40,000 nt of DNA from Ignatzschineria rhizosphaerae. GTDB taxonomy: Bacteria; Pseudomonadota; Gammaproteobacteria; Cardiobacteriales; Wohlfahrtiimonadaceae. The translations under genes and the position numbers were made by a program. This document shows, in pieces, positions 1 through 40,000 of the stretch (the first letter of the stretch is position 1; every line of letters begins with the position of its first letter). The DNA lies in the NCBI RefSeq assembly GCF_022655595.1, contig NZ_CP093379.1, positions 2,638,010 through 2,678,009 of the forward strand, given 5' to 3'. The notes under the pieces are model-generated. The model was not told the origin of the DNA. It saw only the letters and a list, made by a program, of their open reading frames with translations, and did not search any database.

Positions 1-932
1 TTAATGATCATACGTTTGAAGATTTAATTGATTACCTCAATAAAGGCGATCGGATCATCATTAATAATACGCGCGTATTGCCGGCAAGATTGTTTGGCAG
101 TAAAGAGACTGGCGGTAAGATTGAGATCATGGTCGAGCGCCTTGTGAGTGAAACAGAGGTTTTAGCGCAGATTAAAGCGAGTAAAGCGCTTAAAGAGGGG
201 CAGAAAGTATTGATTAATGGCGAGCCACTATTAGAGATGGTTTCTCGTGATGAAGCATTTTTCCTCTTAAAAACAGTGGATAACTCACCTATTGCAAAAG
301 TATTAGAAGCTTATGGACATCTGCCATTACCGCCTTATATTACGCGTAGTGATGAAGAGTTAGATCAATCTCGCTACCAAACAGTTTTTAATAAAGAAGA
401 AGGAGCCGTTGCAGCGCCAACAGCAGGGCTTCATTTTACCGAAGAGTTTTTAGAAAAAATTAAAGCTAAAGGTATTGATGTTACAGAGATTACGCTACAT
501 GTAGGTGCCGGGACTTTCCAGCCGATCCGTCATGAGGATTTAGATCAGCATCAAATGCATAAAGAGTGGATTTCAGTGCCGCAATCAGCAGTCGATGAGA
601 TTCTTACGACAAAACAATCCGGCGGGCGCGTAATTGCGATCGGTACAACGGCGGTAAGAGCGCTTGAATCTGCGGGAATGAGCGGGGAATTAAAGGCGTT
701 TACTGGAGACACTAATATCTTTATTAAACCGGGATTTACCTTTAAGGTGATCGATGGCTTATTAACTAATTTCCATCTACCAAAATCAACATTATTGGTT
801 TTAGTCTCAACTTTAATGGGAAAAAACCGCATGGAAGAAGTTTATGCTCACGCTGTAAAAGAGCGTTATCGTTTCTTTAGTTATGGGGATAGTATGCTCT
901 TAATTCCTAAAATGGATCAACAACAGGAGTAA
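1..932 (+). CDS. queA: S-adenosylmethionine:tRNA ribosyltransferase-isomerase QueA, 5'-truncated by window edge
   Basis: The frame is open from nt 3 (NDHTFEDLIDYLNKGDRIIINNTRVLPARLF...) and runs into the listed 78..932 ORF. QueA signatures are present: NNTRV(I/L)PARLFG, PLPPYI, AAPTAGLHF, HVGAGTFQP, NFHLPKSTL, RFFSYGD. The track start at 78 is an internal TTG. Confidence 0.93.
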   Translation, partial: NDHTFEDLIDYLNKGDRIIINNTRVLPARLFGSKETGGKIEIMVERLVSETEVLAQIKASKALKEGQKVLINGEPLLEMVSRDEAFFLLKTVDNSPIAKVLEAYGHLPLPPYITRSDEELDQSRYQTVFNKEEGAVAAPTAGLHFTEEFLEKIKAKGIDVTEITLHVGAGTFQPIRHEDLDQHQMHKEWISVPQSAVDEILTTKQSGGRVIAIGTTAVRALESAGMSGELKAFTGDTNIFIKPGFTFKVIDGLLTNFHLPKSTLLVLVSTLMGKNRMEEVYAHAVKERYRFFSYGDSMLLIPKMDQQQE

Positions 933-937
933 TCATT

Positions 938-2212
938 GTGGCAAAACGTTTAACGATGCAAGATGCAAAAACACTCTCGCTCTCCTCTTTAGGTGGGGCG
1001 CTAGAGTTTTATGATTTTATTGTATTTTTAACCTTTGCATCGACTTTAAAGGTTCTCTTTTTCCCTTCAGAATCTGAGTTGATTGCAACGGTTATGACCT
1101 ATTTAACGTATGCCATCGCTTACTTTGTTAGGCCCTTGAGCGGCGTTGTCTTAGCGCACTTTGGGGATCTGATTGGGCGTAAGAAGGTCTTTATGTTTTC
1201 GCTATTTATGATGGCAATTCCAACGCTCTGTATTGGGCTGTTGCCCACTTATGAGTCGATCGGCTATCTTGCACCCGTATTACTTCTTACCATGCGAATT
1301 TTGCAAGGTGTTGCATTAGGTGGTGAGGTGCCAAGCGCGCACGTATTTGTGACAGAGCATGTGCCTAGTAATCGTTTTGGGATTGCCAATAGCGCCATTG
1401 CGGCAGGGCTCACTTTTGGGGTTTTAATTGGGCATTTTGTCTCAACGATGATGAGTATTAGCTTCAGCGCAGAAGAGACGCTCTCTTATGCTTGGCGCAT
1501 TCCCTTTATTTTAGGGGGTGTTTTAGGATTACTCGCCGTTTATCTTCGCCGTTATTTACAAGAAACGCCGGTCTTTTTAGAGATGCAAAAGAAAAAAGCC
1601 CTTCATGCCGGTACGCCGATGAAAACGATTCTAAAGGATTTTAGGCCCCAAGCTTTTATCGCAACTTTAAGTACTTGGCTATTAATTGCCGGCGTTGTAT
1701 TAGTGCTTCTTGCGCCAAATCTGATGAAGTCAGATATGTTTGGTATGGATGCGGGATTCGTCAATAGAGCTGCGCTCATTGCGACTTTTATGAATATCGT
1801 TGGGAGCTTATCTGCGGGTTTTTTAGTGGATCGTTTTGGGCTTCGTAAAACGCTCTTTAGTTTTGCGGTACTGCTCGCCATCACAAGCTTTATCTTCTTT
1901 AACTCGTTAGGCAGTCATGATCTTTCAAAAGTCGGGATTCTCTACGCAATTGCTTCATTCTTCTTAGGAATTGTCGCTTGCGTGCCGATGATTATTATCC
2001 GTCTTTTTCCGGCAGATATTCGCCTAACTGGAATGGGGTTTTCTTACAATATCGGTAATGCAATCTTTGCAGGGTTAACCACCTTTTTGGTGCCGGTCGT
2101 TGCAGAAGTATTCCACCCGATGTTTATTGCTTACTACATTCTCTTTTTATGCGCTTTAGGAATCTTCTTAAGTATCTATCTTGGGAAGAAAAGTTTGCCG
2201 AGTTATATTTAG
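938..2212 (+). CDS. MFS transporter, metabolite:H+ symporter (MHS, ProP/KgtP-like) family
   Basis: 424 aa with about 12 hydrophobic segments. N-terminal LEFYDF..F motif and GDLIGRKK loop are typical of the MHS subfamily. GTG start sits 8 nt after AGGAG. Confidence 0.8.
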   Translation: MAKRLTMQDAKTLSLSSLGGALEFYDFIVFLTFASTLKVLFFPSESELIATVMTYLTYAIAYFVRPLSGVVLAHFGDLIGRKKVFMFSLFMMAIPTLCIGLLPTYESIGYLAPVLLLTMRILQGVALGGEVPSAHVFVTEHVPSNRFGIANSAIAAGLTFGVLIGHFVSTMMSISFSAEETLSYAWRIPFILGGVLGLLAVYLRRYLQETPVFLEMQKKKALHAGTPMKTILKDFRPQAFIATLSTWLLIAGVVLVLLAPNLMKSDMFGMDAGFVNRAALIATFMNIVGSLSAGFLVDRFGLRKTLFSFAVLLAITSFIFFNSLGSHDLSKVGILYAIASFFLGIVACVPMIIIRLFPADIRLTGMGFSYNIGNAIFAGLTTFLVPVVAEVFHPMFIAYYILFLCALGIFLSIYLGKKSLPSYI

Positions 2213-2247
2213 GATCATCGCTAGTAAATATTGGGAAGGTAAAAAAA

Positions 2248-2277
2248 ACGGCAATCTATAAGATTGCCGTTTTTTTA
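2248..2277 (+). terminator. Rho-independent terminator downstream of the MFS gene
   Basis: Perfect 10-bp stem acggcaatct/agattgccgt with a 3-nt loop, followed by T7. An A8 run precedes it, so it may work in both directions. Confidence 0.8.
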
Positions 2278-2284
2278 TCGTCCA

Positions 2285-2470
2285 TTCGGTTTAAGAAGCA
2301 CGATTTTAAAAGTAGAGTAAAATCGGTTTAAAAGAGACTGAATCAGATTGCCGGCACATCGGTTATAAGAAGCACAAGAATCGTTCTATCCGGCATTCTG
2401 CAAGTTGATTTGATTCATTCGTTTATTATTTTACTGTTTAAAACAGTGTTTTTAAACCGAATCAACTATA
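2285..2470 (+). repeat. Intergenic TIR-bearing repeat element, copy R1 (MITE/REP-like)
   Basis: Shares the core aatcggtttaaaag-N-ctgaatcagattgccggc...aagcacaagaatcgttctatccggc...tgcaag with copies at 7307..7497 and 13531..13730. The ends are inverted (aatcggtttaaaa / ttttaaaccgaat). Boundaries are approximate. Confidence 0.75.
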
Positions 2471-2491
2471 TTTTATATAAAGTGTTGAAGA

Positions 2492-3250
2492 CTATAACAA
2501 TGCTTCCGGCGATTCAGGGAGAATCTGCCCGCCATCGATGATGATGGTTTGCCCTGTGATATATTTTGCTTCTTTAGAAGCTAAGAATGCCGCAGCGTAG
2601 CCAATATCTTTTGGCTCTCCTAATGTATGGGGTGGGATCGTTGCGCGCATTTGATTAAGGTAAGTTTCCCCTTGGGCTTTTAAGCCATCTGTTAAGATAT
2701 TGCCGGGAAGTACGGCATTTACCGTAATTCCAAAGCGAGCATATTCAAGCGCAGCACTACGCATAAAGCCCAGTTGAGCCGCTTTTGATGCGCCATAATG
2801 GCTCCAGCCGGGGAATCCTGTGATATTACCGGTAATGGAAGAAGTAATAATAACGCGACCTGAGCCTTGCGATTTCATCGCTTTTAATGCTGCTTGAACC
2901 ACAAAGAAGGTGCCTTTAACGTTTACTTCCTGCATAAAGTCCCAATCTTTTTCCGTCATCTCTTCAATGGTTGCTTGTGGAAAGATTCCCGTATTAGAGC
3001 AGAGAATATCAAGCTTTCCATACTTTTGAATAATCTCATTAATGCGCGTTTGGCAAAGCGCTTGATTAGTCACATCTAGCTCAACGAACTCACAACCAAG
3101 TTCCTTAGCGGTATTAATGCCGGCATCTGTATCAATATCAGCGATGATAACGGTTGCACCCGCTTCTACAAGCGCTTCAACAATCCCACGACCAATCCCT
3201 TTCGCGCCACCTGTTACCATTGCAATCTGTTTTTGTAATGAAAACATCAA
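2492..3250 (-). CDS. SDR-family oxidoreductase (FabG-like 3-oxoacyl reductase type)
   Basis: 252 aa. Rossmann motif TGGAKGIGRG, NTGI, and catalytic S...YGASKAA typical of classical SDRs. Confidence 0.88.
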   Translation of the reverse strand: MMFSLQKQIAMVTGGAKGIGRGIVEALVEAGATVIIADIDTDAGINTAKELGCEFVELDVTNQALCQTRINEIIQKYGKLDILCSNTGIFPQATIEEMTEKDWDFMQEVNVKGTFFVVQAALKAMKSQGSGRVIITSSITGNITGFPGWSHYGASKAAQLGFMRSAALEYARFGITVNAVLPGNILTDGLKAQGETYLNQMRATIPPHTLGEPKDIGYAAAFLASKEAKYITGQTIIIDGGQILPESPEALL

Positions 3251-3476
3251 AGACTCCTTATTTTGATGATAGAGATAAGATTCTTGATATCTCTATTAGA
3301 TAAAAATCTCTTAATAATAGGTATAACAGAGAATTCATACTAAATATAGCTCCCAGCGCTTATTTGCGGACTTATTTTTACAATCTATAACATAACTTTT
3401 AAGTTAAAAAAGATGCCAATTATTTACTATAAAGTTTATAGCGGTTGTTGAAATTATTGGAAGGAGGAGTATCAGT

Positions 3477-4763
3477 ATGCCTGATTGGTTTAAAAATTCG
3501 CTTCAAGCATTTAAGAATCCATCTTATGTTCAAAGCGCTGTGACTTTGTTACTCTTTTTTGCATCATGGGGGATATGGTGGTCTTTTTTTCAGTTATGGT
3601 TAACTTCGCCTGATCATGGCTTAAACCTTTCAGGAAGCGCTGTAGGAACTATATTTTCAGTGAATTCTTTGGTGACTTTAGTATTTATGTTTGGTTATGG
3701 CGCTATACAAGATCGATTACTCTTAAAAAGAACGTTATTAATTTTTTGTGCCTCTATCACAAGCTTAATTGGCCCTTTTTTTGTCTGGATTTATGCGCCT
3801 CTTTTAAAACACCATTTTACTTTAGGAATTGTTGTAGGGGCTTTTGTATTATCTGCAGGATATTTAGCGGCGGCAGGCATTTTTGAGGCAGTTACCGAGA
3901 GGTTTAGCCGGCAATTTAATTTTGAATATGGATCGGCGCGTGCTTGGGGATCACTGGGTTATGCGATAGTTGCACTACTAGCAGGTTTTTTATTTGCCAT
4001 TAATCCCCATCTTAACTTTTGGCTAGGCTCTTTTTTTGGGATTTTACTATTACTTAATCTCATTTTTTGGCGACCAAAAGCTGAAAAAACATTAGGAGCA
4101 CAACTACAAAATCACGATCATGCTTCAGATAGCCCTTCTTTACAAGAGATGTTAGGGCTTTTAAAACTCAAGGAGCTCTGGGTCATAATTATTTTTATTA
4201 TGTTTACTTGGACTTTTTATACGGTGTACGATCAGCAGATGTTCCCTGAGTTTTACACAGATCTTTTTAGTTCTAGAGAAAAGGGGCAAAGAATCTATGG
4301 CTCATTGAATTCTCTACAAGTCTTTTTAGAAGCTTTAATGATGTGTTTAGTTCCTCTTATAATGCGAAAAATTGGGGTGAGAAATACGTTATTAATTGGC
4401 ATTGTGATTATGGCGATTCGTATAGGATTAAGTGGTTTTTTCATAAATCCTATTATTGTCTCTTTTATTAAGTTATTACATGCCTTTGAGGTTCCGCTCT
4501 TTATTTTGCCAATGTTTCGTTACTTTACCCTACATTTTGTAACAAAGCTTTCAGCCACGCTTTATATGATAGGTTTTCATGTTGCAGCCCAAGTGGGGCA
4601 GGTGATTTTATCAACACCCTTAGGAATATTAAGAGATGAGATTGGTTATAGTCAGACTTTCTTAGTGATCGCTATAGTTGTTATTCTTGCAGGTTTTTTT
4701 GCGTTTTTTTCGCTAAAAAAAGATGATGAAGATGTCCATGGTGATCCTTTTATCCGATCTTAA
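3477..4763 (+). CDS. cscB: Oligosaccharide:H+ symporter (LacY/OHS family), sucrose permease CscB-like
   Basis: 428 aa. Long collinear blocks resemble recalled E. coli CscB: FEYGSARAWGSLGYAI, W(T/S)FY..(Y/F)DQQ(M/L)FP.FY, LNS.QV.LEAL.M, LLIG(I/V)VIMA(I/L)R, KLLHA.EVPL. AGGAGG RBS is upstream. Confidence 0.85.
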   Translation: MPDWFKNSLQAFKNPSYVQSAVTLLLFFASWGIWWSFFQLWLTSPDHGLNLSGSAVGTIFSVNSLVTLVFMFGYGAIQDRLLLKRTLLIFCASITSLIGPFFVWIYAPLLKHHFTLGIVVGAFVLSAGYLAAAGIFEAVTERFSRQFNFEYGSARAWGSLGYAIVALLAGFLFAINPHLNFWLGSFFGILLLLNLIFWRPKAEKTLGAQLQNHDHASDSPSLQEMLGLLKLKELWVIIIFIMFTWTFYTVYDQQMFPEFYTDLFSSREKGQRIYGSLNSLQVFLEALMMCLVPLIMRKIGVRNTLLIGIVIMAIRIGLSGFFINPIIVSFIKLLHAFEVPLFILPMFRYFTLHFVTKLSATLYMIGFHVAAQVGQVILSTPLGILRDEIGYSQTFLVIAIVVILAGFFAFFSLKKDDEDVHGDPFIRS

Positions 4764-4786
4764 TTGTCGTAAAAATAGGAGGATTT

Positions 4787-6214
4787 ATGGTTTGTGACAA
4801 CATTCCATTAACGAGTGAGCGGTTTCGCTTGGGGTATCATATTATGGCGCCCTCAGGTTGGATTAATGACCCCAATGGCTTTTGCTACTTTAAAGGCTAT
4901 TATCATATTTTTTATCAGTATCATCCTTATAGTGCGAAATGGGGACCGATGCATTGGGGACATGCTCGCAGTAAAGATTTAGTGCATTGGGAGAATTTGC
5001 CGCCAGCATTAGTTCCGGGAGATATAGAAGATAAAGATGGTTGCTTCTCAGGAAGCGCGATCATCAAAGATGAAATGATGTATCTCTTCTACACAGGGCA
5101 CCATTATTACGGGGATGGAGATCCTGAACATTTTTGGCAAAATCAGAATTTAGCTTATAGCCATGATGGGCTTCATTTTCAAAAATATGAAGGTAACCCA
5201 ATTATTAAAGCTGCTCCCAAGGATAACACCCACCATTTTAGAGACCCTAAAGTTTGGCAACATGAGCATGCGTATTACATGATTTTGGGAAGCCAGAATC
5301 AACAAGAGTTAGGACGAGCGATTCTTTATCGCTCTAAAGACCTAAAAGAGTGGGAATATATAGGTTCAATGAGTGATGCTAAGAGTATTGAGGAAGAAGG
5401 ATTTATGTGGGAATGCCCGGACTTCTTTAATTTAGAGGGTAAAGATATTTTGCTCTTTTCCCCTCAAGGCATCAAAGCATCTCCTAAAGAGCACCTTAAC
5501 CTCTATAACCTTGGTTATTTTGTAGGAAAGCTTGATTACTCAACAGGAAAATATGAGCGTGGGGAGTTTAAAGAGCTAGATAAAGGCTTTGATTTTTATG
5601 CAACGCAAACAATGGAAACTCCTGATGGTCGGCGTATTGCCTTTGCTTGGATGGCGATGTGGGAAAGTAATATACCAGAGCAAGAAGATGGCTGGGCCGG
5701 AGCATTAACGATTCCAAGGGAGTTAACATTAAAAGGGGACCATCTTTACATGAATCCTGTGAAGGAACTTGTAGCGCTTCGTCACGGTGCCGGAGATCAC
5801 CATCAACAATTGGCTGTAAAAAGCCAGCAAGTAAGTCCTTATGATGCTTCTTTAGAGGTTTTATTGAAGATCTCAAAGCATGAGCAAAACTTAGATTTTA
5901 AGCTCTCTTTAAAAGATGAGCGTGGTAAAAATGTGGTAACGCTTTGTTATTTTCATGAAGAAAATGAGTTTGTTTTAAGGCGTAATGATCGTGATGATGC
6001 AAGATTTGGCAATATTCAATTAGTCGATAAGATAGATTTGCAACTCTTTATTGATACAAGTTCATTAGAAATTTTTATTAATGAAGGAGAGACAGTATTT
6101 TCCACGCGTTACTATAGCGAGAATCCTTTAGCGCTTTGGATTGAATCAGATCAAGGAGTTTCTATTGAAACATCGGTCTATACACTGCATGATAACGTTG
6201 TTAGTTTTTCTTAA
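4787..6214 (+). CDS. cscA: GH32 sucrose-6-phosphate hydrolase / invertase
   Basis: 475 aa. GH32 catalytic motifs are present: WINDPNG, FRDPKV, WECPDFF. It lies directly downstream of the sucrose permease. Confidence 0.9.
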   Translation: MVCDNIPLTSERFRLGYHIMAPSGWINDPNGFCYFKGYYHIFYQYHPYSAKWGPMHWGHARSKDLVHWENLPPALVPGDIEDKDGCFSGSAIIKDEMMYLFYTGHHYYGDGDPEHFWQNQNLAYSHDGLHFQKYEGNPIIKAAPKDNTHHFRDPKVWQHEHAYYMILGSQNQQELGRAILYRSKDLKEWEYIGSMSDAKSIEEEGFMWECPDFFNLEGKDILLFSPQGIKASPKEHLNLYNLGYFVGKLDYSTGKYERGEFKELDKGFDFYATQTMETPDGRRIAFAWMAMWESNIPEQEDGWAGALTIPRELTLKGDHLYMNPVKELVALRHGAGDHHQQLAVKSQQVSPYDASLEVLLKISKHEQNLDFKLSLKDERGKNVVTLCYFHEENEFVLRRNDRDDARFGNIQLVDKIDLQLFIDTSSLEIFINEGETVFSTRYYSENPLALWIESDQGVSIETSVYTLHDNVVSFS

Positions 6215-6404
6215 AGATCTTAGACGTTAGAAAAAGTCAGAAAATATTAAATAGTGGAGATAAATAAAATCAACTATTTAAAGCGCTTTCGTTTCTCATC
6301 ACGACTAATCTATTTTGAGCATTAAACCCTAAATTAGACTTGGCTTTAAAGCCTCCTTATGGAACAATAGAAGGTGATATTTTAATTTTAGATAAAGGCA
6401 CAAA

Positions 6405-7040
6405 ATGATAGACAATGATGGCTTTCGGGCAAACGTTGGAATCATATTGTGTAATCAAAATCAGCAGCTTTTCTGGGGCCATCGGATTGGTCAATTAGAT
6501 GCTTGGCAATTTCCTCAAGGGGGAATTGATCCTGATGAGACACCAGAAGATGCCATGTATAGAGAGCTTTATGAGGAAGTTGGACTACGCCCTGAACATA
6601 TTAAGATTTTAGGCAGAACAGATCGTTGGTTACGTTATCGCTTACCGCACAATCTGATTCGCCGAAATCCTACTAGCGAGCGCACCTGTATCGGTCAGAA
6701 GCAGGTTTGGTTTATGCTTGAATTTGTAGGGAATGAAGATGATTTTAATCTGAATGCGGTCGACCAACCCGAGTTTGATCTTTATAAATGGGTTGATTAT
6801 TGGTTACCACTGCGCGATGTGATTCATTTTAAACGTAAAGTATATGATAAAGCGCTGACAGAACTTGCTCCTTTAGTCTTTGAAGATATGTTGCCCAAGA
6901 AGCCGAAAGAGCTTCGATCCAGAAGGCGACATTCGCTCTTTAGAATGCAGTCTCGTAAGAGCACCATCAAAGAGAGTAATGGTAGAAAGACCATTTCTTA
7001 CGAAGAGAGAAGTATTATTATTGAAAAAAGCACGTATTAG
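6405..7040 (+). CDS. rppH: RNA pyrophosphohydrolase RppH (Nudix)
   Basis: N-terminus (I)[13 protein letters not shown] and Nudix box GG(I)..(D/G)ET.E.A..REL.EEVG. KQ.WF.L block is present. It has a basic C-terminal tail. Confidence 0.9.
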
Positions 7041-7054
7041 ACGTGCTTTTTTTC
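7029..7054 (+). terminator. Rho-independent terminator of rppH
   Basis: 7-bp stem agcacgt/acgtgct, loop attag (contains the stop codon), then a T-run. Confidence 0.75.
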
Positions 7055-7080
7055 TTTTTATTCGTAGTTGAATCTGGGTT

Positions 7081-7292
7081 TATATAATGAAATAGGTTTA
7101 AAACAGGCTGATTTAAATGCCGGCGGGTGGGCTATTAACAATAAGAAATATGTTCTATCCGGCATCGTGCAAGCACTGTTTAATACGTATCTTTATAGAT
7201 TTATGCAAGGTTGGGGTGAATGTTTCGTGCTCTTTCTAAAATCTCGTGCCAGCTGTTTAAGATTGGCTTTTCTTAAATCGATTTTACTATAA
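7081..7292 (+). repeat. Intergenic repeat element, variant copy R2
   Basis: Left end tatataatgaaataggtttaaaac and inverted right end tcttaaatcgattttactataac. Internal conserved blocks are tgccggcg, gttctatccggcatcgtgcaag and tgtttaatacg, the last shared with the inverted copy at 13745..13860. Boundaries are approximate. Confidence 0.65.
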
Positions 7293-7306
7293 CATTATGT
7301 TTTTAA

Positions 7307-7497
7307 ATGAAATGATTGAGTTTTGAATGTTCAACAGATCTTAGTAAAACGGGTTTAAAAGTCACTGAGTGATATTGCCGGCGCATTGTCATGAGAAGCG
7401 CAAGAGTCGTTCTATCCGGCGTCGTGCAAGTCGGTTTGATTCGCACGTTGCAGTATTTTACTGTCAAAATAGTGTTTCTTCCACCGAATCTGCTATC
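7307..7497 (+). repeat. Intergenic repeat element, copy R3
   Basis: Collinear with R1 and R4: gggtttaaaagtcactgagtgatattgccggcg...gagaagcgcaagagtcgttctatccggcgtcgtgcaag...ccaccgaatc. It is more diverged and its boundaries are approximate. Confidence 0.7.
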
Positions 7498-7511
7498 GTC
7501 ACTTATTGAAG

Positions 7512-8687
7512 CTAATCTCTATTGTTAGGGGAGATCAGTACAAGGCAAAAGGCTAATAACGCCATAATCATAGTTCCTATAAGGTTCACTGAAATATCAT
7601 AAACATCATAGATTTGCCCTCCTAAGAAAGCGCCAATAGCAATGGAGAGATTAAAGGATCCAATATAGATAGCTGTTGCGGCTTCAATCAGTTTTGGCGC
7701 AGCCATAAACATCCAATTCATTAAACTAACGGAAACAGCGCCGTAAGCGAATCCCCACAGTAAAAGTGCAAGAATCGTTAAGAGCTGTTGCTGAGTAAAG
7801 ATCAGCAACAAGAGCATGCTTCCCATCAGTATAATGGGGATGAGGGCTATAACACCTTTTAGTTGATATTTAATGAGATTTCCTAAAATAAAATTTCCTA
7901 AGATGCCACATAATCCATAGAAAAAGAGTAAAGAACTGATGCTCTTGTCCGCAAAATTCGCTTCTTGAATAAGAAGGGGGCGGATAAAGGTGTAGCTCAT
8001 AAAATGGCCGGTAACGAGTAAAAATGTAATTAGTAGCCCGATCTTCACCATGCGATTTTTAAAGAGCTGTTGAAATAGCTTGGCTTGAAAGGTAATGGTT
8101 TGCGGTAATGATGGCAAAATCCAGATAAGGAGCACTATTAGAAATAAGGTTGTGATTGCCATAATAATAAAAGCAAATTGCCAGTTAATAAAATCCCCCA
8201 AATAAACGCCAAGCGGGATACCAAAAACAGAAGCAGCCGCCACGCCACTAAAGATGATAGATGTCGCTAAGGCAACTTTTTCAGAGCATACAAGCTTGAT
8301 AGCAAGCCCGCCGGCAATCGTCCAAATCCCCCCCATACTAATCCCCAGTAAAACTCTTGCGATCAAGAGCACCTCGATATTGGAGGCAAAGGCAGAAAGA
8401 AGATTTGAAAGCAGTAATAGACTCATTAATAAAAGGAGTAAGCGCTTTCGATTGATGGTGCTAAAAAAGAGTAAGATTAGCGGCGCGGTAAAGGCGGCAA
8501 TAAATGCCGGTGCTGTAACGGTAAAGCTGATAAATCCTTCTGAGACGTGATAAGACTCAGCAATAGGGGAGAGTAGCCCAATGGGAAGCATCTCGGTAGA
8601 GACAACGGTAAAAATGGAGAGCGCAAGGGTTATCACGGCAATCCATGATCGTGCTGGTCCTTGATGGTGAGTCGGTTGTGATGGCAT
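7512..8687 (-). CDS. MFS transporter (DHA1-like efflux type, AraJ/NepI-like)
   Basis: 391 aa with about 12 TM segments and an N-terminal pattern typical of 12-TMS efflux MFS proteins. It is divergent from a LysR regulator gene. Confidence 0.8.
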   Translation of the reverse strand: MPSQPTHHQGPARSWIAVITLALSIFTVVSTEMLPIGLLSPIAESYHVSEGFISFTVTAPAFIAAFTAPLILLFFSTINRKRLLLLLMSLLLLSNLLSAFASNIEVLLIARVLLGISMGGIWTIAGGLAIKLVCSEKVALATSIIFSGVAAASVFGIPLGVYLGDFINWQFAFIIMAITTLFLIVLLIWILPSLPQTITFQAKLFQQLFKNRMVKIGLLITFLLVTGHFMSYTFIRPLLIQEANFADKSISSLLFFYGLCGILGNFILGNLIKYQLKGVIALIPIILMGSMLLLLIFTQQQLLTILALLLWGFAYGAVSVSLMNWMFMAAPKLIEAATAIYIGSFNLSIAIGAFLGGQIYDVYDISVNLIGTMIMALLAFCLVLISPNNRD

Positions 8688-8783
8688 AAAACCTCCTATA
8701 AACTTGTGAGGCGCTAATATACGTAAACACTTTTAGTTGATAAACTGCTCTTTAGTTGCATGATATGGGAATAAATTTCACCA

Positions 8784-9683
8784 ATGATGAAAATACAGAA
8801 TATTCTTGATTTAAAGGTTTTTGTTTTTGTGGCTGAAACGAAGAGTTTTACGATCACGGCTGATCTTGTTGGATTATCGCGCTCAGCGGTAGGGAAAATT
8901 ATCGCAAAGCTAGAAGAGAGTTTGCAGCATCGGCTCATTCATCGAACGACGAGGGTTTTAAAACTCAGCCCTGAAGGGGAGATCTTTTATGAGTACGCAG
9001 TACGTATTTTAAAAGAGGTTGTTGAGGCCGAAGAAGCTTTAAGTTTAGAGCAAGCTCCTCAAGGAAAGCTGAGGATTACCGTGCCGGAAGTTTTTGGCAG
9101 ATTACATGTGATGCCGCAAATTCAGCAGCTCTTAATAGATTATCCCGCTATTGAAATTGAAGTCTTATTTTCTGATGAGTACCTTGATTTGGTGCGAGAA
9201 GGGATTGATGTTGCTATTCGTATTGGTGCTCAGTCTGATAGCGGTTTAGTGCAAAAGGTGCTCGCTTACCATCAATATTTGATGTGCGCCTCCCCCCAAT
9301 ACCTTGCAAAGTATGAAGTCATTGAAGCTATTGCGGACTTAAAGCAGCATGAATGTTTAAGTTACCTACATGAAGGTCGGCGCGTTCCTTGGAAATATTG
9401 GGATCAAGATCAGGAGTATTTTTTTGCGCCAAAAGGTCGAATTACCTTACAAGATACGGAAGGTTTAAAGGGACTTGCATTAGCGGGATTTGGCGTTGTG
9501 CAATTGAGCTCTTTTTTAGTCAAAGAAGCGGTTGATAAGGGAGACTTACAAACCGTATTGCCGGTATTTTCTCCACCGAAAGAACCGATTTGCGCCGTTT
9601 ATCCTTCTAAAAAATATCTCACCCCAAAGGTGCGCGTCTTTATCGATCGGTTATCGCAAGTTTGGAATGGAAAAACGGTTTAA
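8784..9683 (+). CDS. LysR-family transcriptional regulator
   Basis: N-terminal wHTH (L..F..VAE..SFT.AA..LG.S.SAV(G/S)K.I..LE..L...L..RTTR) plus a C-terminal substrate-binding fold, ~299 aa. It is divergent from the MFS gene. Confidence 0.9.
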   Translation: MMKIQNILDLKVFVFVAETKSFTITADLVGLSRSAVGKIIAKLEESLQHRLIHRTTRVLKLSPEGEIFYEYAVRILKEVVEAEEALSLEQAPQGKLRITVPEVFGRLHVMPQIQQLLIDYPAIEIEVLFSDEYLDLVREGIDVAIRIGAQSDSGLVQKVLAYHQYLMCASPQYLAKYEVIEAIADLKQHECLSYLHEGRRVPWKYWDQDQEYFFAPKGRITLQDTEGLKGLALAGFGVVQLSSFLVKEAVDKGDLQTVLPVFSPPKEPICAVYPSKKYLTPKVRVFIDRLSQVWNGKTV

Positions 9684-11065
9684 GAAGGGGAGGCTTTAGT
9701 TGTTTTAATCGGCGTTTTAATGGGTAGAGGTATCCAGCTCTCTTGCGTTTGAATACGTCTTGCCATCATCATCATGATGATTCCTCTTAATAACATAAAG
9801 AGTAAAAACGTCAGCCATAAGCCATTATTTTTAAAGGGTAAGAGTAAAAAGCCAATAGGTAGGGCGATGATAAAGGCTAAGAGCATGGCATTACGCATCT
9901 CTTTTGCTTTTGTAGCGCCGATAAAAAGCCCATCTAAAAGATAGCTCCACACGCTGATTAAAGGGAGTAGTGTTAAGTAAGGAATAAGCGGGTAAGCAGC
10001 TTCTCTTACCGAAGGGATGTTGGAGATTAGATTGATAAAGTAATGCCCAAAACTTAAAAATCCTATAAAAAAGCCGACACTAATAAGTAGTGCCCAGCCG
10101 CCGGCAATAACCATTACAGACATTAAGCTTTTAGGCGAAGCTTCCCCAATGGCTTTCCCTGTTAACGCTTCAATAGCATGCGCAAAGCCATCTAGGAGAT
10201 AAGACATAATCAGTAAGCCATTTAAGATAATCATGTTTGCGGCAACGGTATCTCCCCCTAATCGAGTTCCCTGTAGCGTGACTAAAAAGAAGACAAGGTT
10301 AAGGGTTAAGCTTCGAATAAAAATATCGCGATTAACAAAGATCAGCGGTTTCCAGTTCTGCCATGAGCGAAGCGGCTTTAATAACCATTGTCCTACTGTT
10401 TTTTGAAGAAGTTTGGGCAAAAAGAGAAGTCCTACCAGTAAGCCAAACCATTCAGCAATCACGGCAGCTTTCGCAACGCCAGTAATTCCTAAATTAAGTT
10501 TAAGAATAAAGAGCAAGGTGAGTAAGACATTTAAAATATTAGTCGCAAGCAACATGTAAAAGGGGATACGTGCATTTTGCATTCCTAAAAACCAACCAAT
10601 TAAGGCAAAGTTCATTAATGCCGCCGGCATACCAAGTAAGCGCCAGTAAAAAAATTGTGATGCACCCTCATACAGCGCTGGAGATGGTTGCATAAGCGTA
10701 AAGGCGATCTTGGAGATGGGAAGAGCGAAAATCGCTAATAAAAGCGCAAGGATTAGTGCGAGCCCTAAGCTCTGTAGCAGAATCTGGCGGACACGGTTGC
10801 CATCTTTATTGCCAAAAGCTTGGGCGGTAAAACCCGTTGTTCCCATTCTTAGAAAGTTTAAAATGGCCACTAAAAAAACATAGATACTACTGCCAATCCC
10901 AACGCTAGCCATATTATTGGCACTATGTAAGTGACCGACAATCATCGTATCCACTGTGCCCACAAGGGGAACAGAGATATTAGAAAGAATCATCGGCAGT
11001 GTTAGCGCCCAAACTTTGCGGTGAATAGATAGATTGCGCCAAGCATCCAAAAGAGATATCTGCAT
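9680..11065 (-). CDS. MATE-family efflux transporter (DinF-like)
   Basis: 461 aa with 12 TM segments. N-terminal LALP(M)I(L)SN(I)S.PL.G.VDT..VGHL motif is typical of MATE/DinF. Confidence 0.85.
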   Translation of the reverse strand: MQISLLDAWRNLSIHRKVWALTLPMILSNISVPLVGTVDTMIVGHLHSANNMASVGIGSSIYVFLVAILNFLRMGTTGFTAQAFGNKDGNRVRQILLQSLGLALILALLLAIFALPISKIAFTLMQPSPALYEGASQFFYWRLLGMPAALMNFALIGWFLGMQNARIPFYMLLATNILNVLLTLLFILKLNLGITGVAKAAVIAEWFGLLVGLLFLPKLLQKTVGQWLLKPLRSWQNWKPLIFVNRDIFIRSLTLNLVFFLVTLQGTRLGGDTVAANMIILNGLLIMSYLLDGFAHAIEALTGKAIGEASPKSLMSVMVIAGGWALLISVGFFIGFLSFGHYFINLISNIPSVREAAYPLIPYLTLLPLISVWSYLLDGLFIGATKAKEMRNAMLLAFIIALPIGFLLLPFKNNGLWLTFLLFMLLRGIIMMMMARRIQTQESWIPLPIKTPIKTTKASPS

Positions 11066-11250
11066 ATCAGAAAGTATTACGTTCCTTGTTAAGAGAATGA
11101 GCCTTTAAAAGGGGATTAGAAAAAATAATTTAAATCCCTTACTTGAACTGTTCTCTGGCACATTTTGATAAATTTCTATCATGGATAATAAGGTGAGAAG
11201 TCGCTTGGAAGAGATTGAGTGTCTATTTTTTGTGCAAATGAAGATAAATT

Positions 11251-11291
11251 TCTCTTTTTTCCTTGAATCAAAAAATTTCATCCCCACATAT
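11251..11291 (+). promoter_or_regulatory. Sigma-32 (heat-shock) promoter of groES-groEL
   Basis: Sequence tctcttttttCCTTGAA-14 nt-CCCCACATat matches the gammaproteobacterial sigma-32 consensus (TCTC-N-CCCTTGAA / 13-15 nt / CCCCATnT). It lies ~125 nt upstream of groES. Confidence 0.75.
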
Positions 11292-11414
11292 TATATCGTA
11301 CAAAGAATTCTTGTTGTTTTCATATAAAATCGCATGAAAACTTATGAAAAGCCGCAAGATTATTATAAATGATAACCATATTAGATTAACGAATCTTTTA
11401 ATGAGGAACAAACT

Positions 11415-11705
11415 ATGAAATTACGTCCTTTACATGACAGAGTCATCATCAAACGTGAAGAAGAAGAGCTTAAAACAGCAGGTGGTATCGTTCTTCCTGG
11501 TACTGCAACAGAAAAACCATCACGTGGTGTTGTTCTTGCTGTAGGCAACGGTAAAGTACTTGCAAATGGTGAAGTTAAAACACTTGATGTGAAAGTGGGC
11601 GATAAAGTTCTTTTCGGTAAATTCTCAGGCTCAGAAGTTGAAATGGCTGGTGAAGAGCTTTTAGTTATGCGTGAAGATGAGATCATGGCTGTTATCGAGG
11701 CTTAA
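11415..11705 (+). CDS. groES: Co-chaperonin GroES
   Basis: 96 aa, [10 protein letters not shown](I)(I)KR.EEE..(T)AGGI(V)L. Canonical GroES. Confidence 0.97.
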
Positions 11706-11775
11706 TACGATTTCAATTTAAAGCAGATCCATTATTTGATTTAAGCAGTTAAATCTTTTAGAACAAGTTAACTAA

Positions 11776-13446
<1,671 letters not shown>

Positions 13447-13490
13447 TTGAAAGATTACCGCTTAATCAACACTGATTAAACTATTTAAAA

Positions 13491-13521
13491 AGCGCTCTGA
13501 ATATTCAGGGCGCTTTTTTTA
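13491..13521 (+). terminator. Rho-independent terminator of groEL
   Basis: 10-bp stem agcgctctga/tcagggcgct (one G-U pair), loop atat, then T8. Confidence 0.8.
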
Positions 13522-13530
13522 TCATTTTTA

Positions 13531-13730
13531 TATAGTAAATTTGGTTTAAGAAAAACTGCTAGCGCGGTATTTTATAGTGAAATCGGTTTAAAAGTGACTG
13601 AATCAGATTGCCGGCGTATCGATTATGAGAAGCACAAGAATCGTTCTATCCGGCAGCATGCAAGCTAATTTGATACACACTTTGTGTTCTTAATACTTTT
13701 AAATAATGTTTCTTGAACCGAATCGATTAT
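13531..13730 (+). repeat. Intergenic repeat element, copy R4
   Basis: Closest relative of R1, with near-identical aatcggtttaaaag(t/a)gactgaatcagattgccggc...aagcacaagaatcgttctatccggc. It ends tcttgaaccgaatcgattat. Confidence 0.75.
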
Positions 13731-13744
13731 AAGAAGAATGTAAG

Positions 13745-13860
13745 CATTCCCTCTGGCATTGCATTAATTAATAAACGAGCGTATTAAACACCTTGCTTTT
13801 CATAGCCGATGCGCCGGCATTTGAGTCAGCTTATTTTGAACCGATTTCACTATAAAATAC
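13745..13860 (-). repeat. Intergenic repeat element, inverted internally deleted copy R5
   Basis: The reverse complement reads gtattttatagtgaaatcggttcaaaataagctgactcaaatgccggcgcatcggctatgaaaagcaaggtgtttaatacg. It lacks the gttctatccggc block. Its outer 22 nt (13839..13860) are a perfect inverted copy of 13567..13588. Confidence 0.7.
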
Positions 13861-14039
13861 TTTTGGGAAAATTTTTAGGCTAAAAAGCTAGACCTTTTAT
13901 TTTTAGTTTTCTATAATGAAGTTTCTGGGGAGTCCCGTTAACACTACGGGGTTACTTATTCTTATAAAGTACAGTAATACTGTGTTTTTGATTTGTTATT
14001 TTTATGTATACCCTCAACTGTACCCTTATAAATTCTTTT

Positions 14040-14330
14040 TTATTGCATGTACTCTTGTTCAGATATCCACTTTTGAATATCCGATAATTTCCACCGGGAA
14101 GCATTTCCTTGCTTAGTTGGTTTTGGAAAGTCGCCTTTTTGGATATTTGCGTAAATCCACTTTCTGGTAAATTTCACCATATCTTCTACATCCTCTATTC
14201 GCAGAAGCCTATCTCCATCTAATGTGGTTTCATTATCTTTAGCTCTCAAGAGAATAGAGATCTTATCTTCTAGGGATTTTAGAGTTTTTGCTGCATCTTC
14301 ATTTAGTTCAACCTTAATTAAGTTGCTCAT
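14040..14330 (-). CDS. AlpA/excisionase-family DNA-binding protein (Xis-like)
   Basis: The C-terminal half, LLRIEDVEDMVKFTRKWIYANIQKGDFPKPTKQGNASRWKLSDIQKWI, fits the AlpA/HTH_17 excisionase pattern. It is the last gene of the leftward operon. The ~45-aa N-terminal extension is unusual. Confidence 0.7.
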   Translation of the reverse strand: MSNLIKVELNEDAAKTLKSLEDKISILLRAKDNETTLDGDRLLRIEDVEDMVKFTRKWIYANIQKGDFPKPTKQGNASRWKLSDIQKWISEQEYMQ

Positions 14331-14331
14331 A

Positions 14332-14499
14332 CTAAATCTCCATATAGTTCTTCATATCTTCAAACCAATCAAAGCCACCTTTCTTGTACCAGACTTGGCG
14401 CGTATTACTATCAACTCTAACAATCTCTGCCGGCGCGTTATTCTTGATGATCGTGTGGCCAACTTCAACAAGCAATCCATTTTTGTAAACTGGAATCAT
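14332..14499 (-). CDS. Small hypothetical phage protein (55 aa; below the ORF-track cutoff)
   Basis: Hand-translated as MIPVYKNGLLVEVGHTIIKNNAPAEIVRVDSNTRQVWYKKGGFDWFEDMKNYMEI*. Its ATG overlaps the upstream stop as ATGA (14496..14499). It fills the gap exactly, ending 1 nt before the next start. Confidence 0.5.
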   Translation of the reverse strand: MIPVYKNGLLVEVGHTIIKNNAPAEIVRVDSNTRQVWYKKGGFDWFEDMKNYMEI

Positions 14500-15113
14500 G
14501 CTTCACCTCGTCTTTGGGTTACTGTTGCGCCTTTGAGTATTTTAAATCTAAAGCCGTCGCTGATATCGCAAAGACAATCTAAATAATCACCTGAAAGCAC
14601 CTCGCCATTTGCTAGAGTTATTTTGATAATTTCACCGCCCGACGTATCGATTTTTAATGTGTCATCCACACTCTCAATCACGAATGTTTCTGTGTAGAGG
14701 GAGTTGATGAAGTCGATGCCCCTTTTCGCCTCTTGCATGTCATAAGCGTGACTGTGTTCATTAAAATCAAATTCTATGTAGTGAGGTCCGATATATAGGT
14801 TTACTATTAACTTTTTCTTTATCGCGTTAGCAGCTGAATCAATCAAATCATCAAAAGTCGGAGCAGGGCGCTTGATGCGGAAGTATTTGAGTTGGCTATC
14901 TGTGATGCACATCCCTCTTGCATCTTTAAGCATTGATGCATCATCGTTGTACGATCTAGAGGTTGCAATGATTCTATCTAGGGACAATATAAACTTCCTC
15001 CAACCTAAATATGTGTTACTTTCTTTGCCTAAAAATCCTTCTGTATCAATACACTCAAGCTCAACTTCACGCCCAGCTGCTAATTCTTTTTTAATTTCTT
15101 CTATTGTTAGCAT
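14496..15113 (-). CDS. Hypothetical phage protein (205 aa)
   Basis: Long ORF in the co-oriented, tightly packed operon. No motif recognised. Confidence 0.6.
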   Translation of the reverse strand: MLTIEEIKKELAAGREVELECIDTEGFLGKESNTYLGWRKFILSLDRIIATSRSYNDDASMLKDARGMCITDSQLKYFRIKRPAPTFDDLIDSAANAIKKKLIVNLYIGPHYIEFDFNEHSHAYDMQEAKRGIDFINSLYTETFVIESVDDTLKIDTSGGEIIKITLANGEVLSGDYLDCLCDISDGFRFKILKGATVTQRRGEA

Positions 15114-15124
15114 TTTCGCCTCCT

Positions 15125-15598
15125 CTAAAATGGGATATCTTCTGAGAAACTATCAAAATCCGCAGTATTCGCATCAAAGTTATTTGTAGCTCTATTCTGC
15201 TGATTGAAGCCTTGTCGTTGATTATTCTGTGGTCGCTGATCGAAATTAGATTGATTGTTATTGCCACCGCCGAGCATTTGAAGATCGTTTGCGTTGACGT
15301 CAGTTGAGTAACGCTCGATACCGTTTTTATCGGTGTATTTATTGGTTCTTAGCGAGCCTTCAACGTAAACTTGGCTACCTTTTTTAAGATATTGACCGGC
15401 AATTTCAGCTAAACGACCGAAGAATACAACTCGATGCCATTCTGTGCGCTCTTGTTGTTGTCCTGTGTTACGATCTTTCCATGACTCAGAAGTAGCGATA
15501 GAGATAGTTGCTACTGCGCTTCCGCTTGCGGTATAACGAACGTCTGGATCATTTCCCAAAAAACCTAAAATTGTGACCTTATTAACCCCACGTGCCAT
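15125..15598 (-). CDS. ssb: Single-stranded DNA-binding protein
   Basis: Sequence MARGVNKV(T)ILG.LG.DP(D/E)(V)RYT..G.AVA..S(I)ATSE.W.D...G...[23 protein letters not shown](V)EG.L. It has a Q/N/G-rich linker and an acidic DIPF tail. Confidence 0.95.
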
Positions 15599-16124
15599 CT
15601 TGATTCCTCTCTCTTTCTATTCCTGCTAATTGATCTTCAAATCTATGTATTCGACCGTGACCTGATTCGCTCAGTAATGCTAAGTTATCGATGTCATTAT
15701 TTAATTTATCCCGGTCTATGTGATGAACGATTTCATCACTAAATAACTCTCTTCCTATCCAGTTGGACATTACTGTTCTATGGACAAGTTCGCCTTTGAA
15801 TTTGCCTCTTGTAAATTCAGCATATCCATTGCTATTAACTCTCGTTCCATTGGCAGTTAATCGTCCTAGCTCAAGCTTTCCCTTTCTAATGTTGTCTTTC
15901 CATTCTTGTGAGAAAATTCTTGTTTGCCCTTTTAAAGGTCTTGAAATTCTCCCTTTCTTTTCCGCTAGCCGAACTCCATCAGCTCTAGATCTTAGTATTC
16001 CTGCTTTTTGAAAGCGAAATCTTAAAGTGGAAAGGGGTATTCCAGTTTTTTCGTGAACCTCTGGAATAGAATTGCCATCAAGGTAAAGTTGAAACTCATC
16101 AACTTTATTAATTCCGCGTGACAT
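15582..16124 (-). CDS. HNH homing-type endonuclease with N-terminal HTH
   Basis: HNH_3-like core GY..F.........HR.V......R.L...E.VHHID.D..NN....NL.L.S...H. The N-terminal [15 protein letters not shown] looks like an HTH. The 3' end overlaps the ssb start by 17 nt. Confidence 0.8.
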
Positions 16125-16133
16125 CTGATACTC

Positions 16134-16721
16134 CTATCTATTTAAGTCGTGGTAATATTCCCAAATAGCCTCGATTAAGGAATCTAGGACATCATCATAT
16201 TTACCTTCCGTTATTTCCGAAAAGTCTATTGATTCTCTGTATAAAATTGCCTTCAAAAAAAGAGGGGAGAGCTTTGAGAAGAAATTGAAAAGAGGTTCGC
16301 AGTCATCAATAAAATAGAAGGCATTGTCAGAGTCATCCGCTAAAAATCTTTTGAAAGCCCACATGAAATTTTCATAGTCTCTTCTAGCGAGGCTTGTCCC
16401 ACCAAACTCATCTTTATAGTCATGCTCGAAGCGTTCTTTAAGGATTTCCTCCATTCCTTTTTTGTTAGAAGTTTGAACTATTACTGGTTTTAAGCTCAGG
16501 ATTACATAGCCTTTTTCTAGCCCGGGATAATTGCTAAGAATGAAATCAACCGATCTTGTAACTTCATTGCCGGTGTATCTGTCGTTTTCAAACCCTTTAA
16601 GAATTAATGTATCTCCTGATTGAAAATCTCGGTCATTGAAGCGGATTTCAAAATTCTTATTGCCGATAGCTATTTCATTAAGAAAATGAGGCGCTATTTT
16701 AAGCTCATGTATTTGTGACAT
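16134..16721 (-). CDS. DUF3850 (ASCH/PUA-like) domain protein with an unknown ~110-aa C-terminal extension
   Basis: The N-terminus HELKIAPHFLNEIAIGNKNFEIRFNDRDFQSGDTLILKGF matches the recalled DUF3850 signature (HELKI.P.YF..v..G.K.FEIR.NDRDF.vGD.L.L). Confidence 0.7.
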   Translation of the reverse strand: MSQIHELKIAPHFLNEIAIGNKNFEIRFNDRDFQSGDTLILKGFENDRYTGNEVTRSVDFILSNYPGLEKGYVILSLKPVIVQTSNKKGMEEILKERFEHDYKDEFGGTSLARRDYENFMWAFKRFLADDSDNAFYFIDDCEPLFNFFSKLSPLFLKAILYRESIDFSEITEGKYDDVLDSLIEAIWEYYHDLNR

Positions 16722-16724
16722 TAT

Positions 16725-17174
16725 TTAACCTCCGTGATTAGGGAAAGGACAATCCCACTTGTAGTCGTCGTATGTAATTTCTATACTTTTTATTAGCTCA
16801 CCTTTGCAGATTTCAATATCCTGCTGAAACTGCATGCCGCGCTCAAAGCCGTGCCATCTAAAATCGATTTGATGTTTTTTGGAAACATCTAGCCAGCCAT
16901 GCTCTGGAAGTAAAGACCAAGCAATTTCAACGCAGCTAAAAACGACAAGAACTTCTTCGTCAGAATCAAAATAAACCTCATCAGCTACTTGCTGCTGGCA
17001 ATATGCTCTTCTAACCCCACAGAAAATATGTTTATTTTCATTAGAAAAGAGAGAGATGATTCCCATTTCATCATCGACATCAACATCAATAAACGGAGCA
17101 AACTCTTTGAGAGTGGAGATAACATTATCTTTTTGCCCTCTGATTTTTAATGTTCCAGAATTCCAGTTAGGCAT
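16725..17174 (-). CDS. Hypothetical phage protein (possible DUF1281/Api92-like N-terminus)
   Basis: 149 aa. The N-terminus MPNWNSGTLKIRG resembles the recalled MPNWC.N.L.I.G start of DUF1281 proteins, which is weak recall-based evidence. It is translationally coupled to its neighbours. Confidence 0.55.
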   Translation of the reverse strand: MPNWNSGTLKIRGQKDNVISTLKEFAPFIDVDVDDEMGIISLFSNENKHIFCGVRRAYCQQQVADEVYFDSDEEVLVVFSCVEIAWSLLPEHGWLDVSKKHQIDFRWHGFERGMQFQQDIEICKGELIKSIEITYDDYKWDCPFPNHGG

Positions 17175-17782
17175 TACTTATCCTCCAATAGCTCAGATTG
17201 ATGTTTGTCATATTGCTGAATTGCCCAGACAATCGCATAACAGCACCAGATGAAACGGTATGAGTGCTTTTTCTGCATTGCTTCTACTCTTAATTCCCAA
17301 TTATCGCCAAGATAATCTGAGCGTTCAGCGCTCGTAATAAAGTCATATTCACTTTGTGGCTCAAGAAGTCCGTTGTCTTCAAGATCTTCCTTGGCTTTCT
17401 CGTATTCTTCTTCTGAATAGCCATTTTCGATCATATTATCGAGGTACTCCTGTAGGTATTCTGCTGTGCCTTCTTCGTCAAATTCATAGACTTTATCTCT
17501 ACGACATTCGGCTTCTACCTTTTCGCCCCAGTATCCAGGATTGATTCCCAGCTCTTCGTTTCTAAAGAACTTAAACATATCCTGACGCCTTCTAAATACG
17601 TAGCTACCCATATCGCCTGAGATTGCTAAATATCCATCCCAAGTGATTATTTGAAAAGCGAGGTTAAATGAGCCTTTATTGCTAAATGATAATGATCTAT
17701 AAACTCCGTTATCGTTGTTGATAGTCATTGTGTGATTTTCAATATCTTTTAAGAAGATTTCTGGTGTTGGTATCTTGTTCAT
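17174..17782 (-). CDS. Hypothetical phage protein (202 aa)
   Basis: ORF with ATGA-type coupling at both ends. No motif recognised. Confidence 0.6.
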   Translation of the reverse strand: MNKIPTPEIFLKDIENHTMTINNDNGVYRSLSFSNKGSFNLAFQIITWDGYLAISGDMGSYVFRRRQDMFKFFRNEELGINPGYWGEKVEAECRRDKVYEFDEEGTAEYLQEYLDNMIENGYSEEEYEKAKEDLEDNGLLEPQSEYDFITSAERSDYLGDNWELRVEAMQKKHSYRFIWCCYAIVWAIQQYDKHQSELLEDK

Positions 17783-18219
17783 TAGTCCTCCAAGAGCTCA
17801 GGGTTTTCGTGAAGGTTTCCGATTACTTCAAACTCATCTTTATAGACTGCTAAAAAGCCATATATGGCATTGTGATTGCGAGGATCTAACAAAACTGTAT
17901 TGCCATCTACTTTTGAAACAATAAAGTTGTAGTGCTCGCCTCCAAGTTTGATTTTTACGATGTCATCATAAAAACAGTCTTTGCCGTTCTTATCGTTTAG
18001 ATCAACTCCTAGCATGACTATTTTTTCATTCATCTCCCAATGAAGCTGATCTCCACCGCCAAAGCACATCATGCTTTCAGACGTTCTCAGAAACACATTT
18101 CCACAAAAGCTAATAAAATGTTGGTAATAGCTATTTTCTCTAGGGAGTATCATTTGCTTATATTTAATATCCCAAGCTCTAAACTTAATTAATCTACTCA
18201 TATCTAGACCTAGCTCCAT
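17782..18219 (-). CDS. YopX-family phage protein
   Basis: Sequence (L)IKFRAWD...M and C-terminal FEVIGN(L)HENPELLE are the YopX signature. The start may instead be the internal Met at 18201 (MSRLIKFRAW). Confidence 0.8.
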   Translation of the reverse strand: MELGLDMSRLIKFRAWDIKYKQMILPRENSYYQHFISFCGNVFLRTSESMMCFGGGDQLHWEMNEKIVMLGVDLNDKNGKDCFYDDIVKIKLGGEHYNFIVSKVDGNTVLLDPRNHNAIYGFLAVYKDEFEVIGNLHENPELLED

Positions 18220-18398
18220 CCATACTCAACCATATTTATAAACTCTTCTTTAGCAGCTTCATCACCTGCTTCTTCTCTTTCCTCTTCGGTCATATTTTTC
18301 CAGTCAGACAAGAGGATATCGGTGTCAATTTCTTCGGTGTATCCCTCATGAATCCAACGTGGTTGTATCCATACGGTTATTTTTTTAGTTTCACTCAT
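18210..18398 (-). CDS. Small acidic hypothetical phage protein (62 aa)
   Basis: It fills the operon gap and is co-oriented. No motif recognised. Confidence 0.5.
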   Translation of the reverse strand: MSETKKITVWIQPRWIHEGYTEEIDTDILLSDWKNMTEEEREEAGDEAAKEEFINMVEYGWS

Positions 18399-18400
18399 AT

Positions 18401-18736
18401 CTACGCCGCCTTTTTAACTTCATGTCGTGGAGCATTAGCGATTGTGCTAATGCGTTTTAAGCGATATTCTCGCTCATCAATTAAATCTTGAGCCTCTAGC
18501 ATTATTCTAAGTTCACGAGCTGTTTTATCTGCTTCATGACCTGATTGCTTTCGATATTTTTCGGTTGTTGCGCTGATACGATCTCGTATCTGCTCGCCGT
18601 TTAGATGAACGTATCTAGTAGCTTCGGCTTTCTCTTCGGACTGCTGGATCAACATTTCGTGACGAGTATTTTCAATTGAGCGCTGTTCGTTTGATTCTTT
18701 GCGCTTTCTGAAAAGTTGGAATAATTTGTTTAACAT
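18401..18736 (-). CDS. Hypothetical phage protein (111 aa from the Met at 18736)
   Basis: The track ORF extends to 18805. AGGAG sits 7 nt before the ATG at 18736 (MLNKLFQLFRKRK...), and that start removes the overlap with the exonuclease gene. The protein is basic with coiled-coil character. Confidence 0.55.
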   Translation of the reverse strand: MLNKLFQLFRKRKESNEQRSIENTRHEMLIQQSEEKAEATRYVHLNGEQIRDRISATTEKYRKQSGHEADKTARELRIMLEAQDLIDEREYRLKRISTIANAPRHEVKKAA

Positions 18737-18746
18737 GCTGTATCTC

Positions 18747-19382
18747 CTATGCCGCTTCGAGATTGCCGATAACTTGATCGACCTCGGAGTTGAATTTAAC
18801 AACATTAAAAGTGATCTCTTCTTCGAGTTCTTTCGTTAGTGAAAACTCTTTAATAAACATCTGCTTATCTACTGGAAAGCGTGGGTCAAAACTCAAGAAA
18901 ACACACTCTGTTAACCCTAAGCACATAAGCTGGGCTGCCATCTGATAGATGTATCTTGGATTGATTTTTTTGCTAACAAGGCTATCCAAGTGGGTTTTAG
19001 AGGTAGGGCATTTAATTTCGATTGCTTTATTGAGAGGTTTGCCGAACATATCCATCAATAAACCATCAGGACTTGCACCAAAATTTGGAATAGTAGGGTG
19101 GTCTAAAAATCCTACGTCCTGGACTTCTTGCATCGTTTGAAGTGTGTAAGCTTCTTTTGCGAGAGGTTCGGTATCAATACCCCACTGCATAGCTGCATTA
19201 GTGAAAGAATCCTCAGGTTTTCCAGTAAGCCTTTCGAGCGCTAATTGCATCTTATAATCTTCGCATGCTTTAAGGGTTTGACCTTTAGCGCCACGATCAC
19301 AAACATCAAAAACCATTGAAGCTGTTACTTTTCCGCATCTCTGCGCATACCATTCTTCTGTTCTTTGGAGATCGTTACTCAT
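18747..19382 (-). CDS. YqaJ-type viral recombinase exonuclease (lambda-Exo-like fold)
   Basis: Sequence R.(E/T)EW...R.GK(V/I)T(A)S......... is followed by D...PDG and E(I)K(C/T) motifs of the PD-(D/E)xK YqaJ family. It is adjacent to bet. Confidence 0.85.
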   Translation of the reverse strand: MSNDLQRTEEWYAQRCGKVTASMVFDVCDRGAKGQTLKACEDYKMQLALERLTGKPEDSFTNAAMQWGIDTEPLAKEAYTLQTMQEVQDVGFLDHPTIPNFGASPDGLLMDMFGKPLNKAIEIKCPTSKTHLDSLVSKKINPRYIYQMAAQLMCLGLTECVFLSFDPRFPVDKQMFIKEFSLTKELEEEITFNVVKFNSEVDQVIGNLEAA

Positions 19383-19392
19383 TGGAATCCTC

Positions 19393-20124
19393 CTAAATTA
19401 CTGTTGCTTCAGCTTCAATAGCAATCGTTTTTGCAATTCGCTTCATTTCATCAGTTCCAACAATTACTTTTTGCTCTGGTGTTAGTTCGTGCTTCCAATA
19501 ATTTTCAAGCGATTCTCGCCCACTTTTAGCGGCCTCTTCTGCATTTTTGATAAGCTCATTTCGGCCAGCTTCATCAACTTCTGGCGCATTCTGCTTGGTA
19601 TCAACCATTGCCTGAGCTTCATCTTCAAGCATGATTCCTGAAAATCCGAAAGCCGATCTAATGGCTTGCGCTGTCGCTCTATGCTTAAGCATACGAGAAG
19701 GGAATTGCTTCCATGGTGCGGTTTGCCGTCTATTCTCAACCATCAGCTCAGTTGCAACCTCTGGTCGACTTCTATCTTTGCGAAAGATCTTGCAAGTGAT
19801 AGCTAATAATTCCCCTGAATCACTGAATTTATATTCATAATCACGACCATCATATTGAGGATGGCTATTTGCTAATTTATTCCAACCATCAATCCCAATA
19901 ATGGGCTGAATACCGCCATTTTGAGGAAATGCGTAGATCTCATTAGTCCATGGGTTTAGTTTGTGTTCATTGGCAACAATCAATAAAGCTGTCATCTGAG
20001 AATCGCTGATTTGTTGATTTCTAAAAGCTGTAGATTTAAGGGTTTCTATTAACTCTTTCTCGTTGCCACCAACCGCTAGAGTTGTAGCTAGTTGTTTAAC
20101 TTGTGTTGATAATGCTGTACTCAT
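19393..20124 (-). CDS. bet: Single-strand annealing recombinase, lambda Bet family
   Basis: Collinear with recalled lambda Bet: MSTAL...L, LLIVAN...LNPWT.EIYAFP...G(I).P(V/I)(V/I)G(V/I)DGW, F.KDR..P, PW...P.RML.H(K/R)A..Q..R.AFGF.GI. Confidence 0.92.
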   Translation of the reverse strand: MSTALSTQVKQLATTLAVGGNEKELIETLKSTAFRNQQISDSQMTALLIVANEHKLNPWTNEIYAFPQNGGIQPIIGIDGWNKLANSHPQYDGRDYEYKFSDSGELLAITCKIFRKDRSRPEVATELMVENRRQTAPWKQFPSRMLKHRATAQAIRSAFGFSGIMLEDEAQAMVDTKQNAPEVDEAGRNELIKNAEEAAKSGRESLENYWKHELTPEQKVIVGTDEMKRIAKTIAIEAEATVI

Positions 20125-20213
20125 TTTGCTATACTCCTTTTAAGAATATCTTCCTGTAATAGTTATTTTTAAGCCGAGCCTTTAGGTGTTGCCGCACTTA
20201 AAGGCTCAACCAT

Positions 20214-21257
20214 TTAATAATTGATAGAAATGTTTGGGATCTTGTTTTTAGCTATTGCTGTGATAATTTCTTTAGCCTGATCTTGACTGATGCCAATTGC
20301 CACAAGTCCGTCCAGCGCTTCACGATTAATCTTTCTTCTGTGATTTTCATTCGCTTGTCTGCGAGCCTCAGCATCTGCCTTTTTTTGCGCTTCTTTAGCG
20401 ATGCGATCTTGTTCAGCTTTGACTGCGGCTTGTTTTTCACGTTCTGCACGCTCTTCCGCTTCGATCTGAGCTTTTTTAACTCTCTTTAAAGTTTCTTGAG
20501 CTTCTTTTTTCGCTCTTTCCTCAGCGTCCTTGGCTTGTTGTTGAGCTGCTAGCTTTTCTTGTTCAGCCTTTTTAATTGCCGCTTCTGCATCTGCTTTGGC
20601 TTTTGCTTCCGCCTCAGCTTTAATCTTCGCTTCACGTTCTGCTTGAGCTTTTTTCTCAGCTTCAATGCGCTCGGCTTCTGCCTTTTTAGCTTCGATCTCT
20701 GCTTGTTCAACCTCTGCTTTTAATGCTGTGAGTTTTTGAATCGCTACGAATTTCGCTGCATCAGCATCTGACTGAACTTCTTGATAATCAAACTTATCGT
20801 TTGTGATCTCTTCGATCTTTTTACCGATAATTTCTGATGATGCGCCATGCTCTTTAAGTTGATCGGGTAGAGCAGTGATCTCATTAACCTTCGCTTGGAT
20901 CTCTGCAATGCGAGTTTTCTCAGCTTCTTCATATTCAGTTAACGGAGCTCTTACTTGAGCTTGCCAACCCTCTAAAAGCTCTCTAACTCTGCGGCGCTCC
21001 GCATCAATTAGCTTTGGTTGCTCCATGATTGATGCTTTGAGGTCTTTGCCAATGCTGTCTAAGAGTGTTTTAGATCGTGCGATCTTGTGAGCGAATGAAG
21101 CGATCTCTTTACGACCTTTATCGGTGCTCATATCAGGCACAAATGAATCAACTTCTGCTTTGATCTGTGCGAGATATGGATCTAAACCGTTTTCGGTTGT
21201 GAATACTACTAAAGGATTTGCCTGTACTGCTTCGATACTGATTAATTCTGTTGTCAT
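20214..21257 (-). CDS. Phage protein with a long A/K/E-rich coiled-coil (possibly DUF1351-like)
   Basis: 347 aa. A globular N-terminus is followed by about 130 aa of AEAKAKADAEA / KKAEAERIEAEKKAQAEREAK repeats. The family assignment is tentative. Confidence 0.6.
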   Translation of the reverse strand: MTTELISIEAVQANPLVVFTTENGLDPYLAQIKAEVDSFVPDMSTDKGRKEIASFAHKIARSKTLLDSIGKDLKASIMEQPKLIDAERRRVRELLEGWQAQVRAPLTEYEEAEKTRIAEIQAKVNEITALPDQLKEHGASSEIIGKKIEEITNDKFDYQEVQSDADAAKFVAIQKLTALKAEVEQAEIEAKKAEAERIEAEKKAQAEREAKIKAEAEAKAKADAEAAIKKAEQEKLAAQQQAKDAEERAKKEAQETLKRVKKAQIEAEERAEREKQAAVKAEQDRIAKEAQKKADAEARRQANENHRRKINREALDGLVAIGISQDQAKEIITAIAKNKIPNISINY

Positions 21258-21266
21258 TGTTAGTCC

Positions 21267-21527
21267 CTATGCTTGCTTAAGCGTGATAACTGTCTTCTCA
21301 TTCACTAGAAAAGGCTTTTCTTCTTGAAGCAGCTTTTCCAGTTGCTCGTGGTGATATTCAACTCCATCAATCCCTTGTTGTAGATCATATAAAGCGCCTT
21401 CAAAGATTGAGTTTTTTAACATTGGATTCTCGTCCATTACTTGATTAATCTTTGCTAAAGCCGCTTTTCCCAAGTCGTTAAAGCTATGGATTGATTCCAT
21501 GTATTGCTGTTTTAATTGCTTGCTCAT
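21267..21527 (-). CDS. Hypothetical phage protein (86 aa)
   Basis: Co-oriented with a 4-nt start/stop overlap with the upstream gene. It starts MSK, like its two upstream neighbours. Confidence 0.55.
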   Translation of the reverse strand: MSKQLKQQYMESIHSFNDLGKAALAKINQVMDENPMLKNSIFEGALYDLQQGIDGVEYHHEQLEKLLQEEKPFLVNEKTVITLKQA

Positions 21528-21817
21528 TTAGATCTCTCCTTTAGCATTGCGTCTGCGACTTGATAGCAGATATGGGAATCAAGCTCAGGATTTGTTGTGC
21601 CATCTTTTGACGTAAATCCTGTCAAAGCCGCCTTCGCAAACTCATCTCTGAGTAGCTGGGCTTCGATTTGTTCGAGTGATTCTTTTGCGAAAAATCTTCC
21701 ATCATCGTGAAAAACAATAGAACCGTGCTTGTCTTCGAGTATTTCCTTAGCGCTTGAGACTGGTATTAACTTAACCTCTCCGCACCCCTGTTCTGTTACC
21801 TTAATAAACTTGCTCAT
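21524..21817 (-). CDS. Hypothetical phage protein (97 aa)
   Basis: Co-oriented and preceded by the conserved junction module (TAG-aaggcaagagag-ATGAGCAAG). Confidence 0.55.
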   Translation of the reverse strand: MSKFIKVTEQGCGEVKLIPVSSAKEILEDKHGSIVFHDDGRFFAKESLEQIEAQLLRDEFAKAALTGFTSKDGTTNPELDSHICYQVADAMLKERSK

Positions 21818-21829
21818 CTCTCTTGCCTT

Positions 21830-22024
21830 CTAAACTCTCTGCGATTCGATAACAACGCCGTCAAATTCTTCAATCCATACTTTCATTTGTTCGGCATTTT
21901 CTAGGGTGGCGATTTCTCTAGCGACCTGCTCGCCGTTTAAGTCGAACATCGTAAATTCGAGCGTATCCCCGATAAAAACTTCTGCACCTTTTGAATCTTT
22001 AATATTTAAACTTTGCTTGCTCAT
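21830..22024 (-). CDS. Hypothetical phage protein (64 aa)
   Basis: Co-oriented and preceded by the same junction module (aaggtaagagag-ATGAGCAAG). Confidence 0.5.
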   Translation of the reverse strand: MSKQSLNIKDSKGAEVFIGDTLEFTMFDLNGEQVAREIATLENAEQMKVWIEEFDGVVIESQRV

Positions 22025-22057
22025 CTCTCTTACCTTCTAAGCTGTCTGTAATTCGTT

Positions 22058-22513
22058 TTATTTCTTGTGCTTTTCAACACTAACAACTTCGCCTGTTTCA
22101 ACATCCATAAGAACGACCTCTGTTACTGTTTGGTGTCTGCTTCTTTGAGGTGCTTGGCTTGACGCTTGCCCTAAAATTTCTGCCTTTTGCTTTCCAAATT
22201 CTCTGCGTATTGCGGAACAGCTCTTTGAGCAACTAAATCCCCATCCTCTACCGAGATCAGCGCCTTTTGCTGTGTATTCCGTACCGCAGTGGCATTTCAT
22301 GAGGAATCTTCCTGTCAGCCCTTTTTTATTCTTTGGTACTGCCTTTTTTCTTGCTCTTGAGGATTTACTTTGCGAAGTAGAGTGGTGCTTTCTATCGCCT
22401 TCTAGATATGCGATTAACTCCAGCGCTTCCTCATCAGTTCCGCAAAAGAATGGGGAGTAAGGATCGTTTGCACCACCGTCATCATTATCTAAATCGTAAT
22501 CTGCTTCTGCCAT
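22058..22513 (-). CDS. Hypothetical phage protein with a C-terminal Cys-rich (zinc-ribbon-like) segment, 151 aa from the Met at 22513
   Basis: AGGAG sits 5 nt before the ATG at 22513 (MAEADYDLDNDDGG...). That start removes the overlap with the upstream gene. The Cys pattern is KCHCG...FSCSKSC. Confidence 0.55.
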   Translation of the reverse strand: MAEADYDLDNDDGGANDPYSPFFCGTDEEALELIAYLEGDRKHHSTSQSKSSRARKKAVPKNKKGLTGRFLMKCHCGTEYTAKGADLGRGWGFSCSKSCSAIRREFGKQKAEILGQASSQAPQRSRHQTVTEVVLMDVETGEVVSVEKHKK

Positions 22514-22521
22514 GTCCACTC

Positions 22522-22782
22522 CTAAGCTGTCTGTAATTCTGTGCGCATATCTAAAATGATGTTTTCCATCTTGCGCTGTAATTCTTGAACGATAGGGCAA
22601 TCACTAACCGCTAATACTGCAAGCTCGATAAGTAATCTTGATTCTTCGCTATCTAATACGTCATGAATTGCCTGCGACTCATCAGCTGTGATGTTGTCTG
22701 TCGCATCAATTGCATTTCTTGCATCTTCACGCTTGGTTGAATTATCGAAATATCTTTTTGCTTGTTTTGGACGGTAGCTCAT
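22522..22782 (-). CDS. Hypothetical protein, first gene of the PL-like operon (N position)
   Basis: 86 aa with AAGGA RBS, immediately downstream of the predicted PL-like promoter. No arginine-rich motif was seen, so it is not called as N. Confidence 0.55.
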   Translation of the reverse strand: MSYRPKQAKRYFDNSTKREDARNAIDATDNITADESQAIHDVLDSEESRLLIELAVLAVSDCPIVQELQRKMENIILDMRTELQTA

Positions 22783-22821
22783 GATTGTGATTCCTTTTAG
22801 TACTTCCTATGTGTTGAATGT

Positions 22822-22850
22822 ATTATTACAATTGTAATTATGTAAGTCAA
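22822..22850 (-). promoter_or_regulatory. PL-like early-left promoter with embedded operator (OL)
   Basis: The minus strand reads TTGACT-17 nt-AATAAT. The spacer and -10 contain the perfect 14-bp palindrome ATTACAATTGTAAT (22825..22838). Its near-copy lies in the cI/cro intergenic region. Confidence 0.6.
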
Positions 22851-22903
22851 CACAATAAACACAATTTATTTCATTTGTGTTTAAAATATTTTTCTATAGG
22901 CGT

Positions 22904-22925
22904 AAAAAAACCGCCGATTGGCGGT
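22904..22925 (-). terminator. Rho-independent terminator of the cI/rexA-like/rexB-like operon (tIMM analogue)
   Basis: The minus strand reads aaaccgcc-aatc-ggcggttt followed by a T-run, 17 nt after the rexB-like stop. Confidence 0.8.
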
Positions 22926-22941
22926 TTAATATGGGTGTGTT

Positions 22942-23385
22942 TTATTTTGAAAGATTAATTATGCTAATGAGTACTACTAATATATTGAGCATAGACCAAG
23001 TCAAGCATGTAAATAATAGATTTAATATAAAATAACTTTCAGATAGTGAGGCTAGAGATAAAGCAAATATCAATAAAAGAAGAGGGATAGTTGTTAAATA
23101 CATACCTATTAAGGCGTGGAGGGAGCCATTTTTTTTGTATATTACAAATTTACTAGTATCACCAATAGCAAAAAATATCGCTAAAGATCCAGCAAGAAGC
23201 GCTAACATGGTGATTGAGTAAGATGATGTTGAAGCAGAAACAACGCCTATATTCTCTGTTAAATTAAACCTGCAAAATTTTACTAACCAAAGTCTATATG
23301 CAATTACTGGTAATAACCCAACCCCCAGCGTCGCAATATTTATTAAAAATGTCAACTTGAACACTTCTGCTTTGTTGATTTTCAT
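22942..23385 (-). CDS. RexB-like four-TM membrane protein
   Basis: 147 aa with four long hydrophobic segments. The block SSYSITMLALLAGSLAIFFAIG resembles recalled lambda RexB SSYAGTMIAILIAALTFLIG. AGGAG sits 10 nt before the ATG. It is the last gene before the immunity terminator and is AT-rich. Confidence 0.65.
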   Translation of the reverse strand: MKINKAEVFKLTFLINIATLGVGLLPVIAYRLWLVKFCRFNLTENIGVVSASTSSYSITMLALLAGSLAIFFAIGDTSKFVIYKKNGSLHALIGMYLTTIPLLLLIFALSLASLSESYFILNLLFTCLTWSMLNILVVLISIINLSK

Positions 23386-24325
23386 TGTACGTCAACTCCT
23401 GCTTGTAACTGAGAACTCTCTCCTTTAACTCGCTGTTATTCTCTATCTTTTCATTTATTATAACCCCAATTGTCTTTGATGTAGTTATTTTTATCCTATC
23501 GGTAAGATTTGCTTGAGAGTTTATATAGTAGTCCATGGATCTAGATTCTAGATCTTTTCTGGCTCTTATTCTTCCATCAATAAAGCCAGACGAAGAGGGA
23601 TCTTCGCTATCTGAGTCCAAGGCTGACTTGAGGAGAGCTAAATATTCATCCTTGATAGAAGTGCCTCTTTCGGGGATGAACTCAATTTTGATCTTTCCGA
23701 CGTTTGTATTATTAAAGCCAGAATTGAACAGTAAGTTACCCAAAGCGTTTGCTAGGTTGTTTTTGGCAGATATCTCCACACTCCCGGTACCTATAAAACT
23801 CAAGTCATCAACTTCTGATTGATGTAAATCTATCTGCATAGGGGTTACTATCAACTCTAAAAGTATATCTTTTTTAAAGAGGAGCTTATTAACAAATAAA
23901 GTAAAGTCACTAATATTAGGGGCATTGAGTGAGGAGATAAAACCTAAAAAACCATCGTGAAACGAAACATAAGAAGAATACCCTATTTTTTCACCATCTG
24001 AAAGTTGAGACTCAATGTCTTTTATTTCTAAATTTTTAGTCTGTATGCTATGAATCATCTCCCCATCACTGGTTTTTATGAAATAAAACACATTAGGTGA
24101 TTCTGTTTTTAGTAAGAATATATTGTTGCTATTATTATCTAAAAAGGAGGATTTAAATTCATTATCATCATGTTCTACGAAGCATTCTAGAAAAGCATGG
24201 AGATTTATACTGTAGCGCAGTCCATTGCTCAATATGTCATATGATCGGTCAGCGACACTATACGCAAAGTATCTTAGGGTTTTATGTAAGTCTTTTTTTC
24301 TGTAATTTTGTATCTCTGTACTCAC
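23294..24325 (-). CDS. RexA-like protein (343 aa, with a C-terminal extension relative to lambda RexA)
   Basis: GTG start 7 nt after GGAG, 59 nt downstream of the cI stop. Several blocks are collinear with recalled lambda RexA: RYSINLHAFL~KRSINLSVFL, FYFIKTSDGEMI...IKDIESQLSDGEKIGYSSYV...GFLGF~FLFTKTNDKSLV...VEDIKNSLADDESLGFPSFL...DTIGF, PNISDFTLFV~PTTSDLTDFL, FIGTGSVEISAK~FIGRTTVKVEAK. Confidence 0.65.
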   Translation of the reverse strand: MSTEIQNYRKKDLHKTLRYFAYSVADRSYDILSNGLRYSINLHAFLECFVEHDDNEFKSSFLDNNSNNIFLLKTESPNVFYFIKTSDGEMIHSIQTKNLEIKDIESQLSDGEKIGYSSYVSFHDGFLGFISSLNAPNISDFTLFVNKLLFKKDILLELIVTPMQIDLHQSEVDDLSFIGTGSVEISAKNNLANALGNLLFNSGFNNTNVGKIKIEFIPERGTSIKDEYLALLKSALDSDSEDPSSSGFIDGRIRARKDLESRSMDYYINSQANLTDRIKITTSKTIGVIINEKIENNSELKERVLSYKQELTYNENQQSRSVQVDIFNKYCDAGGWVITSNCI

Positions 24326-24384
24326 TTCTAAGCTCCACTTCTCAATAAGAGTATTTTATCCTTAAGTAATATTTTTATCAGCGG

Positions 24385-25095
24385 TTACAATAAAACTGAA
24401 TACCAAAATACACGTCCAATTACGTTAAACTCATTCACGTTCATTTTTGTTGGTTGATAACTTGGGTTATACGACTCAATAGATACTTGGCTTCCCGAGA
24501 TCCATTTGAGCATTTTTATTTGTAGTAGCCCGTCATTATTTATAGCGTAGATTTGCCCATCTTTAATATTTTTATTGCCTGTATCTACAGCAACAGTACA
24601 TCCACTTGGAATTACCGGCTCCATGCTGTCACCGCTTGCAGTTACACAAATAGCATTTTCAGGATCTACACCTTTATTTTTTAAAGTGTATTTGCTGAAT
24701 CTTAATTTTAGCCCTGAATAGTCTTCAAGGGCAAAGCAACCATTTCCTGCTGATAGGTGAACGTCTTTTAGGTATGGAATTTCTACTTCATGAGGATGAA
24801 GAGGAGTATTGTCGTCCCATGGATCTATACCTATTAGCCCGTCAAGCTCTGGTGGGAGATCTTTGTTTTCTTGGATAGATGTGTTTACAGAGCTGTATTT
24901 TTCGCCTTTGCCTGTTACTAACCACTCGGAATTTACGCCCAAAACTTTAGCTATCTCCACAATTCTACGAGAACTTTGATTCCTTCCGCTTTCTAAAAAC
25001 ATGATTGTTGATTGAGACACTCCGGCCTTATCTGCTATCTCTTGTTGAGATAAACCTCTCTCTAGTCGTATTTCTTTGAATCTATCCTTAAGCAT
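24385..25095 (-). CDS. cI-like repressor (XRE HTH + LexA/S24 autopeptidase domain)
   Basis: N-terminal HTH LSQQEIADKAGVSQSTIMFLESG. Candidate Ala-Gly cleavage site (LSAGNG). S24 catalytic GDSMEP and a downstream Lys (IKMLKW). The start is taken at Met 25095 (GGAG 8 nt upstream) rather than the track start at 25149. Confidence 0.9.
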   Translation of the reverse strand: MLKDRFKEIRLERGLSQQEIADKAGVSQSTIMFLESGRNQSSRRIVEIAKVLGVNSEWLVTGKGEKYSSVNTSIQENKDLPPELDGLIGIDPWDDNTPLHPHEVEIPYLKDVHLSAGNGCFALEDYSGLKLRFSKYTLKNKGVDPENAICVTASGDSMEPVIPSGCTVAVDTGNKNIKDGQIYAINNDGLLQIKMLKWISGSQVSIESYNPSYQPTKMNVNEFNVIGRVFWYSVLL

Positions 25096-25121
25096 ATAAA
25101 AATCTCCAGTAAATTCCCTAT

Positions 25122-25149
25122 ATCTTATTACGATTGTAATAAATAGCAA
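25122..25149 (-). promoter_or_regulatory. PRM-like promoter for cI with overlapping operator
   Basis: The minus strand reads TTGCTA-16 nt-TAAGAT. The operator ATTACGATTGTAAT (25127..25140) matches the OL palindrome at 13 of 14 positions and ends on the first base of the -10. Confidence 0.4.
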
Positions 25150-25192
25150 ATTCTAGATTTTATCTGCAAAATTAATATATTTCCTATGTTGT

Positions 25193-25221
25193 TTGATTAA
25201 TTATTTCTTATGTAATAAAAT
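25193..25221 (+). promoter_or_regulatory. PR-like early-right promoter with a degenerate operator
   Basis: Sequence TTGATT-17 nt-TAAAAT. The 14-mer ATTTCTTATGTAAT (25203..25216) matches the palindrome at 10 of 14 positions. It occupies the same position relative to the -10 as in the PRM-like promoter. Confidence 0.45.
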
Positions 25222-25252
25222 AATCTCAATTACAAACACAAAGGAGTTTTTA

Positions 25253-25468
25253 GTGAAATATGTGTTAATTGAAGCTATTAAAAAAGCTGGCGGGCAAACC
25301 GTATTGGCTAAAAAACTGGGAGTTGCTCAATGCACAATTTCTCATTGGGTGCATAGAAATCAAGTAGCTCCTCCCGCAGAACACGTTCCCATGATTGAAG
25401 AGTTAACAGGCGTTAGTAGGCATAAATTGCGCCCTGATGTTTTCGGGGAAGAAAAGAAGGAGGCTTAA
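25253..25468 (+). CDS. Cro-like / YdaS-family HTH regulator
   Basis: GTG at 25253 lies 7 nt after AAGGAG; the track start at 25193 falls inside the promoter. The sequence GGQTVLAKKLGVAQCTISHWV.RNQVP.E....IE..TGV.RH.LRPD(V)F fits the YdaS/Cro-type pattern. It is divergent from cI. Confidence 0.8.
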   Translation: MKYVLIEAIKKAGGQTVLAKKLGVAQCTISHWVHRNQVAPPAEHVPMIEELTGVSRHKLRPDVFGEEKKEA

Positions 25469-25693
25469 GTGAGCGTACTAATCACAAAAGAAAAAGCATC
25501 AACTCAACGAAAGCGAATACGCCTTTTGCTTGAGAGCGGAAAAGAGGTCACTAACAGGCTTATTCAGCAAGATATGGGGATTGTTGGTGCAACTGCTCGA
25601 TTGAGTGAGCTAAGGCGTGAATTTCAACGAGAAGGAAAGGTTTTAGCAACTCGAAGAGAGTCAGAAGGTTATTTGGTTTATTTCCTTAGATAA
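25469..25693 (+). CDS. Small winged-helix DNA-binding protein (HTH_39-like) at the cII position
   Basis: GTG start 5 nt after AAGGAGG. ATARLSELRREFQREG resembles the recalled (R)I.ELR..G motif of HTH_39 proteins. Confidence 0.55.
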   Translation: MSVLITKEKASTQRKRIRLLLESGKEVTNRLIQQDMGIVGATARLSELRREFQREGKVLATRRESEGYLVYFLR

Positions 25694-25794
25694 AAAATAA
25701 ACCGCTACAAGAAAATTAATTCAAGAGCGGTAGATATACATTTAAATGACAGAGGTATTTTACCACTACTTGCTATTAAATCAAAGGTTTAAGT

Positions 25795-25989
25795 ATGGCA
25801 AAAGAAACAGAGCAAGAAAGAGAAGAGCGCATTATCAGAACGCTTGATTTGATGTTTCAAGGCGCAGATCAATATCCGTGTGAATGTGGGGTGATGCATT
25901 TTGAGTTACCTGAGAAAGGAAAAACTCGATTAATGGCGTGCGGTAATTGTGGTCGTCATTTTACGGTTAGACAGGATATAGACGCATGA
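25795..25989 (+). CDS. Small zinc-ribbon protein
   Basis: 64 aa with CEC...(20 aa)...CGNC. It has a 4-nt overlap with the following replication gene. Confidence 0.55.
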   Translation: MAKETEQEREERIIRTLDLMFQGADQYPCECGVMHFELPEKGKTRLMACGNCGRHFTVRQDIDA

Positions 25990-26861
25990 GTAAAGACATA
26001 TTAAGAGATTTAAGAGGCTTCGGAACGGTAGAGAAGTGGGTTCTCACCGATCCGAAAATCAATATACACGCTAAAGCGATTTACTCTTTACTGTGCGCTT
26101 ATGCAGGCGGTAAAGATAGCGCATTCCCAAGCGTGGACACACTGACAGTCCAACTAAATATTAGTAAGGACACCATCTACAAGTATATCAAGGAACTTCG
26201 AGAAAAGGGAGTTATTGAAGTCGAACAAATCAGGGAAGGAGGTAGATTCTCTAGAAATATCTACACCCTTCTGAACTACAACCCGAACATGATTTTAACC
26301 GAGTCGGGTTCTACCGGACACGGTAACACCGTAACCGATACCACCGTAGCCGATCAAGTCGACACTAAGAATAACAGAACAAAGAGTAACAGATTAAAGA
26401 GTAACAGTAATAAAACCCCCATACCCCCACAGGGGGCAGATGGCGATTTGCCAAAACCTGACGAAACTGAGCTGAAACCAAAAGAAGATCCATCTAAGCC
26501 TGAAAAGAAACCAGAAGGTTATTCAGAGAAGTTTGAGCAATGGTGGGCGTTATATCCACGTAAGACAGGAAAAGGGGCTGCTTGGAAAAAATGGAAAAGC
26601 GAGAAGCTCGAAAAGCGTTTTGATGAATTGATCGAAAAGTTAGAGCAGCAAAATGCGATGCAGCACGCATTTATGAATCCACAGTACATCGTTGGCGCAT
26701 CAAGATATTTAAACGAAGCACGCTATGACGATGAAGTCGTATTTTTAGGGGGAAGTAATGAAACCAATTCAGGCGGTAATCAACGGAAAGAATCCACGAT
26801 GGAAAGAGCAAGACGTAAGCAAAGGGAGTTTAGGGCAAGTCTTGACAGTGAATCAGCTTAA
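25986..26861 (+). CDS. Replication initiator / replisome organiser (lambda O position)
   Basis: N-terminal winged helix (AK.(I)Y..L...A......FPS...L...L.(I)S..T(I).KY(I)KEL...G(V)I). A low-complexity linker is encoded by direct repeats. The C-terminal F.(Q)WW..YPRK.GK..A.K.W motif is common in phage replication proteins. Confidence 0.65.
   Translation: MSKDILRDLRGFGTVEKWVLTDPKINIHAKAIYSLLCAYAGGKDSAFPSVDTLTVQLNISKDTIYKYIKELREKGVIEVEQIREGGRFSRNIYTLLNYNPNMILTESGSTGHGNTVTDTTVADQVDTKNNRTKSNRLKSNSNKTPIPPQGADGDLPKPDETELKPKEDPSKPEKKPEGYSEKFEQWWALYPRKTGKGAAWKKWKSEKLEKRFDELIEKLEQQNAMQHAFMNPQYIVGASRYLNEARYDDEVVFLGGSNETNSGGNQRKESTMERARRKQREFRASLDSESA
26312..26407 (+). repeat. Iteron-like direct repeats (candidate ori) inside the O-like gene
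   Basis: 15-bp periodic array. It contains caccgtaaccgat (26327) and caccgtagccgat (26342), then aagaataacag (26367), aagagtaacag (26382) and aagagtaacag (26397). The element cccccatacccccacaggggg follows. Confidence 0.5.
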
Positions 26862-27381
26862 AGAGCTAACCAATATTTGGGAGTTTATGACTGAGAATTT
26901 CGCTGAGCTTTGGATTAACAAATATGGAGAAACGCCTGATGAAGAAAATTCAAGATCGTGGCGAGTGGCATTAACAGGATTAACGAGAGCACAGATCGAA
27001 ACAGGCTTAAAGCAGATCGTGATTCAGTGCTTAGATTATCCACCTGTACCGCCAAAGTTTAGAGGCTTATGCCTTTCAAATGACGATGACGAAGCAGAAG
27101 TTCTTTTTCAAGAAGTCACTCACTGGGCTGAATTAGATCAGGAGAGTAAGAGTCGAAAAGCTCTTTTCATCGTTCAGAAACTTGATTACACGAACTTTAG
27201 AAGAGCGGACTTAAAGACAGCTAAGAAAATGTTTGATGGCGCATATCACAAGCTTTTAAAGCATTTATCGGAGGGTAATGAATTACCTGAATTTGTCTTA
27301 GAAATCGAATACGAAGCACCGCCACCAATGCCAAAAGAGCAATTATCTAGTTTTTTGGGCAACCTCATTAACTCGATATAG
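26758..27381 (+). CDS. Replication protein P-like (helicase loader position)
   Basis: The block W(R)VAL.GLT.AQIE.GL........YPPVPP.F.GLC parallels recalled lambda P W.LAF..NGIT..Q...G.........PFLPSPGQF..WC. The start is uncertain. ATG 26758 has a GGGGGAAG RBS but gives a 104-nt overlap with the upstream gene. Confidence 0.55.
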   Translation: MKPIQAVINGKNPRWKEQDVSKGSLGQVLTVNQLKELTNIWEFMTENFAELWINKYGETPDEENSRSWRVALTGLTRAQIETGLKQIVIQCLDYPPVPPKFRGLCLSNDDDEAEVLFQEVTHWAELDQESKSRKALFIVQKLDYTNFRRADLKTAKKMFDGAYHKLLKHLSEGNELPEFVLEIEYEAPPPMPKEQLSSFLGNLINSI

Positions 27382-27390
27382 GGGATTGAA

Positions 27391-27672
27391 ATGAAACAAA
27401 TTTTTAAATCAGAACACGGCATTAAAGCTCTCAATTGGCTTCACTCACAAAGAATCAATCATGAATTCAACTGGGAAAAGCCAACAGTAGAAGATCATAA
27501 AATTTGGGAAGCGATGCGAGTTGCAAGGGTCTTAGTAGATCGAAACGGTCAACATTGCTGGGTAGTGAATGAATATGGCCCTAATCCCCACGGAATAACC
27601 AAACCGGCAGAAATCAACAAAATGTATTTAAGCAGTTACAGCAATAACTGGTCATGTGAGAAGAGGGCGTAG
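27391..27672 (+). CDS. Hypothetical phage protein (93 aa)
   Basis: Co-oriented with a GGGGA RBS. No motif recognised. Confidence 0.55.
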   Translation: MKQIFKSEHGIKALNWLHSQRINHEFNWEKPTVEDHKIWEAMRVARVLVDRNGQHCWVVNEYGPNPHGITKPAEINKMYLSSYSNNWSCEKRA

Positions 27673-27674
27673 AG

Positions 27675-28127
27675 ATGAGTAGAGAAATCAAATACAGAGT
27701 AAAAGTGACTTGGTGTGATGAGGTGCGAATTGCTCAGGTGTCTGAAATGCAATTTGGGAAGTGGATTGAAGGTGCAGTAATTGGTAAAGCCTTTTTTGAT
27801 CTATGCAGTTACTCGGTGGAAGAAGTAGATTTTGAAACCTCACCTGCTACTGGCGATGTGCTTATGCAATACACAGGCTCAAAGGATAAGAATGGAGTTG
27901 AAATCTACGAGGGAGATATCGTGAATGTTAACAACATTAATGGTGTCTTTAAGGTGATCTTTGATGAGTGGTTTGGCGGATTCTGTCTTGTTAACCCCGA
28001 CTATGCAGATAGAAGTAAAAATCCTAAAAAGTCTTTTAACCTTATGAGAGCTTCTGAATTTTTTGAAGTAATCGGAAACATCTACGAAAACGCAGACTTG
28101 TTGGAGGCTTCAAATGAGCAAGGTTAA
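27675..28127 (+). CDS. YopX-family phage protein (second copy)
   Basis: C-terminal FFEVIGNIYENADLLE and the internal D(K)NG..IYEGDIV motif. It is a paralogue of 17782..18219. Confidence 0.8.
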   Translation: MSREIKYRVKVTWCDEVRIAQVSEMQFGKWIEGAVIGKAFFDLCSYSVEEVDFETSPATGDVLMQYTGSKDKNGVEIYEGDIVNVNNINGVFKVIFDEWFGGFCLVNPDYADRSKNPKKSFNLMRASEFFEVIGNIYENADLLEASNEQG

Positions 28128-28320
28128 ACCATTATCAAGACCTCTAACGCTGGGAGATATAAAGGCGGGAGCAAAGATAGTTAGGCTTGAAAGTCGTATT
28201 GAGCGTTTTTGGATTCGTGGCATTAAAAACGGCTGGGCTTTTTTTACAGATGGTCATTGTGCTGAAATATCCTACATGGTAAGCGATAACAGCCCATTTA
28301 GATTGGATTTGGTGGATTAG
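28114..28320 (+). CDS. Hypothetical phage protein (68 aa)
   Basis: Co-oriented and tightly packed. No motif recognised. Confidence 0.5.
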   Translation: MSKVKPLSRPLTLGDIKAGAKIVRLESRIERFWIRGIKNGWAFFTDGHCAEISYMVSDNSPFRLDLVD

Positions 28321-28539
28321 ATGAGCAAGGTAACGATTAAGTTTTTCGCTAAAAATCAAAATCAATATGTTACGGCTAAAGATATGGATTTTGATGACTT
28401 GGTGGTTGATGCAGATGGCGATGTCTATGCGGTATCACTTGGCGATGTTGGTAAGTGCTATGCCACAGAAGACGAGGTTTATAGCTATTTACATGGGATT
28501 GAACCTCACTTTTTCGTAAACGGGGAGCGTATCGCATGA
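28321..28539 (+). CDS. Hypothetical phage protein (72 aa)
   Basis: Co-oriented, starting right after the upstream stop. No motif recognised. Confidence 0.5.
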   Translation: MSKVTIKFFAKNQNQYVTAKDMDFDDLVVDADGDVYAVSLGDVGKCYATEDEVYSYLHGIEPHFFVNGERIA

Positions 28540-28991
28540 TCTTTCAAATTAACGGCTTTAAAGAAATAGGAACTCTTAACGCCGAGCTTAACTCAATGAT
28601 GGCAAATGGGAAAACGCCTTTAGTGACTATTTCGGATAAGAAAATAGATCGTAGTTCAGCTCAGAATAGAATGTTTCATCAATGGGTCAGAGATATAGAT
28701 CGTTCGACAAAGCATGGAACTGCTTACGAATCAGGCAGATGTAAGTATCAATACTTTCTTCCAGTACTTCAAAGATCAGAAAAAGAAGAGGCAATTATCG
28801 CAAGCTTTGTAGCAAAAGAGACTGAGAAAAGAGTTGGATTCGAGAGGTTCTTAAAGGTCTTAGGCAATAGCGTTATTGGAACAACAAGGTTTCTAACAGT
28901 TAAAGAGTTTGCAGAAGCGCTCACTGAAATGCAGATCGGAGAGGCTCAACATAACTTAACGAATCCTGATTATTACGGGTTGAGGTTTTAG
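28536..28991 (+). CDS. NinB/Orf-family recombination mediator-like protein
   Basis: PLVTISDKKIDRSSAQNRMFHQWVRDI parallels recalled lambda NinB PIVVTIQERNRSLDQNRKLWACLGDV. The later (K)EFAE.L...Q block also aligns. Confidence 0.6.
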   Translation: MIFQINGFKEIGTLNAELNSMMANGKTPLVTISDKKIDRSSAQNRMFHQWVRDIDRSTKHGTAYESGRCKYQYFLPVLQRSEKEEAIIASFVAKETEKRVGFERFLKVLGNSVIGTTRFLTVKEFAEALTEMQIGEAQHNLTNPDYYGLRF

Positions 28992-28993
28992 AT

Positions 28994-29242
28994 ATGAGAT
29001 GGAAAGTAACATTTCACTCTTTTAGTCACGAAGTCATTCATACGATGCAATCAGAAGCGTCACTTGAAAGCATAAAGCTCTACGCAATGCGGATATTCAG
29101 ACAGCTAAGAAGTGAAAAGAAACGTATCGGAAAGATCGTTATTAAGGGATTAGAAGAGGGTGAATCGGTTTACGTTAGAGAGATCAACGTATTGGGTAAA
29201 CCGCAGTCAAATTGGAGTTTGGGGAGAAATAGTAATGAGTGA
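28994..29242 (+). CDS. Hypothetical phage protein (82 aa)
   Basis: Co-oriented with a GAGG RBS. No motif recognised. Confidence 0.5.
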   Translation: MRWKVTFHSFSHEVIHTMQSEASLESIKLYAMRIFRQLRSEKKRIGKIVIKGLEEGESVYVREINVLGKPQSNWSLGRNSNE

Positions 29243-29618
29243 AAAACAAGAGCGCATAGTCGGCGCATCGCTATTAGTTTCTTACGAAACGAGTGACAAG
29301 TACGATAACGAACTAAGGATAGATGGTGCTGATTGGGGCTTTATTCGTGGTGGTCAGGTGTATTCAAATATCAGAGATGTTTACGGTATTCATGGTCAAA
29401 GTGAGGGATTTTTCACAAACAAGAATAGGTTTGTTGATCCGAAAGAGGCGATGGGGATTGCGATTGAAGCTGGGCAATTGAGTGAGATCAGAGAGAAGAT
29501 CCAATATGGATACGGTCTTGCAGGATATGAAAGCTATAACCCTGATACTGATGAGGCGCTAGAAGAATTGAAGGCTAGCTTGTTAAAAAGAGGGCTAAAG
29601 CCGGAGGATCTCTACTAA
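29235..29618 (+). CDS. Hypothetical phage protein (127 aa from the Met at 29235)
   Basis: GGGGAG sits upstream of ATG 29235 (MSEKQERIVG...), giving an 8-nt overlap with the upstream stop. The track start at 29160 would overlap by 83 nt. Confidence 0.55.
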   Translation: MSEKQERIVGASLLVSYETSDKYDNELRIDGADWGFIRGGQVYSNIRDVYGIHGQSEGFFTNKNRFVDPKEAMGIAIEAGQLSEIREKIQYGYGLAGYESYNPDTDEALEELKASLLKRGLKPEDLY

Positions 29619-29815
29619 TGAAAGATATTTTTAACTTGGTAATCATGCCAACTATGAGAATGATGTTTTTGCTCATGGTCATCGGAATGGTTTTAGGGTC
29701 AATATTGCTGTTTGCTAACGCTTTCTTTGAGGTTTTTAAGGAAGCTCCATACATGATGCCAATTGTGCTTTTTGGTGGATTGGTTGGGTCGATTTTATTG
29801 TGGGGTAAGAAATGA
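29618..29815 (+). CDS. Small two-TM membrane protein
   Basis: 65 aa with two hydrophobic helices. ATGA-type coupling at both ends. Confidence 0.5.
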   Translation: MKDIFNLVIMPTMRMMFLLMVIGMVLGSILLFANAFFEVFKEAPYMMPIVLFGGLVGSILLWGKK

Positions 29816-30075
29816 CTAAAAAATTCTATGAGTTTGATGAGATCTTTACCGTGCTATCTGCTGACTGCAAACAATCAGCAATGAATAGATTTAGTAAAAG
29901 ATATGGCGTTCATGCGAGTAGATGTCGTGAAGTGTCAAAGGCTGAGATTGAATCTAAATACCCGTGGGTAAAAGATTGGAAGAAAGAGGATCACGATAAA
30001 TATTTGGTAATTGGTCAATCTGATTGGGGAAAGGAGTGGCGGGAAATGGTTAATGCGGGACGGAGGGCAAGGTAA
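29812..30075 (+). CDS. Hypothetical phage protein (87 aa)
   Basis: Co-oriented and coupled to its neighbours. No motif recognised. Confidence 0.5.
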   Translation: MTKKFYEFDEIFTVLSADCKQSAMNRFSKRYGVHASRCREVSKAEIESKYPWVKDWKKEDHDKYLVIGQSDWGKEWREMVNAGRRAR

Positions 30076-30359
30076 TGGCAACTAAAGCAGAAAGAGAGCA
30101 TCTATCAAAAGTCGCCGAGATTGGTTGTATCGTTTGCTTAAATGAAAACCACGGTCAATCTCCTGCTGAAATTCACCATGTTCGCACAGGCAAGGGAATG
30201 GGGCAGAGAGCTACTAACTACGAAGTGATTCCTCTTTGTCCTTTGCATCATAGATCAGGCGGTTATGGGGTGGCATTCCACGCAGGATCTAAAGTTTGGC
30301 AAGAGCGATACGGCAGTGAAGAGTCTTTATTAAATCAGGTTAAGGAGATGTTGCAGTGA
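30075..30359 (+). CDS. Ref-family RecA-dependent HNH nuclease-like protein
   Basis: H...V...GC(I)VC........(A)EIHH(V)R.G.G(M)GQRA....VIPLCP.HHR.G..GVAFH.G...(W)...YGSE..LL matches the recalled P1 Ref / RecA_dep_nuc signature. Confidence 0.7.
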   Translation: MATKAEREHLSKVAEIGCIVCLNENHGQSPAEIHHVRTGKGMGQRATNYEVIPLCPLHHRSGGYGVAFHAGSKVWQERYGSEESLLNQVKEMLQ

Positions 30360-30697
30360 TTATATTACCGTTCCCCGATCCTGCTTTAATGCCTAACCGC
30401 AAAAATGGTCATCACTGGGGAAAAACTAACGCAATCAAAAATAAGGCCATTAATGACGCTTACTACATCACGAAGAGCAGTAAGCCGATTAATGTAGAAA
30501 AGGGTCTGCAAATCACTTTTTACACGCCTACCAATCACAGAAGAGATAACGATAACCTTCTAGCGGCAATGAAGCCTTATTTAGATGGATTTGCTAAGGC
30601 GTTAGGAATAGACGATACAAACTTCAATCCATTAACAATCAAGCGAGTTGATGGCGTAGGGAAAGATAATGCGAGAGTGGAGATTGAGGGATTATGA
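30356..30697 (+). CDS. rusA: RusA-family Holliday-junction resolvase
   Basis: HRRDNDNLLAAMKPYLDGFAKALGIDD parallels recalled E. coli RusA [25 protein letters not shown]. 113 aa. Confidence 0.85.
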   Translation: MIILPFPDPALMPNRKNGHHWGKTNAIKNKAINDAYYITKSSKPINVEKGLQITFYTPTNHRRDNDNLLAAMKPYLDGFAKALGIDDTNFNPLTIKRVDGVGKDNARVEIEGL

Positions 30698-31092
30698 CAA
30701 GAAAAAGACGGGATTTTAACTACGCTTACTATTGCTTAGAAAAATGGGTGCTATGGAACACTGAGCATAATGGATTTCCTACAAGATCTCCTATCTTAAA
30801 ACTCGGTGAAATGGCTGCTTTCTCTTCTGCTTCAAGTATTCCAACAGGGGTTGAGTCAAATGATCGAGATGTTGAAAGAGCGAATACTATTTTAGCGATG
30901 ATGAATAACTCAAGTGGAAAGAGCGCGGAGAGGGCGCATTTGTTGAAGATAGTAAGTGCTGGGCGCAGGGAAGATGAGTCGATTCAATCAGCAATGGACA
31001 GAATAGGGATAAAAGGCGATAAGCGAGCATTTCACGATGCTATAGAAGAGTTTGATATTCGCTTGGAAACTCTAATTCATAAAGTGGCTTAA
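30694..31092 (+). CDS. Putative late-gene antiterminator (Q-like)
   Basis: It is the last early-right gene, directly upstream of a strong promoter plus a short terminated leader. The N-terminal LEKWVLW resembles the LERWGAW of Q-type proteins. The call rests mainly on position. Confidence 0.45.
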   Translation: MTRKRRDFNYAYYCLEKWVLWNTEHNGFPTRSPILKLGEMAAFSSASSIPTGVESNDRDVERANTILAMMNNSSGKSAERAHLLKIVSAGRREDESIQSAMDRIGIKGDKRAFHDAIEEFDIRLETLIHKVA

Positions 31093-31097
31093 ATAGT

Positions 31098-31126
31098 TTG
31101 CCAAAGTGCGCACTTTTTCGTATAGT
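31098..31126 (+). promoter_or_regulatory. PR'-like late promoter
   Basis: Sequence TTGCCA-17 nt-TATAGT, 6 nt after the Q-like stop. A 6-bp hairpin follows (agttgc/gcaact, 31136..31154), then a terminator. Confidence 0.6.
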
Positions 31127-31163
31127 GTTTATGTAAGTTGCGCAATTTGCAACTCAAAAATTT

Positions 31164-31190
31164 AGAAGCCCTCGAAAGAGAGCTTTTTTG
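31164..31190 (+). terminator. Intrinsic terminator of the short late leader (tR' analogue); probably bidirectional
   Basis: Sequence agaagccctc-gaaa-gagagctttt (one mismatch) followed by a T-run. An A-run lies upstream, so it could also terminate the convergent small ORF 31201..31383. Confidence 0.7.
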
Positions 31191-31200
31191 TTGGGTGAAA

Positions 31201-31383
31201 TTAATTTTTATCTTGTTGGATCTCTAGTAATTTGATGATATTTCCAAGATGAACTTTCAATAAGTTAATATTATCATCCCTATGGCAATAATCGCAGGGA
31301 GTATCTTTTTTTATAGGAGCTCTCGGGAAGAGGTTTTTATTAAATTTATGGATAGCTACTAGGTTAAACCGATTCATTTGCAT
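31201..31383 (-). CDS. Small hypothetical protein (60 aa), antisense to the late operon
   Basis: AT-rich ORF that ends 10 nt from the bidirectional hairpin. Weak RBS. No motif except CDYCH. Confidence 0.35.
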   Translation of the reverse strand: MQMNRFNLVAIHKFNKNLFPRAPIKKDTPCDYCHRDDNINLLKVHLGNIIKLLEIQQDKN

Positions 31384-31406
31384 TATCTCTTTGTATAAGA
31401 AGGATA

Positions 31407-31426
31407 TAATAATAATAATAATAATA
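31407..31426. repeat. (TAA)6 trinucleotide microsatellite
   Basis: Sequence taataataataataataa read directly, 24 nt upstream (minus-strand sense) of the small ORF start. Confidence 0.9.
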
Positions 31427-31764
31427 TTGGATATTAAGTTAACTATAGTAAATTAATATTATTAAATTTAAAGCATAAGCGTGTAGAGCAATCTATCCGC
31501 TGATGATTCCACCGCATTAGCTTCTAACTGTATGGTTAGCGGCAACGATATGCGTGTGTGTACCCTCGTGGGCTATCTAGGAAGCAATGACTAGATTGAC
31601 TGGCAGGAAAGGCTGTCATGATTAATAGTTATATTTCCTAACTGCTTTAAGTGGTTTTGATTTGGCTGTTAATTTCTTGGTAACGCAAGATATACACTAC
31701 GGAAAGACGTGCGACTTGCTAGCGTAACTAGCTACTGAATTTAAATAGCTCGCTTCGGAGTTTT

Positions 31765-31804
31765 ATTGGAGCTTGTTTATCGATAAACAAGCTTAAATTC
31801 CAAT
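31765..31804. other. 24-bp perfect palindrome inside an extended hairpin
   Basis: agcttgtttatcgataaacaagct (31770..31793) is perfectly self-complementary. The flanks attgg/ccaat extend the stem across a 6-nt bulge. Confidence 0.85.
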
Positions 31805-31886
31805 AGGTTACTGTCGGATTTTATTTGTAATACTACTGATTTTTACGGCATAATAAAATTTCTAGAAATATTAAAAGGGGTTACTT

Positions 31887-32312
31887 ATGAAGAAGTTAAT
31901 TATTACTACGCTAATTTTCTCTAGCTATACTGCGCTTTCGACGTTTGCATATGCGGATTATGGGTGTGAAAAAAAACTAGCGGCATTAGAGAATCAGTTG
32001 AGTTACGCTAAACGCTATAATAATACCGATCAGATCTCGGGGTTAGAAAGAGCAATAGACAATGTAAAAACATATTGTGGCGGAGGTTATGCTTTAGATT
32101 CTCCTGAAGCGAAAGAATATTATAAAGCAGATCAGAAGCTGGAAGTCTTAGAAAAAATTGCAGATGCAAAAAAAGATTTAGCAAAAGCAGAGTATAAGTT
32201 AGAGAAAGCAAAGCGAAAATCTGATTATGAAGATCAATTAGAAGCTGAATATAAAATAAAAGAGGCTCAAGGGCGTATAGATATGTATCAAAAGCATCTC
32301 AATGATCTCTAG
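31887..32312 (+). CDS. DUF1090 (YqjC-like) periplasmic protein; moron
   Basis: Signal peptide MKKLIITTLIFSSYTALSTFAYA. The pattern C.KK...LE.QL.YAK...N...I.GLE.A(I)..V...C plus a K/E-rich coiled-coil tail fits recalled DUF1090. It has its own terminator. Confidence 0.7.
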   Translation: MKKLIITTLIFSSYTALSTFAYADYGCEKKLAALENQLSYAKRYNNTDQISGLERAIDNVKTYCGGGYALDSPEAKEYYKADQKLEVLEKIADAKKDLAKAEYKLEKAKRKSDYEDQLEAEYKIKEAQGRIDMYQKHLNDL

Positions 32313-32329
32313 TAAAAAAATTTTTCAAC

Positions 32330-32352
32330 AGCTCGCTCCGGCGGGCTTTTTT
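32330..32352 (+). terminator. Rho-independent terminator after the DUF1090 gene
   Basis: Stem agctcgc-tccg-gcgggct followed by T6. Confidence 0.75.
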
Positions 32353-32372
32353 ATTGCCCAAAGGAAAGTGAA

Positions 32373-32927
32373 ATGAATACAGGAACAGTGGGCGGAGCTG
32401 CGAAAGCGGTATCCGACAATCAATTAGATTTCCCATGGATCAAATGGGGAATGAAAGAGATCGGCGTAAAGCGTACTGGTATTGGTGCAGGTAATCCTAG
32501 AATACTCGAGTACTGGCAAATGTTCAGAATGGGCGGTATTAAGAATGAAAAGGTTTCTTGGTGCTCGGCATTTGTAGGTGCAGCACTTGAAGCAAGAGGA
32601 ATCAATACTAATTCAAAAGATCAGTCGATCTATCAAAAACGCACTAAAGACAGCTCGCAATATTGGCTTCATTGGGATGGTGGCAAAAAGGTAGATCCTT
32701 GTTATGGATGTATCGCGGTAATGACAAGAAATGGCGGTGGACACGTTGGCTTTATTATTGGTGAAGACGGCGACAATTGGGTTTTACTTGGTGGCAATCA
32801 AGGATCAGCAGTATCAATCGCTAAGTTTCTTAAATCGCGCTTTATTGGATATGTAATGCCAAAGGGGTACAAGTCATTTAAGCCAATTCCGAATTTAAAG
32901 GCTAATACAGAGGTTAATTTGCAATGA
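32373..32927 (+). CDS. Endolysin, NlpC/P60-CHAP-like (TIGR02594-type)
   Basis: N.RILEYW........(E/D)..SWCSAFV.A.LE..G and GGGHVGF(I)(I)G......(V)LGGNQ match the recalled TIGR02594 pattern. It lies at the start of the lysis cassette. Confidence 0.7.
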   Translation: MNTGTVGGAAKAVSDNQLDFPWIKWGMKEIGVKRTGIGAGNPRILEYWQMFRMGGIKNEKVSWCSAFVGAALEARGINTNSKDQSIYQKRTKDSSQYWLHWDGGKKVDPCYGCIAVMTRNGGGHVGFIIGEDGDNWVLLGGNQGSAVSIAKFLKSRFIGYVMPKGYKSFKPIPNLKANTEVNLQ

Positions 32928-33169
32928 TTAAGCGTGAATTATTGAGAATGCTTCAAGGAAGATCAAGTAATGGCGACCTTAGATTAGATCTAAACAAAAC
33001 AACGCTATTCATCACAACGCTTGCCGGCATTCTTTTAACTTCTTATGCAGTGATTGTTCAAGCGAGCTTTGCTGAGGTGTTTTTTATCACGATGATGAGT
33101 GCTGGCGCAGGTACAACGATAACGAAAGGGATTGTTGATACGGTGCAGAAGAGGAAAGAGCATGAATAA
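32924..33169 (+). CDS. Putative holin (class II-like, two TM)
   Basis: 81 aa with two TM helices and a charged C-terminus (QKRKEHE). ATGA-coupled to the endolysin. Confidence 0.5.
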   Translation: MIKRELLRMLQGRSSNGDLRLDLNKTTLFITTLAGILLTSYAVIVQASFAEVFFITMMSAGAGTTITKGIVDTVQKRKEHE

Positions 33170-33254
33170 CTATCTATTTTGTAATTATGGACTACGGATG
33201 TAATAATTGTAAGAAATGGAAATATTAATTAACTACTTGAAAGGTAAGGTTTGT

Positions 33255-33791
33255 ATGAAGATGTTATTGTCCTTAGTGCTCCTCAGTGGGATATTTGTAA
33301 GTTTTGCCCAAGAGAGGGAAATATATGGAACTAAGATAGGAGTAGATATTGTAGATATTAATGACTTTGATGTGAATTACACATTAAGTCAAGATTATGG
33401 GGGTGGCTACGAACTATATAAGTCCAATACTAAGATATTTTTGGATATAAAAACAGGTGTTGAATGTTATGTGAAGTGCTCGAATCAACAGGATTTATCG
33501 TATTATAAAAATCTGACAATTAAAGATCATAAAGTTGAAGCTATAAATATAATTAAGAATATGACTGAAGCAGAAGCTAATAGTGAAATTGCCGATCTTT
33601 CTAAAAAATGGGGTAGTTATAACACGCTTTTTGATGGTAGAGAAGAACCAACAGTAGTGGTTTTTCAGCCAATTAGTGGAGATGAAGATATAGGTCGTAT
33701 TATTTATTCGCATTATAGTGGGATCACTCTAATTGATTTTTACTCTAAAAAATTTGATGCTTACATGCAAAAATTAGAAGCTCAAGAATAA
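33255..33791 (+). CDS. Secreted protein of unknown function (moron inside the lysis cassette)
   Basis: Start taken at the ATG preceded by aaggtaagg. Signal peptide MKMLLSLVLLSGIFVSFAQ. The ORF is AT-rich with no recognised motif. Confidence 0.6.
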   Translation: MKMLLSLVLLSGIFVSFAQEREIYGTKIGVDIVDINDFDVNYTLSQDYGGGYELYKSNTKIFLDIKTGVECYVKCSNQQDLSYYKNLTIKDHKVEAINIIKNMTEAEANSEIADLSKKWGSYNTLFDGREEPTVVVFQPISGDEDIGRIIYSHYSGITLIDFYSKKFDAYMQKLEAQE

Positions 33792-33795
33792 AACT

Positions 33796-34059
33796 ATGGA
33801 TAAATTCAAAAACATTCTATTGGCAATAGGCGGGTTAATCCTCGCCTTTTTTTATGCCCTTTTGAAATCAAAAGACAGGCAAATCGAGAAACATAAAAAT
33901 GAAGCAGAACGAAACAAATCAAAGGCAGAAAAAGAGAAGTTCAAAGCTGATGCAGAGAAAGACACCAAGCACACTAAAGATCGCATCAATAGCGCTAGTG
34001 AGTCTGATATTGACGGCTTGCTCAACAAACAAAACGCTTTACGAGATGAAAGAGATTAA
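33796..34059 (+). CDS. i-spanin (Rz-like)
   Basis: 87 aa with an N-terminal TM anchor (ILLAIGGLILAFFYALL) followed by a highly charged coiled-coil. It overlaps a lipoprotein ORF in another frame. Confidence 0.65.
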   Translation: MDKFKNILLAIGGLILAFFYALLKSKDRQIEKHKNEAERNKSKAEKEKFKADAEKDTKHTKDRINSASESDIDGLLNKQNALRDERD

Positions 34060-34165
34060 CTGTGCAGGTTGGTTCTTAATCACCGCAAGCATAAAAGACA
34101 CGCTCGAAACTAAACGGCAGATTGTTGTTCACAATGAGCGGTATATCAATAACTGCCAAGACTAA
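33950..34165 (+). CDS. o-spanin (Rz1-like lipoprotein), overlapping the i-spanin gene
   Basis: From Met 33950: MQRKTPSTLKIASIALVSLILTAC, with lipobox LTAC. The short mature protein has additional Cys residues. The first 110 nt lie within the i-spanin gene in a different frame. Confidence 0.65.
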   Translation: MQRKTPSTLKIASIALVSLILTACSTNKTLYEMKEINCAGWFLITASIKDTLETKRQIVVHNERYINNCQD

Positions 34166-34261
34166 TTTCAACTGCGCGGAAAAACTGCGTAGTTCAAAAC
34201 GCCAATGCGGCATAGACAAAATAGGAGTGCCGCTAATGGCAAGAAATAAAAGAGGTGAGCA

Positions 34262-34873
34262 ATGTTGAAGGTTGCCAGCCTAATAGATAAATTCCCCAAA
34301 ACAGCAAAGGGAACGATATATGCGGTCATTATATTGATCGTTATTACAATAGGAACGTTAGTCACAACAAGTTCAGCGGTTCAAAGCTCAATTGCAAGGC
34401 TCATTGATATGAGGGATCTACAATCAAGATTTTGTCCTCATAAGTTTTTGATTGAGTCGCAAAAACTCGTAGATAGCTTAGATGCTAAAAGTGTAGTGGT
34501 GTGGGCTACGGATATTAGCGGTAATCAAGCATCAAAAACAGTAATGTTCGCTTATGATTCAGAGGGTGGCGAACACGTTACAGAATCATGGCTAGGCAAA
34601 TCAGCACCTCTTTATTCAAGTGAGCGTAATCGATTAGATATGACATACCTGTTAGAGGGTCATGTTGTTTGCAATTCATTTGAAGCTCACTCAGAGGTAG
34701 AGAGAAGAATCTCAGAAATAGACGATATCTCTTATGTGTGCTCTGTGCCGGTACCGCCTACGAGTGGGAATATGATCGGTGTAATTAGCGTGTACTTTGA
34801 TAGAGAGCAGATAGCCACAAGCGCTGTTCGATTGGATTTAAGGAAAGCATCAAGAGGGATTATTCATGAGTGA
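34262..34873 (+). CDS. Membrane-anchored protein of unknown function (GAF-like C-terminal pattern?)
   Basis: AGAGGTGA RBS and an N-terminal TM segment (IYAVIILIVITIGTLV). The remainder has alternating beta-like blocks ending VPVPPTSGNMIGVISVYFD, reminiscent of GAF domains. That resemblance is tentative. Confidence 0.55.
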   Translation: MLKVASLIDKFPKTAKGTIYAVIILIVITIGTLVTTSSAVQSSIARLIDMRDLQSRFCPHKFLIESQKLVDSLDAKSVVVWATDISGNQASKTVMFAYDSEGGEHVTESWLGKSAPLYSSERNRLDMTYLLEGHVVCNSFEAHSEVERRISEIDDISYVCSVPVPPTSGNMIGVISVYFDREQIATSAVRLDLRKASRGIIHE

Positions 34874-35339
34874 AGAGAGCAGAAAAGTCGGGAGGCCTAC
34901 GAAGTATAAAGAAGAGTATGCCGAACAGGCTTATAGGCTTTCTTTGTTGGGAATGACGGATGTTCAAATAGCTGGATTCTTTGAGGTTCATGAGTCAACT
35001 GTTTATCAGTGGAAAATAGATTATCCTGAATTTTCCGAGTCCATAAAAAGAGGAAAAGAAATTGCTGACATAGAAGTTGTGGAGGCTCTAAGAAAAAGAG
35101 CTATCGGTTATACCTATGAAGAAGTCAAAGAAGAAGATTCTCCGATGGGCGTTAGAAGAACTACAACGGTTAAAGAAGTTGTTCCCGACCCCGTATCTAT
35201 TATTTTTTGGCTTAGAAACAGACACCCTGATAAATGGTCCAATAACCCAATGCCAGATACTGATGATTTAACAGCAACGCCAGTTCAAATTGTCGTAAAC
35301 GTACAGGATGCACGAAAAGATGATAAACCCGAGCCTTAA
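34866..35339 (+). CDS. Terminase small subunit
   Basis: GRPTKY.EEYAEQAY.L.LLG.TD.QIA.FF.V...T(V)Y.WK..(Y)PEF.E(S)IKRGK..AD..V..(A)L is the typical HTH-type TerS N-terminus. Confidence 0.85.
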   Translation: MSEESRKVGRPTKYKEEYAEQAYRLSLLGMTDVQIAGFFEVHESTVYQWKIDYPEFSESIKRGKEIADIEVVEALRKRAIGYTYEEVKEEDSPMGVRRTTTVKEVVPDPVSIIFWLRNRHPDKWSNNPMPDTDDLTATPVQIVVNVQDARKDDKPEP

Positions 35340-36597
35340 TATTCCTCAAGGCCAGTTCTTAGAAATGGATAATAAGTTTAAGGCATTTATCAGTGGGTTC
35401 GGGGGAGGCAAAACCTGGGTAGGATGTGCTGCCTTGGCTAAGCATTTTTGGGAAAACCCTAAAATCAATGCCGGTTACTTCGCGCCTACATATCCCCATA
35501 TTCGCGATATCTTTTATGAAACTATGGAAGAGGTCGCTTTTGAGTGGGGATTGAATCTTGATATCAAAGAGTCTAATAAGGAAGTCCACTTTTATGAAGG
35601 TAGAATCTATCGAGGCACAACTATTTGTCGATCTATGGATAAGCCAGCTTCAATAGTTGGTTTTAAAATTGGTCACGCCATGGTTGATGAGATCGATATT
35701 CTTAACCAGGATAAAGCAACTTTAGCATGGCGAAAGATTATCGCTCGGATGAGATATAACAAACCAGGACTTCGAAATGGCATTGATGTTACAACAACCC
35801 CTGAAGGCTTTAAGTTTGTTTATGAGCAGTTCGTAAAGCAGCCTAGAACAAAAGCAAGCCTTCAAAAAATGTATGGGCTTATACAGGCAAGTACTTATGA
35901 CAATGAGAAGAATCTACCGCCAGACTATATTGAGTCATTATTCGAATCATATCCTAAGCAACTGATAGAAGCATACATTAATGGCGAGTTTGTAAACCTT
36001 ACAAGTGGCGCTGTGTATGTAGATTTCGATAATAAACTTAATCACACAAATGAAGTTGCTAAAGAGGGCGAGCCTCTACATATCGGGATGGACTTTAACG
36101 TTCTCAAGATGGCAGCAGTTGTCTATGTGCTTCGTGAAAACAAGATGTATGCAGTTGATGAGCTAACAGAGGTGAGAGATACGCCAACAATGGCCCGACT
36201 AATCAAAGAGCGATTTGAGGGTCACGCAATTAAGATCTATCCCGATGCCAGCGGACAAAACACAAGTTCAAAGAGTGCCAGTGAATCAGACTTAAGTATT
36301 CTTCGAGAACATGGTTTCTCATTAGTTGTTGACTCCTCAAATCCAAGAGTTAAGGATCGGGTAATGGCCACTGAAGCAATGCTGTTGAATGGTAAAGGCG
36401 AAAGGCGTTTATTGGTGAATACTAATCGATGCCCTAAATTCACCGAGGGCTTAGAGCAGCAAGTTTACGACAAGCACGGCGAGCCTGATAAGAGTTCAGG
36501 TGTAGATCACGTTAATGATGCCGGCACCTATCCGATTGTTAAACTCTTCCCAATTGTGAAGAAGAAAGCACAACGAATTCGATTACCAATTTTTTAA
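35308..36597 (+). CDS. Terminase large subunit
   Basis: Walker A GFGGGKTW and Walker B-like HAMVDEID. The size (~429 aa) and position fit TerL. The start codon is uncertain (35308, 35320 or 35365). Confidence 0.88.
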   Translation: MHEKMINPSLNIPQGQFLEMDNKFKAFISGFGGGKTWVGCAALAKHFWENPKINAGYFAPTYPHIRDIFYETMEEVAFEWGLNLDIKESNKEVHFYEGRIYRGTTICRSMDKPASIVGFKIGHAMVDEIDILNQDKATLAWRKIIARMRYNKPGLRNGIDVTTTPEGFKFVYEQFVKQPRTKASLQKMYGLIQASTYDNEKNLPPDYIESLFESYPKQLIEAYINGEFVNLTSGAVYVDFDNKLNHTNEVAKEGEPLHIGMDFNVLKMAAVVYVLRENKMYAVDELTEVRDTPTMARLIKERFEGHAIKIYPDASGQNTSSKSASESDLSILREHGFSLVVDSSNPRVKDRVMATEAMLLNGKGERRLLVNTNRCPKFTEGLEQQVYDKHGEPDKSSGVDHVNDAGTYPIVKLFPIVKKKAQRIRLPIF

Positions 36598-36619
36598 GTC
36601 ACTTCGGTGGCTTTTTTTA
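36596..36619 (+). terminator. Intrinsic terminator-like hairpin after TerL
   Basis: Stem aagtcac-ttcg-gtggctt followed by a T-run. Confidence 0.6.
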
Positions 36620-36631
36620 TGCGAGTAGAAA

Positions 36632-38023
36632 ATGACACAAGTGAAAATAGACTCCATTTCTCAGAAAATGAAAGACTTTCATGCTGAGATAGCGCCGATC
36701 AAAGCGCTTCTTGGCGGAACGTCAGCAATGAGGGAAGCTGGCGAAACGTATTTGCCTAAATTCCCCTCAGAGGCAAACGATAAAGAGTATGGAGATAGAG
36801 ATTATAGAAATAGGTTAAAACAAGCCGTATTAGTGCCTTATTTTGAGGATACAGTTAAATCCATGACGGGAAGATTGTTCTATAAGCAATTCTCAATGGA
36901 TTTAGATGAAAAGATCCTCGAATACAAGGATGATTTTGATATGTCCGGTGGAAGTATTTCGGGTGTATTTGAATCGGTATTCTATGAAGCTTTATCTTAT
37001 TCGCGCTCTTATATCGTGGTTGATTACTCACTTAAAGTTCAGGTTAAGAGTAAAGCAGAAGAGATCCAAGCGGGCGCTCGGCCCTATGCTTTCAAAGTTG
37101 AAGCGGATCAAGTGTTAGATGTGCGAGAAAAGAAAGGCAAGATCGTCCTTTTCAAGTATCAGCATAAAGTGATTAACGAAGATAAGACGAATGACTTTGA
37201 AGTTGTCTATCAAGATGAAATAGTTTTAATGACTCCCGGACAAACTCGCACTTGGAGAAAGAGCGATAAGGGCCAATGGGAATCTAAAGATGACTTTGCA
37301 GTAAAGGTTAACGGTAAAACGCTTGATTACGTTACGGCATTTGAATTAAAGCTTAGTCGAAAGCCGCCTTTAGAGAATCTTGCAGAGCTTAATATCGAGC
37401 ATTGGCAATCAAAGAGCAGTCAGCGAAATATTGTTGATGTAGCTAGGGTGCCAATACTTGTTTTTACTGGCGTTGATAACTCAACAGACATTGAATATGT
37501 CAGTGGGGGATTAAGCATTAGGAATGAGGCAAAAGTAGCTTATGTTGAACATACAGGGGCGGCTATAGAGGCAGGGCAAACCTCACTCGATAAACTCGAG
37601 GAGCAAATGGGAGTTGCCGGCGCTAAGTTACTCACTCGCACCAAGATGGCCTTAACAGACACTCAAGCAAAGAGTGAAGGGATTAAGGAAGTTAGTGAGC
37701 TAATGCTTTACGGCATGCTTTTAGGCGAGTTCATGAACCAAGTCATCGAAATGTTCGGTATGTGGCTTGGAATAGAAGAGGCGGGAACAATTGATATTAC
37801 CGAGAATCTTAAAAATACAATTGATTCAGGCGTGTCGGCACAAGATGTTATTCAATCAGCGGTTCACGGCATTACTTCATACAGAACAGCTTATGAAACT
37901 TTAGTGGCCATGAACGCTATTAGCGGAAGTCGAACCTACGAAGAGGAAGAGGAGCAGATAGGAATTGAAAGCGAAACTAGATTACCAAGACCTACAAGTC
38001 TCTTTGGCGGAATGGAAGATTAA
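36632..38023 (+). CDS. Portal protein
   Basis: 463 aa, immediately after TerL and before the Mu-F-like gene, with an acidic C-terminus. The call rests on position and size. Confidence 0.7.
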   Translation: MTQVKIDSISQKMKDFHAEIAPIKALLGGTSAMREAGETYLPKFPSEANDKEYGDRDYRNRLKQAVLVPYFEDTVKSMTGRLFYKQFSMDLDEKILEYKDDFDMSGGSISGVFESVFYEALSYSRSYIVVDYSLKVQVKSKAEEIQAGARPYAFKVEADQVLDVREKKGKIVLFKYQHKVINEDKTNDFEVVYQDEIVLMTPGQTRTWRKSDKGQWESKDDFAVKVNGKTLDYVTAFELKLSRKPPLENLAELNIEHWQSKSSQRNIVDVARVPILVFTGVDNSTDIEYVSGGLSIRNEAKVAYVEHTGAAIEAGQTSLDKLEEQMGVAGAKLLTRTKMALTDTQAKSEGIKEVSELMLYGMLLGEFMNQVIEMFGMWLGIEEAGTIDITENLKNTIDSGVSAQDVIQSAVHGITSYRTAYETLVAMNAISGSRTYEEEEEQIGIESETRLPRPTSLFGGMED

Positions 38024-38972
38024 TGCGTTTAGATATGATGCTTATGTTCGATCAATCGTTCTAGGTCAGTTAAATCAAACGCAAAAAGAGCTTTTAGCGG
38101 CGATTATTAGCGAGGATATAGAAAACCTTACTAAACATCAGCTAGATGGTTTGTTAAAGGATATAGATGAGATTATCGATACGAATTACGATCGGATCTC
38201 ATCATTTCTTGATAAGACCAATAAAGAGTTCTATATAACTTCTCATCAAGTTGAGGCAATCGTTTATAACGAGTGGCTAGGTGTAAGTGCTTTATCGGTA
38301 TTGCCAAAGTACAAGCTTGAGGCGATTAAGGTTACACCTCTGTTTGAAGGTCGAGCGTTAGGTGATTGGTGGGGTAAACAGCAGAGTGATCTAAAGTTTA
38401 ACCTCGAAACTATCATTAGGAACGGCAATGTTATTGGTGAATCTCAAGCGAATATTGCTAGGCAGGTTCGGCATCGATTGGGAATAACAGCTCAATATGC
38501 AGAAACGTTAGTTAGAACGGCAAACGCTTCAATTTCAAGTGCTGCACAATCTAAGTTAATGGAGATTAATGCTGATGTTATTCATGCTAAACAGCACTTA
38601 TCGACCTTGGACAGCAGGACCACTTTAGAGTGTGGCGCTCGTGATGGGAAGCAGTGGACTTTAGATAATGAGCCAATTGGTCACACTATGCCATTCAAGG
38701 AAACGCCACTTCATCCTAATTGCAGGTCGATCATTCAGATAGTGATTGATACCAAGCATAAATCAACAAGGGCTTCTGAGTTCGGACCAGTAGACAGCAA
38801 TCTCAATTATAGCGATTGGTTAAAACAGCAGGAAGCCAAGTATCAAGATGGCATTTTAGGAAAGCGAAAGGCTCAATGGTTCCGAGATGGAAAGGTCAGC
38901 TTGCAACAGATGTTAAATCAAAATGATAGACCTTTAACGATTGAACAGTTACGGAAGAAATACAACTTATAA
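37965..38972 (+). CDS. Head morphogenesis protein (Mu F / SPP1 gp7 family)
   Basis: LDSRTT..C.ARDGK.W......IGH....(P)PLHPNCRS is the Phage_Mu_F signature. The start is uncertain, since ATG 37965 overlaps the portal gene by 59 nt. Confidence 0.85.
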   Translation: MKAKLDYQDLQVSLAEWKINAFRYDAYVRSIVLGQLNQTQKELLAAIISEDIENLTKHQLDGLLKDIDEIIDTNYDRISSFLDKTNKEFYITSHQVEAIVYNEWLGVSALSVLPKYKLEAIKVTPLFEGRALGDWWGKQQSDLKFNLETIIRNGNVIGESQANIARQVRHRLGITAQYAETLVRTANASISSAAQSKLMEINADVIHAKQHLSTLDSRTTLECGARDGKQWTLDNEPIGHTMPFKETPLHPNCRSIIQIVIDTKHKSTRASEFGPVDSNLNYSDWLKQQEAKYQDGILGKRKAQWFRDGKVSLQQMLNQNDRPLTIEQLRKKYNL

Positions 38973-38973
38973 C

Positions 38974-38997
38974 AGCTCACTTTAAGTGGGCTTTTTT
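38974..38997 (+). terminator. Intrinsic terminator-like hairpin after the Mu-F-like gene
   Basis: Stem agctcac-tttaa-gtgggct followed by T6. Confidence 0.6.
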
Positions 38998-39061
38998 ATT
39001 ACTTATTTTTTAACGAGCGAGATGCTCACAGCAACATGGCGAGAAGCTAAGGAAATTAGAT

Positions 39062-39802
39062 ATGTGGAAAAAAGACGAAAACGGGAATTTGGTAGCTGAT
39101 GACAAAGGCAATCCAATTTTAATCACAGCTGATGGTAAAGAGGAGGGGTTCTCTCTTGAAGCCAATAAACAGCATATTAGTTCAATCAATGCAGAGTCAG
39201 CATCAAGACGAAAGGAGATTGATTCACTTAAAGAGCAATTGAAACCTTTTGAAGGATTAGATCCAACTAAAGCGCGAGAAGCAATTGAGAAGGTGAAATC
39301 TTTCAGTGAAAAGGATTTAGTGGATGCCGGTAAGGTTGACGAGATCAAAGCAGAAATGAAGCGAGTACACGATGCGCAGCTAAGCGAGGCGAACTCAAAA
39401 GCTGAGGGGTACAAGCAACAAATGCAGTCATACATCATCGGGCAGTCATTTGGTGATTCTAAATTTGTAACGGAAAAACTCAATATTCCGGCAGATATGG
39501 CTCGCAAGTTCTTCAGCGATAACTTCGTTGTTGATGAGAATAACCGAGTTGTAGCGCTTCATGATCCAAGCAATCCAAACAGCATCGTTTTCTCAGAAGC
39601 AAATGCGGGAGAACCAGCATCTTTTGATGAAGCATTAGCAAAGTTTGTAAACGCATATCCAAACAAGGATCAGATCCTAAAATCAAGCGGCAATCAGGGC
39701 GGAGGCACTAACAATAGTCATAAAGGCGGATCTAATGCGCCTAAATCTCTATCAGAGTGTACAACCGAAGCAGAACGCATCGCTTACTTAGAAAGCATTT
39801 AA
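39062..39802 (+). CDS. Scaffolding protein
   Basis: 246 aa, helical and charged, with a G/N-rich tail. It lies between the head-morphogenesis and capsid genes. The call rests on position and composition. Confidence 0.6.
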   Translation: MWKKDENGNLVADDKGNPILITADGKEEGFSLEANKQHISSINAESASRRKEIDSLKEQLKPFEGLDPTKAREAIEKVKSFSEKDLVDAGKVDEIKAEMKRVHDAQLSEANSKAEGYKQQMQSYIIGQSFGDSKFVTEKLNIPADMARKFFSDNFVVDENNRVVALHDPSNPNSIVFSEANAGEPASFDEALAKFVNAYPNKDQILKSSGNQGGGTNNSHKGGSNAPKSLSECTTEAERIAYLESI

Positions 39803-39819
39803 TAAAGGAAATATAAAAT

Positions 39820-40000
39820 ATGGCATTCGATTTAGAGAAGTTTAATAAGCAAGTCTACACAACAATGACTGAAACAGTCGATCAAGACATTGCAAAATTC
39901 AATGAGGCATCAGGCTATGCGATTGAGCTAGTCAATGAGCCGTCACAAGGGGACTTTAGCATTAAGGCATCATTCAAGCAGATTTCAGGCTTAGTGCGTC
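39820..40000 (+). CDS. Probable major capsid protein, 3'-truncated by the window edge
   Basis: Hand-translated as MAFDLEKFNKQVYTTMTETVDQDIAKFNEASGYAIELVNEPSQGDFSIKASFKQISGLVR... AAGGAAA RBS. It follows the scaffold gene. It is absent from the ORF track because it runs off the window. Confidence 0.5.
   Translation, partial: MAFDLEKFNKQVYTTMTETVDQDIAKFNEASGYAIELVNEPSQGDFSIKASFKQISGLVR

What the first reader, a model, noticed from the sequence alone, without database searches (positions are those of the whole stretch)
22942..24325. RexA/RexB-like two-gene exclusion cassette in the canonical slot downstream of cI
Two ORFs lie between the cI-like repressor and the PL-like promoter. One is a 343-aa soluble protein and the other a 147-aa protein with four hydrophobic helices.

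The layout copies lambda PRM-cI-rexA-rexB-tIMM:
- The cI/ORF gap is 59 nt with no hairpin.
- The first ORF has GGAG + GTG and the second has AGGAG + ATG.
- A clean intrinsic terminator (22904..22925) follows.

Several blocks align collinearly with lambda RexA as I recall it: SINL..FL; F.F.KT.D...(I/V)..I.......(I/V).DI...L.D.E..G..S(Y/F); G..GF; P..SD.T.F; FIG...V...AK. The small protein shares SSY..TM.A.L...L....IG with RexB.

The cassette is visibly more AT-rich than the flanking phage genes. The RexA-like protein is ~60 aa longer at its C-terminus than lambda RexA. The Rex mechanism is still poorly understood, and a distant homologue pair in a non-enteric, low-GC host would be a useful comparator. 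If the homology is only superficial, this is instead a new repressor-linked abortive-infection/exclusion module.
Basis: partly seen in the sequence, partly recalled or inferred. Interest (0 to 1): 0.8.

Follow-up and report, generated by a model that had tools for sequence, protein, structure and literature searches.

The report
Divergent RexA/RexB phage-exclusion pair behind cI
The two genes are true but distant relatives of phage lambda's RexA/RexB exclusion system, in the same slot behind the repressor gene of an Ignatzschineria prophage, so this is an ordinary new member of a known defence family.

Summary

**RexA.** The 343-aa ORF (23294-24325, minus strand) is a RexA.
- Pfam PF15969: 107 bits against a cutoff of 25.
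- PADLOC RexA: 5e-30.
- Its AF2 model has lambda RexA (8TWQ) as top Foldseek hit, E 5.5e-14.
- The equivalents of lambda's DNA-binding R219/K221 are kept.

**RexB.** The 147-aa ORF (22942-23385, minus strand) is a RexB.
- PADLOC RexB: 1.6e-11.
- hhalign against lambda-type RexB: 95.4%, E 2e-8.
- It has four hydrophobic segments in lambda's positions.
- It gives no hit at all to Pfam's RexB model.

**Layout.** The order is cro, divergent promoters, cI, a 59-nt gap, rexA, rexB, a terminator, then a PL-like promoter. A 14-bp palindrome lies at both promoter regions.

**Source.** A lambdoid prophage of Ignatzschineria rhizosphaerae.

**Novelty.** RexAB is a catalogued defence system, and relatives in Pseudomonas putida and actinophages have been studied. 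This is a new member of a known kind.

**Side finding.** rexB starts 92 nt inside rexA. In sampled "long-form" relatives the first ATG gives an 86-107 nt overlap. Gene callers truncate or miss RexB there, and it is absent from the protein collection for this genome.

The parts
25253..25468 (+). cro-like gene (71 aa, GTG start after AGGAG), divergent from cI
   Evidence: Pfam YdaS_toxin 2.3e-19 and a weak P22_Cro match. Sequence read.
25096..25252 (.). Divergent promoter/operator region between cI and cro. It holds the palindrome ATTACGATTGTAAT at 25127-25140.
   Evidence: Promoter-like sites lie on both strands. The 14-bp palindrome occurs with 0 mismatches only here and at the PL-like promoter.
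24385..25095 (-). cI-type repressor (236 aa from the ATG at 25095, GGAG 8 nt upstream; the mechanical ORF runs from a TTG at 25149)
   Evidence: Pfam HTH_3 2.2e-14 and Peptidase_S24 1.7e-22. PHROG_4 transcriptional repressor 2.3e-58.
24326..24384 (-). 59-nt cI-rexA spacer with GGAG and no terminator
   Evidence: Sequence read. Folding gives z -0.71.
23294..24325 (-). rexA homologue, 343 aa, GTG start (long-form RexA)
   Evidence: Pfam PF15969 1.2e-30. PADLOC RexA 5.2e-30. PDB 8twq 5.3e-10. AF2 pLDDT 84.5. Foldseek 8twq E 5.5e-14. R254/R256 correspond to lambda R219/K221.
23294..23385 (-). 92-nt dual-coding overlap: the RexA C-terminal tail (including W336) and the RexB N-terminus/TM1, in different frames
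   Evidence: The overlap is identical in the 72%-identical homologue L002. First-ATG overlaps of 86-107 nt are seen in L003, L004, L006, L008, L009, L011 and L012. W336 is conserved in 82/101 relatives.
22942..23385 (-). rexB homologue, 147 aa, four hydrophobic helices
   Evidence: PADLOC RexB 1.6e-11. PHROG RexB-like 6e-3. BLASTP against lambda RexB E 4e-4. hhalign 95.4%, E 2e-8. Hydropathy.
22901..22927 (-). Intrinsic terminator closing the cI-rexA-rexB unit (lambda tIMM equivalent)
   Evidence: Folding gives -12.3 kcal/mol, z -3.3, followed by a T7 run.
22822..22850 (-). PL-like promoter (TTGACT-17-AATAAT, TG extended) carrying the palindrome ATTACAATTGTAAT at 22825-22838
   Evidence: It is followed by the leftward early operon, whose first ORF is 22782-22522.

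Best explanation
This is a RexAB-type two-component abortive-infection/exclusion module of a lambdoid prophage of Ignatzschineria rhizosphaerae.

**Shown here**
- The large protein is a member of the RexA family by sequence and predicted fold. It is a two-domain protein, and the basic residues needed for DNA binding in lambda RexA are conserved.
- The small protein is a RexB homologue with four transmembrane-type helices.
- The genes lie directly downstream of cI on the same strand, with no terminator in between.
- An intrinsic terminator follows rexB, just upstream of a PL-like promoter.

**Inferred from lambda and from the P. putida and actinophage homologues**
- In the lysogen the pair is co-transcribed with cI from a PRM-like promoter.
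- RexA is a cytoplasmic dimer that senses a signal made by a superinfecting phage.
- RexA then activates RexB in the inner membrane.
- Activated RexB depolarises or permeabilises the membrane, which stops growth and aborts the infection.

**Additional inference**
rexB initiates 92 nt inside rexA, behind its own AGGAG. Its translation is therefore probably coupled to rexA, which would help fix the RexA:RexB ratio.
For: **RexA**
- Pfam PF15969: 107 bits against a cutoff of 25.
- PADLOC RexA: 5.2e-30, covering 245 of 267 profile positions.
- PHROG 'RexA-like exclusion protein': 2.8e-14.
- phmmer against PDB 8twq: 5.3e-10.
- BLASTP against lambda RexA: E 4e-13.
- AF2 model: pLDDT 84.5, pTM 0.79.
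- Foldseek top hits are 8twq_B and 8twq_A at E 5.5e-14 and 1.1e-13, prob 1.00. Next is CENP-L, chain L of entry 7r5s; I identify that chain, and its orthology to IML3, from my own knowledge. PMC11077077 reports IML3 as a structural relative of RexA.
- R254-A255-R256 aligns with lambda R219-A220-K221, and D250 with D215.

**RexB**
- PADLOC RexB: 1.6e-11 over profile positions 15-139 of 141.
- hhalign against lambda/Klebsiella RexB: 95.4%, E 2e-8, 128 columns.
- Four hydrophobic segments are collinear with lambda's.

**Conservation and partnership**
- A 72%-identical RexA and 77%-identical RexB lie behind an S24 repressor on an independent contig.
- All ten long-form relatives sampled, apart from L002, have a RexB-like ORF directly downstream of RexA. 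In nine this is a called or re-extended gene. In L011 it is an uncalled partial frame cut by the contig end and judged by eye.

**Layout**

**Function of relatives**
- Membrane damage and phage defence by P. putida RexAB (PMC12894663).
- DNA binding by lambda and actinophage RexA (PMC11077077).
Against: - No functional data exist for this locus. Expression, membrane localisation, DNA binding and exclusion are all inferred.
- RexB gives no hit to Pfam's RexB model PF15968 or to NCBIfam.
- Its single-sequence AF2 model is poor (pLDDT 62.6) and gave no structural match.
- Identity to lambda is low: 20-28% for RexA and 17-27% for RexB.
- Even in lambda the trigger and the channel activity of RexB are not biochemically proven. 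[quoted passage not shown]
Confidence: 0.85

Rival explanations
1. The pair mainly serves the prophage's own lysis-lysogeny switch rather than defence. RexA would bind DNA, CI or Cro to bias the switch towards lytic growth, as shown for lambda RexA acting without RexB. RexB would modulate host proteolysis or cell death.
For: PMC11077077 reports that lambda RexA acts independently of RexB on the bistable switch. The residues needed for DNA binding (R219/K221) are kept here as R254/R256. The genes sit inside the immunity region next to operator-bearing promoters.
Against: This reading is not exclusive of defence, since lambda does both. In every relative sampled RexA is followed directly by a RexB-like ORF, which argues for a sensor-effector pair. 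The P. putida RexA did not alter repressor-promoter expression (PMC12894663, passage seen).
Confidence: 0.25
2. The cassette is an inactive remnant: moron genes drifting in a cryptic prophage, with the rexB reading frame no longer expressed.
For: rexB is not in the public protein collection. It has no Pfam hit. The region is the most AT-rich stretch in the window. No integrase lies at the left prophage end within the window.
Against: Both frames are intact, with Shine-Dalgarno sequences. An independent 72-77% identical pair keeps both lengths (344/147 aa), both starts and the same 92-nt overlap. Family-wide conserved residues are retained. The absence from databases is explained by gene callers disallowing long same-strand overlaps; the same callers truncate RexB in relatives.
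Confidence: 0.05
3. The resemblance to RexA/RexB is superficial, and this is an unrelated repressor-linked exclusion module.
For: Pairwise identity is low, and Pfam's RexB model does not hit the small protein.
Against: The RexA score is four times Pfam's gathering score. The structural top hit is lambda RexA at prob 1.00. The RexB profile-profile comparison gives 95.4%.
Confidence: 0.01

Closest known systems
Phage lambda RexA/RexB (PDB 8TWQ for RexA; Pfam PF15969/PF15968)
   Same: - The order is cro, then divergent cI, then rexA, rexB, a terminator and PL.
- The two-domain RexA fold.
- The R-A-(K/R) DNA-binding motif and D215 equivalent.
- A RexB of about 145 aa with four collinear hydrophobic helices.
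   Different: - Only 20-28% (RexA) and 17-27% (RexB) identity.
- RexA is 64 aa longer: about 19 N-terminal, about 16 internal and about 29 C-terminal residues, with a conserved Trp.
- rexB starts 92 nt inside rexA, whereas lambda has a 15-nt gap.
- RexB does not hit Pfam's RexB model at all.
- cI has a Shine-Dalgarno sequence.
Long-form RexAB subfamily in prophage and metagenome contigs (P0003-P0151, median about 313 aa; 215 clusters at 50% identity)
   Same: - The C-terminal tail motif [ILF]xx[FYL]xDxxxW of RexA.
- RexB directly downstream, with its first ATG 86-107 nt inside rexA.
- Often placed behind an S24 repressor (L004, L012).
   Different: - At most 28% identical to the window RexA.
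- The window protein and its single close relative (P0002) form an isolated branch.
- That branch has about 15-19 extra N-terminal residues and a 6-aa insert (316-321).
Pseudomonas putida prophage P1 RexABpp (PP_5643/PP_5644; PMC12894663)
   Same: - Carried by a prophage in a non-enteric gammaproteobacterium.
- Located downstream of a cI-like repressor.
- A RexA-like DNA binder paired with a 4-TM effector.
- Experimentally shown to defend against phage through membrane damage.
   Different: - The P. putida pair is separated from its repressor by two genes and was detectable only by HHpred and structure.
- The pair here is recognised directly by Pfam and PADLOC.
- The sequences were not compared here because they were not at hand.
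Actinobacteriophage Rex-like pairs (Sbash gp30/31, CarolAnn gp44, Toast gp42; PMC11077077)
   Same: - Long RexA homologues (337-372 aa).
- Some lie adjacent to a CI-like repressor and a Cro-like gene, in lambda's arrangement.
- They form dimers that bind DNA non-specifically.
   Different: - The hosts are Gram-positive actinobacteria.
- Not compared by sequence here.
RdgC (recombination-associated DNA-binding protein)
   Same: PMC11077077 reports a shared two-domain fold with RexA.
   Different: - RdgC has no RexB partner and is not a defence protein.
- It did not appear in the Foldseek list here.

Membership tests
RexA (Pfam PF15969 / PADLOC PDLC02339) | Profile match above the curated threshold over most of the domain | tested here: met
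   PF15969: 107.3 bits against a cutoff of 25, profile positions 5-208 of 235. PADLOC: 102.8 bits, profile positions 19-263 of 267.
RexA (Pfam PF15969 / PADLOC PDLC02339) | Two-domain RexA fold as in the crystal structure 8TWQ | tested here: met
   AF2 model with pLDDT 84.5. Foldseek top hits are 8twq_B and 8twq_A at E 5.5e-14 and 1.1e-13, prob 1.00, TM 0.41-0.49. The modest TM and high rmsd would fit a different inter-domain angle, since the crystal structure is closed and PMC11077077 describes AF models as open. That was not checked domain by domain.
RexA (Pfam PF15969 / PADLOC PDLC02339) | Basic residues required for DNA binding (lambda R219/K221) and the inter-domain contact D215 | tested here: met
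   R254/R256 and D250 align with them. The column is R/K in 67 and K/R in 71 of 73 sequences.
RexA (Pfam PF15969 / PADLOC PDLC02339) | Homodimer that binds DNA non-specifically | not testable with these tools
   This needs SEC-MALS and EMSA, or at least a multimer model with DNA.
RexB (Pfam PF15968 / PADLOC PDLC02340) | Profile match to a RexB model | tested here: inconclusive
   - Met for PADLOC (1.6e-11, 42.7 bits, profile positions 15-139 of 141).
- Met for hhalign against lambda-type RexB (95.4%, E 2e-8).
- Weak for PHROG 14878 (6e-3).
- Not met for Pfam PF15968: no hit for this protein, although lambda RexB scores 305 bits in the same library.
RexB (Pfam PF15968 / PADLOC PDLC02340) | Small inner-membrane protein with four transmembrane helices | tested here: met
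   Kyte-Doolittle 19-residue means of at least 1.6 at four segments (about 20, 66, 104 and 133), collinear with lambda RexB. The low-confidence AF2 model is all-helical with four long helices. Membrane insertion itself was not tested.
RexAB system (lambda-type immunity-region exclusion module) | rexA immediately followed by rexB on one strand | tested here: met
   The same pairing is seen in L002-L004, L006-L009, L012 and L013. In L011 only an uncalled, contig-truncated frame was read by eye.
RexAB system (lambda-type immunity-region exclusion module) | Located downstream of cI in one transcription unit that ends at a terminator before PL | tested here: met
   - The cI stop lies 59 nt upstream, with no hairpin in the gap.
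- A terminator lies at 22927-22901.
- A PL-like promoter lies at 22850-22822 and carries an operator palindrome shared with the cI/cro region.
- Co-transcription itself is inferred.
RexAB system (lambda-type immunity-region exclusion module) | Excludes superinfecting phage by RexA-triggered, RexB-dependent loss of membrane potential | not testable with these tools
   This needs plaque assays and membrane-potential measurements.

The most novel reading that the evidence does not exclude
In the long-form branch of the RexAB family, rexB is translated from a start about 90-100 nt inside rexA. One stretch of DNA would then encode both a conserved C-terminal Trp-containing helix of the sensor RexA and the first transmembrane helix of the effector RexB.

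This dual coding could couple translation and lock the RexA:RexB ratio. It could also tie the evolution of a sensor-effector contact to a single sequence. Because gene callers disallow such overlaps, RexB is truncated or missed. Pfam's RexB model also fails on this branch. RexAB systems would therefore be under-counted in defence surveys that need both genes.
Probability: 0.45. Interest if true: 0.4.

Novelty: new member of a known kind. Interest (0 to 1): 0.25.

Why it matters
The find adds a divergent RexAB pair from a little-studied gammaproteobacterial lineage (Cardiobacteriales), with lambda's immunity-region layout intact. It could serve as one more comparator for the still unresolved Rex mechanism.

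It is not unique. About 215 clusters of relatives exist at 50% identity, and non-enteric homologues have already been characterised.

The more useful practical points:
- The effector gene is not in the public protein collection searched for this genome.
- In the long-form relatives sampled, rexB usually begins deep inside rexA.
- Those RexB proteins fall below Pfam's threshold.

Annotation-based defence surveys may therefore under-count complete RexAB systems.

Tried and rejected
- **megablast of 22000-26000 against phage genomes:** no match.
- **tblastn of RexA against phages:** only two weak enteric-phage hits at 23-24% identity.
- **Word-indexed protein search:**
  - With RexA it found only the protein itself and one 72% relative.
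  - With RexB it found nothing, not even the protein itself.
- **The search for related loci on genome contigs:**
  - The family alignment had no block conserved enough to search with.
  - The two-sequence alignment gave 92 pattern hits, none confirmed.
- **RexB structure:** the single-sequence AF2 model was poor (pLDDT 62.6). Its BFVD search gave nothing below E 0.5, so no structural test of RexB was possible.
- **Terminator scan:** the consensus scan did not report the rexB terminator, but folding did.
- **Search for a lambda PLIT-like promoter for rexB inside rexA:** the only match was a 9/12 hit at 23854-23827. The region as a whole had fewer promoter-like hits than shuffles (10 against 12.7). 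This is no evidence either way.
- **"Extension is read-through junk" for the RexA C-terminal tail:** rejected. W336 and the flanking hydrophobic positions are conserved in 82/101 relatives. The tail is modelled as helices with pLDDT 83-95.
- **Using MAFFT end positions to size the extension:** uninformative, because the global alignment stretches the termini. HMM coordinates were used instead.
Full report
**Observation**

- The first is a 343-aa ORF from the GTG at 24325 to the stop at 23294.
- The second is a 147-aa ORF from the ATG at 23385 to the stop at 22942.

Other stated details also hold.
- The upstream gene ends at 24385, which leaves a 59-nt gap.
- GGAG lies 7 nt before the GTG and AGGAG lies 9 nt before the ATG.
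- The gap has no hairpin beyond chance (z -0.71).
- Downstream of the small ORF, the hairpin CCGCC-AATC-GGCGG followed by seven T folds at -12.3 kcal/mol with z -3.3. The simple terminator scan missed it.
- The cassette is 33.5% GC against 39.2 +/- 2.2% for windows of the same size. It is the most AT-rich 1.4 kb in the window.

**Identity of the large protein**

It is a RexA by every test.
- Pfam PF15969: 1.2e-30, 107 bits against a cutoff of 25.
- PADLOC RexA: 5.2e-30 over profile positions 19-263 of 267.
- PHROG "RexA-like exclusion protein": 2.8e-14.
- phmmer against solved structures finds lambda RexA 8TWQ at 5.3e-10.
- BLASTP against lambda RexA gives 28% identity over 156 residues, E 4e-13.

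The structure prediction agrees. An AF2 model built from 101 relatives has pLDDT 84.5 and pTM 0.79. Its best Foldseek hits in the PDB are the two 8TWQ chains, at E 5.5e-14 and 1.1e-13 with probability 1.00.
- The next hit is chain L of the human CCAN entry 7r5s. I identify it as CENP-L, the human IML3 orthologue, from my own knowledge. PMC11077077 reports IML3 as a structural relative of RexA.
- The TM-score of 0.41-0.49 and the large rmsd would fit a different inter-domain angle, because the crystal form is closed. I did not superpose the domains separately.

The residues whose double mutation abolishes DNA binding in lambda, R219/K221, correspond to R254/R256. D215 corresponds to D250.

**Identity of the small protein**

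The evidence is weaker than for RexA but sufficient.
- PADLOC RexB: 1.6e-11 over profile positions 15-139 of 141.
- PHROG "RexB-like exclusion protein": 6e-3.
- BLASTP against lambda RexB: 27% identity over 93 residues, E 4e-4, including the SSY..TM block.
- A profile of nine long-form RexB sequences aligns to lambda plus Klebsiella-phage RexB with 95.4% probability, E 2e-8, over 128 columns.
- Four hydrophobic segments, centred near residues 20, 66, 104 and 133, match lambda's in order and spacing.

Some tests failed.
- Pfam's RexB model PF15968 does not hit this protein, although it scores lambda RexB at 305 bits. It gives only sub-threshold scores of 13-22 bits to related long-form RexBs.
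- NCBIfam has no model for either protein.
- A single-sequence AF2 model was too poor for fold comparison.

**Surroundings**

The window comes from the chromosome of Ignatzschineria rhizosphaerae (Gammaproteobacteria, Cardiobacteriales). There the RexA protein is named "hypothetical protein MMG00_12050". The genes sit in a lambdoid prophage that begins just after groEL.

Reading outward from the immunity region:
- **Leftward from the PL-like promoter:** small unknown genes, RecT, a YqaJ exonuclease, YopX, an HNH endonuclease, SSB and an AlpA-type regulator.
- **The repressor:** the gene upstream of rexA is a 236-aa HTH plus S24-peptidase repressor.
- **Rightward, diverging from cI:** a Cro/YdaS-like gene, replication genes, a RecA-dependent nuclease and the terminase.

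A 14-bp palindrome, ATTACAAT(T/C)GTAAT, occurs without mismatch exactly twice in 40 kb.
- One copy lies inside the PL-like promoter TTGACT-17-AATAAT (22825-22838).
- The other lies 31 nt upstream of the cI start (25127-25140).

This is what a shared repressor operator would look like. The anatomy therefore copies lambda's PRM-cI-rexA-rexB-tIMM-PL arrangement (lambda reference).

**Most likely mechanism**

By homology this is a two-component abortive-infection system expressed with the repressor in the lysogen. The sequence shows family membership of both proteins, their adjacency, the lack of a terminator after cI, and the terminator after rexB.

The following steps are inferred from studied relatives.
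- RexA is a cytoplasmic, DNA-binding dimer that detects a superinfecting phage.
- RexA then activates RexB.
- RexB damages or depolarises the membrane and halts growth.

The relatives that support this are:
- lambda, where RexA:RexB stoichiometry matters (my own knowledge of Parma et al. 1992 and of Snyder and McWilliams 1989);
- P. putida RexAB, where RexA overproduction causes RexB-dependent membrane permeabilisation and the pair protects against phages (PMC12894663);
- lambda and actinophage RexA proteins, which bind DNA non-specifically (PMC11077077).

A second role for RexA in the prophage's own switch, as in lambda, is possible and does not exclude defence.

**Placement in the family**

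A search of 1.84 billion cluster representatives found 215 relatives at E <= 1e-3. Nearly all are 300-330 aa, and none is closer than E 5e-29 apart from the protein itself. One 72%-identical protein from a sequencing-run assembly lies behind its own S24 repressor. The pair therefore belongs to a "long-form" RexA branch and is an isolated twig on it.

The 64 extra residues relative to lambda are spread out: about 19 at the N-terminus, about 16 internal and about 29 at the C-terminus. The C-terminal tail is not junk.
- W336 is conserved in 82 of 101 relatives, with flanking hydrophobic positions.
- The tail is modelled as confident helices.
- Lambda and a Klebsiella phage RexA (279 aa) lack it.

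**Side finding: the rexA/rexB overlap**

The 92-nt overlap is identical in the 72% relative. In seven more distant long-form loci (L003, L004, L006, L008, L009, L011, L012) the first ATG of the RexB frame lies 86-107 nt inside rexA. In several of them it follows a GGAG-type sequence.
- For L003, L008 and L009, using that start restores the first transmembrane helix and extends the PADLOC RexB match to profile positions 7-9. The L004 and L006 matches still begin at profile positions 24-32.
- Two loci do not fit this range. L007 overlaps by 1-19 nt. In L013 the first ATG gives 77 nt, and other in-frame starts give 47-239 nt.
- Gene callers report these RexBs truncated (107-145 aa instead of 145-163). 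They do not report them at all for L002, L011 and the Ignatzschineria genome.
- The window's RexB is absent from the 5.8-billion-cluster protein collection.
- Lambda-type short forms have a 15-nt gap instead.
- The RexA Trp codon is co-encoded with a Gly codon of RexB's first helix (T|GG).

I did not find this overlap mentioned in the main text of the two Rex papers I read. Its functional meaning, whether translational coupling or ratio control, is inference.

**Novelty and score**

RexAB is a textbook system. It has Pfam and PADLOC models and is catalogued by DefenseFinder as mostly prophage-borne and proteobacterial (PMC9090908). Long RexA homologues beside CI-like repressors, and a non-enteric RexAB, are already published.

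The finding is correct and well read by the first stage. It is a new member of a known kind, so interest is low to moderate. The overlap and under-annotation issue is the only part that goes beyond the expected.

Noticed in passing
window 23294-23385; L002 2092-2183; L003 4845-4948; L004 4845-4942; L006 2380-2468; L008 3322-3407; L009 1047-1135; L012 3336-3430: rexB begins 86-104 nt inside rexA in most long-form RexAB loci sampled. Gene callers truncate RexB there, or miss it entirely for the window genome, L002 and L011. Lambda-type short forms have a 15-nt gap instead.
   Followed up: yes
window 22825-22838 and 25127-25140: The 14-bp palindrome ATTACAAT(T/C)GTAAT occurs with no mismatch only twice in the window. 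One copy is in the PL-like promoter and one is just upstream of cI. It is probably the repressor operator. Only degenerate further copies (3-4 mismatches) lie nearby.
   Followed up: partly
L005 4771-5171 (contig of a RexA relative, P0004): An RdgC-family gene (PF04381) lies about 3.6 kb downstream of a rexAB pair on a phage-like contig. RdgC is the reported structural relative of RexA.
   Followed up: no
window 23535-23822 (+): A 95-aa ORF lies antisense to rexA. The same frame is open for 141 aa in the 72% homologue (L002 1511-1936, minus strand). No family match was sought. It is probably a by-product of the AT-rich coding sequence.
   Followed up: no
window 13447-14330: The left end of the prophage: groEL ends at 13446, then comes an AT-rich stretch of about 600 nt with no ORF above 66 aa, then an AlpA-type regulator (14040-14330). 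No integrase or tRNA gene lies at this end within the window.
   Followed up: partly
window 17782-18219 (-) and 27675-28127 (+): Two YopX-family genes, one on each early arm of the prophage.
   Followed up: no
window 20214-21257 (-): A 347-aa protein next to RecT has a long Lys/Ala/Glu-rich low-complexity middle (AEAEAKAKADAEAA...). It has no Pfam match.
   Followed up: no
window 22522-22782 (-) and 22058-22600 (-): The first genes of the PL-like operon have no known function. The 86-aa product has no significant match. The 180-aa ORF matches PHROG 21416 (unknown function, 2e-18) and overlaps the 86-aa ORF, so its real start is probably further downstream.
   Followed up: no
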